Of a stretch of DNA of 64,000 bases, positions 1 to 64,000 are shown piece after piece. Numbering within the stretch: position 1 is the first letter of the stretch; every line of letters starts with the position of its first letter. A program made the translations under genes and the position numbers. The notes below the pieces were generated by a model. The model made no database searches. It was not told the DNA's origin and was given only the letters and a program-made list of their open reading frames with translations. This DNA comes from a bacterium (GTDB lineage Bacteria; Hinthialibacterota; Hinthialibacteria; Hinthialibacterales; Hinthialibacteraceae), in NCBI GenBank assembly GCA_963662285.2, contig CAXXMV010000001.1, positions 1,152,001 through 1,216,000 on the forward strand, written 5' to 3'.

Positions 1-2
1 AT

Positions 3-2414
3 AACAAGACCACCGCTGAAGAACGCTTCAGGTTGTTACGGCCATACGGTGGAGAAGAATACCAACCCGTCAATCGTTCGGAAATCGTTTTTGCCAGGAA
101 TGTCAGAGGAAAACTGCAAGGCGCGGGCAACTGGACTCAACAATATGGCGATCCGCAAAACTCAGCCTGTTCCTATGATGAATTGGTTAATGGGCCCTTA
201 GGCATCTCGTGGTTCGGCGAACCGGGTCCGCAAGGCATGGTGGAACGTCATGCACGCGCTCAAAGCCCTGTGGCTATGGATGGCCGACTTTTTGTTGAAG
301 GCGAAGAATTAATCATGGCAGTCGATGCCTATAATGGTACGCTTCTATGGCAGCGTGAAATCCCCGGAGCGGTTCGCGTTAAAATCAAAGCGGATTGCGG
401 CAACTTATGCATCACGGAAGAAGGCTTATTCATAGCTGCGCTTGATAAATGCTATCGCTTGGATCCAGAGACCGGAGATACGGTGCAGGTTTATGATCTG
501 CCCATTGGTGATCCCGGCGTCTCTCGGCGCTGGGGATACTTGTCGGTGGTTGATGGCGTCCTCTATGGTTCCTCCGCCACGCCTATGACCAATGAATACG
601 CTCATCTGTTGAAAACTTTTTTGACCAATGGTCAATGGCGACCTATTGATGAAGTGCCCAATGAATTTCATGAACAATACCAAACAGCGAGAGCCAGTTA
701 TCCTCTTCCCCTCGATTTAATTCGGGCTGCTCAACGATCAGGTATTACTTATCGATACATGACGTCATTCGCCAGCAGCGGTGAATTCACTCAAAAGAAT
801 TCCGTGTCTGATAGTTTGATGGTAAGCGACAAAGTTTTCGGGATGGATATCAATACTGGTGACTTATTGTGGGAGCATTCTAAAGGTCGTATCGCCAATA
901 TTACCATAGTCATGGGTGACGGGAAAATATTCTTTGCCGATAGCGACGTGGATTCACAACAAAGAGCAAAAGCGCTTGACCAAAGGAAACGATATATCCG
1001 CGAAGGCGTTTATCGTGAACGGCAAGGCATTTTAGATGAATTGCGGGAGAAACAAGAAAAACTGGAAGCATACACCAACCGAACTCCACCAGCTACTAAT
1101 AATGTGTTGGCCTACCTGGTCGATTCACTGAAAGCCGAGTTATTCCAAGAAGAACATCCTGAAGGCGCTTTGACCTACGATGACGCTGATGTTCGCCTGG
1201 TCACCGCTCTCGATATGAAAACCGGAGCGAAAGTATGGGAGCAAATGGTTGATCTTACCGGCTGCGGAGGCGATAAAATGGGCGCCTCGTATCGTGATGG
1301 GCGGCTGCTATTCTTCGGCAACCATGGCAACCACGACGCCTGGCGTTTTCGTGAAGGCGGCATGAAATGGCGACGCATCACAGTGCTTTCGGGCGACGCG
1401 GGAGATATGGCGTGGTCTCATCCGCTCAATTACCGCACCCGCCCCGTTATTGTCGGCAACAAAGTTATATTGGAACCCCGCGCCTGCGACTTGCGCACGG
1501 GTGAAGAGATCACCCGCATTCATCCCGTTACTGGCGAGAATGTTCCGTGGGAATTTTTACGCCCCGGGCATACTTGCGGCATATCCGCCGCATCTGCGCA
1601 AGGATTATTTTACCGCTCGGCCTGTACGGCTTTTTATGATCTTGAAAAAGACCGGGGCATTACTACATTTGGAGCCTACCGTCCGGGATGCGCCATCAGC
1701 GTAATTCCTGCATGCGGCATGTTGTTATCTCCCGAAGCGGCGGCGGGGTGCACATGTTCGTATCCCATCCGTTGTTCCGTCGCGCTGGTGCGAAAACCCG
1801 AACGTACTCAACCTTGGACAATTTTTGTAACGCCGGGATCATTAAAGCCAGTCAAAAGGTTGGCGATCAACCTGGGCGCCGTAGCTGATATGAAGGATGA
1901 TGACGGGACGGTTTGGTTTGGATACCCCAGTCCGAATACCGAGGCGCATAATCATTTCCCCAATTATGGCGTGAAATTCAACTTCAAAGAGGATGGCGTT
2001 TCGGGGATGAAATATTTCAACCGGGATCACAAAAATATCAACATTCCAGGAACCGATAAACCCTGGTTATTCACTTCAGGCTGTGTAGGATTAACCCGGT
2101 GCCGAATTCCATTACTGGATGTTGAAGACAAGGATTCTTCGGGATGCTATACCGTTCGCCTGGGATTCATGCCTCTGAAAAATGATCAAGCGGGTCAACG
2201 GGTATTCAGCGTTAAACTGCAAGATGATGTGGTATTGGAAGATATTGATATCCGTCAGTCATCCGGTTCGCTGAGTCAACCAATAGTTAAAGAATTCAAA
2301 AACATCAGCGTTAAAGATGACCTGGTACTGGAACTAATCCAGAAGAATTCTTCGTCAACTAAAAACGAAGCTACCCTCATAAACTTCATAGAAATTATTC
2401 AGGAAGAGGTGTAG
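3..2414 (+). CDS. PQQ-like beta-propeller repeat protein with C-terminal malectin-like domain (5'-partial)
   Basis: Frame is open from nt 3 to the stop at 2414. It has repeated 'D-x-x-T-G-x-x-x-W' propeller motifs (DAYNGTLLW, DINTGDLLW, DMKTGAKVW), an 'LRPYGG' motif and a C-terminal 'YTVRLGF...GQRVFSVKLQ' malectin-like segment. Confidence 0.8.
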   Translation, partial: NKTTAEERFRLLRPYGGEEYQPVNRSEIVFARNVRGKLQGAGNWTQQYGDPQNSACSYDELVNGPLGISWFGEPGPQGMVERHARAQSPVAMDGRLFVEGEELIMAVDAYNGTLLWQREIPGAVRVKIKADCGNLCITEEGLFIAALDKCYRLDPETGDTVQVYDLPIGDPGVSRRWGYLSVVDGVLYGSSATPMTNEYAHLLKTFLTNGQWRPIDEVPNEFHEQYQTARASYPLPLDLIRAAQRSGITYRYMTSFASSGEFTQKNSVSDSLMVSDKVFGMDINTGDLLWEHSKGRIANITIVMGDGKIFFADSDVDSQQRAKALDQRKRYIREGVYRERQGILDELREKQEKLEAYTNRTPPATNNVLAYLVDSLKAELFQEEHPEGALTYDDADVRLVTALDMKTGAKVWEQMVDLTGCGGDKMGASYRDGRLLFFGNHGNHDAWRFREGGMKWRRITVLSGDAGDMAWSHPLNYRTRPVIVGNKVILEPRACDLRTGEEITRIHPVTGENVPWEFLRPGHTCGISAASAQGLFYRSACTAFYDLEKDRGITTFGAYRPGCAISVIPACGMLLSPEAAAGCTCSYPIRCSVALVRKPERTQPWTIFVTPGSLKPVKRLAINLGAVADMKDDDGTVWFGYPSPNTEAHNHFPNYGVKFNFKEDGVSGMKYFNRDHKNINIPGTDKPWLFTSGCVGLTRCRIPLLDVEDKDSSGCYTVRLGFMPLKNDQAGQRVFSVKLQDDVVLEDIDIRQSSGSLSQPIVKEFKNISVKDDLVLELIQKNSSSTKNEATLINFIEIIQEEV

Positions 2415-2423
2415 AGAATTTAT

Positions 2424-2598
2424 TAAACCTTAAAACGGCAGTTCGTTTTTGCAGAGGTGGTTTATATCAACCCTCTCCTTACCTCTCCCAGTCTTGGGAG
2501 AGGAATGTTAGACCACCGTATTTGTATAACTAAAACACAATGATATAACTGGTAATATTTCCGAAACCCCTCTCCCCCAAGTTGGGGGAGAATTCAAG
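2424..2598. mobile_element. Left half of REP-bearing MITE (family B), interrupted by IS481-family element
   Basis: Closely similar to 31989-32194 (shared tcaaccctctccttacctctccc...gatataactggtaatatttcc...ccctctcccccaagttgggggagaattcaag). The remainder of the element resumes at 4421 (agggggttgtt). Confidence 0.8.
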
Positions 2599-2692
2599 TG
2601 TATGAACCGGGCACATCCTTTACAGAATAAACCGGGCACATGGTTTACACAAGTCGATACTAAGAACCGACCAGAAGAAAGGAGTCGGTTCG

Positions 2693-3766
2693 ATGACTTG
2701 GAAGGAAAACAGTGCCATGGATGCAAGAATGAAATTTATTGCGGATGTCCTCCGCAAAGAAGACACACTAAGCGCCTTATGCCAAGCATATGGCATTAGT
2801 AGACCAACCGGATATAAATGGATCAAGCGCTATCAGGAAGACGGTCCTGGTGGATTGGAGGAGCGATCCCGGGCGCCCCATACCCAAGCACTAGCCGTTT
2901 CTAAAGAGACCGAAAAAGAAGTGAAGGCTATGCGAAAAAAGTTTCCGCACTACGGTCCTAAAAAATTACGGGTGGAACTGAAAAAAAAGGATGCGACGAA
3001 GCACTGGCCGGCAATCAGTACGATTGGCGAGATACTAAAACGCAAAAATCTGATTGTCAGCCGCAAGCAAAAAGATCGCGCCAAACCAAGTGGTGAAGCG
3101 TTAACCGAATTCGACCAAGTGAACCGCGTATGGTGCGCGGATTTCAAAGGAGATTTTCTAACGGGAGACGAACATCGATGTTTCCCTTTAACCGTATCGG
3201 AAGGGGCTAGCCGCTATTTACTCTGCTGCCAAGGCATGCAAGAAACCAATGGCGCATTGGTACGCGTAATTTTCGAGCAGATTTTTCGCGAGTATGGTTT
3301 ACCAGAAGTCATTCGAACGGATAACGGGGCGCCCTTTGCGTCGACCGGAATCGGAGGGTTAACCAAATTATCCGTGTGGTGGATAAAACTGAGAATTTAT
3401 CCAGAACGAATCCAGCCGGGTCGGCCTCAACAAAATGGCCGTCATGAGCGAATTCACCGGACCTTGAAAGCAGAGGCCATTTCTCCACCAGCGCCAACGC
3501 TGCGTGAACAACAAAAACGTTTTGATCAATTTCAAAAAGTGTACAACGAAGAGCGGCCTCATGAGAGTTTGGGACAACGACCTCCCGCGCAGTTGTATCA
3601 ACCCTCGCCGCGCGTCTATTCAGGTAAAGCGCCGAATTGGGAGTATCCAGAGACCATGCAGGTGCGCCAAGTGAAAACCCATGGTGAAATCAGTTGGCGA
3701 AGCAAGCATTGGTATTTGGGGGAAGCTTTGGGAGGTGAATTGGTGGGACTAGAGGAATTGGAATAG
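2693..3766 (+). CDS. IS481-family transposase (HTH + rve integrase core), C-terminally truncated by an in-frame TAG; frame continues to 3904
   Basis: N-terminal HTH (LCQAYGISRPTGYKW) and DDE motifs WCADFKG, IRTDNGAPF, QNGRHERIHRTLK, YNEERPHESL. After TAG 3764-3766 the frame reads NNWRISLGNVILGWL...CPR-TAA (3904). Confidence 0.9.
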   Translation: MTWKENSAMDARMKFIADVLRKEDTLSALCQAYGISRPTGYKWIKRYQEDGPGGLEERSRAPHTQALAVSKETEKEVKAMRKKFPHYGPKKLRVELKKKDATKHWPAISTIGEILKRKNLIVSRKQKDRAKPSGEALTEFDQVNRVWCADFKGDFLTGDEHRCFPLTVSEGASRYLLCCQGMQETNGALVRVIFEQIFREYGLPEVIRTDNGAPFASTGIGGLTKLSVWWIKLRIYPERIQPGRPQQNGRHERIHRTLKAEAISPPAPTLREQQKRFDQFQKVYNEERPHESLGQRPPAQLYQPSPRVYSGKAPNWEYPETMQVRQVKTHGEISWRSKHWYLGEALGGELVGLEELE

Positions 3767-4030
3767 AATAATTGGCGCATTAGTTTGGGTAACGTGATTC
3801 TCGGTTGGTTGAATATGTCAAAAGGTGAGGTGGTGCGTGAATTGTCTTTGAGACGCATCAATCATCCAAAAGCAATCAGTCACCCGGCAGTATGTCCCAG
3901 GTAAAAAATGAGCTAGGGAAGTATCAAGATGATGAATAATTCAGGTATTAATTTTCCTGAGATTGAATCCAGATCGTCTCTTTTTCGAGAAAATCAAAGA
4001 GCGCACGGGTGAAAAAAAAGGTGGCAATAT

Positions 4031-4214
4031 CGGGGGCGCCGCCCCCGTACCCCCGGAGTTTTTTTAGGCATTAGCACAAACTCCAGATAGTATGCAAAAA
4101 AAAGCAAAGGGACGGTTCTAAATCCGTCCCTTTAGCGACTATCCGTCGCCCGTGCACCAGGATATCCCTTGACAGGTTGCTCTCCAGCAGAGCCTGTCTC
4201 CGTTTCTCCTGGTG
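4031..4214. ncRNA. Candidate structured RNA inside the IS 3' non-coding region
   Basis: Five consecutive stem-loops, including a nested multi-stem (caccagga...gacagg...tgctctccagca...cctgtc...tcctggtg). No convincing ORF in this region. Confidence 0.4.
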
Positions 4215-4452
4215 ATAATAACTATCGGATAGCTCGAAATAATCTGTAGAAAAAGAAGTAAAAAAACAGTTCTAGCAAGTAAGCAATTCAGAATACGTTG
4301 ATATACCTGAAAACGGATTATCTCTTTAAAAAAACAGATAAGTTGCCATAATTTTCGAGACAAAAGTGTAAACCATGTGCCCGGTCTAAAGTGTAAACTA
4401 TGTGCCCGGTCATTCACAAGAGGGGGTTGTTTTCAAACACCGTGGATTAATT

Positions 4453-6240
4453 CTAATACAACGACCAATCAGTCACTGCGGTTTGATCAGAGATATCGAT
4501 TCTGCTCCAATCCGGATTGCCGTTTTGTATAGAGTTGGTTAAGGGCCATTGAATAGCCGGATTTTGGTTTGAAACCACCCATAAATTACTGGTCGAGTAT
4601 GTTTTGCTATAGCGCGTATATACGGTATAGTTACCATTAGGCCAGGATACTGACATGGGACCGAAATACTCATTGAAGAGCGTGAATATATCTGACGAAC
4701 TGGAATTATCAAAATCATAGCGTTTCATCTTAACCGCTTGTTGATCTAATTCTGTATAGATCAATCCCGAAGCGTCGGGCAGCCAGGTGGGATTCGATGC
4801 GTTCATGGAATAAAAAACTTCTTCGCCCACAGTGGTTGAATTGTCTTTTATGCGGTAAATCCCTTTAAGAAATTTCTCGTATAAAATCCAATCATCCACA
4901 GGAGACCAGGCTTGAGCGTTCATGGATATATGCTCGCCAAGTTGAGAAAATACATCCTGGCTAATGGTGTATTCCACCGGATCGGGAGTGATTTTTCTGA
5001 AGAGTCCGTCCATAGAAAAACCAATCACTGAGCCATCGCTTGACCAGGTTAAATTACGAGGCTCAAAATGGGAGCTGTTGCGATAGTAGATAACTTGAAC
5101 ATCAGCCACAGTTTCACCAGCGACAACGTCTAGAACCGTCGCTGCGATTTCGCGGTAAGAATCAGAGAGCACGGCGATGGATTGAAAAACGCCAATCCCG
5201 AAGTCCATGACATTTTCAACGCGGAATGTAGTGTAATCATTCGGCGCCAGTTGAATGCTGACCGGCTCAGGCGCCCCGTGAATAATGAGCATAGCCGCAT
5301 AATACTCATTATTCGAGTTATAAACCGTCCCTTCCACTGTGCCGGTAGGCGTATCTGCGGGTAGATTGTTGATTGAAGGGAAATTGGTAATGCGGCGCAG
5401 TCCGCTTCCATCTGGACGAATGGCGAAGATATCTGAAGAGTAAATCGATTGATGGAATTCATGATTGCTGGTGAAAGCGATTTCCGAGGCGTCGGGCCTC
5501 CAGGCGACGTCGAACATTTTGGAGAACTCGCTTTCGATTCGCCATACGCTCCGGTCATTGCTGCCATCAGGCTCTACCAGGCGGATTTCATTGAAATCAT
5601 TATCGCCATGCAGGTAAGTAATCGTTCCAAGCGTATCCGGCGTCATTATTTCTCCCGATATCCTGCATGAAACATTGTCAATATGCATGGCCAAGTCGGA
5701 CGCGACGGCATAAATAATGAAATATAACCTCCCCCCGTTTTGAACATGCTGACTGAGTGTTGCAATATCGGCTGGAGTTAATGAATAGTTGATCGCGTCC
5801 CAGGAGGCGGAAACCCGGTTTGCGTCGTTGTTGAAATGCACCTGAACCAAAGGCGAATCCAAAGGCGCCGCTTGAGCGAATATGCCTGCGCCTGATTGAG
5901 AGAAGCCGGGATTATAACCAACCGACATAAAACGATAATCAAAAGCCACATCAATTTGCTTTATAACCGATGGCGTAAATAGTGGTTGGGCTGTATAAGC
6001 CCAATAATTTTCGCTTTGGGTGGGCGCCAATGACATGCCCCAGCCTGCGCCCTGATAATTGGCTTCCTGAGTGATATACGATAATGAGCCGGAGATTCCC
6101 CAACCCGTGTCATCTGCGTCAAACGATCCGTTAATTATGTATTCGGCGTGGTCAATCGTATTAGCTGAGCATTCGGATATCTCAGTGAAGCATAGGATGA
6201 GCAAGAGAAAAGATAAGCCGGAAATAACAAACGATCTCAT
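4453..6240 (-). CDS. Secreted protein with N-terminal CBM-like domain, TolB/PD40-like propeller repeats and C-terminal VTDWSLY motif
   Basis: Signal peptide; 'INGSFD' CBM-like start; PD40-type 'WRPDASEIAFTS', 'IRPDGSGLRRIT', 'WSSDG', 'WLPDA' motifs; RBS (gaggt) upstream. Confidence 0.75.
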   Translation of the reverse strand: MRSFVISGLSFLLLILCFTEISECSANTIDHAEYIINGSFDADDTGWGISGSLSYITQEANYQGAGWGMSLAPTQSENYWAYTAQPLFTPSVIKQIDVAFDYRFMSVGYNPGFSQSGAGIFAQAAPLDSPLVQVHFNNDANRVSASWDAINYSLTPADIATLSQHVQNGGRLYFIIYAVASDLAMHIDNVSCRISGEIMTPDTLGTITYLHGDNDFNEIRLVEPDGSNDRSVWRIESEFSKMFDVAWRPDASEIAFTSNHEFHQSIYSSDIFAIRPDGSGLRRITNFPSINNLPADTPTGTVEGTVYNSNNEYYAAMLIIHGAPEPVSIQLAPNDYTTFRVENVMDFGIGVFQSIAVLSDSYREIAATVLDVVAGETVADVQVIYYRNSSHFEPRNLTWSSDGSVIGFSMDGLFRKITPDPVEYTISQDVFSQLGEHISMNAQAWSPVDDWILYEKFLKGIYRIKDNSTTVGEEVFYSMNASNPTWLPDASGLIYTELDQQAVKMKRYDFDNSSSSDIFTLFNEYFGPMSVSWPNGNYTVYTRYSKTYSTSNLWVVSNQNPAIQWPLTNSIQNGNPDWSRIDISDQTAVTDWSLY

Positions 6241-6321
6241 AATTACCTCATTTCAGTGAATTTTCAGTTTATAAAATTATACTTAATTTTGTTTTTTTTA
6301 AATATTTTTTTTTGATTAAAT

Positions 6322-6506
6322 GTAACAGGTCAGCCATATAAAGTAGTAACACTATAACTATGTTTTATACAAGGCTTTTTTATTAAAATTCTCCCCCCAA
6401 GTTTGGGGGGAGTTAGAGGGGGGTTGCGTTTCAACGAATCAACCCCCACCTAACCTCCCCCAGGCTTGGGGGAGGGATAACGCACTTCAATTGGCTGACC
6501 AGTTAC
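6322..6506. mobile_element. 185-bp MITE (family C) carrying two REP-like dyads
   Basis: 15-bp TIRs GTAACAGGTCAGCCA / TGGCTGACCAGTTAC (1 mismatch) and a perfect 8-bp flanking direct repeat GATTAAAT (6314-6321, 6507-6514). Internal ctccccccaagtttggggggag and cctcccccaggcttgggggagg dyads. Confidence 0.85.
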
Positions 6507-6677
6507 GATTAAATTATATTGTTGTAAATTTCGGTTTTTATATGATAAATATGGTTCTTTGCAATAAATATCTTTTCATACAGCAAGTATGAGTATACCA
6601 TTCGTTATATAAATATATATGATAATCTATCTAATTTTCAGGATAGCGCGTCTTAATACGCGCATATAACTAATTCT

Positions 6678-8957
6678 ATGATATATGACCTGCTTATTGC
6701 ACTTGTTTGGTACTTGGTTTTCACCGGTTTTGGCATAATTGCGTTGCCTATATCAATGATGATATTCCGCCGGATGCCGGATGGAGGAATTCTTCTCTCC
6801 CGTCCACTGGGGTGGCTGCTCCTGGGTTTCCTCTCCTGGTGGCTCTCATATCTTCATATCCTTCCTTTCTCGTTTTGGGGGATATCGATTATATCGGTAG
6901 CCTTGTTCGTATTTTCATTGCAGATATTAAAGAAACGCTCTTCCTGGTACCAGCGGAAATTGCGCTTGCATTGGCGGACAGCGCTTAACGGTGAATTCAT
7001 AGCGATTTTAGCGTTTATGTTGATTCTATTGGCCAGCCGTGAAGATCCTGGCATCGGGACAACCGAAAAACCGATGGATATCATGATGCTAAACGCGATG
7101 GTGACGGCCAGTTACATGCCTCCCCCTGATCCCTGGCTGGCCGGGCATCCCATCAATTACCATTATGCTGGATACCTGCTGCATTCGATCCCCATTCAAC
7201 TGACCGGCATTAATCCGGAAATCGGATATAACATGGCGTTTCCCATAGTCGCCATGTTGGGCGCCGCTATCGCATTCGTCCTAGGGCGGGCCTTGTTCAG
7301 GCGATGCCGCTGGGCTGTACTGACTCCGGTGTGCATCTTTTTTATAGGCAACCTGGCGGGAGTTTTGGGCTTTCTAGAGAGGGTTACTCTGCAAAGCACA
7401 TTGTATGACTGGCGCTTCGGATTTATGTGGAATACGACGCGAGTGATTAAAGATGTCGGGGGCGATACTATAAATGAGTATCCCTTCTTCACTTTATTAT
7501 GGGGCGACCTGCATCCGCATTTCTCTAACATGCCTTTTGTCTTGTTTTTCATGGCTTTAACTTACGCCATTGGCCGCGCTATGCTTAGTTTATCAGCCAA
7601 GCGTATGTATAAATATGAATGGCCCCTGATTTTAGTTTCTGCGATGGCCTGCGGCTTCATTTTTCCAACCAACGTTTTTGATTTCCCTATCAGTTCCCTG
7701 TTTTATGGATTTGCCACAGGCGGCGTGTTTGTCTACCTTTTGTTTAATTCTGGCAAAAAATGGAAAAACGTGATTCCCTATGCGGCTTTGCTGTTTCTAC
7801 CCATCGCCGGTTATATCCTGGCGCTTCCATTCTGGATGCACTTCATTCCACCCGATCAGGGCACAAAACTGATGATCAGCACTCAGCATACTGATCTGAA
7901 CGAGTTCCTGCTTGTTTTCGGGCTGCATACGGCGGCGACTATCACCTTTCTGCTTCTGCGGGGGCGGCGCATGTTGTTGCGCTCCAGCGTTGAAGAGGTT
8001 GGCTTTATAGTTGGTTTATTCGGAATCCTATTTATAGCGCTTTGGGCGTGGTTCGGTTATATAGTATGCGGCTTGGCGCCTTGTCTGGCGCTGATGCTGT
8101 GGTTACTGGCATTTTACGCAGCCATGCGGCGCTATGATTCTGACGCTAAAGCCAATTTCGGCCCCGAACTGTTCGCGCTGGTTGCCTGCGCCTTATCATG
8201 GTCCATGATAGCAGGATGCGAGTTTGTGTTCCTCAAAGATAATTATGGAATCGCCCGCATGAATACTCTATTTAAAGTCCATTTTCCAACCTGGTTTATG
8301 ATGGGTATGGGATTGCCTTATCTACTGTACTACGAATATCAGCGGGTTGACCGTACTCCCTATAGGTGGTTTGTAATGATGCCGTTATTGGGAGTATTTC
8401 TTCTGTCGCTGGTTACTCCGGTTTTTACTTTCGCCTGGTTGGGCAAGATTCATTATACTAACGAATACGCCACTCTGGACGGACTAGATTTTCTGCGTAG
8501 GCCAAACGCCCAGCCCCATACCGCTGCTATCATTGATTGGATTCGAGAGAATACCGAAACAACCGACCGCATTCTGGAAGTGCCGGGATGCGGGTATCAA
8601 GTGGAAAGCGCAATTTCAGCATTCACAGGACGCTCAACGGTTGTCGGTTGGGTGGGGCATGAACAACTGTGGCGTTCTGGAGATATACAACAAGAAGTTG
8701 GATCACGCAAATCAGAAGCAGAACGCTTTTACACCACGCAAAACTGGAGTGAAGCGCAAGATATACTCAAAAAATATCGAATCAACTATGTTGTTTTTAT
8801 AACTCCTTCGTGTTCAGATAAAGCATCTCTATTATCGCGTATGAATACTGGAGTATTCCGCAATCATCTCGCGCCGATCATGACTGAAACAGGATTAGTA
8901 AGCGGTAGACCGGGGCGTTTTGAACTATATCAAGTTTCCGATTCAATAATAAATTAG
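6678..8957 (+). CDS. DUF2298 / Chlor_Arch_YYY integral membrane protein (putative GT-C-fold transferase)
   Basis: 'EKPMD...PPPDPWLAGHPINYHYAG', 'TINEYPFFTLLWGDLHPH', 'RMNTLFK', 'TLDGLDF' and 'STVVGWVGHEQLWR' motifs; many TM segments. Confidence 0.85.
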   Translation: MIYDLLIALVWYLVFTGFGIIALPISMMIFRRMPDGGILLSRPLGWLLLGFLSWWLSYLHILPFSFWGISIISVALFVFSLQILKKRSSWYQRKLRLHWRTALNGEFIAILAFMLILLASREDPGIGTTEKPMDIMMLNAMVTASYMPPPDPWLAGHPINYHYAGYLLHSIPIQLTGINPEIGYNMAFPIVAMLGAAIAFVLGRALFRRCRWAVLTPVCIFFIGNLAGVLGFLERVTLQSTLYDWRFGFMWNTTRVIKDVGGDTINEYPFFTLLWGDLHPHFSNMPFVLFFMALTYAIGRAMLSLSAKRMYKYEWPLILVSAMACGFIFPTNVFDFPISSLFYGFATGGVFVYLLFNSGKKWKNVIPYAALLFLPIAGYILALPFWMHFIPPDQGTKLMISTQHTDLNEFLLVFGLHTAATITFLLLRGRRMLLRSSVEEVGFIVGLFGILFIALWAWFGYIVCGLAPCLALMLWLLAFYAAMRRYDSDAKANFGPELFALVACALSWSMIAGCEFVFLKDNYGIARMNTLFKVHFPTWFMMGMGLPYLLYYEYQRVDRTPYRWFVMMPLLGVFLLSLVTPVFTFAWLGKIHYTNEYATLDGLDFLRRPNAQPHTAAIIDWIRENTETTDRILEVPGCGYQVESAISAFTGRSTVVGWVGHEQLWRSGDIQQEVGSRKSEAERFYTTQNWSEAQDILKKYRINYVVFITPSCSDKASLLSRMNTGVFRNHLAPIMTETGLVSGRPGRFELYQVSDSIIN

Positions 8958-8970
8958 AATAATTCAGGTC

Positions 8971-9780
8971 TTGGATATGGCAATAAATCAATTAAACGGC
9001 ATACTGGTCGAAATCATAGAAAATAAGAAACGTGAAGTTGAGCAGCGCAAAAAGCTACGTTCCCTTGAAGAACTCCAGCAAGCCATCCAATCGGCGCTGC
9101 CCGTACGTGATTTCCGGGTTAACTTACGTCGCGGGGATGGCCCACTTAAATTATTGGCTGAAATTAAAGCCGCATCTCCGTCTGCGGGGAAAATCCGCTC
9201 TGATTTTGATCCTGCCCAGATAGCCCTGCTCTATGAGGAATGCGGCGCCGCTGCAATTTCAGTATTGACTGACGAAAAATATTTCTCCGGCGCTGACCAG
9301 CACCTTCAAGCCGCCCGTGCGGCGGTATCGCTGCCCGTTCTGCGTAAGGATTTCACTATCGATGAATATCAACTCTACGAAAGCCGGGCGTTCGGGGCTG
9401 ACGCAATCCTATTAATGGCCCAGGTTCTTACTCAAGATACATTCGTGTATCTTTACCAGAAAGCCTATGAATTGGGCTTGCAGGTTCTGGCCGAGGGGCA
9501 CACCGAAGAACAAATTCGCTTTATCGTCTCAATCGGCGCCAAGGTAATTGGAGTTAATAACCGGAATTTCGAAACCATGAAAACCGATATTAAAACCACG
9601 CTGGATCGCCGTAGCCTTATACCCTCTGATCGCATCCTGGTCAGTCAAAGCGGTATGTTCAGCCGTGATGATGTTATTCCATTGGACGCAGCGGGAGTGG
9701 ATGCGATTCAGGTTGGGACGTCTCTCATGCAAAACGCGGATATGAAACAGCAGTTTAAAACCCTTTTATATAGTATTTAG
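8971..9780 (+). CDS. trpC: Indole-3-glycerol phosphate synthase
   Basis: AEIKAASPSAG, ISVLTDEKYFSG, LRKDF, GADAILL and GVNNRN motifs. Start may be ATG 8977. Confidence 0.95.
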   Translation: MDMAINQLNGILVEIIENKKREVEQRKKLRSLEELQQAIQSALPVRDFRVNLRRGDGPLKLLAEIKAASPSAGKIRSDFDPAQIALLYEECGAAAISVLTDEKYFSGADQHLQAARAAVSLPVLRKDFTIDEYQLYESRAFGADAILLMAQVLTQDTFVYLYQKAYELGLQVLAEGHTEEQIRFIVSIGAKVIGVNNRNFETMKTDIKTTLDRRSLIPSDRILVSQSGMFSRDDVIPLDAAGVDAIQVGTSLMQNADMKQQFKTLLYSI

Positions 9781-10216
9781 TTAATATATTCGTTATAAAA
9801 TATAATTTATAACGGATATAATTTGATAATTAATCTAACTTTTTCTCCGTTTTAGTCGTATAATTTTATAGAATTATCTTTTTTAACACATTGTATCGAA
9901 AGAATATAGAAGTTTTCGATAAGTAATTTCTACTTAAAGTGATTTTCATAGATGGAATTACAACTAATTCTTTAAGAATATACATGAGATAAATGTATAG
10001 AAATGTAATGAATTGCCGATAATATGAGCTGTAAAAGTCAAATATTAAAAACATGCTAAAGTTAAACTGTAACTTTTCACTGACTTGTATTGACATGGGA
10101 AGATTTTTGTTTTAACTTACCACGACCTATTATTGTGTTGTTCTGTCAATGTGTTTTATCTATATATGAGTTGTTTGCCTGAAAAGTGGGTCTGAGGGGA
10201 TTTCCTATCAAGGTGA

Positions 10217-11440
10217 ATGAGTATGGTACGTCACCCCGGGAATTTCCTTGCCCGGCCTACTATGGAAGAGGTTGTTTCGTTCTATTCGGAGAATTTTTTT
10301 GGTCGGATCGAGTGGTGCTTTCCTCCGTTTTTGAGAAAAATGATTCGTATGTGGATACTTGTGCCTGAAGGAGTGGTGCATCGAATGTTGACGTTTCTTC
10401 TTCTATCGCTTCAATTTCTACGTATGTTAACCCAGCAGGTCTCTGTACGACAATTGCATGTGCCTGCTTTGCCTGTATATGCTATGTCCGGGACGGCTAT
10501 CGCTATAATGTTAGTTATTGGATGGGCGCACTGGCCGACTCCTGCGTCTCCTTTAAATATAAATGAGTTGCTAATAGCCCGTATGGACAGTGTTCAAAAT
10601 GCGGTTGTCTGGGCTGATAATAATGCTTCTCAAATCGATGAATACATCCCTCCTGAACTTTATCCCGTTGCAAACTCTCTCCCTGATCCACAAGTAATTG
10701 CCTCAATCGGTTCGTTAAATAGAACAGATACAGGTAACGATCTTGGTTCAGGCGCCATTGCTTCGATATATTTTAAAAATAATGCAACTTATAACAATAA
10801 AGAGATTGAACCCCAACTTCCATTGCTTCAGGGAGCGACTCACATTATCCGCCAAGGCGAAATTTTAGGGGATATCGCAAAAGCCTACGGCGTTAAGTGC
10901 GATATGCTGGAAAGATATAATCCCAGTATTGATCCAAGACGCATGCAAATAGGCAGTAAAATTTTCATCCCGGGCGCGGATAAGGCTATTTTAATACCAC
11001 GAAAAACTCCTATGAGTCTTCCAGTACGTAACGGTTGGGTGATTTCCGGTTTTGGCATGCGCAAGCATCCTCTGGGCGGTAACTTCCGCTTCCATCGAGG
11101 TATTGATATCCCCGAAGCGACAGGCACTCCCGTACGCGCAGTCATGGATGGCGTGGTTATTGAGGCCGACAAGTCAGGAAGCGGTTACTTAGGGAAATGC
11201 GTCAAGATCAGACATAGTAAGGGATATGTAACTGTTTATGGCCACAATAGCCGGATATTGGTCAAGGTTGGCGATAAAGTTAAAGAAGGAAGAATTATTA
11301 GTCGTGTGGGCAGTACGGGAAGATCAACTGCTCCGCATCTTCACTTTGGCGTTAGCAAAAATGGCAAATACGTTGATCCAGAACAATACCTTCCCCGGAT
11401 GAGTCATACACGTCCTCAAACCAGAGTCGCCAGCCGCTAA
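10217..11440 (+). CDS. LysM + M23 family metallopeptidase
   Basis: LysM (HIIRQGEILGDIAKAYGV) and M23 motifs HRGID, YGHNS, STAPHLHF. True start may lie downstream of 10217. Confidence 0.9.
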   Translation: MSMVRHPGNFLARPTMEEVVSFYSENFFGRIEWCFPPFLRKMIRMWILVPEGVVHRMLTFLLLSLQFLRMLTQQVSVRQLHVPALPVYAMSGTAIAIMLVIGWAHWPTPASPLNINELLIARMDSVQNAVVWADNNASQIDEYIPPELYPVANSLPDPQVIASIGSLNRTDTGNDLGSGAIASIYFKNNATYNNKEIEPQLPLLQGATHIIRQGEILGDIAKAYGVKCDMLERYNPSIDPRRMQIGSKIFIPGADKAILIPRKTPMSLPVRNGWVISGFGMRKHPLGGNFRFHRGIDIPEATGTPVRAVMDGVVIEADKSGSGYLGKCVKIRHSKGYVTVYGHNSRILVKVGDKVKEGRIISRVGSTGRSTAPHLHFGVSKNGKYVDPEQYLPRMSHTRPQTRVASR

Positions 11441-11511
11441 TTTTTTTGAATATCTCCATCTCCAAAGTATTATTAAACACTCCCATATAAAAATAAACCG
11501 TTTAAACTGCG

Positions 11512-11627
11512 TTAGAGTATTTTTCTTAATAACGTTCTTTTTCGCGATTCGATATAGCCTGAAAATATTGGCTTTTTCGAAGACCCCAGGTAATAATAAA
11601 CGGTCATATTTTCGAGAATCACTCTAA
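11512..11627. mobile_element. 116-bp MITE (family A, TTAGAG...CTCTAA ends)
   Basis: Reverse-complement homolog of 38497-38612, with imperfect TIRs and an internal dyad. Confidence 0.75.
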
Positions 11628-12469
11628 TGATAAATCCCGTCGAGAATTTTTATAACATAAATCCCGAATTGGAATGGAATCGCTTGTTTATTACGCCTTA
11701 CCGGCGCATCGAATATGAATTAGTTCACCATTATCTGAGTAAATACCTCCCTCCAAGCGGCAGGATTCTCGATTTGGGCGGCGGTCCTGGCCGATACGCC
11801 ATCGCACTGGCCAAACAGGGTTATAATGTAACATTGGTGGATATCTCAAAAAAGAACATCCAATTCGCGAAAAACAAGATTAAAGCCATGGGTTTGATGG
11901 ATCGATTTGATGATTGCTTCGCAGCTGATGCGCGTTTTATCGATCAATTGGCTGATGGTTGGTTCGACGCAGTCTTGTGCATGGGGCCGCTTTACCATTT
12001 ACAGAAACTTGAAGAGCGCATGCAGTGCCTGGATCAATGTTATCGCGTTATGAAAACCAATGCACCGTTATTCTTAACTGCCTTGCCTCGTTTAACTTAT
12101 GTACGCGACGCGCTACGGTCGGGCGCTTTCCAATCCGCCAATGCCGGGGACTTACGTATATTTGATGAAATATATGAAGCAGGTTACTCAAAGCATGCGG
12201 AAGTGCCCCAGATTTATTTTTGCCATCCAGACGAAGTTATAGAATGGTTTACGCAATCGAATTTCGATATAGTAAAAATGGCCTCATGCCATGGTTTCGC
12301 TGCTTTCATGGATGAACAGGTTAACCAGGCGGCGAACAATGCGGAAGCATGGAATGTATTGATTCAACATGTTTTATCAACTTGCGAAAATCTTCAATCC
12401 CTCGCTATGGCGGAACATCTCCTGGCGGTTGGTATTAAACAAAGCATTATTGGAGAAAAAGAATGCTGA
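11627..12469 (+). CDS. Class I SAM-dependent methyltransferase
   Basis: ILDLGGGPGRYA motif I; FDAVLCMGPLYHL. Confidence 0.9.
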   Translation: MINPVENFYNINPELEWNRLFITPYRRIEYELVHHYLSKYLPPSGRILDLGGGPGRYAIALAKQGYNVTLVDISKKNIQFAKNKIKAMGLMDRFDDCFAADARFIDQLADGWFDAVLCMGPLYHLQKLEERMQCLDQCYRVMKTNAPLFLTALPRLTYVRDALRSGAFQSANAGDLRIFDEIYEAGYSKHAEVPQIYFCHPDEVIEWFTQSNFDIVKMASCHGFAAFMDEQVNQAANNAEAWNVLIQHVLSTCENLQSLAMAEHLLAVGIKQSIIGEKEC

Positions 12470-13668
12470 CACAGAAACAAATCGAAGCTGCTTATCAAGT
12501 TATTAAAGGTGAAATCTATCACTCTCCCTGCGTCATGACCAGGACGTTAAGCCGCATTACCGGCAGCAAGGTTTACTTGAAATTAGAGAACCTGCAAATG
12601 ACTGGTTCATTCAAAGAACGAGGCGCATTAAACAAATTGGCGGGCCTTTCATCTGAAGAACTTAACCATGGCGTTATCGCCGCCAGCGCAGGAAATCATG
12701 CTCAGGGCGTCGCCTATCACGCCAATCGCCTGGGCGGCAAGTCTACTATTATCATGCCCGAAGGAACGCCGCTGAATAAAATCAACGCCACTAAAAAATA
12801 CGGCGCTGAAGTAGTGCTCTATGGAAAAACATACGACGAAGCCTATGAAGAGGCGATTCAGCGCCAGCAATTGGAACACTTGAACTTTATTCACGCCTTC
12901 GACGATGTAGAAGTAATGGCTGGTCAAGGTACTATCGGGATGGAAATCTGCCTGGATGGAATTGATCCAGAAGCGGTGATTGTTCCTATCGGCGGCGGGG
13001 GCTTGATTTCGGGCATCGCGGTGGCCATCAAAGAAAAATATCCGAATTGTAAAGTATATGGCGTACAGGCGGCTCAGGCGCCTGCCATGAAATTTTCGAT
13101 CAATGCGGGACGCATAGTGCCCATGAAGACCTCGCCTACTCTGGCTGACGGCATCGCCGTAAAATCGGTAGGGCACCTGACCTATCCCGTGATTAAAAAA
13201 TATGTGGACGATATTATTCTGGTCAGTGAAGAAGAGATCGCCGCCGCTATCATGACTCTGCTCGAAATCGAAAAGAGTCTTGTCGAAGGCGCCGGAGCGT
13301 CGACCCTGGCGGCATTGGCTTATCACGACCTGCCGGTTAAAGATAAAAGAACCGTCTTGATCCTCTCCGGCGGTAATATAGACGTAAATCTTTTGTCGCG
13401 CATCATTGAACGTGGTTTAATCAAGGATGGTAGAATGGTGCGCTTGCGTGTGGAACTTCAGGACACGCCGGGTCAGTTGGCCATCGTTTCGCAGTTTATC
13501 GCTCAACAGAGCGCCAATGTGCTCGAGGTTTATCACAACCGTTCTTTTATGAATGCAGCTATGGGAAAAACATTTCTCGATATCACTCTCGAAACCAGAG
13601 GCAGCGAGCACGTTAAACAAATTATGCAATTTCTTGAAAATGAAGGATACGCTATACAACAGATTTAG
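12463..13668 (+). CDS. ilvA: Threonine ammonia-lyase (PLP-dependent, single C-terminal ACT domain)
   Basis: KLENLQMTGSFKERGA, SAGNHAQGVA, PIGGGGL and SGGNID motifs; ACT domain DTPGQL...LETRG. Confidence 0.92.
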   Translation: MLTQKQIEAAYQVIKGEIYHSPCVMTRTLSRITGSKVYLKLENLQMTGSFKERGALNKLAGLSSEELNHGVIAASAGNHAQGVAYHANRLGGKSTIIMPEGTPLNKINATKKYGAEVVLYGKTYDEAYEEAIQRQQLEHLNFIHAFDDVEVMAGQGTIGMEICLDGIDPEAVIVPIGGGGLISGIAVAIKEKYPNCKVYGVQAAQAPAMKFSINAGRIVPMKTSPTLADGIAVKSVGHLTYPVIKKYVDDIILVSEEEIAAAIMTLLEIEKSLVEGAGASTLAALAYHDLPVKDKRTVLILSGGNIDVNLLSRIIERGLIKDGRMVRLRVELQDTPGQLAIVSQFIAQQSANVLEVYHNRSFMNAAMGKTFLDITLETRGSEHVKQIMQFLENEGYAIQQI

Positions 13669-13681
13669 AGGGAGCATCTCC

Positions 13682-15061
13682 ATGAACCAGCCTATTTCTC
13701 GTCGTGATGCGCTTAAATATGGAACAGCGCTGCCGTTACTTATGACAAACCCAAATCTTTGTCTGGCGAAAATGAAAAGCGATTCCCGCCCGAATATTGT
13801 TTTAATCATGGCGGATGATCTGGGATATGGCGATGTAGGTTGTTATGGTTGTCCTGATATCCGAACTCCTGAAATTGACGGCCTGGCGCAACAAGGCATT
13901 CGTTTCACCCAATATTACGCCAACGCTTCCGAATGCACCCCGACGCGAACCGCTCTGCTCACAGGCAGGTATCAACAGCGCGTCGGCGGCCTGGAATGCG
14001 CCATCGGTACAGGAAATGTGGGGCGCTATGACGATGCTATCAGGCTTCGTGAGCAGAATCAACTCGGCCTGCCAACTTCTGAAACTACTATCGCCAAAAT
14101 GCTTAAAGGCGTCGGATATTCAACCGCCATCACTGGCAAATGGCATTTAGGTTATGACGAAAAGTTCAATCCGCTCGATCACGGCTTCGATTACTTCTTC
14201 GGACCATTGGGCGGCGGGATGGATTATTTCCATCATACCGAATCGGATGGCGGACATCATTTCGTCAAAAATCGCACCCCCATTAAACCCAAAGGTTATA
14301 TGACTGACCTGATCACTGACGAAGCGATTGGTTTTATCGGTCGTCAGACCAAAGAAAACCCCTTCTTCCTTTACGTCCCATATACCGCGCCTCATTCGCC
14401 TTATCATGGTCCAAGCGATGCTCACCAGCAGCCCAAAAATGAAGATGACTGGAATATCGGATCACGGGAGACCTACGCCAAAATGGTCGAATCGATGGAT
14501 AAAGGCATAGGAAGAATACTTGGTGAATTAAAGAAGCAAGGTTTTACCGATAATACCTTAGTTATCTTCTGCAGCGACAATGGCGGCGCCAAATACGCCA
14601 ATAACGGCCTTCTATCCAAGGGTAAGGGAACCTGTTTTGAAGGCGGCATCCGCGTCCCCTGCATCATCAGTTGGCCTGGAAAGATAACTTACGGAACCAT
14701 ATCCAACCAAACCGCTATCACTATGGATTTAACCGCATCAATCGCCCGGATAGCCGGGGCCAGACAACCCAAGCCGTTTGACGGCATCGATATTATTAAA
14801 GAAATCGAAATGAACCGGGGAGAGTTCAAGCGCACCCTATTCTGGAGAAAACGAAGGGGAGAACAAACCTGGCGGGCGGTGCGTGATGGGGATATGAAAT
14901 ACATCTCAGATCAAAACGGCGATAAAACCACCGAATATCTATTTGACCTTTCCACTGATCCCGAAGAAAAAACCAACCTGCTGGCTCGTTCCAAAACGAA
15001 AGTATGGGATTTGAAAAGCCTACTCAGAACCTGGGAAGCAGAGGTAAAGCCTTCTCAATAA
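13682..15061 (+). CDS. Arylsulfatase-like sulfatase, Tat-exported
   Basis: Start placed at ATG 13682 (MNQPISRRDALK twin-arginine signal, RBS gggag). PNIVLIMADDLG, CTPTR (CxPxR), GKWHLG and SDNGG motifs. Confidence 0.92.
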   Translation: MNQPISRRDALKYGTALPLLMTNPNLCLAKMKSDSRPNIVLIMADDLGYGDVGCYGCPDIRTPEIDGLAQQGIRFTQYYANASECTPTRTALLTGRYQQRVGGLECAIGTGNVGRYDDAIRLREQNQLGLPTSETTIAKMLKGVGYSTAITGKWHLGYDEKFNPLDHGFDYFFGPLGGGMDYFHHTESDGGHHFVKNRTPIKPKGYMTDLITDEAIGFIGRQTKENPFFLYVPYTAPHSPYHGPSDAHQQPKNEDDWNIGSRETYAKMVESMDKGIGRILGELKKQGFTDNTLVIFCSDNGGAKYANNGLLSKGKGTCFEGGIRVPCIISWPGKITYGTISNQTAITMDLTASIARIAGARQPKPFDGIDIIKEIEMNRGEFKRTLFWRKRRGEQTWRAVRDGDMKYISDQNGDKTTEYLFDLSTDPEEKTNLLARSKTKVWDLKSLLRTWEAEVKPSQ

Positions 15062-15077
15062 CGGAGTCGTGATAATC

Positions 15078-15107
15078 AAAACGGGACGCCATACAACGCC
15101 CCGTTTT
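15078..15107. terminator. Probable bidirectional terminator between convergent genes
   Basis: aaaacgggacg-loop-cgccccgtttt hairpin. Confidence 0.55.
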
Positions 15108-15131
15108 ATCATTATGCATAAAACACAAACA

Positions 15132-16010
15132 CTACAAATTATTCTTCTTTTTAGAGTGTAGATATACAGCGGAGTGATCCAGGTTGCCATGTCCCTCATC
15201 AACCAGCGACTGGTAGATTTCGTTGGCTGGTTTGGCCAGGGTGAGGTCGGCGCCGCAGCTTTCAATCGCTTCCATAGCGATGCGCATATCTTTAGCGTGC
15301 AATCCCAGGGAGAAATAGGGCGTCTCGAATTCTTCTTTCAATATCAATGGCCCGCGTTTATCCATCATGAAAGATGCCGCTGCGCCGCCTGCTACTGCTG
15401 TAACCACTTTTTCGGCGTCTAAACCGCTTTTTTTTGCTAATGCAATGCCTTCGGCGACCGCTTCCAGCGAGATTGCGATGATGACCTGATTTACCACTTT
15501 GGTCATTTGACCTGCGCCTGGGCCGCCAATCAGGGTGATGGTTTTGCCCATGGCTTCAAGCACTGGTTTGGCTCTTTCGAAAACATCCTCTTCGCCTCCC
15601 ACCATGATCGATAACGCGCCGGATGCGGCGCCTTCCGGACCGCCGCTGACCGGGGCGTCAAGTATACCGATTCCCTGCTCTTTCAGTTGGACGGCGAGTT
15701 TCTTGGCCAGGTCGGGAGAACTGGTGCTGCAATCGACGATTATACCGCCCGGTTTCATTTTTTGGGCGATGCCTTTGGATCCGGTAATGACCTCTTCGAC
15801 GTCCGGCGTATCGGATACGCAGGTTATAACCAGATCGCAGTTTTCCCCCACTTCAGCGGGAGAAGCGCATGGAGTCGCTCCCTCGCTGGCGAGAGATTCC
15901 ATTCGAGCCGCCGTGCGATTAAACACAAAGAGTTCATATCCCGCTTTCATAAGATTACGGGTCATGCTCTGTCCCATGATTCCTAAACCAACAAAACCGA
16001 TCTTTTTCAT
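15132..16010 (-). CDS. NAD(P)-dependent beta-hydroxyacid dehydrogenase (tartronate semialdehyde reductase / 3-hydroxyisobutyrate dehydrogenase family)
   Basis: IGFVGLGIMG, DAPVSGGPEGA and GAGQMTKVVNQ motifs. Confidence 0.9.
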   Translation of the reverse strand: MKKIGFVGLGIMGQSMTRNLMKAGYELFVFNRTAARMESLASEGATPCASPAEVGENCDLVITCVSDTPDVEEVITGSKGIAQKMKPGGIIVDCSTSSPDLAKKLAVQLKEQGIGILDAPVSGGPEGAASGALSIMVGGEEDVFERAKPVLEAMGKTITLIGGPGAGQMTKVVNQVIIAISLEAVAEGIALAKKSGLDAEKVVTAVAGGAAASFMMDKRGPLILKEEFETPYFSLGLHAKDMRIAMEAIESCGADLTLAKPANEIYQSLVDEGHGNLDHSAVYLHSKKKNNL

Positions 16011-16420
16011 ATTCGCCTCATTAAATAATCTTTTTTAAATGATTTTTATTCGCAGCAATGGTTCGGATGCATTCTGTACCAACCGAATCATCAATAAACA
16101 TGCGATTATATAAAGAATATCATCACTAGGTCTTTTGGAATATGACTATGGCGCTATTGAATGTTAAACACGCCGGTTTTTACGCAAACCACTCAATTTT
16201 TAAGGCGGCAGGCCGGATTATTAATAATTCAGATTAACTTTTGGCTGCCGATAATATTATTAAGATATAAAGATTTTACGGTGTTTTATTTGAACCGTCC
16301 AATATTTTTTATACTAGAAAAAAGGACGGAAATTGTTATGCGTTGATTGCGGGAGGCGTCTGCATCAGGCTTGGCGCCGCATTCCAATCTGATGCGTAAG
16401 CCTATTCTTTGGAGGAAATT

Positions 16421-16867
16421 ATGTACGGAAATTGCGTACTTTGCGAACGATTCGCTTCATTAAATCGTTATAAAATTTGTGATACATGCTTTGAGACGGA
16501 TGAAGAATATCTTCAGGTGGCAACTAAAATACTACGTGAGGATGGCCATAAAAACGTTTTTGAACTTGCCGAAGATGTGGAAATTGAACCGGAGCGCATT
16601 TTTCTCTGGGTAGATCAAAAACGCATTTTAACCAGTTCCCTGGAATATCTTTGCCCTAAATGCGGCGGTGATATTCTAAAGGGGATTTGCGATTGCCAGT
16701 TGGAAAGATTTCTGTTTCGCTCTCCGGAAGAGCTTGAACCGGAAGATAAGACCGGCGATGCGCGATGCTACTCAAACCGTCGCGTGTTGGATAAATGCAA
16801 GGAGTATTGGGATTATAAGTCCCGCATAAAACGCCGCCAAAAGCGTGATATCTGGGTTCCATCTTAA
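16421..16867 (+). CDS. YvyF-like Zn-ribbon/HTH protein
   Basis: NCxxC...ICxxC...helical HTH-like segment...CPKCG pattern resembling flagellar-operon YvyF; RBS ggagg before ATG 16421. Confidence 0.55.
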   Translation: MYGNCVLCERFASLNRYKICDTCFETDEEYLQVATKILREDGHKNVFELAEDVEIEPERIFLWVDQKRILTSSLEYLCPKCGGDILKGICDCQLERFLFRSPEELEPEDKTGDARCYSNRRVLDKCKEYWDYKSRIKRRQKRDIWVPS

Positions 16868-16982
16868 TGTGATGAAATCCGGCGCTCAACCAGTGGAAGC
16901 AATGCCTCTTTATTGTACAATGAGAGTGATTTATAGAATAAACGAATATGTTTATGAGAATCGCTCTAGGTGTTGCGCTTTT

Positions 16983-17501
16983 ATGTTTTATAGAAAGAAC
17001 CGTATACTCGATTGGCTTCTTCTTTTATGCATTCCACTTTATGGAGTATTTTTATCTCTACCGGTTATTACCGATGTCGGGTACGAATATCTCTATAATA
17101 CAGCCGTTCGCGCTGAGTCTGAAATGCAATCCATTGCTGAAGCGATTGATAAAATACACGCCCGGTATGGATGTTACCCCGACATGTCCGCCTCTCATTT
17201 CGTGGTTGATGCCAGTTTGACGGTGAATGGAGAAGATATAGGCATCTTTTCTACGGAGATTATTAATACTGTCGTTTTTGATCCATTCATCGCCGGCGGT
17301 TATACGCAATCATACCGATACTATACTGATAGCCAAAACTGGTTTGTTCTGGCATGCAATGGTCCGGATGAAGATGAAGACATTACTTACGAAGTATTGC
17401 TTGATATCATCAACCCTACATACGATAATTTAAGGGAACTGTGTTACGACCACACAAAAGGTTATCGCAGCAACGGAGATATAATCGTAGTTCATCCCTG
17501 A
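16983..17501 (+). CDS. Membrane-anchored GspG/pseudopilin-like protein lacking a prepilin cleavage motif
   Basis: N-terminal TM helix; DPF...WFVLACNGPD...YDHTKGYRSNGDI tail shared with the pilin at 27971-28579. ORF track start is 16845. Confidence 0.6.
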   Translation: MFYRKNRILDWLLLLCIPLYGVFLSLPVITDVGYEYLYNTAVRAESEMQSIAEAIDKIHARYGCYPDMSASHFVVDASLTVNGEDIGIFSTEIINTVVFDPFIAGGYTQSYRYYTDSQNWFVLACNGPDEDEDITYEVLLDIINPTYDNLRELCYDHTKGYRSNGDIIVVHP

Positions 17502-17544
17502 TATCAAAAATAAGTTATTAATATTCTCATAAGCATACGCTAGT

Positions 17545-19122
17545 TTGCCAGGTTCAATCGGAATTCACAAAATGCCATCATCTTCGATCTCTAGAAATTT
17601 ACATTCATTCTCTACGCTGGTGATCATCGCCGCTGCGGCGTTTATCTGTTGCGACCTGCTGCCCGTAGTCGGGATGGTGGATGGAACCTCGTATTTACTT
17701 TTCGCCTTTTTTGAAGCAATTCTTACTCTGTTATTGATCTCTGCCTGGCGCGACCATTCCGAACGGTTGCCTTGGGTGCATTCGTATCTATTCTTCACTC
17801 TAATGTTCATCCGCCTGGCCAGCCGGTTTCTGGCTAATGTAAGCATTTTCTGGGCGTTCCGGACGGGAGCGGTGTATAGCCCCGATATAGGTTTTATCGG
17901 CTATCTCTGCATCATTGCCCTGCATCCCAATGCATATCTTTGGATGCAAAACTCAAGCAGAAATTTCAAGCAGTGGTTTAATCCATACCGGATGACATTT
18001 TTATTCTCTCTGCTGGCTTTATTTATCCTGTCGTGTTTTCTGTTCCGCTCTTTTCATATCACTCGCGATGGATATGACTGGATTGACCGCTCGACTAAAG
18101 CGGTTTGGCATTTGTATATGCGCGAGCCGCTGACAATAGGTCTGTTTCAGTTTATTGCGAATATCGCATGGAACTGGTGGGGAATCACGAGTTTCGCCGC
18201 TATCGGTTTTGTATCGATTGCAGCTGGAGTTTGGTGGATAGTATGGGCCAACCTGTTGATCATGGATAAGTGGTCTGATGACTTCGACCGTTTGCTGGCA
18301 TGGCTATTGGTTGCTTCATCCGGCGGGATAATGATTCTATTTTTCGCTCATATCGAAGTCTATCCGGTCTTCATCGCCAGTCTTATGCCTTTCTTTTATT
18401 ACGCCCATCGATATCTACAGGGTAAAAGCGGCGCGATTCCAGTTGTGCTTAGTTTCAGCATCGCGTTTCTATGCCATCTCTCCGCTGGATGGCTCTTGCC
18501 TGCTTTTGTCTTACTGCCACTCTTATGTCAAAAAAATAATGCAAAAGCGAAGGATTTTGCTCTTTTCATTGGATTATTCGGTTTGATCCAGGCAATGTTT
18601 TGGGGATTTTTGATTGTAGTATATTACGAGGCAAGCCTATCTCTGTTTTTGACGCGGCTTCACGAAACATTTTTTGTGGGATTAGATCGCGCCATGTTTC
18701 TGCCTCACGGGTATTGGTTCCAATCATGGCATCTCATCGATCTGGCCAACGCTTATATCTATTACTCCCTGCCCTGTTGTCTGTTGCTGCCTGTGTTATT
18801 GATTCGAAAGCCTTCGATCCCATCACGGGAAACCTGCTTCTGGATCATCGCTGCTGGTGTATATTTTCTCTATTCTTTTTCCTGGAATCCAGACCGGGGC
18901 TATCCCGAAGATTGGGATCTGTTCTCGCCTTTTGCCACAATCGCAGTGCTTCTGGTTCTACATCTGCTCTTGCCTGTAGTAAAAAAAGCATCAAAAAAAG
19001 ATGGGGGAAGATCAGAACAAGCCAATTCAATTATTTATATCACAGCGGTGGGGACAATCGTGTTTACATGCAGCCAGATTTATTTCCATCATATAATTCC
19101 CTTTGTGCGTCATACTTTTTAG
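17545..19122 (+). CDS. Polytopic membrane protein, possible GT-C-type glycosyltransferase
   Basis: More than 10 hydrophobic segments; 'EVYP', 'HLSAGWLLP' and 'DWDLFS' motifs. Function is inferred. Confidence 0.55.
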   Translation: MPGSIGIHKMPSSSISRNLHSFSTLVIIAAAAFICCDLLPVVGMVDGTSYLLFAFFEAILTLLLISAWRDHSERLPWVHSYLFFTLMFIRLASRFLANVSIFWAFRTGAVYSPDIGFIGYLCIIALHPNAYLWMQNSSRNFKQWFNPYRMTFLFSLLALFILSCFLFRSFHITRDGYDWIDRSTKAVWHLYMREPLTIGLFQFIANIAWNWWGITSFAAIGFVSIAAGVWWIVWANLLIMDKWSDDFDRLLAWLLVASSGGIMILFFAHIEVYPVFIASLMPFFYYAHRYLQGKSGAIPVVLSFSIAFLCHLSAGWLLPAFVLLPLLCQKNNAKAKDFALFIGLFGLIQAMFWGFLIVVYYEASLSLFLTRLHETFFVGLDRAMFLPHGYWFQSWHLIDLANAYIYYSLPCCLLLPVLLIRKPSIPSRETCFWIIAAGVYFLYSFSWNPDRGYPEDWDLFSPFATIAVLLVLHLLLPVVKKASKKDGGRSEQANSIIYITAVGTIVFTCSQIYFHHIIPFVRHTF

Positions 19123-19158
19123 TTGATCCCACTTAAAAAATTCCTCTACAAAATCAGA

Positions 19159-19965
19159 TTACTTTCGCTTGCCAAAGAGAATCATGCGGGGGGACTCATG
19201 ATTAAACGGCAGATTATCGAAAGTTCCTGATACGCCATCAACTGAAAGATCAACAGAAAAAAGCATATCCTTCATTTCTTCATATTCATATAAACGAACC
19301 GATTCATGGTAGATATGGTCTTCGCCTCCCCAATTTTCTATGACGATCTTTTTTTCGACTCGTTCTCCATCCGGTGAGATAGACCGGTATTCACGGATTT
19401 TATAGTCGCCATGTTCTTTAACGGATTGAGCGACCAAATTGTTTCTTACGTATGTCGGATTCAAGTAGTCGAGCATAAAATATCCCTCAGGACGAAGAAC
19501 CCGGGATATTTCCTGCAAAACCAAAAGGTTTTCTACATTAGTAGGGAAATAACCGAATGACGTAAAGAAAGATAATACTATATCCATAGCATTATCCGGC
19601 AGCGGCAGAAGGCGCATGTCGCCGCGTAAATACATCGCTTGCGGTTTTTGACTTATGGCGTATTCCAAAAGTGGAAAAGAATAATCCACGCCCAAAATAT
19701 TTTTTAATCCCGCGCGAATCAAAGCGCGGCAGTGCCGTCCATTTCCACAACAAAGGTCAAGGATTTCATCTTCCGGATTTATCGTAAGGGCGGACAAGGC
19801 CGACTTGATTTCCGCATCGGCTGAATCTTCATCACGATGCGAATAAACATCCATGTAAATATGGTTGAACCATTCGCTCCACCATGCACCACTTTTTTCA
19901 CTACCAGTAGAATTATTGTCTTGGTCTATCTGATTCATGCCGTTCAGTTCCTTCACAATCAACAC
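19159..19965 (-). CDS. Class I SAM-dependent methyltransferase
   Basis: ILDLCCGNGRH, GDMRLLP, FTSFGYF, LDYLN and ESVRLY motifs. Confidence 0.9.
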   Translation of the reverse strand: MLIVKELNGMNQIDQDNNSTGSEKSGAWWSEWFNHIYMDVYSHRDEDSADAEIKSALSALTINPEDEILDLCCGNGRHCRALIRAGLKNILGVDYSFPLLEYAISQKPQAMYLRGDMRLLPLPDNAMDIVLSFFTSFGYFPTNVENLLVLQEISRVLRPEGYFMLDYLNPTYVRNNLVAQSVKEHGDYKIREYRSISPDGERVEKKIVIENWGGEDHIYHESVRLYEYEEMKDMLFSVDLSVDGVSGTFDNLPFNHESPRMILFGKRK

Positions 19966-19986
19966 ATATCATGCACCTTTCAGTCA

Positions 19987-20982
19987 CTATGCGGATTTAC
20001 GAATCACCAATTGAGTTTTTATATATTCTCCAGAGATTGATTCTTCCTCGCCTTTCATTGACCTGAGCAGCAGTTCCATAGCAGTTTGCCCCATTTCATA
20101 ACGGGGAATATGCACCGTCGTCAGAGAAGGACTGACAATAGAGGCCATCTCAACGTCATCGAAGCCCACAACCGCTAAATCATCAGGCACTTTACGTCCT
20201 AGTTCCTGAATCGCCTTGTAGGCGCCAAAAGCCAACTGATCCGAAAAACAAACCATCGCCGTGATGGAGGGATGCTCCTTTAGCAGTTTTAGAGAAGCCT
20301 CGTAAGCCGATGCGCATGTACCGGAACACATGACATCGGGGCAATTTGATTTTTCAAAGCCGCTTTCGCGGAGAGATTCTGTAAAAGCGTTAAGACGAAT
20401 TTGAGAAGTCATACTACCCGGGTGGCCATTGAGGAAACCAATTTTCTCATGACCTTTGCTGATAAGGTGGGCGACTACCTGACGAATGCCGTTGACGTTA
20501 TCAGGCATAACGAAAGGAATATCGAAACTCATATAGCGGCGGTTAATAAGCACGCAGGGAATAGACAAATCGGCTATTGACTGGATCAATTCACGGGATT
20601 CATAACTAGGCATTAGCAGGACGCCTTCAACCCGCAGAGAACGGAATTGCTCAATGATGCTCCACTCACGATCCCGTTCTTCCTGACTGAGACTAAGGAG
20701 AATCTGGAAACCGTTTTCGTAAGCGCGGTCTTCGATGCCCCGGATAATATCTGCATAGTATGGATTAGAGATATTGGGAACCATAACGCCGAGAAGGTTA
20801 GACTTTTTAGAACGCAGACTGGAAGCGATGCGATCAGGAATGTAATTCAATTCGCGTGCGATTTTGACAATCCGTTGTTTGGTATCCTCGCTGATGCCGC
20901 CGCGATTATTTAACGCCCGCGAAACAGTATTTGCAGTAACTCCCGCCTTTTTCGCAATTACTTTTAGAGTTACTTTACCCAT
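19987..20982 (-). CDS. LacI-family transcriptional regulator
   Basis: TLKVIAKKAGVTANTVSRALN HTH; LNYIPD; VVGFDD...PSLTTV. Confidence 0.95.
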   Translation of the reverse strand: MGKVTLKVIAKKAGVTANTVSRALNNRGGISEDTKQRIVKIARELNYIPDRIASSLRSKKSNLLGVMVPNISNPYYADIIRGIEDRAYENGFQILLSLSQEERDREWSIIEQFRSLRVEGVLLMPSYESRELIQSIADLSIPCVLINRRYMSFDIPFVMPDNVNGIRQVVAHLISKGHEKIGFLNGHPGSMTSQIRLNAFTESLRESGFEKSNCPDVMCSGTCASAYEASLKLLKEHPSITAMVCFSDQLAFGAYKAIQELGRKVPDDLAVVGFDDVEMASIVSPSLTTVHIPRYEMGQTAMELLLRSMKGEEESISGEYIKTQLVIRKSA

Positions 20983-21102
20983 TTTTTCGCCTCCCGATGC
21001 ATCGAATAGATTTTTTTATTCAGCTCACTATAATTAGGAAGTAAATATAATGCATTTTATAAGAATACCAATGGCATCTGTTCAGGTTGAGGGATCCAGA
21101 CG

Positions 21103-22011
21103 ATGAAGTCAAAGCAAAGAACTGAAGACCAATGTTATGAGTATTTTTTATGGGATATACCAGATCAAAGCATATCAGACCAGAGTATACCAGATCAGAG
21201 TATACCAGCCCAGAGCATACCAGATCAGAGCATACCAGACCAGAGCATACCAGACCAGAGCATACCAGACCAGAGCATACCAGACCAGAGCATACCAGAC
21301 CAGAGCATACCAGACCAGAGCATACCAGATGGCAAACTTCTGGTTATTGCTCAAACAATCTGCAATCAATACAAACCAACAAAAGAAACAACCTGCTCAG
21401 CCGCTTTTTATCCTTATAGTGATTTAAGGAATACAATAAGAATCGAAAATTGTCTAACCAAAATCAGAATAAGCGATATCCTGCGCACTGCGCCTGAAAC
21501 GATTATTGAGTATTTAATTGAGATTCTATTAGCTAAAGCATTACGGAGAAGACCACAACAGCATTGGATGGATAAGTTCAACGAATATATTCATAGCCCG
21601 AATGTTGAAGAGCAACATGCCTTAATCAGACGCTCTAGAAAACGAAAAATACTTACATCGCCGCAAGGCAAACATTATGATCTGCAAGAAGTGTTTTGTC
21701 GGATAAATCAAAAATATTTCTCAGGAAAACTGCCGCAGCCTGAATTATCCTGGAGTCCCAAACGCAGCCGCCGACAACTGGGTTACCATGAGGAATCTCT
21801 CAACCTGATCGTAATCAGCCAGAATCTAGACAGAAAGCGCGTACCGGAATTTGTGGTGGATTATATCATGTATCACGAATTACTGCACATAGATATTCGG
21901 CCAACCAGCCGCAATGGTAGAAGGATAGTACACTCGAAGGAATTCAACCAACAAGAACGAAAATTCGAACAATACAAAGATGCGCTGCGTTGGTTGAAAG
22001 AATCTTTATGA
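21103..22011 (+). CDS. SprT/YgjP(DUF45)-like zinc metalloprotease with N-terminal SIPDQ repeat
   Basis: VPEFVVDYIMYHELLH (HExxH) and a downstream 'VHSKEF...E'. Confidence 0.8.
   Translation: MKSKQRTEDQCYEYFLWDIPDQSISDQSIPDQSIPAQSIPDQSIPDQSIPDQSIPDQSIPDQSIPDQSIPDQSIPDGKLLVIAQTICNQYKPTKETTCSAAFYPYSDLRNTIRIENCLTKIRISDILRTAPETIIEYLIEILLAKALRRRPQQHWMDKFNEYIHSPNVEEQHALIRRSRKRKILTSPQGKHYDLQEVFCRINQKYFSGKLPQPELSWSPKRSRRQLGYHEESLNLIVISQNLDRKRVPEFVVDYIMYHELLHIDIRPTSRNGRRIVHSKEFNQQERKFEQYKDALRWLKESL
21154..21330 (+). repeat. 15-bp tandem repeat (AGCATACCAGACCAG) x ~12, in-frame pentapeptide SIPDQ
   Basis: Read directly from the sequence; 5' units are degenerate and 3' units identical. Confidence 0.95.
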
Positions 22012-22018
22012 TATTGCT

Positions 22019-22366
22019 TTATGATGTTTTAGAGAAAGCCTCCAGGGCTTTATCTCTATCGTCATAGGTTTCTAAAATCTGGTTAATGCGCGTGGCTTCA
22101 AAGGTCTGCATAACTCGCCGCTGAAGTTTAAGAAATTTCAAATCTCCGCCACGGTCACGGGAATCACGGGTAAAAGCGACAAACACGCCTACTGTATAAG
22201 AAGAGATTATCTCAACTCCTGAAAGATCGAGAATAATCTTGATACGATCCTGTTTAAGAAGGTCGTGCAATTCACCACGCAGCCAAACAGTATTTTCGAA
22301 GTCAAGTTCTCCATTGATAATCAAGATTGAAATATCACCAATATCTTCTCGCTCTACAGGAATCAT
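22019..22366 (-). CDS. STAS-domain anti-sigma factor antagonist
   Basis: GELDF...IILDLSGVEIISS...GGDLKF STAS pattern. Confidence 0.85.
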   Translation of the reverse strand: MIPVEREDIGDISILIINGELDFENTVWLRGELHDLLKQDRIKIILDLSGVEIISSYTVGVFVAFTRDSRDRGGDLKFLKLQRRVMQTFEATRINQILETYDDRDKALEAFSKTS

Positions 22367-22983
22367 TCACCAACTCCTTTCAGTGACAAACTTTCATAAT
22401 TCATCAGTTCACTCGCCTCTTCAGAAGAAATCACCTTTTGTGATTCCAATATCTTGATTAAAGTCGCCAACATGCAACTGTTGGCATATAAAATCTCACC
22501 AGTTTCAAAGCGGGATTTAATAGAAGGTCCGATATCGGAGGTTTGATTACCTGAAGTAAGATCGTTTTTTGCGGAAAAAGCATCTTTTACAGGTCTTGAA
22601 TCTTGAGCAGAATTTTTTTGATTCGATTCAGGACTAGCCTCAATATTTATCTTGAATGAATCTACCGCCTCAGCGCGCGTCGAATAAACCTTAAATAATT
22701 CAATTACGCGATTTTGTTTCAAATACTGCATTAAGGCGCGCTGAGGATTAAGAAAACGTATATCTCCGCCATTAGCCCGCAGTTCTTTCATATGTGATAT
22801 GAGAAGACTAATTGTCTGCTGTCCCATAAAACGGATCGAGAACAGATCGAGAATGACCTTAAAAACACGACTATCAATTAAATCTTTGATAGTTCTATCA
22901 AGTTGTTGATGACCACGACTATCCAGTTCCCCGGAAAGAGATAAAACTACAATATCATCATACAGTTTAGTTTCAATTTGCAT
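22363..22983 (-). CDS. STAS-domain protein with C-terminal extension
   Basis: LSGELDS...VILDLFSIRFMG...GGDIRF, followed by a linker and a helical tail; 4-bp overlap with the downstream STAS gene. Confidence 0.8.
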   Translation of the reverse strand: MQIETKLYDDIVVLSLSGELDSRGHQQLDRTIKDLIDSRVFKVILDLFSIRFMGQQTISLLISHMKELRANGGDIRFLNPQRALMQYLKQNRVIELFKVYSTRAEAVDSFKINIEASPESNQKNSAQDSRPVKDAFSAKNDLTSGNQTSDIGPSIKSRFETGEILYANSCMLATLIKILESQKVISSEEASELMNYESLSLKGVGE

Positions 22984-23083
22984 GTTTTAACCAAAAACGC
23001 TTGCTTAACTACGATTATGATAATATAAAGCAAATTTTCATATTAGAAAACTCTAATCCATACCAGAAGCGTAATAAGTCAAA

Positions 23084-23293
23084 TTAGTTTTTATCGTTCT
23101 TCTCTTCGGCTTTCTCAATTTTGGGTGAATCTGCTGCATCATCATCATCGTTCAAAGATGTGATTGATTTTTTGAATTCGCGGATACCGCTTCCCAGTGA
23201 TTTTCCCATCTCTGGAAGGCGCTTGGCGCCAAAAATCAATAAAACGATAAAGAGGATAATCATCAGTTCCCAAGGTCCCATGTTCCAAGGCAT
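23084..23293 (-). CDS. tatA: Twin-arginine translocase subunit TatA
   Basis: MGPWELMIILFIVLLIFGAKRLPEMGKSLGSGIREFKK; RBS aggaga before ATG 23293. Confidence 0.93.
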   Translation of the reverse strand: MPWNMGPWELMIILFIVLLIFGAKRLPEMGKSLGSGIREFKKSITSLNDDDDAADSPKIEKAEEKNDKN

Positions 23294-23493
23294 TATTTTG
23301 TTTCTCCTTAAATGTACGGTTCGAAAATAAACGTCAATAACTAGTCTCACCTAGTATATAATCTTACTCACTTATACATAGGTTCGTCAAGGATTTTTGA
23401 CAAGGTTGATTCATCGGCGTTCTTCAGCGAGCATGCTTGCTCTATAATACCCGATGATACAGGCTAAACCTTAATTCAAAAGTAAAGCGTAAG

Positions 23494-25608
23494 ATGGAAG
23501 CCACATCTAACAATAATGATAAAAGCCGTTTATTGGGTATAGATATCGATTCGTTGACAGCGGATCAGTTTCTAGATCGGATTGATACGTTTATCAAATC
23601 CGGTAAACCACATCAGATATCTTATTTAAATGCTGATTGTCTCAATAAATGCTGGTCTGACAGGCTTTATAGAGATGTGATTTCAGAATCGGACCTGGTC
23701 TACGCCGACGGTATGGGAGTAGTGTGGGCATCACGCCTGTTCGGGAATCCTCTGCCTGAACGCTTAAATGCTAACGATTTATTACCCCGGTTTTGCCATA
23801 GATCAGAGGAGAATAATTACCGTATTTTCCTCTTGGGCGGAGAAAAAGGCATAGCGGAAAAGACCGCCGAAGACCTTAAGTCGAAGTATCCCAACCTTCA
23901 AATCGTCGGTTGTCATCATGGTTTTTTTACCGGCGCAAAAGAGGAAGATGATGTAATAAACCTGATTCATGAGTCAAAAGTAGATATTCTGATAGTGGGA
24001 ATGGGCGCTCCCAAGCAGGAATTATGGATTCGTAAGAATATTGACCGGCTTGGAGTTCCGGTTGCATGGGGCGTTGGTGGATTGCTCGATTATTCCGCCA
24101 AGGGCATCCAAAGAGCGCCATCCTGGATGCGTAAAGCCGGTATGGAATGGTTTTGGCGTCTTTGCCTTGAACCGCGTAGGTTGTGGCGCCGCTATCTCTT
24201 AGGGAATATTTTATTTACGTTCCGCGTCGGTTTTTTAATTTTCGCAGATGCATTATCCGCAACTCTGGCATGGTTTGCCGCCTATGCGCTTCGCGCATTC
24301 CTTATTCCATATATGACATTTTTGCCCTATTCATTACTCAAACCATTAAATCCATTTATTAATTATATCGTTGCTCTTCCGATGATTATCATTACCTGGA
24401 TTGTCATCTGCGCATCGATGGACCTCTATCGAAGACAAACTTTTCGAACGTCATTCGAAGAATTGAGCGCTATAGTCAAGATGTCTTTTCTTTTCTTGAT
24501 AACATCAATGGCTGTGGCTTTTTTACTGAAAGACTTAAGTCTTGGTAGATCAGTGTTAATACTATCATCCATGATGTCATTCTTGATGATGATAGTAACC
24601 AGATTAATCTGGTCGAGCGTTGAAAAGTCATTCTTCGAAGAAGGAATTGGGAGAGTAAGAACTTTAATAGTCGGTTCGGATCAATATGTCCAAAAAGCGA
24701 TTGATCGCCTTCAGTCTGATCGAAACAAGAAATATATGATTTTAGGCATATTAGACGACGATTATGAACCCGGAGATTCTATTTACGGACAGCCTATACT
24801 TGGCAAAGTGAAAAGTTTGCCGGAATGGGCCAAAACTCTGGCGGCTGATGAGATATTTTTTGCTGATCCTAAATTGGAAAAACGCAAGCTACTCAATCTG
24901 GTAGCCTCTTGTGGAGAGAGCACCTCTGTTAGGCAATATAATATTTTGACCGACTTATTCGGAGTAATCACGGATCATGCCTTTTTTGACGCTGATGATG
25001 ATATCCCGTTTAAGGTGCTGAAACGTGGCGGTATAACCCCATTCGAGCAAATTTTGAAGAGATTTTTAGATATCAGTATGGCCAGCATTATGCTGTTATC
25101 TATGATTTCTTTTTTTCCAATTATCTGTTTGTTAATCCGGCTTAGTTCACCAGGCGCCGCCATTTTCCGGCATAAACGAATTGGTCTTAACGGGCAGCCG
25201 TTTATCATGTACAAATTCCGTACTATGTATCAGGAAGTGAATGAGTACGAGGAAGCCCCCATCAGAGTTGACGATCAAAGAATCCTTCCTATTGGACGTT
25301 TTCTACGTAGAACAAGTCTGGATGAACTGCCTCAGTTATGGAATGTACTCAAAGGTGAGATGAGTATGGTAGGCCCCAGACCGGAAATGTCGTTCATTGT
25401 TGAAGATTATGAACCCTGGCAGCGCCGTCGCCTCACAGTGGTTCCAGGCATAACCGGATTGTGGCAAATCAGCGGACGCAAAGACCGTCCGCTCCACTCT
25501 AATCTGGAATACGACTTTTATTATATCCAAAACCAATCGCTATTGTTTGATATCATAATCCTGCTTAAGACATTCCCGGTAGTACTATTCGGCAAAGGCG
25601 CTTACTAA
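23494..25608 (+). CDS. Fusion of WecB/TagA/CpsF glycosyltransferase and WcaJ-type polyprenyl-phosphate glycosylphosphotransferase
   Basis: N-terminal YADGMGVVWA, VGMGAPKQE, GVGG, RAPSWM..GMEWFWRL..EPRRLWRRY; C-terminal KFRTM, SLDELPQLWNVLKGEMSMVGPRP, PGITGLWQ. Confidence 0.9.
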   Translation: MEATSNNNDKSRLLGIDIDSLTADQFLDRIDTFIKSGKPHQISYLNADCLNKCWSDRLYRDVISESDLVYADGMGVVWASRLFGNPLPERLNANDLLPRFCHRSEENNYRIFLLGGEKGIAEKTAEDLKSKYPNLQIVGCHHGFFTGAKEEDDVINLIHESKVDILIVGMGAPKQELWIRKNIDRLGVPVAWGVGGLLDYSAKGIQRAPSWMRKAGMEWFWRLCLEPRRLWRRYLLGNILFTFRVGFLIFADALSATLAWFAAYALRAFLIPYMTFLPYSLLKPLNPFINYIVALPMIIITWIVICASMDLYRRQTFRTSFEELSAIVKMSFLFLITSMAVAFLLKDLSLGRSVLILSSMMSFLMMIVTRLIWSSVEKSFFEEGIGRVRTLIVGSDQYVQKAIDRLQSDRNKKYMILGILDDDYEPGDSIYGQPILGKVKSLPEWAKTLAADEIFFADPKLEKRKLLNLVASCGESTSVRQYNILTDLFGVITDHAFFDADDDIPFKVLKRGGITPFEQILKRFLDISMASIMLLSMISFFPIICLLIRLSSPGAAIFRHKRIGLNGQPFIMYKFRTMYQEVNEYEEAPIRVDDQRILPIGRFLRRTSLDELPQLWNVLKGEMSMVGPRPEMSFIVEDYEPWQRRRLTVVPGITGLWQISGRKDRPLHSNLEYDFYYIQNQSLLFDIIILLKTFPVVLFGKGAY

Positions 25609-25696
25609 GATTTTTCAGATCAAGTAGACATTCTTTCCTCAATAAGTTACCATTTATTACAGAAATCATCTTCCCCATCTGAAAGCGTATTGAGAT

Positions 25697-25957
25697 ATGT
25701 TAATCAATATCATGACGTCAACCGCTGGACCGGGTATGGGAAACATATTATTCTCCGCCAGTTTATGGATTATTACCATGATGATTATACTCTACAAACA
25801 AGCCGGGATTCAGTTGATTGGGACGCTGATAATTCTCTCCGGATTCGCCGCATTATTGTTGCAGTCTAAAATTACAGCTTCGCTAAGTCTGATAATTGCC
25901 GGTTTTCTGATTCATGGCTGCGGAAGACTACTGTTGAATATCCGAAAACGCCGTTAA
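25697..25957 (+). CDS. Small hypothetical membrane protein
   Basis: 86 aa, about three hydrophobic segments and a basic C-terminus; fills the intergenic gap. Confidence 0.45.
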   Translation: MLINIMTSTAGPGMGNILFSASLWIITMMIILYKQAGIQLIGTLIILSGFAALLLQSKITASLSLIIAGFLIHGCGRLLLNIRKRR

Positions 25958-26083
25958 AACGCTCGCTATTATTAGTGCAGAATTAATCAAGAGGGATAAA
26001 CATATTCCATTTTTTTCTGTATACTGCCCATCACAATCTCGATCCTCATAAATCTAAAAAATACATAAGAATGGATCACAATT

Positions 26084-27100
26084 ATGGAATTTACAGAGAT
26101 ATTAGACATTTTGCTTAACGGTCAATCATTAACTGAAGAGATTGCAGGTCTGGCGATTTCGACCGTGATGGATGGGAAATGCACTCCGGCGCAAATTGCA
26201 GCCTTGTTAACCGCTCTGCGCTGCAAAGGAGAGACAACTGACGAGATAGTTGGCGCAGCTCGCGCCATGCGCAGTCATGCTACGCCGATCAAGACTAGCA
26301 GGCAAGGATTAATGGACACCTGCGGAACTGGCGGCGACCGAAGCGGTTCATTCAACATCTCCACAACAACAGCTTTCGTAGTCGCAGGGGCAGGAGTTCC
26401 GGTGGCTAAACATGGCAATCGCTCGGCAACAAGCAAATGCGGCAGCATAGACCTTCTGGAACAACTTGGCGTCAATGTCATGATAACGCCGGAACAGGCG
26501 GGATGCTGTTTAGATGAAGTGGGCTTCAGCGTCCTTTTTGCGCGCACAGTTCACCCGGCCATGAAATATGCCGCGCCAGTCCGGTCAGAACTGGGTTTTA
26601 GAACAATTTTCAATTTCCTGGGTCCACTAACCAATCCTGCATCGCCGGACTATCAGTTAGTGGGAATCAGCGATGTAGGCCATATTGAGACTTACGCCCA
26701 ATGCCTTCAGAAATTAGGCCTCAAACGCGCGTGGGTAGTGAACGCTTCGGATGGATTAGATGAAATAACCCTCACCGGTTCAACGCAATGCTTCGAAGTC
26801 ACACAGGATGAAATCAAACAGCGCGAAATTAATCCAGAAAAGTTAGGTTTGAATTTATGCTCCCCGGTTGACCTTAAAGGCGGCTCCCTGGAAGACAATG
26901 CGGCAATTACCCTGGGCATACTTAATGGCGAAGACAAGGGCGCGAAACGCGAAATCACTTTGCTCAATGCAGGAACGGCATTAACTGTCGCAGAGCAGGT
27001 TCCTTCTATCGAAGAAGGCATTAAACTCGCGGCGGACAGCATTGATTCCGGCAGGGCGTATGATGTATTACAGAAACTGATTCAATTCACCAATCAGTAA
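26084..27100 (+). CDS. trpD: Anthranilate phosphoribosyltransferase
   Basis: DTCGTGGD, FNISTT, KHGNRS, RTIFNFLGPLTNP and DGLDE motifs. Confidence 0.96.
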   Translation: MEFTEILDILLNGQSLTEEIAGLAISTVMDGKCTPAQIAALLTALRCKGETTDEIVGAARAMRSHATPIKTSRQGLMDTCGTGGDRSGSFNISTTTAFVVAGAGVPVAKHGNRSATSKCGSIDLLEQLGVNVMITPEQAGCCLDEVGFSVLFARTVHPAMKYAAPVRSELGFRTIFNFLGPLTNPASPDYQLVGISDVGHIETYAQCLQKLGLKRAWVVNASDGLDEITLTGSTQCFEVTQDEIKQREINPEKLGLNLCSPVDLKGGSLEDNAAITLGILNGEDKGAKREITLLNAGTALTVAEQVPSIEEGIKLAADSIDSGRAYDVLQKLIQFTNQ

Positions 27101-27128
27101 GCGTTTTTTTATATAAGGAAAAATCATA

Positions 27129-27884
27129 ATGCGTTTTGAAGATAAAAAAATTCTATTAACCGGCGCCAGCAGCGGGATCGGATATGCTTCTGCGTTATTG
27201 CTGGCCGAAGAAGGCGCGGATGTCGCGTTCACTTACAACCATAACCAAAAAGGCGCTCTACAACTGGAAGAAGAGTTAAAAAAGAAAGGCCGTGAGGTTC
27301 ATTGTTTTCAAGTAGATATGACCCAAGACGATGAGGTTGTATCTCTTGCGGAAAAAACCATAGAGAAATTCGGCAAAGTCGACATCTTAATCAACAACGC
27401 CGGAGGATTGATTGAGCGCATGCCGTTTTTTGAGATTTACCGCAAAAGATGGGATGAGGTCATGGAACTCAATCTGTGGAGCGTGGTGCTTCTTTCACAA
27501 AAAATCGGCGCCGACATGAAACAGAAGGGCGGCGGCGTTATTGTACACAACGCATCAGTGGCGGGGCGCTTCGGCGGTGGAGTGGGGGCCTGCGCCTACA
27601 GCGTCTCCAAAGGCGCGTTGATTACATTGACCAAATCTATGGGACGCGAACTGATCACCGATGGAATCAGAGTAAACGCCCTGGCGCCGGGCGTTATTGA
27701 TACGCCCTTTCATGAACAATTCACGCCGCCTGACGTTATGAAAAGTTTGATGGAAAAGGTACCTATCGGACGTGCTGGCGCATCTGATGAGATGGCCAAA
27801 ATAGTCGCCTTCCTGGCTTCCGAAGACAGCAGTTACCTGATCGGCGCCACCATAGACGCCAACGGCGGTATGTGGGTAATCTGA
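27129..27884 (+). CDS. Short-chain dehydrogenase/reductase (SDR)
   Basis: TGASSGIG, NNAG, YSVSKG (YxxxK), IRVNALAPG. Confidence 0.92.
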   Translation: MRFEDKKILLTGASSGIGYASALLLAEEGADVAFTYNHNQKGALQLEEELKKKGREVHCFQVDMTQDDEVVSLAEKTIEKFGKVDILINNAGGLIERMPFFEIYRKRWDEVMELNLWSVVLLSQKIGADMKQKGGGVIVHNASVAGRFGGGVGACAYSVSKGALITLTKSMGRELITDGIRVNALAPGVIDTPFHEQFTPPDVMKSLMEKVPIGRAGASDEMAKIVAFLASEDSSYLIGATIDANGGMWVI

Positions 27885-27913
27885 TTCTGATTGTATTAAT
27901 CAATTAAAAAACC

Positions 27914-27940
27914 AAAGCCCCGGCGAATCGCCGGGGCTTT
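27914..27940. terminator. Bidirectional intrinsic terminator
   Basis: aaagccccggcg-aat-cgccggggcttt between convergent genes. Confidence 0.8.
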
Positions 27941-27970
27941 ATTATAAACCAGTATTAATTGGGGAATATC

Positions 27971-28579
27971 TTATTCGATCCTGCTTCCCGGACCAAATAT
28001 GGCTATATCGCCTATACTATTGAGGCCATTGGTAGAATCATAGCGCATAGTACAATCATCACCATTGGTTCCACATAGTCCTGTCATTCCGGCATTAGGT
28101 CCAAATGATTTGACATACCAACGGGATGAACAGCCTTGGGTATTCGAACGGTTAACCGCCTCACTTCTTGCGAGAAATGGAGAAAAATACGCCCAATAAT
28201 CATGACATACAGTAGTTCCATTGGAACCCATTCCCTCAGGCGTAGAAAAATAACGATACCAAGTCCATGCTACTATTGCTTCTGGTTGCCCGCTATTATT
28301 TTCAAAGGGTGGAGGAAACACGTCCTTTGGCACCGCACTAATATAAGAAACCGGAGTAGTCAACATTGGCAAGTAATGGCTGGGAGGATAGGCATTTCTA
28401 TCTAAATGGTATTGTTCTTGAGCCATTCCAATAGCTTTAAGGTCTGATTTACACCGTGCGATTTTCGCCCTCACTTGCGCATTCAAAAAGTTAGGAACAG
28501 CTATAGCCGCCAATATCCCGATAATGGCGACTACAATCAACAACTCAATCAAGGTAAAAGCTTTTTTCTTCCTTTTCAT
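27971..28579 (-). CDS. Prepilin-type N-terminal cleavage/methylation (GspG/type IV pilin-like) protein
   Basis: KKKA|FTLIELLIVVAIIGILAAIAVPNF class III signal with E+5; LTTPVSY motif; YDSTNGLNSIGDI tail. Confidence 0.9.
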   Translation of the reverse strand: MKRKKKAFTLIELLIVVAIIGILAAIAVPNFLNAQVRAKIARCKSDLKAIGMAQEQYHLDRNAYPPSHYLPMLTTPVSYISAVPKDVFPPPFENNSGQPEAIVAWTWYRYFSTPEGMGSNGTTVCHDYWAYFSPFLARSEAVNRSNTQGCSSRWYVKSFGPNAGMTGLCGTNGDDCTMRYDSTNGLNSIGDIAIFGPGSRIE

Positions 28580-28745
28580 ATATGACCTCCCATTAAATTT
28601 CTACTCTGCCAGGATCATAAGCACACTATAACTATTAAATGAATTACTAATTGTCAAGCAAGGGTGATTGATCAACCCTCACCTAACCGACCCACCAAAT
28701 AACAACCTTGTTATCTCACAAAACACCTCTCCCAACTATATTGTA

Positions 28746-29783
28746 TTACGCATGTGCGCAGGGACAATACTTAAAATAATCATCCGCCGCGCATGAAGGC
28801 AACGGCCCGGCATGAGCGATCTGCTGCTGCTTAAATACCGATAGCCGGTTGCTTGCTATGGTAGTTAGTTTTTTACTTTCTTCTTCAGTAATTGGTTTAT
28901 ATGCGCGTCCTGCAATAACCGCTTTTTCAAAGAGATCGAGAAAGCCTGGTGGAATGGCCACAGCGACATTGGGCTGTGAAAGCGAATAACGAACCGCCAT
29001 GTTTATAGTCTCCTGATCTTCGAGAGGACGATACCACCACTGACGGGTTTTTTCGACGCCTTCGCCCCAGAGTCCACCGCACATGGTTTTCATGGCCAGT
29101 ACGGCGGTTCCTTTTTCTTTGGCCAGTTGAGTCACCTCGCTGCCAAATCCGAAAACGTGATTCTCAATAAAGTTGATGGGAAACATAACCGTGTCGAAAT
29201 TAAATTGGTTCAAAGCCATAAGTGCGCTTTTAGTGGTATGCGAAGAGAAGCCGATGAATCTGATTTTGCCTTCTTTTTGAGCCTTAAACATAGTTTCCAT
29301 AACACCATTGGGGCCGAAAGCCTGTTCAACTTCTTCCTCTTTGCGCAGGTAGTGCATCTGATACAGATCAAAATGATCGGTATTCAGGCGCTTGAGCGAA
29401 CGCTCCAGTTCCATCCGGGCGCCTTCTTTATCGCGCATCTTGGTTTTGCATGCCAGAAAGACCTTATCGCGGTCAATTCCTTTCATGCCGACGCCCATTT
29501 TTTTCTCACAATCGCCGTCTTTTCCATAAGCCGGAGCGTTATCGAAAAAATTGATGCCTTGCTCCTGCGCGAATTTCATGGCGTGGTTGCATTTCTCTTG
29601 TTCGTCGTGCATGAGCGACAGACCGGCAAGCCCGACGATGGATACTTTTTCGCCGGTTCTTCCCAGAATCCTGGTTGGATATGCTTCGTTTATTGAACTT
29701 TCAGAACCGAATGATGTCTTAAGCCCGACGGCGGCTTGCCCAGCCGTCAAGCCAGCGATTTTCAGAAAAGGTCGTCTCTTCAT
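28746..29783 (-). CDS. Aldo/keto reductase, Tat signal
   Basis: MKRRPFLK signal; LGRTGEKVS, FDNAPAYG, SLKRLNTDHFDLYQMH and GKIRFIGFSSH motifs. Confidence 0.9.
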   Translation of the reverse strand: MKRRPFLKIAGLTAGQAAVGLKTSFGSESSINEAYPTRILGRTGEKVSIVGLAGLSLMHDEQEKCNHAMKFAQEQGINFFDNAPAYGKDGDCEKKMGVGMKGIDRDKVFLACKTKMRDKEGARMELERSLKRLNTDHFDLYQMHYLRKEEEVEQAFGPNGVMETMFKAQKEGKIRFIGFSSHTTKSALMALNQFNFDTVMFPINFIENHVFGFGSEVTQLAKEKGTAVLAMKTMCGGLWGEGVEKTRQWWYRPLEDQETINMAVRYSLSQPNVAVAIPPGFLDLFEKAVIAGRAYKPITEEESKKLTTIASNRLSVFKQQQIAHAGPLPSCAADDYFKYCPCAHA

Positions 29784-29892
29784 GGTTACCTCTATATAAA
29801 CCGATATTTTATTCTTAGGTTGATTGAAATTTCACATGGCGCTTTTGTGATTTTATCATCTAAACAGAAATTCACCTATAATTCTCTATAAA

Positions 29893-29929
29893 ATTGAATG
29901 CATATCTTTAAATAAGATATGCATTCAAT
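29893..29929. terminator. Perfect 16-bp-stem inverted repeat downstream of the 29959-30879 gene
   Basis: attgaatgcatatctt-taaat-aagatatgcattcaat. Confidence 0.5.
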
Positions 29930-29958
29930 GGTTTGGTAATTGCATAAATCTGGACGAC

Positions 29959-30879
29959 TTAATAAAGAGTCCAATCAGCAACTGGAGTTTGCGACGCTTC
30001 GAGAATCATGCCCACCAGCTCCGCACTGCTGTTCCAACCGGCGCCAGTGCCGCTTAAATTAACGCGCCATTCACGCGCTCCGCCAAATGAGTCTGAATCA
30101 TTCATGCAAGGATCAATGCCGATTACATCCAACGCTTCCAGGTCTTTGAGTACATTTTCAGGAGCGTCCAAAGAACCTTTCAGTATTGAAAAAGGTACAA
30201 TCTTGAATTCAATATAAAATTCAACTGGAGAGCCTTCCCACGCTGGTTCTCCAGCTCTGGTTGCGCGAATCATGCCAGCTGATTCAACGTAATCATTATC
30301 GATATCGAAGGTTGGCGATTCACCGGCGAAATGCCCGTCGATGCCTTCGAATATCGGCAAGCTGATTAAATCAGTACTGACATCCAGGTCTCCCATACCT
30401 ATTGGTTGATCATCAATGGTATTAGGAAACTGGAAGGTATATTGCGCGTGATGATCGGAACCCTCGCCATCTGCGCTGCTTCCGGTATTTTCAGCATTAA
30501 TGACCAGTTCCAGGCTTTCATGCTGCCATCCACCAGTACCTGCGGATGATCCACGCCCATATTCATTGATGAAAACATCATCAACAACATGAAAAGCAAA
30601 ATAGAGGGCATTGGTTTCATCATCCCATGCCGCTTTCATTTGAACGTCCAGGTTGCCCGCTTCCGGCGGCGCTGGATTGCCGGGAGGGTCTCCATCTTTG
30701 TCAACATCCATCCAGGGGATATTCGCCCAGGCGCCATCACTTATATCGCCATCAATGACTGGAATATCACCCAACTCAGGAACGCTAAACGAACTGACGT
30801 TGACGCTTGTATCTTGCGCCAAAACCAATGATGCTGTAGCACAAACACATATTACGCATAAAAATAATTTTTTACTCAC
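29959..30879 (-). CDS. Secreted acidic CBM9-like (sugar-binding) protein with C-terminal VADWTLY motif
   Basis: Signal peptide; PVIDGDISDGAW, AAWDD..ALYFAFHVVDD, ESLELVI and IGID..NDSD CBM9/DOMON-like pattern; RBS aggagg. Confidence 0.7.
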   Translation of the reverse strand: MSKKLFLCVICVCATASLVLAQDTSVNVSSFSVPELGDIPVIDGDISDGAWANIPWMDVDKDGDPPGNPAPPEAGNLDVQMKAAWDDETNALYFAFHVVDDVFINEYGRGSSAGTGGWQHESLELVINAENTGSSADGEGSDHHAQYTFQFPNTIDDQPIGMGDLDVSTDLISLPIFEGIDGHFAGESPTFDIDNDYVESAGMIRATRAGEPAWEGSPVEFYIEFKIVPFSILKGSLDAPENVLKDLEALDVIGIDPCMNDSDSFGGAREWRVNLSGTGAGWNSSAELVGMILEASQTPVADWTLY

Positions 30880-30992
30880 TTCTAATACCTCCTAAATAAT
30901 TTTTTCTTTCTACTCATACGCCTGCTAAGATTAACATACTAGTATTTTACTAGTCAAGACAATCCTAATATATATTCAGAAAGGAATAAATT

Positions 30993-31982
30993 ATGCCTCG
31001 TAATTTGATTATCTTATCTCTTTTAATAGTAATTTTGCAATCAATCCCATTCATAGCTCTGGCTGATGAATCAGATCCGCGCGGCATCGCTGGAGAAAAT
31101 GACGTCGCAACACTTCGCACGTCTCGCCTTGAATGCACGATTGGCAATAATAAATCTTATCCGGGCGAATTTGGCGATCACAATCCCGGCTATAACGGCG
31201 TCTTTTCCATTAAGTCGCCCGATCTTGATGAGACTCCATTTGTCCCTGCCTATGCAGGACTCAATCTGGAACATTATTTCGATGCGCGGGCCAAGTATGA
31301 GGAGAATAGTTTTTTTGAGCCAAGACACAGCCCAATGTCACTCAAGCGCATAAATGAGAATACTGTGGAACTACACCAGCCGCCCACTCCGAACTTCGCC
31401 GTCGAGAGTTGGACGAGGTTCGAAGTTTCCGAGCCATATTATCTTGATTTCTCGTTTCGTTTCATTCTGCATAAAGACGTGTTTGAAGGAGATTTCATGG
31501 GCGTGTTCTGGGCGTCCTATATTAACGGTCCGCTGAATAAGAGTACTTATTTTCTGAATGCCGGTTCGACGCTGGATAAACCTTTGTGGCGTCAACTATG
31601 CACCCAGCAGCATAACCGGGACAGTACCGTGCGCCATGAATCTGATAGCGCTGAACTCAAATTCCAGAAGAGCAACAGCACCTTATTCGGCAGTCTATCA
31701 CCGTTACGATACGCTGAACCTTTCTTCTATGGCAGATTCCTCAATATGGCGCTGATCTATGTTTTCGAGCCTAATCCACATTTACGATTCGCCCATTCTC
31801 CCTCCGGCGGCGGTTCGAGTAAGACCGGCGATGACACCAATCCCGCATGGGATTATCAACTGGTGGTTCCAAATTATCAGATTAGTAAAGAATACAGTTT
31901 GAATGGGCGGCTCATATATAAACCATGGAAAGACCGCGCCGATATAATCGCCGAGGTGCGAAAATATCAGTCGAGGCGGTAA
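30993..31982 (+). CDS. Secreted hypothetical protein (possible mutarotase-like beta-sandwich)
   Basis: Signal peptide and RBS aagga; motifs GYNGV, AGLNLEH, FWASYI, NPAWD. Confidence 0.65.
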   Translation: MPRNLIILSLLIVILQSIPFIALADESDPRGIAGENDVATLRTSRLECTIGNNKSYPGEFGDHNPGYNGVFSIKSPDLDETPFVPAYAGLNLEHYFDARAKYEENSFFEPRHSPMSLKRINENTVELHQPPTPNFAVESWTRFEVSEPYYLDFSFRFILHKDVFEGDFMGVFWASYINGPLNKSTYFLNAGSTLDKPLWRQLCTQQHNRDSTVRHESDSAELKFQKSNSTLFGSLSPLRYAEPFFYGRFLNMALIYVFEPNPHLRFAHSPSGGGSSKTGDDTNPAWDYQLVVPNYQISKEYSLNGRLIYKPWKDRADIIAEVRKYQSRR

Positions 31983-31988
31983 TTATTT

Positions 31989-32272
31989 ATAATCCTAAAA
32001 TGACAGTCAATTAAGGAAAATGAATCTCGTATTGTCGGGTATTTCTTGCGAAGGTAATTAAATCAACCCTCTCCTTACCTCTCCCAGTCTTGGGAGAGGA
32101 ATCGTTGACCACAGTATTTTGTATTACTAAGTCTAAACGATATAACTGGTAATATTTCCAAAATCCCTCTCCCCCAAGTTGGGGGAGAATTCAAGAGGGG
32201 GTTGTTATCTAAAACCTACGATTATTTTATTAACATTATACGCATAATCTCATGGCCGTTTTTTAGGATTAT
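31989..32272. mobile_element. Intact 284-bp REP-bearing MITE (family B); empty IS481 target site
   Basis: 12-bp TIRs ATAATCCTAAAA / TTTTAGGATTAT and two internal dyads. Contains uninterrupted gaattcaagagggggttg. Confidence 0.8.
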
Positions 32273-32284
32273 GAGTTCACAACC

Positions 32285-33838
32285 CTATTCATAATCACCT
32301 TCTGCTAAATCAATATCTCCTTCATGATAATACTCTTTCTTACGCTCATCCGCTTCTAACTGAAGCCGTTCTTCCTGGCGGTTGGCGCGTTTTTTCATAT
32401 AAAAACGTACGCAGAAGTTTGCTCCCAGACCAATCATGATGCCATAGGCGCCGAATTCATTTATTATGATTGCGCACATACCAGCGAACAAAGCGGCGGC
32501 GAAAGCAGAGAAAAACCAGCAGAATACAACCCATATAGTTCGCCCTATTTTCAAATAAGCATCACCCCTCAAGAATATCCTGTCAGCCCAACCAGTGGCT
32601 ACAATCGCGGCGAAAGAGACGTAAGTGGTGGAGACAGGCAAGCCGCGTCCTGAAGCGAAGGCGATAACGCTTGCTGAGATAGATGTAATAACAGCGGCTC
32701 GCAAAGCATCATAGTGAGCTAATTTATGGTCTTGGTTAAATGTAGGCTTAGGCGCCAGGACGGTTTCTCCTTCATGTTTACGGTAAATCTTCTTAGCCAG
32801 CCAAATAGTCCAGCGGGGCGCATAGAGGCGGACGATATCACCCTGGCTTCCGGTGTTAACCTGGGCGCGGGTGACGCGTTGGGCGGTTTTGGACATCATC
32901 CCCACCGCAAGCAATACACCACAGAAAAGAAGAAGCCAGCGTGGTATCGACATTGAGGTAGCAAGCATACCATCATGAAGAATCATCCAGGCGGCGACTC
33001 CGGGAGAAGCGCAGTTGGCTAAATCGTTTTGCCCGAAAGCAATAGCGATAGCAATCATTCCCAAAATGGCTAAACCGGAGAAAAGATTCGGGATGATTTT
33101 TTTTGAATACATACTGATAATTGTGGAGATAATGCCGGTTAAAACCGCCCAAAGTATGACCAGCACAGCAGGAGCGCCGAATTGATCCAGGGTAGTCGCT
33201 TTTAAGTATTTAACAAAATCTATATTCTTCATGCCCTTCATAAGCATGAAGTAAATCAGACCGGTAAGAATAGCCCCGGATATCCAGGGGCCATGCAGCT
33301 GAACGCGCTCAGGATCCTTGCAATCCTGGCCGATCGCCCCCCGCAATGCCCGTTGAACCAGGAAACTGGCGGCCCCGCTGATAATGATAGAAACGATAAT
33401 CCCCGAAATGACCGTTCCGCTTTTTCCCCAACTTACGATAGAAAAACCACCGAGAGCGAAACTTGCGCCTAATAGTTCAAAGACTAAACAAGCAGTAGTA
33501 GAAATTGGCATCCCGAATGCGGAGAAGGAATAAAGCAGTACCGTATCGGTAATATAAACCGCGATATAGATCGCCAGAGCCGCTTCAATAGAAAGCATCG
33601 TTGGATCAAAGATGCCTTTACGGGCTGTATCCATAACATCCGATGAAGCAACGGCCCCGATGATAACTGCTATAGCGGCAAGCCGGACGGCTATTTTTCT
33701 GCGTAAAACCCGCGCTCCAAAAACAGCATTGACGATATTAGCCGCATCGTTTCGGCCAACTTCAATGGTGTCCCAAATCAACATGCCTATGGCGACCACA
33801 ACAGCTAGATAAACGAAGGGAGTATGATCAGTTAGCAT
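32285..33838 (-). CDS. PiT-family inorganic phosphate transporter
   Basis: Duplicated signature GRNDAAN / GQNDLAN and G(M/L)P(I/V)STT motifs; multiple TM helices. Confidence 0.85.
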   Translation of the reverse strand: MLTDHTPFVYLAVVVAIGMLIWDTIEVGRNDAANIVNAVFGARVLRRKIAVRLAAIAVIIGAVASSDVMDTARKGIFDPTMLSIEAALAIYIAVYITDTVLLYSFSAFGMPISTTACLVFELLGASFALGGFSIVSWGKSGTVISGIIVSIIISGAASFLVQRALRGAIGQDCKDPERVQLHGPWISGAILTGLIYFMLMKGMKNIDFVKYLKATTLDQFGAPAVLVILWAVLTGIISTIISMYSKKIIPNLFSGLAILGMIAIAIAFGQNDLANCASPGVAAWMILHDGMLATSMSIPRWLLLFCGVLLAVGMMSKTAQRVTRAQVNTGSQGDIVRLYAPRWTIWLAKKIYRKHEGETVLAPKPTFNQDHKLAHYDALRAAVITSISASVIAFASGRGLPVSTTYVSFAAIVATGWADRIFLRGDAYLKIGRTIWVVFCWFFSAFAAALFAGMCAIIINEFGAYGIMIGLGANFCVRFYMKKRANRQEERLQLEADERKKEYYHEGDIDLAEGDYE

Positions 33839-34141
33839 TTACTTTCCTAATGTAATTATTTTTGTATTCTTTTCCAATTTTAAGGAATAGTACTCTATGC
33901 AGGCTAATTATCAAGGAAAAAGTTATTAAAACCTACCCGCCTTTAGCAAAACATCCTGATTACTTTATTTAACACATTGAAATACAAGAAGATGACGAAT
34001 TGTTAAGTTTGTGTTAGATATAATTCTATGTAAGCAACAGTAAAAAATCTTAAAAAGTTTCATGACCACAATACCAGGTATATTCATACGAGTAATGCAG
34101 ACAACATATTGCGTGAGTTTCGTCATACTAGTATTTTTATA

Positions 34142-34255
34142 TTAGATCGCTTCTCAAAATAACGTGCGTCTATGTGGTTGTTAAAAGTCCCCAAAAGATG
34201 ATACTTTTAACAAATCCAATGTTTTCAGTACGCATACATTTTTGAGAACCACTCT
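34142..34255. mobile_element. MITE family A variant (same terminal repeats, different interior)
   Basis: agatcgcttctcaaaataacgtgcgt / acgcatacatttttgagaaccactct imperfect IR. Left half recurs at 50925-50965. Confidence 0.6.
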
Positions 34256-34412
34256 TCCTCTATCCGTATAGATTGTTTATCAAACAAGGTAATATATGGT
34301 TCGAACATGTAGGTGTAAACACATGTTTTTTGAATCTATACAGTGTCGAAAATCCGGGATTTTACACGGGTGATAGTAAAACAATTCAACTAGATGAATC
34401 AAAGGGAGATAT

Positions 34413-35705
34413 ATGATGTCGAAAAAAATCAATCGCCGACAAGCATTGCAATGCGGCCTCGGGGCGGGCGCGGGATTATTATTCTTAACTAATGGCGGAG
34501 GAGTTCACGCTTCGCCCAACGAAAAACTTAATATCGCCTGCATAGGCATCGGCGGCCAGGGCAGAAGCAATCTTGACGCCATGACCAGCGAGAATATCGT
34601 CGCTTTGTGCGATGTTGATAATCAACGTGCGGGTAATGCTTTTACCAAGTTTCCTAAGGCGAAGAAATTCTATGACTACCGCGTCATGTTAGAGAAGATG
34701 AGTTCTGAAATTGATGCAGTTGTGGTCAGCACTCCAGACCACATGCATTCTCACCCGGCCATGATGGCCATGCGCATGGGCAAGCATCTTTATTGCGAAA
34801 AACCTATGGCGCATTCAATTTCAGAAATCCGCATGATGACCGAGATCGCCAAAGAGAAAAAACTGGCGACGCAGCTAGGCGTACAGCGCCATACAATCGA
34901 AAACATTCATCGCGTTGTTGAGATAATCCAGTCCGGCGCGATAGGGGAAGTCCGTGAAGTCTATTCATGGTTCGGCGGAGATCGTGGCATGCCGCCTATG
35001 CCCACTGAATTCCCTGAAGTGCCTGCTCATTTGAAATGGGATCTATGGTTGGGCGTGGCTAAAGAGCGGCCATATAGCCCGGATTATTGTCCATATAACT
35101 GGCGCTTCTGGTGGGATTTCGGAACCGGCGAAACCGGCAACTGGGGATGCCATGTTTTGGATATTCCATACTGGGCGTTGAAACTGGGACACGCAACCAA
35201 AGTGTCGTCATCCGGTCCTGAGATTGATGATCAGAGAACGCCAAAATCCATGTTCTCTACTTATGAGTTCCCCTCACGCGGCGATTTGCCTCCAGTTAAA
35301 TTGCACTGGAATCATACCAATAAGCCCATGCCATTCTTTACGGAAAACAATATTCCCCAGTCCGGCAACAATCTTTTTATCGGTTCCAAGGGAATGCTGC
35401 TTTGCGGTTTTGATAAAAGACAACTGCTGCCCGAAAAAGATTTCGTAGGTTTTGAAGAACCAGAAAAGACAATTATCGATTCACCCGGTTTCCGTAAGGA
35501 GTGGATCATAGCCTGTAAAGGCGGCGAGCCTGCAACATGCAACTTTGATTATACAGGTCCTATGGCTGAAACTGTTATCCTGGGTAACACCGCCTTCCGC
35601 GCTGGCGGCGGTTTTGATTGGGATTCCAAGACCATGGAGGCTAAAGGACGCCCCTCAGCAGAGAAATATCTCCGCCCTGAATTCCGTAAAGGTTGGGAGT
35701 TGTAA
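34413..35705 (+). CDS. Gfo/Idh/MocA-family oxidoreductase, Tat signal
   Basis: INRRQAL signal; IACIGIGGQG, VSTPDHMH, YCEKPM, WDLWLG and WRFWWDFGTG motifs. Confidence 0.92.
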   Translation: MMSKKINRRQALQCGLGAGAGLLFLTNGGGVHASPNEKLNIACIGIGGQGRSNLDAMTSENIVALCDVDNQRAGNAFTKFPKAKKFYDYRVMLEKMSSEIDAVVVSTPDHMHSHPAMMAMRMGKHLYCEKPMAHSISEIRMMTEIAKEKKLATQLGVQRHTIENIHRVVEIIQSGAIGEVREVYSWFGGDRGMPPMPTEFPEVPAHLKWDLWLGVAKERPYSPDYCPYNWRFWWDFGTGETGNWGCHVLDIPYWALKLGHATKVSSSGPEIDDQRTPKSMFSTYEFPSRGDLPPVKLHWNHTNKPMPFFTENNIPQSGNNLFIGSKGMLLCGFDKRQLLPEKDFVGFEEPEKTIIDSPGFRKEWIIACKGGEPATCNFDYTGPMAETVILGNTAFRAGGGFDWDSKTMEAKGRPSAEKYLRPEFRKGWEL

Positions 35706-35732
35706 TTAAGTACAATTATCATTACGGAAATT

Positions 35733-35770
35733 AAGGCCTATCAATCCTGGAGGATTGATAGGCCTTTTTT
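35733..35770 (+). terminator. Intrinsic terminator
   Basis: aaggcctatcaatcct-gg-aggattgataggcctt followed by a T-tract. Confidence 0.85.
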
Positions 35771-35896
35771 GTTTTTTGTGTGTTGCTATAGCCGATACAC
35801 ATTAGGTTTCGATGTTATGTTAAATATTGATTAAAACAAATAACTGAATATTTGGTGTATGGGGATTTTGTCATGATTAGAAATCACTGGAATTCT

Positions 35897-37585
35897 ATGC
35901 AAAAAAAACTTTTTACGGAAATATGCGCTGGTTGTGTATTATTAGCGGCTTGCTCTACATTAACCTCTTTTTCTGAAAAATACCAAGTCGACGATATGAC
36001 AATCGAAACAGTGAAGATTCCATCGGGCGTCTTTATGATGGGGAATAATTTCGGCGATGAAGATGAAAAGCCGATGCATGAAGTTACGCTCGATAGTTTC
36101 GAGATTGGAAAATATGAAATAACCGTAGAACAATTTCAAAAGTTCGTCATGGAGACCAAATATAAAAAGGGCCGGATAGATTGGATGTACCCGGATTTCA
36201 GGCAGACGCCTCAAGAACCGGCGGTGAAAATCTCGTGGTATGACGCGCAAGCATTTTGCCAATGGCTCTCGAATAGGACAGGGGAGAATTTCAGATTGCC
36301 TACAGAAGCCGAATGGGAATACACAGCTATGGCTGGGGAGGGTCAACCAAATTCTTCGTATGAGCGCATTGTGTTTATCAATAAGTTGGAGAATCAAAGT
36401 TGGAATAGCGATAACGCTGGACGTGAGGTGAGCCGGGCGGCATACCAGGATAATCCTGTAAACGGTCAGTTGGCGTCGCATAAAGTTGGCTCAAAGCAAC
36501 CCAATGCCTGGGGCGTTTATGATATGGTGGGTAATGCATGGGAATGGACGCTTGACGTCTATTACCCAAAGCACAGGATTTTGTCTGATGGCGCCCCAAA
36601 TACCAGAGATGATCTACCGGAAATCGCCCGGCGCTATGTCTTAAAGGGCGGATCATATAAAAGTTATAACCTGGATGTATTCCCCGCTTATCGCTCCAGA
36701 TCGCTCCCCAATGTAAGAGGCGATGATGTGGGATTCAGGATTGTTAAAGGTAAACAATATGATCTAACGGCAAATGAAGAAATCAATAAGCATAAGAAAT
36801 TTGATGCGACATCGGTTCAAGTGGATGGTTTGGATATTGAGGTTATTAAAGTTAAACCATGCAAGTTTATTATGGGTGGAACCTATTCTCCGGCGCCGAA
36901 ATGGTTTGATTATATTGAAAAGCAAGAAATTCATATTGAATATGAATACTACATCGGTAAATACGAAATCACCAGGGAGCAGTTTAGCCGATTCGTGGAT
37001 GATTTTGGATATGTTACCGATGCGGAAAAAGAGAGAAAAGCGATGCTGTTTTCCAAGAATGAAGATTGGAGAAGCAGTCCCGGGACGAACTGGAAGAATC
37101 TGCCCTTTGTTCAAGAAGATGATCACCCTGCATCATGCGTCAGCTGGCACGACGCCATGTATTTCTGTAAGTGGCTTTCAGAGAAGAGCGGATGTAATAT
37201 CACGCTTCCAACCATTACTGAATGGGAATGCGCTTGCCGCGCCGGAACCGGCGGGGATTTCTCTGGAACTGGTCAAATAAATGATATGGGATGGTGTGAT
37301 GACAATTCAAATTATGGAACTCATGCCGTAGGATTAAAAGAAGCCAACGATTGGGGGATTTATGATATGCATGGCAATGTCTGGGAATGGAATCTGGATA
37401 TGTGGCAAGATGGCTTCCCTGATCTACCTAAGGATGGTTCTGCATGGATGAAAAGCAAGCGCTTCATCGCCATGGAAAGCGGGGGCTCTTTTGGCAATCC
37501 CTCGAGATGGTGCGCATCTCATATACATATCCCCTCTGGATGGAGAAACTTTAACCACGGATTTCGTATCGTGATTAAGAACTGA
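35897..37585 (+). CDS. Tandem FGE-sulfatase (SUMF1/EgtB/PvdO-like) domain protein, probable lipoprotein
   Basis: Two copies of FxMG...KYEIT...LPTxxEWE...NxWGxYDMxGNxWEW...GGS...GFRIV; lipobox LAAC. ORF track start is 35852. Confidence 0.85.
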   Translation: MQKKLFTEICAGCVLLAACSTLTSFSEKYQVDDMTIETVKIPSGVFMMGNNFGDEDEKPMHEVTLDSFEIGKYEITVEQFQKFVMETKYKKGRIDWMYPDFRQTPQEPAVKISWYDAQAFCQWLSNRTGENFRLPTEAEWEYTAMAGEGQPNSSYERIVFINKLENQSWNSDNAGREVSRAAYQDNPVNGQLASHKVGSKQPNAWGVYDMVGNAWEWTLDVYYPKHRILSDGAPNTRDDLPEIARRYVLKGGSYKSYNLDVFPAYRSRSLPNVRGDDVGFRIVKGKQYDLTANEEINKHKKFDATSVQVDGLDIEVIKVKPCKFIMGGTYSPAPKWFDYIEKQEIHIEYEYYIGKYEITREQFSRFVDDFGYVTDAEKERKAMLFSKNEDWRSSPGTNWKNLPFVQEDDHPASCVSWHDAMYFCKWLSEKSGCNITLPTITEWECACRAGTGGDFSGTGQINDMGWCDDNSNYGTHAVGLKEANDWGIYDMHGNVWEWNLDMWQDGFPDLPKDGSAWMKSKRFIAMESGGSFGNPSRWCASHIHIPSGWRNFNHGFRIVIKN

Positions 37586-37614
37586 ACTTTTTCTGTATCA
37601 CAAAAGTAATCGAT

Positions 37615-38439
37615 CTAGTCGCGGTTGGTCCGTTGTTTAATTAAGACGATCACAAATACAATTCCAATGATCAATCCGATTGGTACTAAAATTGAAAGCA
37701 TCATAAGTATTCTCCATTGAATTTCTTCTGGCGAGCGATTGGATTTTATAGAAAAAACTTTTTCGATAGTGTGTCTTAAAGGCAAGTCGTTAGGATCAAC
37801 AATCCGGCATACGAATTCCCAATTCAGCATCATGTTGAGCACTTTAACCGTAATGCAGTTTGAGCCTTTTTTTAGTTTAATCGGAACAAAAGCAGAATAA
37901 TAGTTCAGCTGACGGCCTCCCCAAAACTCGTAAACCAATTCACCATTCAACCAAATCTTCATGGCGTCGTCACTGCCAACTCGAAGATAGGCAGAGCGTT
38001 CCTCAGAGGACTCTATTTCTGCATAGGCATAGGCCACCGCTTGTTCTATTTCGCCATAGACATTCCAGAAATCAATGCTTCTTTTTTCGCTTTCATAGAA
38101 TTTCCATTGGTACTGATTATCGTCATAAGAATGCGTAAGATCAGGATTGGCTTTTATATTTCTCTCACCCCCATGCTCAAGCAGATAATCCTTGTTAAAC
38201 GCTTCTTTTTGTTCAGCAGTTTTTTCTCCCCAATTTGGCTCATCAGAGGTTGCCTTATATATTTTAAATGGGCCGCATAACAGCCACTTTTGCATGAATG
38301 TCTTACTTGGCGGATCTACATAAATAAATTCTTGAGCAAAGGAAGATTGTTGAGAAGCCAACACCACAAACACCAGACAGGCCATTGAATATCTTAAATA
38401 TTGCATAATTTGCGCCCTTATATTATCGATTTCCTTCAT
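37615..38439 (-). CDS. Exported protein with PA14-like beta domain and C-terminal membrane anchor
   Basis: Signal-like N-terminus; WLLCGPF, VAYAY, GSDDAMKIWLNG and LKKGSN motifs; C-terminal TM plus basic tail. Confidence 0.65.
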   Translation of the reverse strand: MKEIDNIRAQIMQYLRYSMACLVFVVLASQQSSFAQEFIYVDPPSKTFMQKWLLCGPFKIYKATSDEPNWGEKTAEQKEAFNKDYLLEHGGERNIKANPDLTHSYDDNQYQWKFYESEKRSIDFWNVYGEIEQAVAYAYAEIESSEERSAYLRVGSDDAMKIWLNGELVYEFWGGRQLNYYSAFVPIKLKKGSNCITVKVLNMMLNWEFVCRIVDPNDLPLRHTIEKVFSIKSNRSPEEIQWRILMMLSILVPIGLIIGIVFVIVLIKQRTNRD

Positions 38440-38496
38440 ATTTCAATTACTCTCCTACATTTTAATTATACGAAATACTTTTCCAATTATTTTATC

Positions 38497-38612
38497 TTAG
38501 AGCGATTATCAAAATTATGTTCGTTTATTATCACCTTTGATCTTCGAAAAAGCCAATCTTTTCTGGCTTTTTCGAATCGCCAATCAGAACATTATTATGA
38601 AAACTACTCTAA
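38497..38612. mobile_element. 116-bp MITE (family A)
   Basis: ttagagcgattatcaaaattatgt ... acattattatgaaaactactctaa; inverted homolog of 11512-11627. Confidence 0.75.
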
Positions 38613-38644
38613 ATTAATTATATCGAAACGCAACAGCGCAAATA

Positions 38645-38672
38645 AAGGGCGAAGCCAATCGGCTTCGCCCTT
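38645..38672 (-). terminator. Intrinsic terminator hairpin
   Basis: aagggcgaagcc-aatc-ggcttcgccctt downstream of the 38706-42191 gene. Confidence 0.75.
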
Positions 38673-38705
38673 CATAATGTTACGTTCTTATAAGAATAAT
38701 GATAA

Positions 38706-41700
38706 TTATTTCTGTTTCAATACAGCGTTAGCATGGCGGGCCAGGTGTCCGCGTAGGTCGCTCTGGTATTGGCGCAGGATTTTCTCGCCAAGTCCCTGGT
38801 AGTCGCCGCAGCGGTAGAGCGCACGGGCTAAAACCAGTTCCCGCAAAGTGACTTCGCGGGTAGTCGTATCGTTGTTGAAGCCTTTGGGCGTTATGCTTTT
38901 GCCAACCGCGACATCGCTGTAGGCATGTCCGGTCATGCCTGGTTTTTTAAGCAACTCGGCGATTGGTTTAGCGGCTTTACGGTCGCCCATTGATTCAAGC
39001 GCAACAGCGATGGCGCGATGATGAGAGAAGGCGTCTTGTGAACTCAATTGCTCCAGTTTATCAAGAATGATTGGCAGGGCGCGTGGGTCGCGGGTGCGTC
39101 CCAATGCGATGATCAGGCTGTCGAGCGCGCTAAGGCTTCCGCCGAATTGTCCCATACCAGTAAAGCGCCACCCTTCATCCCATTCCTGTTCGGCAACTGC
39201 GTCGCATAAAGTTTTGCTGCCGGTCTGGTCGCCCAACATTCCTAAGATATGAGCATAAATCAGTTTAGGTTCTTTCTTGGTAGTTGCATCAGCCGAAGAG
39301 ATACGCTCGCGGGTTTGATCTTCCAGTTTTTTGTTTAGATCATCAGCTGAACTATAGGCTTTACGAAGGAGTACTAGAGAATCTTTGGATTGAGAAAGAA
39401 TAAGCGGCAAGTCTTTATAATCATCAGCGGCGTTCTGCACAGCTTGGGCGATCGTATCTTGAGACAGTGGGTATGAATCCTGATCAGTCAATACGCGTGT
39501 GGGGAGACTGCCGATTTCGACCAGTTGTTCTTGTAGTTTTTTTATGTCGACGTCGCGGGTCTTAAGGTTGTCTTTTGCTGCCATAGACGCTGCGATTCCC
39601 ATGGCGTAACCCTGGTTTTGGATGCAAGGCTGCATACGCAGAATGGGCATGGCGTCGCGGTGGGCGCTGATGCCCAGCCCGGTCACGATGATTCCATCCA
39701 GCCCTTTGGGCAACAAAGCGCGGTATGGCGTGTTGGCGTCAACCGATACTTTATCGGGGTTCTTAATCAGGAATGCTGCGTGAACGGTATAACCATGAGT
39801 ATCGAAGTTGCTACGGGCAATACTTATGGTATCGGGATAAGTGCGATGATTCATTATATCAACGGGAGTGATAAAGAAATCACCCACGATGCGGCGCCGT
39901 TCGCGGGTATCGACTATCTGTCCCAGGTCGTATTCTCCAGAGAATTTTTCTTTAGCAACAATGAATGAGCGCCACAAGTCGACGGGATCAGTATCGTCTA
40001 CGAAGGTGTAATCAGTATTGGTGTAATTAGCGCCCGGTCGACGAGGAGGAAGCCCGGTTCCCTGTAATGCGGCATGTTCGGGGCCGGTGAATTGGTAATC
40101 GGCGCCTGCGGCGATGGCGATATCAGAACTGCCGGTGGAATCAATGGCGGTTTGACAAAGGATAACTCCCCGGCCAAAGGGCGTGGCGACTACAACGCCT
40201 TTCACAGAACCATCAACCACATAGGCGCCGCAACCCAGGACGCCATACCATAGATCAGCGCCTGCTTTACGCAATTCGCTGCGATACCATTCAATTTTGT
40301 TTTCTACGTTCCATCCGCCATGTTTAACATTGGGGTCTTTACCGAGAGTGAGAACGCCTTCATCTAATTCCTTGGTGAAGCCTTCGCGGTAGCCATGATA
40401 ATATCTACCAATCAGGCCAAGAGTACCGACGCCGCCCAATCCATGCAGGTATTCAACGACCAGCGTTTTGGCGCCTTTTCGCGCGGCGCCGATTCCCGCA
40501 GGCGCCCCGCCAGTGCCGCCGCCGATAACCACAACGTCATATTGCCCGAGAATGGGGATGGCGCGTTGGGTTGAAGGGATGGATCGTGCGCTTTCTGATA
40601 TCGGACGAACGCCCTGAAGCAATTCGCGAATGTTGCCTGTTGTGATATCAGCGTTTTGAGGCCCTTTTAGCGTAACTCCCTTTGGCATAGAAAGCGCCGC
40701 GGCTTCTTGCGCAGCTGCTTTTCCGATGCGGGTTGCAACCGCGATAAGGTTTAACGGTCGAACCAGTTTTTCGGCGGCATTACGGGAGATATCAGCGCAG
40801 GCGCCGAGTATGTAAAGTTGTGGTATGTCTTTTGGTTTGAAGGCGTCAAGATCAATGTTATCAGCCCCAGGCCAATCGGCTATGCTTTTTTGGCCTCTAA
40901 CAGGATCAGGAGGAATCTGGAAAAGAGTTTCGGATGCGTTGACCTGTCCCGTTTGCCATGTCCGGTCGCGCATGATCTGGTCTGCATTGGCGAAAGATGC
41001 GTAAGATGCATCCGGCATGGGGATTTGCATAGTATATTCGGTAGCATCATAAGCCATGTCTTTTGTGTGAACCTGCGTTGGCATTTTACGGGCGGCTTCG
41101 TCTTCCCTTGGAGTTCCGCCTACGACGATTCGCTTAAAGGTCGCCTCGCCAGCTGGATAGGAAGCGAATTCGGCGCCCGCCATTCTAGCGGCGCCCGCAC
41201 GCGGCATGGCGTCAATGACCACCTTGGCTAATACGGCCTGACGTCCGGAACGGTTGACCATGACGATTCCCGCAATCTTGCCGTTTTCATCATGTAGGAT
41301 ATCAGTTGTCATGCAGCTATATAAAAACTGAACCTTGGCGTCAAGCAAGGCCTGATCCAAGGCGTATTTGATCTGCATTAGGGTTGGTGGAATGCGTAAA
41401 CTGGCTTTTCTATCTTGTTTCTGTACATCAGTTTCAAGCAGAATTTCTCCTAAGAGTATACGTTGAGCATCAGCGCCTTTTTTCATGGAGAATTTCAGGT
41501 AGCGGGTTTTTTGATTGATGGAGTTTGATAAATCAATCGGTTGCTCCTCAAATGTTCCACGACCAACCAATGAATTTTTTACTACTGCGATTTCATGCCA
41601 TTCATTTTTATCAGCGCTGATTGAGATAGCAACATTATCTACCGAGAATTCATTATTGCGCTGATAAGCCATGATATGGGCTTTTTTCACATTGCGCTCT

Positions 41701-42191
41701 TGGCCCAAGTCAACGGTTATCACAACATCATTGTTGTATTGAACGCTTTGAGAGGATGAACTGGTAAACTTTCCGTCATTCAGCAAAGAGGCTTTATCCG
41801 TATCTTTGTGTTTCGCGTCTGAAGGTTGATCGGCTTCATAAGTGAATTGCAGCCCTCTTTCCGGCAGAATCTCAGAAAGTGGTTCAGCAAACAATTTTTG
41901 GGTAAATGGAGTCGATGGCTCTTCACCCGGTTCGAGCCATAAGCGGTATGGCGCGCAAAGGTCTTCGCCAAGATATGGACGAGGAGCAGCCAGGAATACG
42001 CTGGCGCCGTTTTGTGATGCTTCGACGGCTGCTGCGACTCCTGCCGCCGATCCACCAACCACAACCACATCGACTTCATAGGCGATAGGTATTTCCCGTG
42101 CGGATTCCTGGATGGTTTTCGCCAATGCGGTAGATGTTAAAGGAACGATTAATAATGCAAATAAAGTGATTGAAAGTGAAAAACGTTTCAT
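38706..42191 (-). CDS. Secreted duplicated FAD-dependent oxidoreductase (FAD_oxidored) with F5/8-type insert and HEAT-like tail
   Basis: Two Rossmann motifs (DVVVVGGSAAG, DVVVIGGGTGG), IDSTG, RERRRIVGD and PYRALLP; discoidin-like insert 'ITVDLGQ...RYLKF'. Confidence 0.8.
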   Translation of the reverse strand: MKRFSLSITLFALLIVPLTSTALAKTIQESAREIPIAYEVDVVVVGGSAAGVAAAVEASQNGASVFLAAPRPYLGEDLCAPYRLWLEPGEEPSTPFTQKLFAEPLSEILPERGLQFTYEADQPSDAKHKDTDKASLLNDGKFTSSSSQSVQYNNDVVITVDLGQERNVKKAHIMAYQRNNEFSVDNVAISISADKNEWHEIAVVKNSLVGRGTFEEQPIDLSNSINQKTRYLKFSMKKGADAQRILLGEILLETDVQKQDRKASLRIPPTLMQIKYALDQALLDAKVQFLYSCMTTDILHDENGKIAGIVMVNRSGRQAVLAKVVIDAMPRAGAARMAGAEFASYPAGEATFKRIVVGGTPREDEAARKMPTQVHTKDMAYDATEYTMQIPMPDASYASFANADQIMRDRTWQTGQVNASETLFQIPPDPVRGQKSIADWPGADNIDLDAFKPKDIPQLYILGACADISRNAAEKLVRPLNLIAVATRIGKAAAQEAAALSMPKGVTLKGPQNADITTGNIRELLQGVRPISESARSIPSTQRAIPILGQYDVVVIGGGTGGAPAGIGAARKGAKTLVVEYLHGLGGVGTLGLIGRYYHGYREGFTKELDEGVLTLGKDPNVKHGGWNVENKIEWYRSELRKAGADLWYGVLGCGAYVVDGSVKGVVVATPFGRGVILCQTAIDSTGSSDIAIAAGADYQFTGPEHAALQGTGLPPRRPGANYTNTDYTFVDDTDPVDLWRSFIVAKEKFSGEYDLGQIVDTRERRRIVGDFFITPVDIMNHRTYPDTISIARSNFDTHGYTVHAAFLIKNPDKVSVDANTPYRALLPKGLDGIIVTGLGISAHRDAMPILRMQPCIQNQGYAMGIAASMAAKDNLKTRDVDIKKLQEQLVEIGSLPTRVLTDQDSYPLSQDTIAQAVQNAADDYKDLPLILSQSKDSLVLLRKAYSSADDLNKKLEDQTRERISSADATTKKEPKLIYAHILGMLGDQTGSKTLCDAVAEQEWDEGWRFTGMGQFGGSLSALDSLIIALGRTRDPRALPIILDKLEQLSSQDAFSHHRAIAVALESMGDRKAAKPIAELLKKPGMTGHAYSDVAVGKSITPKGFNNDTTTREVTLRELVLARALYRCGDYQGLGEKILRQYQSDLRGHLARHANAVLKQK

Positions 42192-42222
42192 GGAAAACTC
42201 CAGTAGATATTTTTTAATATAT

Positions 42223-42336
42223 TTAGAACGATAATAATAAATATATTAATATAAATGTTTCTTAAAAACCGTTAAGACAGATACTTTAATAAGGTAAACT
42301 GTAATACTATACGAACATAATATCTATAATCTCTAA
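42223..42336. mobile_element. Degenerate MITE family A copy
   Basis: ttagaacgata...cgaacataatatctataatctctaa; similar length, and its reverse complement resembles the left end of the 38497 copy. Confidence 0.4.
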
Positions 42337-42438
42337 TGTATCAAAAAACGAGACGTTTACCTAGATATAAAACCTTTGATAATGTAAAAAAGATAGTGTA
42401 TTGAAGGAAAAAGTGATAATTATAAGGGGGATTAACTA

Positions 42439-44511
42439 GTGGAAATGAATCGCTGGATTATAAATAAATTGGCCTTGTGTTTTGGTCTTTTTCTTCTCTC
42501 AAGTTCGGTCTTGGTAAATGCAGAGGAGAAATCGGCTGATAAAGCAAAGATTGATATATGGAAATCAGTGTATACCATTGAACGCGGCATTCCTGATGCG
42601 GGAGATCATCCCGGTAATGTGTATCTTGTAGGCGAAGAGGTTATCGCCAAAGCATCACCGGGCATTCCACTGGAAGCGGTTAAATGGAGAGCGCTTGACG
42701 ACAGTGGGAAAGTTGCCGCAGAAGGAGAATTTTCACTTGGTGGACCAGGTGATTCAGTTAATGCAGGCAAACTGGGGCTTGGCTGGTATCGGATTGAATT
42801 TCTAAACAACAATAACAAACGGGTAGGCTGGACTTCAACTGCGGTGTTGGCGAAACTGAGCGCCCCGGTTCCCCAGGATTCTCCCATCTGTATTGATGGC
42901 GCTAATGCCTGGTTTGCTCAAGAAAATCCCGAGAAGCAGGAAGAACTTGCGCGTCTGGCTGCATTAACTGGAGTAAACTGGATACGCGACCGGATTAAGT
43001 GGCGTGAAATGCAACCAACTCCAGACGAATTCAGCCAAAACACCACCTATGATGACTCAGCCAAATTCCAATCTCAATTTGGTTTGAAGGTGTTGCAGGT
43101 TTTTCATGATACGCCTGAATGGGCGGTCGCGGAAAATTCCAGACGCGGGCGTTTTGCCGAAGATTTAAGACATGTCTATCGTTTTTGCAAGGAGATGAGT
43201 TTACATTTCAAGGGAACCGTGCAAGCCTGGGAACCATGGAACGAATCCAATGCGCATGATTTCGGTGGTCATACAGTTGATGAAATGTGCTCCATGCAGA
43301 AAGCGGCTTACCTGGGTTATAAAGCAGGCGATCCGGATATGACGGTTTGCTGGAATGCTTATGCGGGAGTGCCGACGCCTTTGCATACCAAAGGCATACT
43401 AGAAAATGAGGCGTGGTCATATTTCGATGCATATAGCATCCATACTTATGATTGGCCGTCTTCTTATGTTGCATTGCGCGCGCCTGCCATAGAAGCAGCA
43501 TGCGGTCGTCCTCTATGGGTGACGGAGAGCGACCGGGGCATCAACTATCATACCTATGAACCCTGGTGTGATATTTCTGAAAAGAACGAACTACTCAAGG
43601 CGCAATTCATGGCGCAATCCTACGCTACTAGCCTGTTCGCCGGATGCACCCGGCATTTTCATTTTATTCTAGGACATTACTTTGAACGGCGTAACAAGAT
43701 TCAGTTTGGTCTACTGCGCTTGGACCTGACGCCGCGTCCCAGTTATGTGGCATTTGCGGCAGTGGGCCGGTTGCTGGCTGGCGCCAGGTGCCTGGGTCGC
43801 TGGAATATCGAGGAACAGCCTGAAACTCATATTTATGCGTTTCGAGCTAAACCCGATGGCGTGGAGCGTGACGTGCTGGTTGTTTGGGCTGAGAAAAAAG
43901 TTGACTGGGCGGAGCGCGGCAAAACCTCGGCTGATTGGCCATTTCCTGAGGGAATGCCTATTCAGGCGCTTTATGATTACTTCGGACGCCAGATGAAAAA
44001 TGAGGTTCCCTCAAAAATTGAATCAAAAGCCACCTACGTGTTGTTGCCCAAAGGTGAAGCGGACAAGTTACCCCTGCAGAAGCCAATGAGCGGAGAGTAT
44101 CGCGTTGGCGAGTCGTCTAATGTAGTACTGCAACTGGTTATGCCTGAGTCATCCACGGTTGCGGTTACTACCATTCCCTGGTCGGTTGAACATGAGCACC
44201 AAATTGAAACCGATAAAGAATTGGAACTCTCATTGTATATTTATAATTTCAGCGATCAGGCGGTTAGCGGCAAAGTCAATGCTGAACATATTCCTGAAGG
44301 GTGGATATTAGAACCTTCTCAATGGGAGATGACGCTAGAGCCAATGGAGCAAAAAGCGTTGCCCGTAAAATTAAAACGACCGGCGCCGGTTGATGACGCA
44401 TCAGCTGATATATGGATTAAATTACGGGGTGATTTCGGCAATGCCGGGAAACCGGTTTTGGCCTTCCGCTTGATTGCGAAACCGGGCGAAGCATACCCGA
44501 AGATAGATTAA
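42439..44511 (+). CDS. Secreted clan GH-A glycoside hydrolase (GH39/GH5-like)
   Basis: Signal peptide; GVNWIRD, WEPWNE (acid/base), SIHTY and LWVTES (nucleophile) motifs; FGLL...PRPSYVA. Confidence 0.75.
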   Translation: MEMNRWIINKLALCFGLFLLSSSVLVNAEEKSADKAKIDIWKSVYTIERGIPDAGDHPGNVYLVGEEVIAKASPGIPLEAVKWRALDDSGKVAAEGEFSLGGPGDSVNAGKLGLGWYRIEFLNNNNKRVGWTSTAVLAKLSAPVPQDSPICIDGANAWFAQENPEKQEELARLAALTGVNWIRDRIKWREMQPTPDEFSQNTTYDDSAKFQSQFGLKVLQVFHDTPEWAVAENSRRGRFAEDLRHVYRFCKEMSLHFKGTVQAWEPWNESNAHDFGGHTVDEMCSMQKAAYLGYKAGDPDMTVCWNAYAGVPTPLHTKGILENEAWSYFDAYSIHTYDWPSSYVALRAPAIEAACGRPLWVTESDRGINYHTYEPWCDISEKNELLKAQFMAQSYATSLFAGCTRHFHFILGHYFERRNKIQFGLLRLDLTPRPSYVAFAAVGRLLAGARCLGRWNIEEQPETHIYAFRAKPDGVERDVLVVWAEKKVDWAERGKTSADWPFPEGMPIQALYDYFGRQMKNEVPSKIESKATYVLLPKGEADKLPLQKPMSGEYRVGESSNVVLQLVMPESSTVAVTTIPWSVEHEHQIETDKELELSLYIYNFSDQAVSGKVNAEHIPEGWILEPSQWEMTLEPMEQKALPVKLKRPAPVDDASADIWIKLRGDFGNAGKPVLAFRLIAKPGEAYPKID

Positions 44512-44532
44512 TTTCTGAACTTGATTTATGAA

Positions 44533-44575
44533 AAAGGGAGCGCAATGACATAAATAATCACTGTGCTCCCTTTTT
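44533..44575. terminator. Bidirectional terminator
   Basis: aaaagggagc...gctccctttt between convergent genes. Confidence 0.65.
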
Positions 44576-44599
44576 GTTTACAATGAAAAAATAACTCGT

Positions 44600-45949
44600 T
44601 CAGCGAAGCAGCCGGGCGATAAGAAAAGCCATTTCCAGCGCCTGCGCTCCATTAAGGCGTGGGTCGCAAGCGGTTTCATAGCACTGATGCAAGTCGGATT
44701 CAGTTACTCCTCCAGAACCGCCAATGCATTCTGTCACCGCTTCACCCGTCAATTCAATATGAACCCCACCCATAAATGTCCCAAGTTTGTTATGTTGCTC
44801 AAAGGTCTGCTCCAACTCAGAGAAGATAGAGTCAAGCCGTCTTGTTTTGAGTCCATCAGCAGCGGTTTCGGTGTTGCCATGCATCGGGTCGCAACTCCAT
44901 AACACGGGATGGCCGCTTTTCTCGACAGCCTGAACAAAACGCGGGAGCTGCTTTGATACGTTATCGGCGCCAAAGCGGGTGATGATGGTTATTCTTCCCG
45001 GTTCACGATCAGGATCAATACGGTCGATAATCTGGATCAACGTCTCTTCGTCCATGGCTGAACCGGCCTTGATTCCGATCGGATTTCTGATGCCGCGCAA
45101 GTATTCCACATGGGCGTCTTCCAGACCGGAAGTGCGATAACCCAACCAGAGGTAATGAGCGCTGTGATTATATGGCGTATGATCAGCGCTATAGCGTGTC
45201 AACGCTTCTTCATAAGGCAGCAGAAGCGCTTCATGCGAAGTATAGATTTCGACGCGGCGCAGTGAATCGTCAGAGTGACCTATGGTTTCCATAAAGGTGA
45301 TGGCGTCATTAATCGCATCCACCATCTTTTGATACGCCTTACGGTTCGGGCTGGATTCCATGAACGACAGATTCCATAACTCTGGATGATGCAGATCGGC
45401 GAAACCGCCTTCAATTAATGCGCGAAGGTAGTTCAAACTTGCCGCTGCATGATGATAGCCATCAATCATACGCTGTGAATTGGTATGGCGCGATTCGGCG
45501 TTAAACTCCGTTGCATTGACCAGATCACCACGATAGACAGGTAAAGTAACGCCGTTTTGTTCTTCATAATTATTGCTGCGTGGTTTGGCGTATTGACCAG
45601 CCATACGCCCGATGCGGATAAGCGGCTTTCTAGTGCCGTAAGTAAGTACGAGGCTCATCTGCAAGAGCACTTTTAATTTTGACTCTATGACTGATGCCGT
45701 ACAATCGGAAAAACGCTCGGCGCAGTCGCCTCCATGCAGCACGAATCTCTTGCCCTGTGCTGCATCTGCCAATTCATCTCTTAGACGGTCAATTTCGCCT
45801 TTTGACACCAATGGCGGCTTGGTACGCAGGATGCCAAGGCATTTTTCTAACTTTAAGAGATCAACATATTCTGGTTGCTGGAGAGCAGTGCGGGTCCGCC
45901 AACTTTGAGGCGTCCACTCTTTTTGATTTAACGTCGGATAGTCGTTCAT
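44600..45949 (-). CDS. Class II 3-deoxy-D-arabino-heptulosonate 7-phosphate (DAHP) synthase
   Basis: WTPQSWR, GGDCAERF, GRMAGQYAKPRS, YTSHEALLL, CDPMHGNT and CDPRLN motifs. Likely ATG 45949 (track start 46051). Confidence 0.95.
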   Translation of the reverse strand: MNDYPTLNQKEWTPQSWRTRTALQQPEYVDLLKLEKCLGILRTKPPLVSKGEIDRLRDELADAAQGKRFVLHGGDCAERFSDCTASVIESKLKVLLQMSLVLTYGTRKPLIRIGRMAGQYAKPRSNNYEEQNGVTLPVYRGDLVNATEFNAESRHTNSQRMIDGYHHAAASLNYLRALIEGGFADLHHPELWNLSFMESSPNRKAYQKMVDAINDAITFMETIGHSDDSLRRVEIYTSHEALLLPYEEALTRYSADHTPYNHSAHYLWLGYRTSGLEDAHVEYLRGIRNPIGIKAGSAMDEETLIQIIDRIDPDREPGRITIITRFGADNVSKQLPRFVQAVEKSGHPVLWSCDPMHGNTETAADGLKTRRLDSIFSELEQTFEQHNKLGTFMGGVHIELTGEAVTECIGGSGGVTESDLHQCYETACDPRLNGAQALEMAFLIARLLR

Positions 45950-46292
45950 TGCATCAATTCTTATATGATTTCCAGAGAATTCCCCATGATTTATGATGGC
46001 AGTGAAATTCGCATGACACAAGGCTCTTGTTAGTATATTACGCCGAATCAAAGTATTGGTTTTAAGGATAAAAATTTCTTTCCCTTATGATTTCTATTAT
46101 GTAATTCTTGATTTTTATCTTGACATGATATTGATGGATATAGTAAATTAAATCGATTCCCCCATTCTATCAATACTTGTTGATTTGCCGATTGTTATAG
46201 TGAAGAAAGGAGTAAATCGAGAATTATTCATTCAATTCATATCGTTGTAACGCATTGAATAATATACAAATATGTTAAATAGGGAGATGATA

Positions 46293-47279
46293 ATGAAATA
46301 CAGATTTGCATGTTATATAACCATTGTATCGTGTTTTTTATGCTTACCGGTTATGGCGCAGGATGTTGATTATGTCCTCAACTTCGATGAGACTTCTGAA
46401 GGACCATGGTCTGACATAGAAAAAACAACTCTTACAATTCCAAAAGTTGCCAATGGTTCCATCACTTTGGATGGTGATGTGACTTCGGGAGAATATGGTG
46501 GATTTAATGTAGTGGAGGTGATTCCTGATCAAAACGCCTGGATTCTAGCCTATCCAGCAGTGAGAAATTGGGAAAGCGAAGAAGATTCCAGTTTTGGTTT
46601 CTACATGGCCTATGATGATGATTTCCTCTATATCGGCGTTAATGTGAACGACAACACCGTTCTCTCCAACAATCCAAACGCTTCCTTTTGGAACGATGAC
46701 GCCATGGAGATTATTATCGATCCATTGAATACGCGATTGGACGAAAACACCGATCAAGTTGATAATTTCTTTGGCGGGCATTGCTATGTAAACTATGAAG
46801 GCCGGTTTTCTGCATGGGATGATGACGCCAACACTCGTGGCGAACCACTTACGCGATGGTCGTCGCTGGTTGAATGGGCATATGGCGAAGATAAAGAAAT
46901 TTATGGCGTGGGAAAAGAAACCGGAACCGGTTGGTCTATGGAAGTCAAATTCCACAAAGACACTCTGATTGATCCAATCAGTGATTTCAAATGGCAGGAA
47001 GGCCAGGATATGGCTTTCAACATTGGCATTGATGATGATGATGGCGCTGATATGGAGATCCAATATTTCTGGGCCAACCGCATCCGCGCGATAGGCTTTA
47101 CTGAAGAGGAATCATGGAATTGGACTGAAGAAGAGATCGCTAATGGAGATCATCTGAACCCTGATATCACATGGTATGAAATTGGAATTAACGCCAATGG
47201 AAGGCTTAGTAAATCCGGCGCCGGAGAGATTATTCTGGGCGCCGAGGCCGCCAAAATACCTGAGTGGAGTCTTTATTAA
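46293..47279 (+). CDS. Secreted acidic CBM9-like protein with C-terminal IPEWSLY motif
   Basis: Signal peptide; ITLDGD..EY, MAYDDDFLYIGVNVND, WNDDAMEIIID and AFNIGIDDDDG motifs; RBS agggag. Confidence 0.72.
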   Translation: MKYRFACYITIVSCFLCLPVMAQDVDYVLNFDETSEGPWSDIEKTTLTIPKVANGSITLDGDVTSGEYGGFNVVEVIPDQNAWILAYPAVRNWESEEDSSFGFYMAYDDDFLYIGVNVNDNTVLSNNPNASFWNDDAMEIIIDPLNTRLDENTDQVDNFFGGHCYVNYEGRFSAWDDDANTRGEPLTRWSSLVEWAYGEDKEIYGVGKETGTGWSMEVKFHKDTLIDPISDFKWQEGQDMAFNIGIDDDDGADMEIQYFWANRIRAIGFTEEESWNWTEEEIANGDHLNPDITWYEIGINANGRLSKSGAGEIILGAEAAKIPEWSLY

Positions 47280-47308
47280 GTAGGATAATATATAGAACTG
47301 TCATTACT

Positions 47309-47337
47309 ACGGGCTGCTTTTTAGCAGCCCGTTTTTA
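47309..47337. terminator. Intrinsic terminator
   Basis: acgggctgct-tttt-agcagcccgt followed by a T-tract. Confidence 0.75.
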
Positions 47338-47357
47338 TTCTCTTGATGAAAAATTCA

Positions 47358-50141
47358 CTAAAATACACATTGCTCCCTCAATATACCGCCATCCTTAAAT
47401 ACGACTTCGATATGTACGGTTGTTCCATTTGAGATGTATTTCTCGCGAAAGCAATTCCCTGCATAAATACGAAGAAATGTAGATGGATTGATTTGGATAT
47501 CTTCCGTGTGAATAATACGTTTCCACGTATAGTTAAATCGATCATAGACATGAAATGCCAGTTTCCATTGATCGCCAGTTTCTGTAGTCCATTTTTGTAT
47601 TGGTTGGTTATTTGGATTGAAAGCCGTTATTTGAATAGATTGGATTATTTTATCCGCATTAGTTTTCCCAAGGAGTAAACCAAATTCCAAATCTATGACC
47701 TTGTCTTTGTTAAAACTGGATGTTCCCACAACATCCAGGTAGTTTCCTGAAAACCAGAAATGCGCTGCTTCATAAGGCAGCAAAATATAAAGACAAAGAA
47801 TTATCAGTAATGCGGTGCAACAATAGATATATGTACTCTTGCTATTTGTAAGAGATATCAGGATTTGAGTAAACCGCTGTATCCCGGACTGGTAAGGTTC
47901 CCGGTAAACAATGATCCATAGAAGAATCAAAAAAGCGAATAGTGAAATTAGATACGCCGCCCAATCAAACCACTGATTATAATACCGCAGTTCAAGCAAA
48001 CCATTTGATGCAGAGACAGTAATATATTTACCGACGCATGACGTCTCACACGGTTGGATCAATTCTAAAATAGGAATCTCGTTTCCATCGAGAAATGCAT
48101 GCCATTTTCTATAGCGTGATATGGCGAGCCTGATCAATACCTTCTTGTCATAACCGCTTAATCTAAGAGTTATGTTCCCCGGTTGAATAGACTCCATATT
48201 GGTTACGCCATTGGCCGTTCCGATTATTTCATAGCAGGTATTGCGATAATTGATGTTTTCATAAAGTTTCAGACCGCCATATTGACCAAGCCGTTTCATG
48301 CCTGGAACTTCTTCTATGCGACGTGGATTACCTCTTCCTATGAAATATTTCATCTGAGCGAGGATTGGGCTTGATACATCTGTCCAACAACTGCGGGTTG
48401 TTAAAACCATTGTTGGAGTATATGGCGGAGTGACAATGCCGAATCCGTAAGTGAATGGGATTGCACTGCCAATGACATTGCTGCGAACTCCAATCCGTGG
48501 AGTTGTGAACGGTAGAAAAAATTGCTCTAGACCGGATTTAACAGGCTCATTCTCACAGATATTGTGCATGACAATTTCATAATCACCATAGGATTCACTA
48601 TGTATTCTTCCCAAAGGAAATTGATCTTTGAAATCGAATCGTTTTGCGGCCATTTGGGCGACGGATTCGCCAAAGGGAAGAATAAAGGTCAATATAGTAG
48701 AAGCCAGAAGAGTCTTGGTGAACGTTGATAGAACAGGATGAAATGGCGATTTGTCTTGAGAATGAGAGGTTTCTCCTGAGAGACGCCGCACCAAAGATGT
48801 CAGAATTAAACCGATTTGTGATAATAGAGGCTGTACCATACCTCCTGCCAGGATCACGCCCCATATTTTGGAGTATCCGGGGAAACGAATGGCGCGCACG
48901 TTAATAATATAATTAGCAAGATGCTCAGATGGAAACCATTCATAAAAAACATCCAGCAGAGGAATCCAATTCAATATATATAACAAAGCAAGCGTCGTTG
49001 GAATGGGTCGTTTCGAAAGCAATCCCCATATACATCCAGAGATTCCTAAAAAGGCGAAGAGAGGGGGAGTTGTTACAAATAAGCCGCCATCAAAGACTTT
49101 TATCATGATGCTATCGGGGGAAACTAATAACGAACCGTATCCCTGCACCCATTCTCCACTGGCGAGAAATGGCGTCACCCACCAGGAGGCCATAGCAATA
49201 CCGATAATGATTAATCCGCTGTGCGTGAGCATAGTAACAATATAATCACGGCGATTGGAAGACCAGAAATATCCGCTAACTGCAATAGCGAAACAATTTA
49301 TACAGAGAACGGGTAAGGCGAAAACATGCGCCAGAACTGCGGACATGACCACTATAGGCAGCGCAATATGCCGAAACCTGAATTCGGTAGTGCGGGTAAT
49401 GCTGATTATGTAGACAAACAAGGCAATGATCGTTAATCCACCGCTAAGAGTCATGGGCCATTGCGCCGTGGAAAAACATTGCCCCCATCCGAAAAAATCC
49501 ACAGCGCCTACATCAAAGACCAACAGCAAAGCCGCGAAAAAACCACCAAAACACCCGAATAGATATCTGCCAATTCCATATAATGCTCCTAATAATATAA
49601 ACCAACTCACAAATACAGTAATGAAATAACTGGTGGATAGGCTGCATTGGAATCCCGTCAACAAACGTATCAGGCAGTATAGCATTGCTCCGCCTGGTGG
49701 ATATAAATCGTTAAGCGGCGCTCCTGCGCCTAGGGCTGACGTCCAAGGCAGTAGAGTTCCGTAATTCCATAGAGCATGTTCGGTTAACCAGCAACGCAGC
49801 ATGTGGGTAGTATGATCGGTAGTTGCCGGGATCTCATATTGATAAAAATCACGAAACAGAAAGAGAGATAGGCCTATCAAGCAAAAAGGCGCCCAACTTT
49901 CTTGTATCAAGTTTTGCTTGCTGCAAGAAAGACGGGGCCAAATATACAGATATAAATGAACAGATATTGCTAAAAAGAATATACAGCAACAAGATTTTGA
50001 AAAAACAGTAAAAAAGGAGGGTGCTAGAGAAAATAAAGTAATATTTCCGACGGCTAATCCTTTTGATAACAATGCCATCAATATCAGAAATATCAAATGG
50101 TAATATCTACTAAACACTTTACCAGGTCGGAGAAATAACAT
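47358..50141 (-). CDS. Large membrane protein, PTPS-related/YfhO-like (putative GT-C glycosyltransferase)
   Basis: 'DHTTH...W...GAPLNDLYPPG' motif, many TM helices, and a C-terminal 'WHAFLDG...LELRY' YfhO-like tail. Confidence 0.7.
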   Translation of the reverse strand: MLFLRPGKVFSRYYHLIFLILMALLSKGLAVGNITLFSLAPSFFTVFSKSCCCIFFLAISVHLYLYIWPRLSCSKQNLIQESWAPFCLIGLSLFLFRDFYQYEIPATTDHTTHMLRCWLTEHALWNYGTLLPWTSALGAGAPLNDLYPPGGAMLYCLIRLLTGFQCSLSTSYFITVFVSWFILLGALYGIGRYLFGCFGGFFAALLLVFDVGAVDFFGWGQCFSTAQWPMTLSGGLTIIALFVYIISITRTTEFRFRHIALPIVVMSAVLAHVFALPVLCINCFAIAVSGYFWSSNRRDYIVTMLTHSGLIIIGIAMASWWVTPFLASGEWVQGYGSLLVSPDSIMIKVFDGGLFVTTPPLFAFLGISGCIWGLLSKRPIPTTLALLYILNWIPLLDVFYEWFPSEHLANYIINVRAIRFPGYSKIWGVILAGGMVQPLLSQIGLILTSLVRRLSGETSHSQDKSPFHPVLSTFTKTLLASTILTFILPFGESVAQMAAKRFDFKDQFPLGRIHSESYGDYEIVMHNICENEPVKSGLEQFFLPFTTPRIGVRSNVIGSAIPFTYGFGIVTPPYTPTMVLTTRSCWTDVSSPILAQMKYFIGRGNPRRIEEVPGMKRLGQYGGLKLYENINYRNTCYEIIGTANGVTNMESIQPGNITLRLSGYDKKVLIRLAISRYRKWHAFLDGNEIPILELIQPCETSCVGKYITVSASNGLLELRYYNQWFDWAAYLISLFAFLILLWIIVYREPYQSGIQRFTQILISLTNSKSTYIYCCTALLIILCLYILLPYEAAHFWFSGNYLDVVGTSSFNKDKVIDLEFGLLLGKTNADKIIQSIQITAFNPNNQPIQKWTTETGDQWKLAFHVYDRFNYTWKRIIHTEDIQINPSTFLRIYAGNCFREKYISNGTTVHIEVVFKDGGILREQCVF

Positions 50142-50249
50142 GTTTAAAATTGATTTCCGTATAGCGTGTTAGTTTTTATATGCTATAGCCTAGCAGAGCA
50201 ACAAGCCTACGGGAAAGGGTGGGGTGAGAATATTGGTTATGATAAAATT

Positions 50250-50819
50250 TTAGCGCGGTTCATGTTTGAGCGACGCTGAATTGATGCAGTAACGCAGTCC
50301 GGTTGGTTGCGGACCATCATTGAATACATGACCTAGATGCGCCCCGCAGGCGCTGCAAAGCACTTCTGTGCGAACTTCGCCCAGGCTGGAATCTTCTTTG
50401 GTTTGAACATTTTCGCTGTTGAATGGCTTCCAGTAGCTGGGCCACCCGCTGCCAGAATCGTACTTGTTTTGCGAGTCGAATAATTCTTGTCCACATCCTA
50501 CGCAATGATATACGCCATCGGCTTTCAGATCATTATATTCGCCAGTGAACGCTCTTTCCGTTCCCTTCTGACGAGTGACATAGTATTGTTCTTTGGTTAA
50601 TATTTTCTTCCATTCTTCATCGGTCTTAACAATTTTATAGGTCATTTCAGGGGTTTCCTTAATATTCGATTTGCTGGTATGCGAGGATGCCGCTGTGGGC
50701 GCCTTCACTGATGATAAATTATTATTGTTGTTGTTTTCTGCTTTATTGCTGTCGCATGAAATAAATGAATATGCCATAATTATAGAAATAATTATCAAAA
50801 AAATCAGTGGTCTTTTCAT
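50250..50819 (-). CDS. msrB: Peptide-methionine (R)-S-oxide reductase MsrB with lipoprotein-like signal
   Basis: [32 protein letters not shown] and RYCINSAS motifs. Confidence 0.95.
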
Positions 50820-51001
50820 GGTGTTTCTCCTTAAAGGCCTCTTTATATTATATTATAGATTATATTGATTGAGCAGCAGGTAAGTTTCTTTGTGTTGCGA
50901 AGTATGTATGGAAATGACGCCAGTTTAGAACGATTATCAAAATAACGTGCGTCAATGCGGTTGTTAACCGCTATAACTTTCGGGATGCGGGGAGAAGTCG
51001 C

Positions 51002-53137
51002 ATGACAAAAAGAATCAGGATTAACCAAGGACCGAATTATTATGCTCTGGAAGTTCAGGGCAAAGCCAATCAGCCGATCTGCGCGGCAATGGTTTTGGAG
51101 AGGGCGGAAACATTCCTACAAAAACGCTTGAACGCCACGCTGGAAGAGATCGTTGAACGTCTCGATGATAATGCCCCCCGCGTAGCCGTGATCATGGGGT
51201 CGCCCGATCACCCGGCGCATGTAATGGATCATGAAACGTCATTAATGGCGGCGGCGGCCATCTGGATGCACGGCGGCGTTCCCTTCCCCTTTGGCGTTCC
51301 CGTGATGTGCGACGGGACCGCTCAGAGTACGCCGGGCATGAGTTACTCACTGGCATCGCGTAACCTGGTCAGCGCTATGGTGATTAATCAGATGGAGTCG
51401 CACCTATATCATGGCGCCTTCGTCATCCAGGGATGCGATAAGACTCCAACCGCCATAGTTAATGCCCTGGCTTCACTGGATATTACCCGGCGGGCGCGGG
51501 GTGAGGCGCCGTTGTTCGCTTCTTTCGCTCCGGCTCACGTTCTACGCGGCGGGGTGATTCCCCAAAAACTGCGCGATGAACTACTTGATTTAGCTAAACA
51601 GGCTGATGCCCATAACGCGCAAACTCTGGGCGATGATATCCGTTACGCATTGCAGCATCTTCTGCAATGCACCACCAATCAGGCGTACCAGGGGATTCTG
51701 ACGCGGGCTGTGCAACAAGGATTGCTCTCAGTCAAAGAACATAAACTGATAGAGAAGCAACTGGCGGTTTATACCTGCCATAAACAAGGCGGCGTCTGCG
51801 CATTCAATGGAACTGGCAACAGCAGCCGCCATCTGACGTCCGCTTTGGGATTGGTGCATCCCACTGTAGAGTTTTTGACTGATCCACCAACATTCGAGCA
51901 GATCAATGAATCCGTCAAAGCAATGATGGCGGTTTGCAATGATCCAGACTATGGCGTTGCAAATATTGTGAAAAAAAATATCCGCAATGCGGTGCGGGTG
52001 CATAGCGCGATGGGTGGCTCGACTAATATCATGATTCACTTGATCTCGTGTATGATTTATTCCGGCGTTAAGTACAGCATCTATGATTATAACCAAATCA
52101 GAAGATGGAACAGGATTCCCGATTTGATGGATTATAGTTTAACGCAGGGGCGGGACATCTTCGCTCTGGCGCAGCAGTGCCAGACCGGAAAGATCAGTGG
52201 AATTGCAACGGTTCTCTATGAACTGCGGCGCAATGGCGTTTCAATTGACGAAAACGCTCCAACCATGGCGGGCGTTACATGGAAGCAACGGCTGCGCAAG
52301 GGTAAGGCGATATCCGCTGATAATGTCAAAACGAATCAGATCATTCTATCCAAGCCGAAACGGCCTATCAGCGGCATAGACGTCTTGTCGGGCAATTTTA
52401 TGGAGAGCGCGGTAGTGAAGATTAGCGGGATGCCCGAAACTCAACTGGATGCTTTCGATGAAAAAATAGCGGTTGTGTTATATTTTGAAAGCGAAGAAGA
52501 TGCAGTTGCGGAATTATTGAATGTCAATATTGATCAACATATTTTGAAAGCGCCGGGCTTAAATCTCGAGACGCTTCTGCAAATATATCGACGTAACACG
52601 GGTAATATGCATAGCGGGTTGGATAAGATTCCAAACAAGAAAAAACTCTTACAACTCATGATTGAAGAGGACGCGTTCCGCATGGCCATCGTGATTGCCG
52701 GACAAGGGCCGGAAGCCTATGGCATGCCGGAAATGTTCACGCCAATGCACCATATTAACCATAACCAGGCGCTGAAAAAAATTGCAGTATTGATAAGCGA
52801 CGGACGCTATTCGGGAGTCAGTTACGGCGCCGCGATTGGTCATGTAACGCCTGAAGCATTGAATCAGGGCGGCTTGCTATATCTACAAACCGGCGATCTG
52901 CTGCATATCCGTCTACGGAAGAGGAAGATCAACCTTTTGGATGCCGAAACATTTAATGGCGGTAGAATTAAGTTGTATCAGGGTAAACTATCAATGAAAC
53001 GCAATACCTTGGGTGAGCAGCGCTTAAAACGACTCAGCAAGAGACAGGCCGCCATTGATCCTAGCAACCTGATGACGCAAATCACGGACGCCGCGCATGG
53101 CGTGGTTCCCACTAATGTTTGGAATCGAGCAAAATAG
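51002..53137 (+). CDS. IlvD/Edd-family dehydratase (divergent)
   Basis: MCDGTAQ, GCDKT, GVCAFNGTGNS, GGSTN, GPEAYGMPEM, DGRYSG and IGHVTPEA motifs. Confidence 0.85.
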   Translation: MTKRIRINQGPNYYALEVQGKANQPICAAMVLERAETFLQKRLNATLEEIVERLDDNAPRVAVIMGSPDHPAHVMDHETSLMAAAAIWMHGGVPFPFGVPVMCDGTAQSTPGMSYSLASRNLVSAMVINQMESHLYHGAFVIQGCDKTPTAIVNALASLDITRRARGEAPLFASFAPAHVLRGGVIPQKLRDELLDLAKQADAHNAQTLGDDIRYALQHLLQCTTNQAYQGILTRAVQQGLLSVKEHKLIEKQLAVYTCHKQGGVCAFNGTGNSSRHLTSALGLVHPTVEFLTDPPTFEQINESVKAMMAVCNDPDYGVANIVKKNIRNAVRVHSAMGGSTNIMIHLISCMIYSGVKYSIYDYNQIRRWNRIPDLMDYSLTQGRDIFALAQQCQTGKISGIATVLYELRRNGVSIDENAPTMAGVTWKQRLRKGKAISADNVKTNQIILSKPKRPISGIDVLSGNFMESAVVKISGMPETQLDAFDEKIAVVLYFESEEDAVAELLNVNIDQHILKAPGLNLETLLQIYRRNTGNMHSGLDKIPNKKKLLQLMIEEDAFRMAIVIAGQGPEAYGMPEMFTPMHHINHNQALKKIAVLISDGRYSGVSYGAAIGHVTPEALNQGGLLYLQTGDLLHIRLRKRKINLLDAETFNGGRIKLYQGKLSMKRNTLGEQRLKRLSKRQAAIDPSNLMTQITDAAHGVVPTNVWNRAK

Positions 53138-53188
53138 TTATTAAATTAATCCAGTACTCCGTCCAACTCATAATGCAGGGCAACCAAG

Positions 53189-53224
53189 TCCCCTCTCCCC
53201 ACGGGAGAGGGTTAGGGTGAGGGG
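53189..53224. repeat. REP-like palindrome (CCCTCTCCC-n-GGGAGAGGG-TTAGGGTGAGG type)
   Basis: Same dyad family as inside MITEs B and C; partial copies at ~50207-50229 and ~28670-28690. Confidence 0.7.
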
Positions 53225-53297
53225 AAATTACAGAACACCTCCTGACAGAGATAGGTCAGACTACGAACAACACTTTATAAACCAAGGGGAGAAGTAA

Positions 53298-54377
53298 ATG
53301 CCAAACATATTCGGACAAAATTTATCCCGCAAAGAACTATCCACTCATATCGGCGCCGAATGGCAGGCGGGTGGAATACGCCGTATGCGTTTTGTTGATG
53401 GTCAGGAAGATGGAACCGAACTGGTTCAATTTGATACGGCGTCCGGGCTTACCTTCAATGTACTGCCCAGCCGTGGACTCGATATCTCTTCAGCCAAATA
53501 CTGCGGCGCATCTCTCTGCTTTGAAACTCCAGCCGGTGAAGCGCATCCAGCCCATTTTGATCCTCAGGGACTTGGTTGGATCAAGACTTTCTTCAGTGGT
53601 TTGCTGACTACCTGCGGCATGACCTGGGCGGGAGCGCCCTGCGAAGATCAAGGCGAGTCGCTGGGGCTGCATGGCCGCTATTCGCATCTCGCTGCGCGGA
53701 ATCTTAAAGTCGGCGACGATTGGCAAGGCAATAACCGTCGGCTATGGGTATCGGGAGAGGTGCGCGAAAGCGCCATATTCGGTCCGAATGTGGTAATGCG
53801 GCGCACTATTTCAACTGAGGTCGGCTCCAACACCATAAGTATAGAAGACACAGTGCGCAACGAGGGATTCACCAAGACGCCTTTAATGCTGGTCTATCAT
53901 ATTAATATAGGATACCCGGTTTTGTCGGAACATAGCGAACTGTTGACCAATTCAGCCACTGTAACGCCGCGTGACGCCGAAGCGGAAAAAGGCTTCGATA
54001 AATATAACCGCTTTGAAAAACCTGTCCCCGGCTATAGCGAACAACTCTTTTATCATGACCTCAAGATGGATCGTAAAGGATTCTGCCATGCCGCCGTCAT
54101 TAATCCCAAATTCAATAACAACCAGGGATTAGGCATATTGGTTAGCTATCGCAAAAAAGAACTACCCCGGTTTGCGCAGTGGAAGATGGTCGGCGCGGGC
54201 GATTATGTCTGTGGGCTGGAACCCATGAACTGCCGCGTACAGGGGCGCGATTTCGACCGCAAAGAAAAAACGCTTCTCTTCCTAAAACCCGGCGAAGAAA
54301 AAACACACCTCATCAATATGACCGTTCTACCTGATAAGAAAACAATTAGTGAAGTTAAGAAAGCAATTTTTGGATGA
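53298..54377 (+). CDS. Aldose 1-epimerase family protein (DUF4432)
   Basis: SRGLDIS, GLLTTCG, GLHGR, YHINIGYP and CGLEP motifs. Confidence 0.88.
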   Translation: MPNIFGQNLSRKELSTHIGAEWQAGGIRRMRFVDGQEDGTELVQFDTASGLTFNVLPSRGLDISSAKYCGASLCFETPAGEAHPAHFDPQGLGWIKTFFSGLLTTCGMTWAGAPCEDQGESLGLHGRYSHLAARNLKVGDDWQGNNRRLWVSGEVRESAIFGPNVVMRRTISTEVGSNTISIEDTVRNEGFTKTPLMLVYHINIGYPVLSEHSELLTNSATVTPRDAEAEKGFDKYNRFEKPVPGYSEQLFYHDLKMDRKGFCHAAVINPKFNNNQGLGILVSYRKKELPRFAQWKMVGAGDYVCGLEPMNCRVQGRDFDRKEKTLLFLKPGEEKTHLINMTVLPDKKTISEVKKAIFG

Positions 54378-54386
54378 TTTGCGGTG

Positions 54387-54433
54387 TTAGAGCGATTATC
54401 CCATTAATAACGTATTCATGCAGATCACTCTAA
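54387..54433. mobile_element. Internally deleted 47-bp MITE family A relic
   Basis: TTAGAGCGATTATC...GATCACTCTAA retains both termini. Confidence 0.55.
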
Positions 54434-54663
54434 CCTCGAAACAAAAATGTCGGTATAATGAAAGTCAAATATAACTACAGCCCTTCATTGTTTTTTTCTT
54501 AGAGTTATACCTTTAAGGTTGAGGGTTTTAAAAATCATTGATAAAATCGCTAGATGCGTACAGAAAAGATTAATGATTTTTTTATATTTTGGCAGTATTT
54601 TGTAAAGAAAATATAAATATCAGATACATAGAAATATTTCATCACTCAGGAGGTATAAAACGA

Positions 54664-55575
54664 GTGGCTTGGTTCAGAAAAAAAAAGAAATTTACTACGC
54701 TTAGCATAGAAGAAAAAAAAGTGGATATTCCAAAAGGCGTTTGGCGCAAGTGCGATGCTTGCGAAAAATACATTACTAACGATGAGATCAAGCGTAATGT
54801 ATATATTTGTTCGTATTGCGGTTATTATTATGTATTGCCGGTGGAAGACCGGATCGCTTCTATAATCGATCCAGGTACTTTTGAAGAATTTGATGCGTCG
54901 TTGGCCTCTAAGAATCCCTTGGATTTCGAAGGCTATGAAGACAAATTGATCCGCGCTCAAAAGAAAACCGGACGCAACGAAGCCGCCGTCACAGGCAAAG
55001 GCGAGATATCCGGCTATCCCATAATTCTCAGCGTGCTCGATTTTTCTTTCATGGGCGGAAGCATGGGTTCAGTAGTCGGTGAGAAGATCACCCGTTCTGC
55101 TGAAAGAGCGCTTAATGACGAACTGCCTCTGGTTATTGTATCAACCGGCGGCGGCGGTGCGCGTATGCATGAGGGTATGCTTTCCCTGATGCAGATGGCC
55201 AAAACCAGCGCCGCTATGGGGCGGCTCAAGAAAAATGGAATACCTTATATTTCAGTAATCGCCAACCCGACCATGGGCGGCGTGGCTGCCAGTTTCGCCG
55301 CGCTGGGTGATGTGATCCTTGCTGAACCAAAGGCTCTGATCGGTTTCGCTGGCCCACGGGTTATCGAACAGACCATCGGCCAAACCTTGCCGGAAGGCTT
55401 CCAACGCTCTGAGTTTTTGCTAGAGCATGGCATGATTGACCGCATCGTAAAGCGTAAAGAGATTGCCAATGAAATAAAGACCATATTAACCCACATGTTC
55501 TATAACCGCTCAGCTCTACGAGCAAGAGAAAGCGGCGCTTCACCCCAATTATGCTCTATCAATAACGCGCAATAA
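54664..55575 (+). CDS. accD: Acetyl-CoA carboxylase carboxyltransferase beta subunit
   Basis: Zn finger WRKCDAC...CSYC; FMGGSMGSVVGEK, GGARMHEG, GFAGPRVIEQT. Likely GTG 54664 after aggagg. Confidence 0.95.
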   Translation: MAWFRKKKKFTTLSIEEKKVDIPKGVWRKCDACEKYITNDEIKRNVYICSYCGYYYVLPVEDRIASIIDPGTFEEFDASLASKNPLDFEGYEDKLIRAQKKTGRNEAAVTGKGEISGYPIILSVLDFSFMGGSMGSVVGEKITRSAERALNDELPLVIVSTGGGGARMHEGMLSLMQMAKTSAAMGRLKKNGIPYISVIANPTMGGVAASFAALGDVILAEPKALIGFAGPRVIEQTIGQTLPEGFQRSEFLLEHGMIDRIVKRKEIANEIKTILTHMFYNRSALRARESGASPQLCSINNAQ

Positions 55576-55607
55576 TATGAATTGAATTCAAAAAATGCAT
55601 CCCCCCC

Positions 55608-55637
55608 ACTCCCCGTTAGTAATAGCGGGGAGTTTTT
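55608..55637 (+). terminator. Intrinsic terminator after accD
   Basis: actccccgtta-gtaa-tagcggggagt followed by a T-tract. Confidence 0.7.
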
Positions 55638-55709
55638 ATTTAATCTCATAAACCCACTTTCCTCTATTAAACCGAAAAAAAATCCACCCCAACATATATC
55701 CACCAAAGC

Positions 55710-55740
55710 GTAGGATGGGTCAGCGCTTTACCGACCCATC
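55710..55740. repeat. GTAG-type REP
   Basis: GTAG-gatgggtc...gacccatc. Confidence 0.6.
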
Positions 55741-55850
55741 AAAGAACAACCTCCAATATTAAACCACTCACCTACCCCCGCCCCTTTAATCAAACACCTT
55801 TTTATGCCAATGTCCTAACAATAACCAACACTTTTTCAGGAGGATGCCCA

Positions 55851-57656
55851 GTGAAACGATTGATAAAAATAATGTGGATGTCGGTCGCCCTATGCGCCAT
55901 CTTAATATCCGGCGTCAACGCCGATGAAGCGCCCGCCAAACCGCCATGCCATAACCAATCGCAGTTATCAAAAGCGCTCAAATCTTTACGTAGCGAGCAT
56001 TCAGATATATTGCGGCTCTCGACAATGGCCAAAAGCCACAATAACCGCGATGTATTCCTGGTGGAGATTGCCAGCAAAGGCGCTCTCGATAAACAACACC
56101 GCCCCGCCATGCTGGTGGTCGGAGATATAGAAGGCAGCCGCTTATCGGGAACCGAAACGGCGCTTGCTTTTATCGGGCATATCTGCCAGCAGGCGGAGCA
56201 ATGTGAAAAAATAAAAGCCCTCTTAAGCGAAAAAACCATTTATGTTATTCCACGCTTGAATCCCGATGCATCCGAAAGTTATTTCCAAAAACCATTGCTC
56301 GAAAACAATACCAATACCACCGCCCATGACGCCGACCATGACGGTTTCGTAGATGAAGACGGATCAGACGATCTAAACAACGATGGCCTTATCAGCTGGC
56401 TGCGAATTGAAGACGTCAAAGGTACTTACATACCTCATCCCGATGACGACCGGATTCTTATCGAAGCCGATAGCATCAAAGGCGAATCAGGCCGCTGGTT
56501 GTATTTCCCCGAAGGCAAAGACAACGACCAGGATGAAAAGATCGACGAAGACGCCCCTGGCGGCGTAAACTTCAACCGGAATTTCCCCTATCAATACACT
56601 TTCTTTAATCCCGATGCGGGCATGTATCAACTCTGCGAAAAAGAGCCTAGAGCACTGGCCGATTTCATTCTCACTCATCCCAACATCGGCATCGTAGTAA
56701 CATTTTCCAGCCAAGGTTCTTTGCTCAAAACTCCCGAATCTGGAGATTCTCCAGGCAACCGCAAACCGCAGACCAAACTAAGAAAAGAAGACGCCAAAAT
56801 TTATGATTATCTCGGCGAACAATACCGCGAACAAATTGGCCTAACCAAGGAGGTTGATTCACCCCAAGTCAAAGGCTCTTTCGCTGATTGGGTATATTTC
56901 CACCAGGGGCGTCTCTCTCTGACAACACCCATATGGAACCCCGATATCGCTCTCGCTCTTAAAAAAGAGGATAAGGATTCAGAAAAGAAAGAATCCGAAA
57001 AAGAAGAACTCGAAGACAAAAATTCTGATAATGACTCTGATAAAGAGAAAGAGACCGGAAAAGAAAAAACTGAAGAAAAGAAAAAGGAAGAAGAGAAACG
57101 CAGCGAAACTGATCTTGAATTCCTCAAATGGCTCGACAAGAATGCGCCTGATTACTTCCTCCCCTGGCAAGAGATCAAGCATCCCGATTATCCGGGACAA
57201 AAGGCGGAAATCGGTGGATTCACTCCATTCGCTAAAATCATACCGCCTCAGAAGATGCTTGATGATCTAACCGATAAAAATGCCAAATACCTGGTATGGT
57301 TAGCCCAAAAACTACCGCGCATCAAAATTCATGACATTGAACTAAACCCCCTGGGCGCCGGCGTATATGAGATGCTGGTGAAAATAACCAATAATGGTTA
57401 CCTCCCCACGGTCTTGACTCATGGCATACGCACCAATCAGGTGCATGAAACCCGTGTGGAAATCAATATCCCCAAAGACAAAATCCTCAGCGGCAAAGCC
57501 ATGTTCAAAATTGATCCACTAGCAGGAAGCGGCGGCGATCAACAAAAACGAGTGGTATTCCAAGCCAGCAAGAATCAAAAAATAACCGTTAAAGTAATCT
57601 CCGCTCTGGCTGGACGTGATCAAAAGACTGTCATTATTGGCGGGAAAGGAGAATAA
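55851..57656 (+). CDS. M14 carboxypeptidase-like protein, probably catalytically inactive
   Basis: M14 fold motifs (NPD, NRNFP), but HxxE is replaced by DIEGSR. Carries DxDxDG repeats and a Lys/Glu-rich insert. Confidence 0.8.
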   Translation: MKRLIKIMWMSVALCAILISGVNADEAPAKPPCHNQSQLSKALKSLRSEHSDILRLSTMAKSHNNRDVFLVEIASKGALDKQHRPAMLVVGDIEGSRLSGTETALAFIGHICQQAEQCEKIKALLSEKTIYVIPRLNPDASESYFQKPLLENNTNTTAHDADHDGFVDEDGSDDLNNDGLISWLRIEDVKGTYIPHPDDDRILIEADSIKGESGRWLYFPEGKDNDQDEKIDEDAPGGVNFNRNFPYQYTFFNPDAGMYQLCEKEPRALADFILTHPNIGIVVTFSSQGSLLKTPESGDSPGNRKPQTKLRKEDAKIYDYLGEQYREQIGLTKEVDSPQVKGSFADWVYFHQGRLSLTTPIWNPDIALALKKEDKDSEKKESEKEELEDKNSDNDSDKEKETGKEKTEEKKKEEEKRSETDLEFLKWLDKNAPDYFLPWQEIKHPDYPGQKAEIGGFTPFAKIIPPQKMLDDLTDKNAKYLVWLAQKLPRIKIHDIELNPLGAGVYEMLVKITNNGYLPTVLTHGIRTNQVHETRVEINIPKDKILSGKAMFKIDPLAGSGGDQQKRVVFQASKNQKITVKVISALAGRDQKTVIIGGKGE

Positions 57657-57658
57657 CC

Positions 57659-59407
57659 ATGATACGCACTATTATTAATTATGCATTATTTACTTTGGTC
57701 GCAGGGCTGCTTCTCCCGTCACTTTCATCAGCCGACAAGAACCAGCATATCTTCAAAGCGATGGGCGCTCCGGCGGAACGTAAAGTTGATGCGTCGTGGA
57801 ACAGGTTCAACGATACCAAAGGCATCGAGGATATCCTAAGAAAATTAAACCGCGCCTATCCTGAACTCACCAAACTATATTCCATCGGTCAGTCGCATGA
57901 GGGGCGTGATATCTGGTGCCTCGAAGTAACCAACCGCAAAAACGGCCATCCCGCCCGCAAACCGGGCATGTATATCGACGGCAATATCCACGGCAACGAA
58001 GTGCAAGCCGGAGAAGTGGTCGCATACACCGCATGGTATTTATGCGAATCCTATGACGAAAACGAAACCGTAGCAGATCTGCTCGATACATTCGTCTTCT
58101 ATCTGATACCCACTATCAATCCCGATGGACGCGATCATTGGTTCTATAAAGCCAATACAGCTCATTCATCACGAACCGGAAAAGTTCCCGTCGATAACGA
58201 CCGTGATGGTTTAGTCGATGAAGATGATACCGACGACCTGGATGGCAACGGCAGCATTACCCTGATGCGCATCAAGGATTCCAATGGAAGGATGAAAAAA
58301 CACCCTGATTATCCTGAAACCCTGATGGTTGGCGTCAAAAATGACGAACGCGGCGAATACACCATTCTAGGCTGGGAAGGCATCGACAACGATGGTGATG
58401 GCCGCATCAACGAGGACGGCGCCGGAGGTTACGACTCTAACCGCAACTGGGGCTTCGATTGGCAGCCCGAATATGTCCAGGGCGGCGCCATTGACTATCC
58501 CTTCTCCTTACCCAATACCCGCGCCGTAGCGGAATTCGTCCTGGCTCATCCCAATATCGCAGCCATGCAATCCTACCATAACGCAGGCGGCATGATCCTG
58601 CACGGACCGGGACGCGAAGGCGGCGACATGGAATCCGCCGACGAGCGCGTTCTGAATACCATTGCCCAACGTGGAGAACAGATGCTGCCTTTCTACCGCA
58701 ACCTGGTATGCTGGAAAGACCTTTATTCCGTCTGGGGCGGCGAGTTCGACTGGTTCTATGGAGCGCGGGGCATCCTGTCCTACACCAACGAACTATGGAC
58801 GCCGAAGAACATGTTCCGCAACGACCAAACCAGCCAGGAAGCCCAAGCTGATTTTGATAAATATCTGCTCTTAAACGAGGCCGCTGTTGAATGGAAAGAA
58901 TACGATCACCCCACATACGGTAAAATCGAAATCGGTGGACAACGCAAGGAGTTCGGACGGGTCCCGCCATCATTCCTCCTGGAGGAAGAATGTCACCGCA
59001 ACATGGCCTTCACCCTCTATCACGCATCCTGTATGCCCCGCATCTCCTTCGGCGAATTATCAGTCGAAAAAATCGGGACAGACCTGTTTAAGATATGGAT
59101 CGAAGTATGCAACGACAGCCTCATGCCAACCCGTACCCAACACGAAGCCAAAAATGAAATATCAACGCCTGATATCATTTCACTTCAAGGCAAGAACATA
59201 AAAGTAATCAGTTCCGGTTACATAGAAGACCGCCATTTCAAGAAAGTACAACCCATCCATATCCGCCCCCAACGGGTAATGGTTCAATTGGTTCCCGGAA
59301 TGAGTTCCACTAGAATCCAGTTTATAGCCCAGGGAAAAGGCAAAGCCAAAATCACCTTCGATTCCATCAAAGGTGGTGTAATAGAGAAAGAGATAACCCT
59401 GAAATAA
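57659..59407 (+). CDS. M14 zinc carboxypeptidase
   Basis: DGNIHGNE, NPDG, NRNW, SYHN and TNELW motifs; signal peptide; DxDxDG repeats. Confidence 0.9.
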   Translation: MIRTIINYALFTLVAGLLLPSLSSADKNQHIFKAMGAPAERKVDASWNRFNDTKGIEDILRKLNRAYPELTKLYSIGQSHEGRDIWCLEVTNRKNGHPARKPGMYIDGNIHGNEVQAGEVVAYTAWYLCESYDENETVADLLDTFVFYLIPTINPDGRDHWFYKANTAHSSRTGKVPVDNDRDGLVDEDDTDDLDGNGSITLMRIKDSNGRMKKHPDYPETLMVGVKNDERGEYTILGWEGIDNDGDGRINEDGAGGYDSNRNWGFDWQPEYVQGGAIDYPFSLPNTRAVAEFVLAHPNIAAMQSYHNAGGMILHGPGREGGDMESADERVLNTIAQRGEQMLPFYRNLVCWKDLYSVWGGEFDWFYGARGILSYTNELWTPKNMFRNDQTSQEAQADFDKYLLLNEAAVEWKEYDHPTYGKIEIGGQRKEFGRVPPSFLLEEECHRNMAFTLYHASCMPRISFGELSVEKIGTDLFKIWIEVCNDSLMPTRTQHEAKNEISTPDIISLQGKNIKVISSGYIEDRHFKKVQPIHIRPQRVMVQLVPGMSSTRIQFIAQGKGKAKITFDSIKGGVIEKEITLK

Positions 59408-59443
59408 GCAATATAGCTTAATGAATTAATTCCGTATTAATCA

Positions 59444-59472
59444 AAGGAGCTGAGAGTCTATCTCAGCTCCTT
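59444..59472 (+). terminator. Intrinsic terminator
   Basis: aaggagctgaga-gtcta-tctcagctcctt. Confidence 0.75.
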
Positions 59473-59492
59473 GTTTGTATTAGAACCACCAT

Positions 59493-59520
59493 GTAGGGAG
59501 CGCCCCTCGTGAGCGCCCGT
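59493..59520. repeat. GTAG-type REP
   Basis: GTAG-ggagcgcccctcgtgagcgccc. Confidence 0.55.
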
Positions 59521-59612
59521 AATTTCCAGGACTTCAGTCATAATCTCATTCCCGCATCAGGCGCATCCAGATTCATACAAAAAACGAACTGCCTAAACAA
59601 AAGTTCACTAAT

Positions 59613-59627
59613 TGGCACGCTTCTTGC
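59613..59627 (+). promoter_or_regulatory. Sigma-54 (-24/-12) promoter
   Basis: TGGCACG-CTTC-TTGC matches the TGGCACG-N4-TTGC consensus, 50 nt upstream of ATG 59678. Confidence 0.7.
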
Positions 59628-59677
59628 CATATAACGTTTCCGGAATCAAATAAACTCAACACCCCAGGAGGCTTAAA

Positions 59678-60046
59678 ATGGTTATGGCAACCGTACTACC
59701 AAACGAGTTCGATAAAACAATCCTTGATACTCTCGAACACTGCATTATTAAAATGTCGGAAAAACTCAAAAAAATATTCGACCCGGATAAGCCTGAATCA
59801 CAATCATTATTCCGCGTGTTCTGTTCAGCGATCAATACGCGCTCCAGAATAGTTCATAAAATTGTGAAATCGATTGATAAAGCCAAAATAGAAGTTCAAA
59901 TAATGGAAAAAGCCAAAACGCTGGTTAATGACCAGCTATCCAGATTAGAAAATACGCCAGCCGGAACAGCTAATGCTTGTTCCATCCCTCAAAAGACAAA
60001 AAAGGGAGGTGGAACGTCGTTCTGGCGCAACAGGAAACTGGCCTGA
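59678..60046 (+). CDS. Hypothetical helical protein
   Basis: RBS aggagg and upstream sigma-54 promoter; 122 aa with no recognised motif. Confidence 0.6.
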   Translation: MVMATVLPNEFDKTILDTLEHCIIKMSEKLKKIFDPDKPESQSLFRVFCSAINTRSRIVHKIVKSIDKAKIEVQIMEKAKTLVNDQLSRLENTPAGTANACSIPQKTKKGGGTSFWRNRKLA

Positions 60047-60076
60047 ACCAGGCGGCGTTAAAAAATAAGGGTGCTT

Positions 60077-60712
60077 TTATAGTTCCTTGATTCGGATATC
60101 TCTGAATCGAATCACGGCGCGGTCATCATGGTTTTGCAGACCTAGATAACCTTGCAGCCTACGGTCACCGGTATGCTCAACAACCTTTTCGCCATTGATT
60201 ATCATGGTGATTAAATGCCCCTGCGCCCGGATTACGGCATGATTCCATTCTCCAGCGGGCTTCAGCACGTTTTTGCTAAGTCCTACAACATCATATATGC
60301 CCGAATTATGCTTATTTACATCTTTGCCATAGCAATCGTAAATCTGCATTTCATATCCGGTGAATGAGGGATTCTTTTCCGCCGCCGAACGGAAATGGAC
60401 GCCGCTGTTACTGTTTTTGCTTATGGCGTAATCCAGTTGTAGTTCAAAGTCGTCATACATTTTCTTGGAACGCAGCCAGGAACCGCAGGTTTCTGGATTG
60501 GTCGTCCAGTTACGGCCATTTCGGCCAACCAATACGCCGTTTTCAATAGTCCATTCGCCGCCTTCAACCATATCCCACTGATCAATATCATTTCCATCAA
60601 ACAGCGTAACCCATTCATTGCTGCAACGTTGCGAGTTGCACTGGCATCCACTCAAAACCACGCCAACCATAATGCCAACAATGATAATTCCCAAAGGAAA
60701 TCTCTTCTTCAC
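60077..60712 (-). CDS. DUF1080 (3-keto-disaccharide hydrolase) lipoprotein
   Basis: LSGC lipobox; WVTLFDG, NSGVHFR, YEMQI, GEWN and LGLQNH..IRFRDI motifs. Confidence 0.88.
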   Translation of the reverse strand: MKKRFPLGIIIVGIMVGVVLSGCQCNSQRCSNEWVTLFDGNDIDQWDMVEGGEWTIENGVLVGRNGRNWTTNPETCGSWLRSKKMYDDFELQLDYAISKNSNSGVHFRSAAEKNPSFTGYEMQIYDCYGKDVNKHNSGIYDVVGLSKNVLKPAGEWNHAVIRAQGHLITMIINGEKVVEHTGDRRLQGYLGLQNHDDRAVIRFRDIRIKEL

Positions 60713-60788
60713 AATATTTTCTCCTAATACGTATTGGTTAATTTAACATCCAAGTATACGAATAAAATTGGTTCTCATATATTGCTAC

Positions 60789-60874
60789 ACCTGAAAACGG
60801 GTTATCTCTTTAAAAAAACAGATAATTTTCCATAATTTTGAGACAAAAGTGTAAACTATGCGCCCGGTCATTCA
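60789..60874 (+). mobile_element. Isolated right end of the IS481-family element
   Basis: Near-identical to 4305-4416 but with one terminal box lost; followed by CAAG + agggggttgttttcaa as at 4417. Confidence 0.85.
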
Positions 60875-60878
60875 CAAG

Positions 60879-60955
60879 AGGGGGTTGTTTTCAATAACCT
60901 AAGGTTTTTCACTTGGCGTTATAAACATAATTTAATAGTGGTTTTTAGTCTTATA
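60879..60955. mobile_element. Right half of MITE family B
   Basis: Aligns with 32195-32272 (agggggttgtt...ttata..cataat...ttttag..ttat). Confidence 0.6.
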
Positions 60956-61188
60956 GGTGGATTCAATCAAGAGTAAAAAATACAATGCCCTTGACGCCCA
61001 CCCCGTCCATCCTTGCCGCCTGTCTAGGGACAAATCCAAGCGCTATTCTTGAGATATAAACTCTACAATTTTTCATTAAATGACTACCAAGACACAGAGA
61101 TTATGGTATCTTGGGTGTTGATAATAACTTAAATTTAATGCGAGTTTGATTTCGTATACAATGACATAGAAAACGGAGTTAATTCACC

Positions 61189-64000
61189 ATGAACATCTCA
61201 AGAGTTGTTTTTCTTATTCTTCTTACCACCAATATTTTTTTTACGGCGCATTCAATATCTGCAATGGAGACGTTTCAAACACTTGCTAAACCGCAGCCAT
61301 CAAACGAGGTGGTTGGAGATCGGCCTTATGAGATGGTAAGAGCCAATCGAACTCCTCTACGAAAGCCACTTATTAATTTTGATTCCCTGACTGGTTGGAC
61401 GTTGCAAGGCATAAATGGCGCCGTTGGCGACCTTTTTGAATCCCAGCGTCAACGAGTGTGGGATTCACCTGTCGCCAGATTGATTTACCGTGGGGAATCC
61501 AAAGAAAGTGAAATTACTATTCGCCCTCCAAAACCTATTCCTATTCCACAATCCGTTAACGCTCTCACCTTGTGGATGTATGGAAACAATTGGGGTTGGG
61601 TTCCCGATCCCACCACCCCCCGTGTTGATGTGTTTCTTCTGTTTCAAGACAGGAATGGGGAAAAAGAACCTTTGAATATTACTAACGTCAGGTGGAAAGA
61701 GTGGTGGCTGATTCATAAAATTCTTCCTGCTTCACTTTTGGATATAGACTCTTTGTCATTCGTCGGCATCCAAATTCGTGGTTGCGCGAATAAAGAAGAT
61801 CGTGAACTTTATTTTGAAGACTTGGTTTTTTTTCAGGAATCCCTGGAACCGTTGACTTTTCAATCCCGCCCCAAGCGAAATATCAAACCGTTCCCCGGTC
61901 AGTCCCATGGAGCAAACACCGGGCCAGGGACATTGCCTTTTCCAACACGCGAAGAAACCATTTTGCCGGAAAATTATGAGAAGGATTTCCGGACAGAATT
62001 AAAAATCGAAAACAATCGATACATCTTTCGGTATAAAGACAGCAACGCAGTTCTTGAGTATATTCTTGATGCTGACAAAACCTTCTTTAGTGGAATTGAA
62101 GTTTGTTTGAATGGTAAACAAGCAGCCATAGTATGGAATGATGGCGGCCCGAAATTCGAGAAGGAATTAAGAGATATTCGTTTGCTTCGAGTCGATAAAT
62201 TGGAGCAGAATGTAATCAAAGGCATCTGGAAAGGAATTGTGAAGGATAGTGAAGTTCAGATCGAAATGACAGCCCGTCTCTGGCAAAAGTCATTGGTGCT
62301 GGATGTTTTATGTCCGGGTGGAAAAGCAACTGAGTTTTCCTATGGATATATAACCAACATAAATCAACCTGAATTACTGGCGCAGCCCTTTCTGAATTAT
62401 GGTGGACATCATCTTAATGTTCTCATGTCGAAGAGCGAAAATCCTTTCTTTGCTTCTATCTGGATGGATTGGTATCGATCGAATGCTTCCAAACCCTATG
62501 CGCTTGACCAAATCAAAGATAACCGAATTTTTCTAAATGGCGGAGTCCGATATCTTCCCAAAACGGATGGCGCCCGGAACGATCTTTTTGAACGCGTTTT
62601 CATAACCTTTTCACCTAAATTTGAAGAAACGCTTCTTACTATCCCCAATCCTCCCGCCAAGCGGGGCAAGGAAGCGGCAACCCGATTGTGGCAGGAAAGT
62701 TGGGGACCGGCGGATTACGCAATAGAACATAAACGCAGCAAAAAGTTGCGCGCCTATGGCATCAAAATGTTGACCCAATGCAACCATGAAATCACCTGGA
62801 GGGATTCGGGAGAAAGTTTCACCTTCCGGACATACTCAGCTCCCGGAAAAGGTGGAGATGAAGCATTAAAACAATATGTGGCTAATCAGCGGTCGCTTGG
62901 ATGGCGCTCAGGGCTTTATACGAATTATTGCGACTTTACTCCCACGAACGAACATTGGGATATCGATATGGTGATGCGTAATCCGGATGGCAACCTAGTT
63001 ACCGCCTGGCCGCGGTGTTATTCTCCGAAAGCGCTATACGCTGTGGAAAAAGACCGTGAACTTGCTCCACTCATTCAAAAAAAGTTCAACACAAACGCCG
63101 CTTACACGGATGTGCACACGTCGGTATCTCCCTGGGATCGTTGCGACTTCGATGCGCGAGCGCCTGGAGCGGGAACCTTCGCCGCAACTTTTTACGCTTA
63201 TGGCGAGCTCTTGTTGCACGATCAAGATGTTTATGATGGTCATTGCTGGTCGGAAGGTAATCATCAGTGGCTTTCAGCCGGTTTATGCACCGGCAATTAC
63301 GGATTGACCTATAGCAACATGCGTCTTTGGAAAGAGCCGTATTTACCCCATTTTGATTTACTTAAAATGCATCCTCTGAGCGTGGACATGGGAGTTCCTT
63401 GGACGGCGCGTTTCTTTGAAGGTAAGGAAGGGTGGAATTCCAATGAGAATATCGTGCAAAGCATCGATCAATTCATCGCGGCTACGATTGCTTACGGCCA
63501 TATTGGTTGGTTAGTTGAGGAAGCTTGCGGGATACGGCAAACTTGCCGTTCTTATTATATGCTGCAACAACTCCAAAGCCGTTACGCGATGGAAAAACCT
63601 GTAATCATTCAATATGGAACCAATGAAGGATTGCTCAATTCATCCAAAGCGCTGTTAACGGGAGCATGGAAACAGAATTGGTTTTATATTCAATACGAAA
63701 ATGGAGTTGCGATTTGGATAAATGGTAATCCAAATGAAACATGGACTATTGAACGAAACGGTGAAATATACCAAATTCCTTCTTACGGGTGGATGGCTGT
63801 TCAAGGAAAAGACTTTTTCACTGGATCATTATTGAAAAATAATGAACGTTTCGATTTGGTCAGTTCTCCTGAATATGTATTTCTTGATGGGCGTGGAACA
63901 TATCGAGAATGCGATGGGATCGGCGCGGAAGGATCGGTTGCGGTCATCTGGCCGGAATCAAAAGAAGGGCTTTCGATTATCTCTGTTGAGGGAGTGAAAA
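61189..64000 (+). CDS. Large secreted protein, possible DUF5696/GH129-like glycoside hydrolase (3'-partial; absent from ORF track)
   Basis: ATG 61189 after ggag. MNISRVVFLILLTTNIFFTAHSISA signal, then ...GLYTNYCDF...AYTDVHT...WSEG...; I found no stop before the window end. Confidence 0.7.
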   Translation, partial: MNISRVVFLILLTTNIFFTAHSISAMETFQTLAKPQPSNEVVGDRPYEMVRANRTPLRKPLINFDSLTGWTLQGINGAVGDLFESQRQRVWDSPVARLIYRGESKESEITIRPPKPIPIPQSVNALTLWMYGNNWGWVPDPTTPRVDVFLLFQDRNGEKEPLNITNVRWKEWWLIHKILPASLLDIDSLSFVGIQIRGCANKEDRELYFEDLVFFQESLEPLTFQSRPKRNIKPFPGQSHGANTGPGTLPFPTREETILPENYEKDFRTELKIENNRYIFRYKDSNAVLEYILDADKTFFSGIEVCLNGKQAAIVWNDGGPKFEKELRDIRLLRVDKLEQNVIKGIWKGIVKDSEVQIEMTARLWQKSLVLDVLCPGGKATEFSYGYITNINQPELLAQPFLNYGGHHLNVLMSKSENPFFASIWMDWYRSNASKPYALDQIKDNRIFLNGGVRYLPKTDGARNDLFERVFITFSPKFEETLLTIPNPPAKRGKEAATRLWQESWGPADYAIEHKRSKKLRAYGIKMLTQCNHEITWRDSGESFTFRTYSAPGKGGDEALKQYVANQRSLGWRSGLYTNYCDFTPTNEHWDIDMVMRNPDGNLVTAWPRCYSPKALYAVEKDRELAPLIQKKFNTNAAYTDVHTSVSPWDRCDFDARAPGAGTFAATFYAYGELLLHDQDVYDGHCWSEGNHQWLSAGLCTGNYGLTYSNMRLWKEPYLPHFDLLKMHPLSVDMGVPWTARFFEGKEGWNSNENIVQSIDQFIAATIAYGHIGWLVEEACGIRQTCRSYYMLQQLQSRYAMEKPVIIQYGTNEGLLNSSKALLTGAWKQNWFYIQYENGVAIWINGNPNETWTIERNGEIYQIPSYGWMAVQGKDFFTGSLLKNNERFDLVSSPEYVFLDGRGTYRECDGIGAEGSVAVIWPESKEGLSIISVEGVK

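Follow-up and report, generated by a model that had tools for sequence, protein, structure and literature searches.

An IS481-type insertion sequence at a fixed position and orientation beside REP-like hairpin units in a Hinthialibacterota genome

The window analysed here, a stretch of 64,000 nucleotides of contig CAXXMV010000001.1 (assembly GCA_963662285.2, a member of the Hinthialibacterota), carries an intact insertion sequence (IS) of the IS481 type, hereafter ISa, which occupies positions 2599-4416 (1818 bp, plus strand) and is one of five copies in the assembly that are 99.7-100% identical to one another. Its limits were derived from copy alignment and from the flanks: the left junction, at 2590, joins GAATTCAAG to TGTATGAACC, the right junction, at 4408, joins GGTCATTCA to CAAGAGGGGGTTG, and the element is bordered on both sides by CAAG (2595-2598 and 4417-4420), a 4-bp target-site duplication. 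A collapsed-repeat contig in a public run spans exactly 2599-4415, with a depth of 22.7 against 5.8 and 2.9 in the flanks, which supports these limits independently. The original prediction, that the element splits its target and duplicates CAAG, holds on re-reading of both junctions. Duplications of 4 bp were seen in three full copies of ISa, and GTCC in a fourth.

The transposase gene (2693-3766, plus strand; Pfam and NCBIfam) is a single open reading frame of 357 amino acids with N-terminal HTH domains and an rve DDE core (Pfam matches rve, rve_3, HTH_32, HTH_28 and LZ_Tnp_IS481), and, as is typical of the IS481 family, it lacks a programmed frameshift. Against the NCBIfam profile NF033577 it scored 216.3 bits, under the cut-off of 224, over profile positions 2-283 of 284, compared with 111 bits for IS3, and no plasmid-borne relative with an IS481-family annotation exceeds 49.6% identity to it. 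The family assignment made earlier from the sequence is supported by the Pfam matches and by the NF033577 match, although the latter stays under its cut-off. Members of the IS481 family in ISfinder measure about 1-1.3 kb; ISa exceeds this range, the surplus being a 650-bp non-coding 3' region, within which lies a module (4029-4232) common to other elements in related genomes. End comparison delimited a left terminal inverted repeat, which starts with TGT (2599-2650, plus strand), and a right one, which ends in CATTCA (4365-4416, minus strand), the two being 87% identical over 45 nt. Within the left repeat CCGGGCACAT occurs twice in direct orientation, at 2607 and 2632, as a putative transposase-binding site, and within the right repeat the binding-site-like ATGTGCCCGG occurs twice, at 4375 and 4400. 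The left end begins with TGTATG and the reverse complement of the right end with TGAATG, so that the right end retains TG and departs from TGT at its third base; with this one deviation, ISa has the TGT-type inverted ends and short target duplication of the IS481 family, TGT termini being listed as a family trait in the available text of Siguier et al. (bioRxiv 10.1101/2022.12.17.520857).

ISa resides in one copy of a repeat family of about 56 copies. The left part of this host repeat (2450-2598, plus strand) comprises hairpin 1 (2483-2502) and hairpin 2 (2570-2590, with the structure CTCTCCCCC-AAGTT-GGGGGAG), followed by AATT and CAAG, while the rest of its right arm, beginning with AGGGGGTTGTTTTC, covers 4421-4495 (plus strand), as judged from comparison of repeat copies and with an approximate outer limit. 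An intact copy (core 32060-32210, plus strand) displays the empty site at 32187-32204, the one place in the window where the 18-mer GAATTCAAGAGGGGGTTG is found uninterrupted; its CAAG lies at 32192-32195. The predicted uninterrupted site therefore exists, one base away from where it had been placed (about 32186-32203), and the limits first given for the whole feature, 2424-4436, do include the host repeat and fall short of its full extent, since the conserved right arm reaches about 90 nt beyond GGGGGTTG. Among the contigs of public runs, the one joint reported, between 2508 and 4417 (side 22), comes from other repeat copies with 90% likeness, and these contigs give no evidence of insertion polymorphism at the window locus.

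The inner ends of the host repeat, ATCAACCCTCTCC and AGAGGGGGTTGTT, form an imperfect inverted pair; an outer inverted repeat was considered as a candidate and dropped, since just one of the 56 copies has it on both sides. Two hallmarks of a MITE, a target duplication and a parent transposase or element, were not found. Six loci in the genome encode a Y1 transposase (PF01797), none of them with such hairpins beside the gene and two with such a hairpin about 1.5 kb off, at the edge of the stretch examined; a RAYT gene flanked by the repeats, the strict criterion for a REP, was not found. The hairpin unit is referred to here as REP-like, and MITE and RAYT-type REP are no more than candidate labels for the host repeat.

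Three of the five full copies of ISa carry 4-bp duplications (CAAG, CAAG and GGTG) and lie exactly 8 nt after the hairpin arm GGGGGAG, in different repeat copies and with the left end always toward the hairpin. In the window the arm is followed by AATT, the duplicated CAAG and AGGGGGTTG; the copy at C6:695485 has the same register in a repeat copy with another loop (AAGCC) and another right flank (GAGGGGGTTGATTGG), and the copy at C2:75738 sits in another repeat family, where GGGGGAG is followed by GTTA, the duplicated GGTG and GGGGTTGAT, a different duplication that speaks for true transposition and not for copying of a junction. The remaining two full copies lack the canonical left flank: one (C6:136574) has only the right junction in common, and the other lies within the tip of a related IS (ISB, see below). 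Three terminal remnants of ISa are found at the same junction (position 60875 of the window, C6:1503549 and C8:899563), the last of which faces the arm GGGTGAG with the IS tip likewise 8 nt away. The tabulation of flanks put forward with the original prediction is favourable to it for three of the five full copies and these three remnants, and unfavourable for the two full copies with a non-canonical left side.

The remnant at 60.8 kb (60790-60874, plus strand, by end comparison; predicted at 60789-60874) lacks one of the two terminal repeats and everything upstream, and is 91% identical to the right end of ISa over 89 nt. It adjoins CAAGAGGGGGTTGTTTTCAA at 60875, where the right arm of another copy of the host repeat starts with CAAGAGGGGGTTG (60875-60965, plus strand, by comparison of repeat arms). 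A duplicate of the window insertion, the origin that would have removed this junction from the evidence, was rejected: the flank belongs to a different repeat copy, being 63% identical to that of the window copy (rank 32 of 52 repeat right arms), and the IS part is 91% identical as against 99.7-100% among full copies.

Ends similar to those of ISa, with the same arm geometry, were identified in five other genomes. These related genomes are MAGs built from short reads, and their assemblies contain no more of the IS than its ends, at contig edges, so that each insertion contributes one junction. Right ends directly followed by GGAG(A)GGGGGTTGA were found three times in G013 and at two loci in G020, and the G013 junctions include both GGAG and GGTG. 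The left flanks of G012 L032, G025 L044 and the metagenome locus L107, for which only left sides are available, keep the arm geometry with differing linkers, and at L107 the IS tip lies 8 nt from the end of the arm. At G025 L044 the G-arm is present without an obvious C-arm, a hint that sequence rather than shape is read. Altogether the IS tip lies 8 nt from GGGRGAG in seven of the 12 left junctions examined (three in the source genome, G000, two in G013 and one each in G012 and G025), and 9 nt from it in that of G023. The proportion of ends at such sites was one of four in G008, none of three in G021 and none of one in G011. A transposase search at the order level (26 genomes, E<=1e-80) and in five relatives (E<=1e-30) returned one ISB-like gene and no assembled ISa, and an IS-end pattern with 14 specified bases, run on metagenomes, yielded one real IS end among at least 120 loci matched, a figure that is no measure of abundance. 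Thirteen loci on genome contigs encode distant transposase homologues (38-57% identity), with hairpins beside the ends at L047 and L053; automatic end-finding did not fix their termini, and these loci were left out of the evidence. Two copies on Acidisarcina plasmids have ends of the same repeat architecture, but their flanks are part of another repeated element and do not bear on the target.

The hairpin units also accommodate other mobile DNA. ISB, a second IS481-type element (1507 bp, 18 copies), encodes a transposase with 35% amino acid identity to that of ISa and an NF033577 score of 268 bits, over the cut-off of 224; it is flanked by 5-bp duplications in 17 of the 18 copies, and at least 13 of the 18 are clearly placed over a hairpin loop of this kind. 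Loops of these hairpins likewise harbour an element of 445 bp present in 11 copies. The registers of the two insertion sequences differ: ISa, which makes a 4-bp duplication, stands 8 nt beyond the arm, and ISB, which makes one of 5 bp, stands in the loop. ISB is a closer analogue than ISa of IS1397, whose insertion point is the loop. In this lineage at least three kinds of mobile DNA have gathered at hairpin repeats, which is relevant to the annotation and assembly of these genomes, and the presence in one genome of two related enzymes that use the same hairpin in different registers offers a comparison for locating the determinant of target choice in the transposase.

A census of the genome counted 759 oriented hairpins, where about 1.4 were expected, 162 of them followed by GGGGGTTG. 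With both strands of 7.29 Mb offering 162 such composite sites (a hairpin followed by GGGGGTTG), the calculated probability that an insertion made at random hits one is about 1e-5, the site having been defined post hoc; three of the five full copies match the composite site at both junctions, which is far beyond chance. Independent copies occupy one position in one orientation, in different repeat copies and families, and empty sites are present, as in palindrome-targeting insertion sequences. These findings support targeted insertion of ISa at the hairpin units, as had been predicted.

We put at roughly three in four the probability that the ISa transposase itself selects the target, in one orientation and at a fixed offset from the G-rich arm of the REP-like hairpin unit, ISa being a recently active DDE insertion sequence of the IS481 family. 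In this model the left, transposase-proximal end faces the hairpin, as seen in the copies, and a 4-bp staggered cut would begin 4 nt past the G-rich 3' arm (GGGRGAG), leaving the IS tip 8 nt beyond it, usually just 5' of the terminal (A)GGGGGTTGA of the hairpin unit. The transposase, probably via its N-terminal HTH region, would read the arm or the hairpin as a ruler, and the hairpin units may serve as harmless landing pads common to several mobile elements; the idea of a safe haven, part of the original prediction, is a reasonable evolutionary gloss. The two non-canonical full copies would represent secondary events: an insertion into the tip of ISB, whose end resembles that of ISa, and, for the copy without a duplication, removal of the stretch from hairpin 1 to the site, either when two copies recombined or by an adjacent deletion.

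The part of the site that is read was considered further. The (A)GGGGGTTGA motif that terminates the repeat unit 3' of the cut might be the determinant and the hairpin a bystander, and the motif is indeed found on the right of every canonical site. The source genome contains only about six or seven junction events, mostly in one repeat family, so that the arm and the downstream GGGGGTTG nearly always occur together; 162 of the 255 GGGGGTTG sites adjoin a hairpin, and with (162/255)^6 at about 0.07 the counts do not separate the two models. As to spacing, GGGGGTTG is found at -1, +1 or +2 from the duplication, whereas the spacing to the arm is a constant 8 nt, which points to the arm as the ruler, and the three left flanks from G012, G025 and L107 keep the arm geometry with other linkers. 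We consider a determinant 3' of the cut improbable. As to the predicted recognition of a hairpin, the fixed placement relative to the G-rich arm is confirmed, and these data do not tell reading of the arm sequence from reading of the hairpin shape.

Slightly less probable still is that a host protein bound to the hairpin, such as a REP-binding factor, reads the site and tethers the transposase. That ISa, ISB and the 445-bp element, which are mobile elements of three unrelated kinds, converge on the same hairpins would suit such a tether, and for ISAba32-type elements at xrs sites an interaction with bound XerC/D is allowed for by the authors in the available text (bioRxiv 10.1101/2022.12.17.520857). 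However, no candidate protein was identified, and the differing registers of ISa and ISB, 8 nt past the arm and in the loop, are more easily understood as reading specific to each element.

It is very unlikely that there is no targeting and that ISa passed from one repeat copy to another via the flanking repeat, by homologous recombination or gene conversion: a multi-copy host repeat does lie on both sides of the IS and two copies have the CAAG duplication in common, but the copy at C2:75738 has GGTG and belongs to another repeat family, on either side of the IS the flanks of the window copy and of C6:695485 diverge within 1-15 nt of it, and G013 has both GGAG and GGTG junctions. We give equally little credence to random insertion with survival only in harmless repeats, for although intergenic repeats are plausibly neutral, selection cannot fix a single phosphodiester bond and a single orientation within a neutral repeat of about 270 nt.

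The non-coding 3' module of ISa has a core (4130-4228) that forms a conserved motif resembling a structured RNA; on the minus strand a hairpin resembling a terminator, complete with a T-run (about 4100-4135), comes after this motif. A module of the ISa type lies 3' of an IS3-family orfB in three of ten related loci, and an Rfam scan of positions 2300-4600 of the window at E<=1 gave no match. A role as a guide similar to a bridge RNA is unlikely, since elements at different targets all have the same loops and differ in their stems alone. A broader proposal, to which we lean against giving assent, is that a clade of the IS481 family reads REP-like hairpins directly and in element-specific registers, the hairpins being a landing pad shared by at least three mobile families, and that ISa has in addition gained a mobile structured-RNA module of an undescribed class. 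If so, the module would have come from or together with IS3-family elements, and it may act on transposition, e.g. as an antisense or 3'-UTR regulator.

The type member of the family, IS481 of Bordetella pertussis, is about 1 kb long and has NCTAGN as its target. ISa resembles it in its single-ORF rve transposase with an N-terminal HTH, its short duplication and its specific target, and differs in its length of 1.8 kb, its non-coding module and its being keyed to a hairpin unit. In the literature searched on IS481 together with REPs, hairpins or target specificity, a scope outside which most subscription journals and the ISfinder and TnPedia pages fall, no description of such a case was found. 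That some IS families target REP palindromes, as the original prediction stated, is well established: the available text of Tobes and Pareja (2006, PMC1525189) describes IS1397, ISKpn1, ISPsy8, ISPa11, ISPpu9/10, ISRm22 and ISRm19, which span five families (IS3, IS110, IS4, IS256 and IS5), and contains no occurrence of IS481. Like those elements, ISa is multi-copy and occupies a set position with respect to repeated extragenic palindromes, of which the genome has empty examples elsewhere, and the IS3 members among them use DDE (rve) enzymes related to IS481; in contrast to the elements of that text, which insert inside the palindrome, ISa lands 8 nt outside the stem. A second parallel is provided by the ISAba32 subgroup of the IS1202 family, which inserts at XerCD sites and whose DDE transposase is a distant relative of those of IS481 and IS3 (Siguier et al., bioRxiv 10.1101/2022.12.17.520857, available text). 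With this subgroup ISa has in common the TGT ends, an orientation in which IRL points toward an imperfect palindrome, a fixed short distance that includes the duplication, and repeated hits on the same site. The target of the ISAba32 subgroup, as far as that text describes it, is a protein-bound recombination site (xrs/dif) with a duplication of 5-6 bp, whereas ISa aims at a REP-like hairpin unit, from which a gap of 4 nt and the 4-bp duplication set it apart. The principle of palindrome targeting being already known in other IS families, the IS481 family is an addition to it and the gain is incremental. Insertion sequences that aim at palindromes represent a known way to multiply without killing the host, and are of practical interest as natural site-specific DDE integrases.

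The insertion sequence at window 2599-4416 (ISa) is 1818 bp long, is bounded by imperfect terminal inverted repeats (87% identity over 45 nt) with a repeat containing CCGGGCACAT present twice, in direct orientation, at each end, and carries a single transposase ORF (2693-3766; 357 aa) whose product combines N-terminal HTH domains and the leucine-zipper region of IS481 with a DDE core of the rve/rve_3 type. The top NCBIfam model of the transposase is NF033577 (IS481 family), matched over profile positions 2-283 of 284 at 216.3 bits, slightly below the cut-off of 224, and the runner-up is IS3 with 111 bits; among annotated plasmid-borne relatives, the closest reach no more than 49.6% identity, and any family name given to them is IS481. 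In a public run, a contig with collapsed repeats covers exactly 2599-4415 at approximately 4-8x the flank depth, which confirms the limits of ISa independently. As originally noted, ISa interrupts the sequence GAATTCAAGAGGGGGTTG between these two parts with duplication of CAAG, and the uninterrupted 18-mer of this site is present at 32187-32204.

The 7.29-Mb assembly of eight contigs that includes the window (G000) contains, based on blastn, five full copies of ISa with 99.7-100% identity, and three fragments. The window copy is flanked by GGGGGAG-AATT-[CAAG]-AGGGGGTTGTTTTC, within an interspersed repeat having two hairpin units (the host repeat). The copy at C6:695485 has the same register and CAAG, but occupies a different copy of the host repeat (hairpin loop AAGCC versus AAGTT; right flank GAGGGGGTTGATTGG), and that at C2:75738 occupies a different repeat family (CCTCCCCC-AAGCC-TGGGGGAG-GTTA-[GGTG]-GGGGTTGAT). 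The copy at C6:136574 lacks a duplication: its right flank is the canonical CAAGAGGGGGTTG, and its left flank ends inside the hairpin 1 loop of the host repeat (after CCTCTCCCAATCT) with approximately 95 bp absent, a pattern expected of two-copy recombination or of an adjacent deletion. The transposase reading frame of this copy (C6:136668-137738) contains an in-frame TAA. The fifth copy (C1:607699-609516, duplication GTCC) is inserted into another IS481-type element, ISB, 12-16 bp in from its left tip; this ISB copy in turn occupies the loop of hairpin 1 in a host repeat, resulting in three nesting levels.

The three remnants share one and the same junction: an ISa-like right end followed by CAAGAGGGGGTTG (window 60790-60874), a right end of 31 nt followed by AAGAGAGGGTTG (C6:1503549), and GAGAATTCAAG followed by the ISa-like terminal 23 nt (C8:899563). 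The second right end in the window is, as had been noted, located at the junction used by the window copy, and its origin as a duplicate of the window insertion is ruled out by both of its parts: the IS portion shows 91% identity over 89 nt with one terminal repeat absent, and the 115-nt right flank shows 63% identity to that of the window copy, ranking 32nd of 52 repeat-family right arms, the closest (88%) being that of another host-repeat copy.

The canonical site comprises a hairpin with a G-rich 3' arm (GGGRGAG), a 4-nt linker and the 4-bp duplication. The three canonical full copies all face the hairpin with the left, transposase-proximal end of ISa, the tip of which lies 8 nt (linker plus duplication) from the arm. 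Twelve left junctions, six in G000 and six elsewhere, were examined: the distance is 8 nt in seven and 9 nt in one, it is also 8 nt in the C8 remnant with its variant arm GGGTGAG, and a metagenome locus (L107) lies 8 nt past the end of its own arm, leaving two exceptions, the copy inside the ISB tip and the one lacking a duplication. Linkers (AATT, GTTA, GAAA, AAAG, GCTG) and duplications (CAAG, GGTG, GGAG, TTTT, GATG) vary across sites. Single-strand folding of reconstructed empty sites (-14.0, -18.2 and -17.8 kcal/mol) leaves the duplicated bases unpaired, in the linker that follows the hairpin on its 3' side; a 60-nt core has a folding energy of -10.6, versus -4.6 +/- 1.8 in shuffled sequences.

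A DNA search over 41 related genomes gave matches in 22, G000 included, from which 20 end-bearing stretches were taken and 19 ends placed (L045 gave no alignment). All five ends in genome G013 have a canonical-type location: two are left ends preceded by GGGGGAGGTTA-GGTG/GGAG, and three are right ends followed by GGAG(A)GGGGGTTGA; their upstream sequence differs from that of C2:75738, thus these insertions are not inherited orthologues. Canonical sites were also found in G020 (2/2 loci, one a 3-copy tandem), G012 (2/2, one degenerate), G023 (1/1) and G008 (1/4); the one end in G025 has the arm only, and no canonical-type site was present at the ends of G011 (0/1) and G021 (0/3). The G020 tandem (L038, G020:C15:78480-79326) consists of three ISa-like ends, head to tail at 197-nt spacing and each abutting CAACCCCCTCC; the series runs into the contig end and may be an array of a miniature element derived from an IS end. 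The ISa transposase gene was not assembled in the related MAGs with ISa-like ends.

Using the intact 160-nt core as query, blastn found 182 host-repeat matches in G000, of which 56 span 120 nt or more. Their alignment shows a centre of approximately 70 nt between two inverted hairpin units, an almost invariant site (GAGAATTCAAGAGGGGGTTG), and a conserved stretch extending approximately 25 nt leftward and 90 nt rightward. The host repeat had been called a REP-bearing MITE; only 1 of 56 copies has a candidate outer inverted repeat on each side, and no target duplication was found among the copies examined, so we name it an interspersed repeat of REP-like units, its MITE status being unproven. 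Hairpins of the form CYCYCCC-N3-8-GGGRGRG number 759 counting both strands (approximately 380 loci), versus approximately 1.4 expected from base composition. None flanks a Y1-transposase gene at the six such loci of G000, at two of which a hairpin lies at a distance of approximately 1.5 kb, on the margin of the retrieved region; a strict RAYT-REP label is therefore not warranted. Further hairpins of this type lie in the window at 53193-53209, 6391-6412 and 6455-6476, the last two as a pair immediately upstream of ORF 4453-6240, whose 5' end faces them on the minus strand.

ISa targeting is one instance of a broader pattern in G000. ISB (1507 bp, ends TGTAAAGG...CTGTACA, NF033577 score 268 bits, 35% protein identity with ISa) has 18 copies by tblastn (e.g. 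C2:1182427-1183470, locus L181), none in the window. A 5-bp duplication accompanies 17 of the 18, and at least 13 duplications cover the loop or 3'-arm start of a CCCTCTCCC-loop-GGGAGAGGG hairpin, in several repeat families; three further copies are in imperfect or previously interrupted hairpins, one has no hairpin nearby, and one lacks the duplication, yet has hairpin halves on both sides. A non-coding element of approximately 445 bp occurs in 11 copies (C6:941729-942173, locus L180:130-574, and ten more in G000). Its 16-bp inverted ends (CTACTCTCCGTACACA) are perfect, it contains a Y1-transposase remnant (..PDHVHILL..), and every copy follows the 5' half of a hairpin of this same type, directly after ...CCC-NNNGGG.

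A non-coding 3' region of 650 bp makes ISa approximately 500-800 bp longer than is typical of the family. Part of this region (window 4029-4232) is found again outside ISa, in many related genomes (G016 has it in 8 places and G007 in 6) and as a solo copy at G000 C8:769320-769397. Its core (4130-4228) resembles a structured RNA with covariation: in 11 aligned sequences with 20 predicted pairs, 91.8% of paired cells pair versus 83.1 +/- 1.1 in shuffles, and both sides change at 10 pairs versus 4.8 +/- 1.3 (reached by 0/500 shuffles; slid controls 26-46%). Rfam gave no match. The numbers of G-U and C-A exceptions are similar and favour neither strand; read on the minus strand, the motif is followed by a terminator-like hairpin with a T-run. 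A role as programmable guide is argued against by the invariant loops. An IS3-family orfB lies directly 5' of the motif in 3 of 10 related loci. At L005 (G007:C17), the IS3-family element with the motif has on either side (approximately 170-215 and 1770-1800) a copy of GTTTCAATCCACGCTCCCGTGGGGGGAG, a sequence resembling a CRISPR repeat, and its left end comes after ...GGGGGGAG-TATAA.

The noted insertion pattern is real, and site targeting by ISa is well supported by the fixed register, single orientation and independent sites. ISa was recently active; it inserts in one orientation and at a constant register, with strand cuts staggered by 4 bp. The feature read by the transposase would be the hairpin or its G-rich arm, and the cut would fall 4-8 nt downstream; the ISB-tip copy would fit an affinity of the ISa transposase for an end like that of ISa, ISa and ISB having 17 of 26 terminal bases in common by our own count. 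Reading of structure and of sequence are both compatible with these data. Possibly, GGGGGTTG downstream of the cut is alone what is read; it occurs within 4-10 nt 3' of 162 of the 759 hairpins, and its spacing from the duplication is not constant (-1, +1, +2). It is also possible that a host protein bound to the hairpin units directs ISa. Survivorship of random insertions fails to account for the single-bond precision, and spread by recombination is excluded since duplications and flanks differ.

Targeting of palindromes is a known behaviour, to which ISa adds the IS481 family. REP-targeting ISs are tabulated for the families IS3, IS110, IS4, IS256 and IS5 by Tobes & Pareja (2006, PMC1525189), the text of which does not mention IS481, and in the full-text literature covered we found no published description of hairpin or REP targeting by IS481-family elements. 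Nearest to ISa in behaviour is the ISAba32 subgroup of IS1202 described by Siguier et al. (bioRxiv 10.1101/2022.12.17.520857), whose transposases are distantly related to IS481 and IS3, whose ends begin with TGT, and which inserts in an oriented manner, with IRL 5-6 bp from xrs palindromes.

Follow-up and report, generated by a model that had tools for sequence, protein, structure and literature searches.

What is carried by the stretch of about 460 nucleotides that separates the transposase gene from the right end of an IS481-type insertion sequence in the 64,000 nucleotides of bacterial DNA analyzed here (hereafter the window)? A sequence-only reading of this locus had noticed serial hairpins in this stretch and proposed a structured RNA that may regulate transposition or contribute to target choice. 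We consider it probable that the tail holds an acquired structured RNA gene that is borne by mobile elements. We are highly confident of the descriptive part of this explanation, which covers the structure of the RNA, its strand, its acquisition, its distribution and its link to rve-type insertion sequences.

The insertion sequence and its tail

The element occupies positions 2599 to 4416 of the window on the plus strand (1818 bp). Its boundaries were set by comparing five genomic copies, which are 99.7-100% identical, together with their flanks; this comparison gave the termini TGTATG...ATTCA, of the TG...CA form. The end inverted repeats are about 50 nt long with two subrepeats apiece (2606-2650 and 4366-4410), and the right inverted repeat as a whole, two 24-nt subrepeats plus the terminus ...TCA, covers 4363 to 4416 on the plus strand. 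The element is flanked by a 4-bp target duplication, CAAG (2595-2598, second copy at 4417-4420). Such 4-bp direct repeats were found at four of the five copies (CAAG, CAAG, GGTG and GTCC) and copy L004 is without one. Inverted repeats ending in TG...CA and short target duplications, as expected of IS481 elements, are both found in this element.

The transposase frame lies at 2693 to 3904 on the plus strand and encodes a helix-turn-helix and an rve DDE domain (Pfam rve, rve_3, HTH_32 and LZ_Tnp_IS481); its end at 3904 agrees with the sequence-only reading. The best NCBIfam model was that of the IS481 family, NF033577, which scored 217.3 bits where the cut-off is 224. The window transposase is interrupted by an in-frame TAG (3764-3766). 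The same stop is found in copy L003, whereas the other three of the five copies have GAG at this place, indicating that the window copy is a fresh pseudogene; the TAG is a recent nonsense mutation and no recoding is involved. The rve transposase is the sole protein-coding gene that we identified in the element, the other ORFs of at least 40 aa being short overlapping frames.

Several observations concern the surroundings of the element. Copies of this insertion sequence lie within short, G/C-rich palindromes (cccctctcccccaag..tgggggaga). These repeats are present at several insertion sites, namely at 2460-2595 and 4417-4440 of the window and in the flanks of copies L002 and L003, which suggests that a REP-like repeat family is used as target. 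Another copy (L005, at 606-609.5 kb of contig C1 of the window genome, G000; duplication GTCC) lies within the terminal repeat of a second IS481-family element, which is present in 18 copies and has the RNA unit described below in sense orientation. Elsewhere in the window, 60782-60878 (L006) is a solo right-end remnant of a related insertion sequence with a single subrepeat; its match (60782-60869) is 91% identical to 4298-4386, and the terminus is also present. The flanking genes encode a 793-aa protein with PQQ-like beta-propeller and malectin domains upstream (33-2414) and a 595-aa protein assigned to no Pfam family downstream (4453-6240).

The non-coding tail itself extends from 3905 to 4362, the inner repeat of the right inverted repeat starting at 4363 and the right terminus being at 4416. 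The five stems that had been named there are all present (4031-4047, 4055-4084, 4106-4133, 4135-4149 and the nested domain 4155-4214). We likewise found no convincing ORF in the tail: the single ORF of at least 40 aa is a 92-aa minus-strand frame at 4139-4417 that begins within the right inverted repeat and is assigned to no Pfam family. Folding was better than in all shuffles for 3905-4365 on the plus strand (z -4.83) and for 4085-4365 on the minus strand (z -4.42). The hairpin observation was therefore right as far as it went; what had escaped it is that the stems belong to one conserved unit on the opposite strand, at about 4031-4232. This unit is set between two spacers. The first, from the transposase stop to the RNA unit (3905-4030), has no similarity outside the five copies of the element. 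The second (4233-4362) separates the RNA unit from the right inverted repeat; it is A+T-rich, is common only to the copies of the element and the remnant at 60782-60869, and has no counterpart in the RNA units of relatives.

Fold and strand of the RNA unit

A genome-wide BLAST search with the tail revealed that 4155-4214 recurs outside the window element and that the differences between copies are compensatory. On the minus strand this core domain comprises three helices: P1 (4207-4214 with 4155-4162), P2 (4193-4198 with 4171-4176) and P3 (4186-4189 with 4178-4181), closed by the tetraloop GGAG (4182-4185). An internal loop, GAAACGGA at 4199-4206 opposite AAGGGAUA at 4163-4170, lies between P1 and P2. 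The covariance model R1 matches the window at 4151-4218 on the minus strand (G000:C1:1156151-1156218; 83.4 bits, E 6e-17), a match that arises by construction because the window sequence is in the seed alignment, and places there the P1-P2-P3 core with its GAAACGGA/AGGGAUA internal loop.

To collect homologous sequences we used a degenerate pattern, which found at least 115 stretches in contigs representing one genome per species. Among the matches listed, 111 were unique and 93 of these satisfied a stricter core pattern; the 18 that were dropped are chance matches or divergent copies. The resulting alignment (A1) contains 87 sequences, made up of the 83 of the 93 listed units that had enough flank and four variants from the window genome. 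Under the three-helix model 90.9% of its cells are paired and double changes occur in 14 of the 18 pairs. The covariation score was 0.556, compared with 0.211 in shuffles (none of 500 reached the observed value) and 0.06-0.10 when the partners were slid. The pattern fixed 19 core bases, so that the apparent invariance of those bases in the first alignment is inflated, and they vary somewhat in a second set (A4) of 61 matches gathered otherwise, either because they carry the downstream box or because the model found them in the genomes of relatives. In this second set 91.3% of the cells are paired, 14 of the 18 pairs again have double changes and the score is 0.523 against 0.183 in shuffles, and the loop bases are still mostly constant. 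Where they change, they do so together: GAAG or AAAG in the 5' loop goes with AGGAAUA or AAGAAUA in the 3' loop in six of seven rows and these 3' loops occur in no other row. The fourth bases of the two loops thereby switch as A with G or G with A, which suggests a non-canonical pair. Covariation in 87 and in 61 homologous sequences bears out the proposal of a structured RNA in the tail. The hairpins are real and not due to chance.

The pairs of the core alignment also indicate which strand is the RNA. On the GAAACGGA strand, G.U accounts for 153 cells and A.C, which would read as G.U if the opposite strand were the RNA, for 62; leaving out the two end pairs reduces these counts to 121 and 24. 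This excess of G.U over A.C places the RNA on the window minus strand, convergent with the transposase. Six nucleotides upstream of P1, inspection of the alignment by eye found the hexamer GATAGT (4221-4226, minus strand), and a hexamer of -10 form stands, again by eye, at a similar short distance before P1 in relatives of the same clade and in Acidobacteria. It may be a -10-like promoter element, and a sigma-70 scan of the minus strand gave no full consensus promoter.

Similarity to the units of relatives and consensus folds extend the conserved RNA beyond the core, to 4031-4232, read from 4232 to 4031. In most units AUGCCU is followed after 0-3 nt by an A-run, about 60-100 nt downstream of the core on the RNA strand. 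In the window this box lies 91 nt after the core and consists of AUGCCU (4071 to 4066), A7 (4065 to 4059) and CUCC (4058 to 4055). The GGAG tetraloop of P3 (4185 to 4182) is complementary to this CUCC. More generally, tetraloop positions 2-4 are the reverse complement of the three bases that follow the A-run in 63 of the 66 units tested, 28 of 94 having been left out because they had no recognizable box within 330 nt or ran off the contig. Six tetraloop/box combinations account for these cases (GGGA/UCC in 35, GAGG/CCU in 10, GGAG/CUC in 8, GGCG/CGC in 5, GGGG/CCC in 4 and GCGG/CCG in 1), and none of 10000 permutations was as good. The tetraloop and the box strand are thus predicted to form an H-type pseudoknot.

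Could the tail instead be a decayed passenger gene or another coding remnant, or act at the DNA level through protein sites or single-strand hairpins? The 92-aa minus-strand ORF does cover part of the unit, and at some loci upstream ORFs run into the motif in one frame. The motif however varies in length by one or two bases (43 to 45 nt), differences that are no multiple of three, its changes compensate pairs rather than fall at third positions, and the 92-aa ORF is without a Pfam match. As for duplex or single-stranded DNA, the G.U versus A.C asymmetry and the pseudoknot both favour RNA. We find these alternatives hardly credible.

Box and core are further connected by a long-range helix, P4 (4074-4155, minus strand), that RNAalifold predicted in each of three separate clade alignments; its 5' strand comes right after P1 and its 3' strand right before the box. 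It has two parts in the window, 4148-4155 with 4074-4081, which includes three G.U pairs, and 4137-4144 with 4085-4092. Double changes were seen in 2 of 13 pairs in 18 units from Acidobacteriota, in 7 of 9 pairs in 14 mainly planctomycetotal units and in 12 of 14 pairs in 11 units from the window and related genomes. The window row, included in this last alignment, pairs in the consensus P4 and has compensatory differences from the units L139 and L140. A local hairpin, GCGAC-GGAUA-GUCGC (4135-4149, minus strand), overlaps the 5' strand of P4 and offers an alternative pairing.

Inside P4 the terminator scan picked out a GC-rich hairpin (4106-4133) followed by U8 (4103 to 4096), together 4096-4134 on the minus strand. 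A GC-rich hairpin follows the box in most units, and in the window this 3' hairpin, P5, lies at 4031-4047. Read on the plus strand, P5 and the T7 run at 4059-4065 would have the look of a terminator of the transposase gene; the scan did not flag this arrangement. A plain stack of intrinsic terminators was considered and rejected, as one hairpin fits it and the conserved core, the pseudoknot and P4 exceed it. The unit might also serve in cis as a bidirectional transcription insulator or attenuator that would stop both the run-out of transposase transcription over the right end and the run-in of transcription from outside, the conserved fold merely shaping or stabilizing RNA ends or modulating read-through. 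Such a role would make sense of the terminator-like hairpin with U8 on the minus strand and of P5 with T7 just after the transposase on the plus strand, of the U-tract hairpins inside many units and the GC hairpins that adjoin the box, and of the constant place of the unit, in either orientation, between transposase stop and right inverted repeat. We regard it as somewhat unlikely, since terminators need no invariant internal loops, no covarying pseudoknot and no 16-bp helix that spans the terminator, and since acidobacterial units have no U-tract after the inner hairpin.

Two other roles of the box were discarded. It is not a terminal inverted repeat: the repeats of the IS3-type element at L051 lie outside it, and at L101 it has no inverted partner. 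Nor is it the start of a transposase gene, as an ORF of at least 150 aa follows only one of 84 boxes and this one is a unit read backwards. Some units depart from the common layout. At L097 (4400-4631), and also at L102, L130 and L069, the P4 3' strand and the box are present a second time, upstream and inverted, so that repeats of about 33 nt in inverted orientation surround the RNA gene; no target duplication was seen at these units. In a minority layout (L101, L054, L023, L172 and L236) the box is found only upstream, inverted, about 40-65 nt before the core. These units have a convergent IS3 transposase and no downstream pseudoknot partner on the RNA strand.

Distribution of the unit and acquisition of the tail

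The core was found at more than 100 loci, in Planctomycetota, Acidobacteriota, Bacteroidota, Desulfobacterota, Nitrospirota, Cloacimonadota, Armatimonadota, Myxococcota and Proteobacteria, and among the matches listed it spans about ten phyla. Its occurrence is patchy even among relatives. Of 61 genomes searched, 19 have the unit, with 0-25 copies per genome; within the bacterial family of the window, 13 of 19 other genomes carry it, and among distant genomes one of 26 does. Tundrisphaera lichenicola P12, which is in culture, carries units on its chromosome and on both plasmids (L200, L169 and L203). The model found 25 copies in the window genome, in four contexts. Outside the window element, the BLAST search had met the core 18 times in an unrelated IS481-family element, the second one, of 1.55 kb, and twice in internally deleted rve-type elements.

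Where the host could be defined it was an IS3-type (in Acidobacteriota), IS481-type or IS21-type element, with the unit in either orientation; in the IS3-type element at L051 the element's own repeats lie outside the unit. By a tblastn panel, 37 of the 93 listed units have an rve-type gene at a distance of up to 3 kb; it is upstream on the same strand in 23 cases and convergent in 14. For the other 56 this limited panel found no rve gene within 3 kb, many of them being on short contigs or solo copies, so that the link to insertion sequences is not exclusive. According to Pfam, 19 upstream same-strand ORFs comprise 11 rve, three AAA_25, two AAA_22, one IstB, one IS110 and one response regulator. 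The motif at L007 had been a candidate IS21 tail, which we rejected because the tail belongs to an rve-type element with an internal deletion, located next to istB. Across these hosts the transposases share only about 20-26% identity while the core stays the same from phylum to phylum.

How did the window element come to carry the unit? Eleven loci encode relatives of the window transposase (37-56% identity) and ten were long enough to be tested. They have the same kind of end repeats, and the tail from stop codon to right repeat ranges from a few nt to about 150 nt, in line with the earlier remark that so long a tail is unusual for such elements. The RNA model matched none of these ten IS481 loci at E up to 1. 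Short tails without the motif in the ten closest relatives found indicate that the window tail of about 460 nt is an acquisition. The RNA can consequently not be taken as a trait of the window element's own lineage: it is absent from all ten related loci and occurs elsewhere in the tails of IS3-, IS481- and IS21-type elements. Relatives of the same family carry the unit in IS3-type elements, convergent with the transposase as in the window, and the window unit is 72% identical to one of these (L140) over 4056-4230 and 90% identical to another (L139) over 4124-4213. The likely source of the tail is thus the right end of such an element.

Relation to known systems and possible function

None of the 4227 models of Rfam 15, the first check proposed for this locus, matches the window or 17 homologous loci over the unit. 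For window positions 2400-4600, searched at E up to 10, the best scores were 13-15 bits (E 5-9) against cut-offs of 43-70; over the unit, no model reached its gathering threshold in 16 homologous loci, and L097 had no match at E up to 10. No such RNA is described in the full-text literature that we searched, and unnamed clusters in supplementary material might list it.

We therefore compared the unit with RNAs of known systems, beginning with guides. An RNA that directs or regulates transposition by pairing with the target or with the ends of the element, in the manner of bridge or omega RNAs, would fit a structured RNA with internal loops that is internal to an insertion sequence and next to its right end. 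Like the bridge RNA (seekRNA) of IS110/IS1111 elements, the unit is a structured RNA whose helices are broken by internal loops and which is encoded in the non-coding end of its insertion sequence. The bridge RNA, however, works with a DEDD IS110 recombinase and its loops vary to match target and donor (features given in passages of bioRxiv 10.64898/2026.10.21.760802), whereas the unit accompanies an rve DDE transposase and its loops are nearly invariant. IS110 genes are near only a few homologous units. Identity with a bridge RNA was rejected because there is no adjacent DEDD recombinase and no match of the loops to the ends or the target. The omega RNA of IS200/IS605 elements, the guide RNA of TnpB or IscB, is likewise a pseudoknotted transposon-end RNA and occupies the 3' tail beside the right end. 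It overlaps tnpB at the gene's 3' end, and its guide extends beyond the end of the element. This identity was also rejected, as the window element has no TnpB or IscB gene, the unit has no guide segment and it ends 150 nt inside the right end.

A guide role in general we judge very improbable. The enzyme is an rve DDE transposase and not IS110 or TnpB, the closest transposase relatives were found without the RNA, and the loops are invariant across unrelated elements, the sole variable loop pairing within the unit. The idea that the RNA contributes to target choice accordingly loses its footing, since the unpaired bases of the core are nearly invariant across phyla and the variable loop covaries with its partner in the same unit. 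The sequence-only reading had itself seen no obvious complementarity to the target site, and we saw none to the ends of the element or to the target either. The other half of its proposal, a regulation of transposition, may still hold.

Small RNAs that come from within insertion sequences and could affect transposase output, such as IS10 RNA-OUT and the sRNA at the 5' end of IS200 tnpA, offer another comparison. The window unit is antisense to the transposase strand, as these regulators are, and in many other elements it is in sense orientation. IS10 RNA-OUT overlaps the translation start region at the 5' end of the transposase gene. The IS200 sRNA does the same for its own gene (PMC12594629). 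The unit differs from both in lying beyond the 3' end, with no overlap with the coding frame. In being defined by covariation, patchy and associated with mobile elements it resembles the orphan structured RNA motifs found near mobile-element genes, of which Rfam has entries from surveys of 104 and 224 motifs (PMC2864571 and PMC5737381). No Rfam 15 model of this kind matches the unit, which sets it apart. By analogy the unit also recalls the preQ1 and SAM-II aptamers with an H-type pseudoknot, in which a hairpin loop pairs with a downstream strand after an A-rich stretch and unpaired nucleotides are conserved. Unlike in these aptamers, the pseudoknot partner lies about 90 nt away, past a terminator-like hairpin, and there is no regulated downstream gene.

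A new class of self-cleaving ribozyme borne by insertion sequences might be suggested by the compact pseudoknotted fold, the near-invariant unpaired nucleotides and the variable peripheral domain closed by a helix, and by a unit that is patchy, multi-copy and associated with mobile elements in either orientation. Known small ribozymes have such traits. At E up to 10, though, none of the Rfam ribozyme families matched, no cleavage site can be inferred and cleavage would have no obvious use in a DNA transposon; a ribozyme appears quite improbable.

The reading that we favour, if only tentatively, is that the unit encodes a trans-acting RNA that would bind protein, as a decoy or cofactor for a conserved cellular factor, and would be neither a guide nor a part of the transposase mRNA. 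It draws on the occurrence of the unit in either orientation, on an apparent -10-like box of its own and on a core that is constant despite widely differing transposases. Constancy of the core next to transposases that are about 20-26% identical points to a conserved cellular partner rather than to the transposase. The transcript would start near 4220 on the minus strand and reach at least 4055, probably 4031 or 4012 or thereabouts. Its sequence folds into a three-helix 5' domain, P1-P3, with internal loops that are almost invariant across phyla; P4 closes a variable hairpin domain, and the P3 tetraloop pairs with the nucleotides after the AUGCCU-A-run box in the H-type pseudoknot, before the 3' hairpin. 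Transcription would meet the terminator-like hairpin and its U8 before the P4 3' strand and the box. The full fold therefore depends on read-through, and short and long isoforms with different structures may exist. The same placement of the hairpin and U8 before the P4 3' strand could instead mean a mechanism in cis or one based on two isoforms.

A unit of about 160-200 nt that has an invariant core, a pseudoknot and a long-range helix, and that is kept in insertion-sequence tails across Planctomycetota, Bacteroidota and Acidobacteriota, points to an RNA function under selection. A further-reaching possibility, which we think unlikely, is that DDE transposons of the IS3 and IS481 types in many phyla carry a dedicated folded RNA, either a ribozyme or a partner or decoy for a conserved cellular factor or for one of the transposase. 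Through this RNA the cell's state would be coupled to transposition or to the supply of transposase. Few bacterial mobile elements are as common as those of the IS3 and IS481 groups, which are not known to work with anything but proteins. If this were true, the largest group of bacterial insertion sequences would have an RNA component. Even as mere cargo the unit would be a new and widespread RNA family, with a covariance model and a cultured carrier.

The Rfam searches of homologous loci gave matches only to a group II intron beside a unit and to a hammerhead elsewhere in a locus. The intron (RF00029, 56.6 bits; L118, 5083-5159) comes with a reverse transcriptase; its end and the outer edge of the AUGCCU box are 1 nt apart. 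The view of the unit as an exon beside a group II intron was rejected, as this arrangement was seen at one of 16 loci. The hammerhead, a type II ribozyme (49.4 bits), lies at 3119-3186 of the unit-bearing locus L113.
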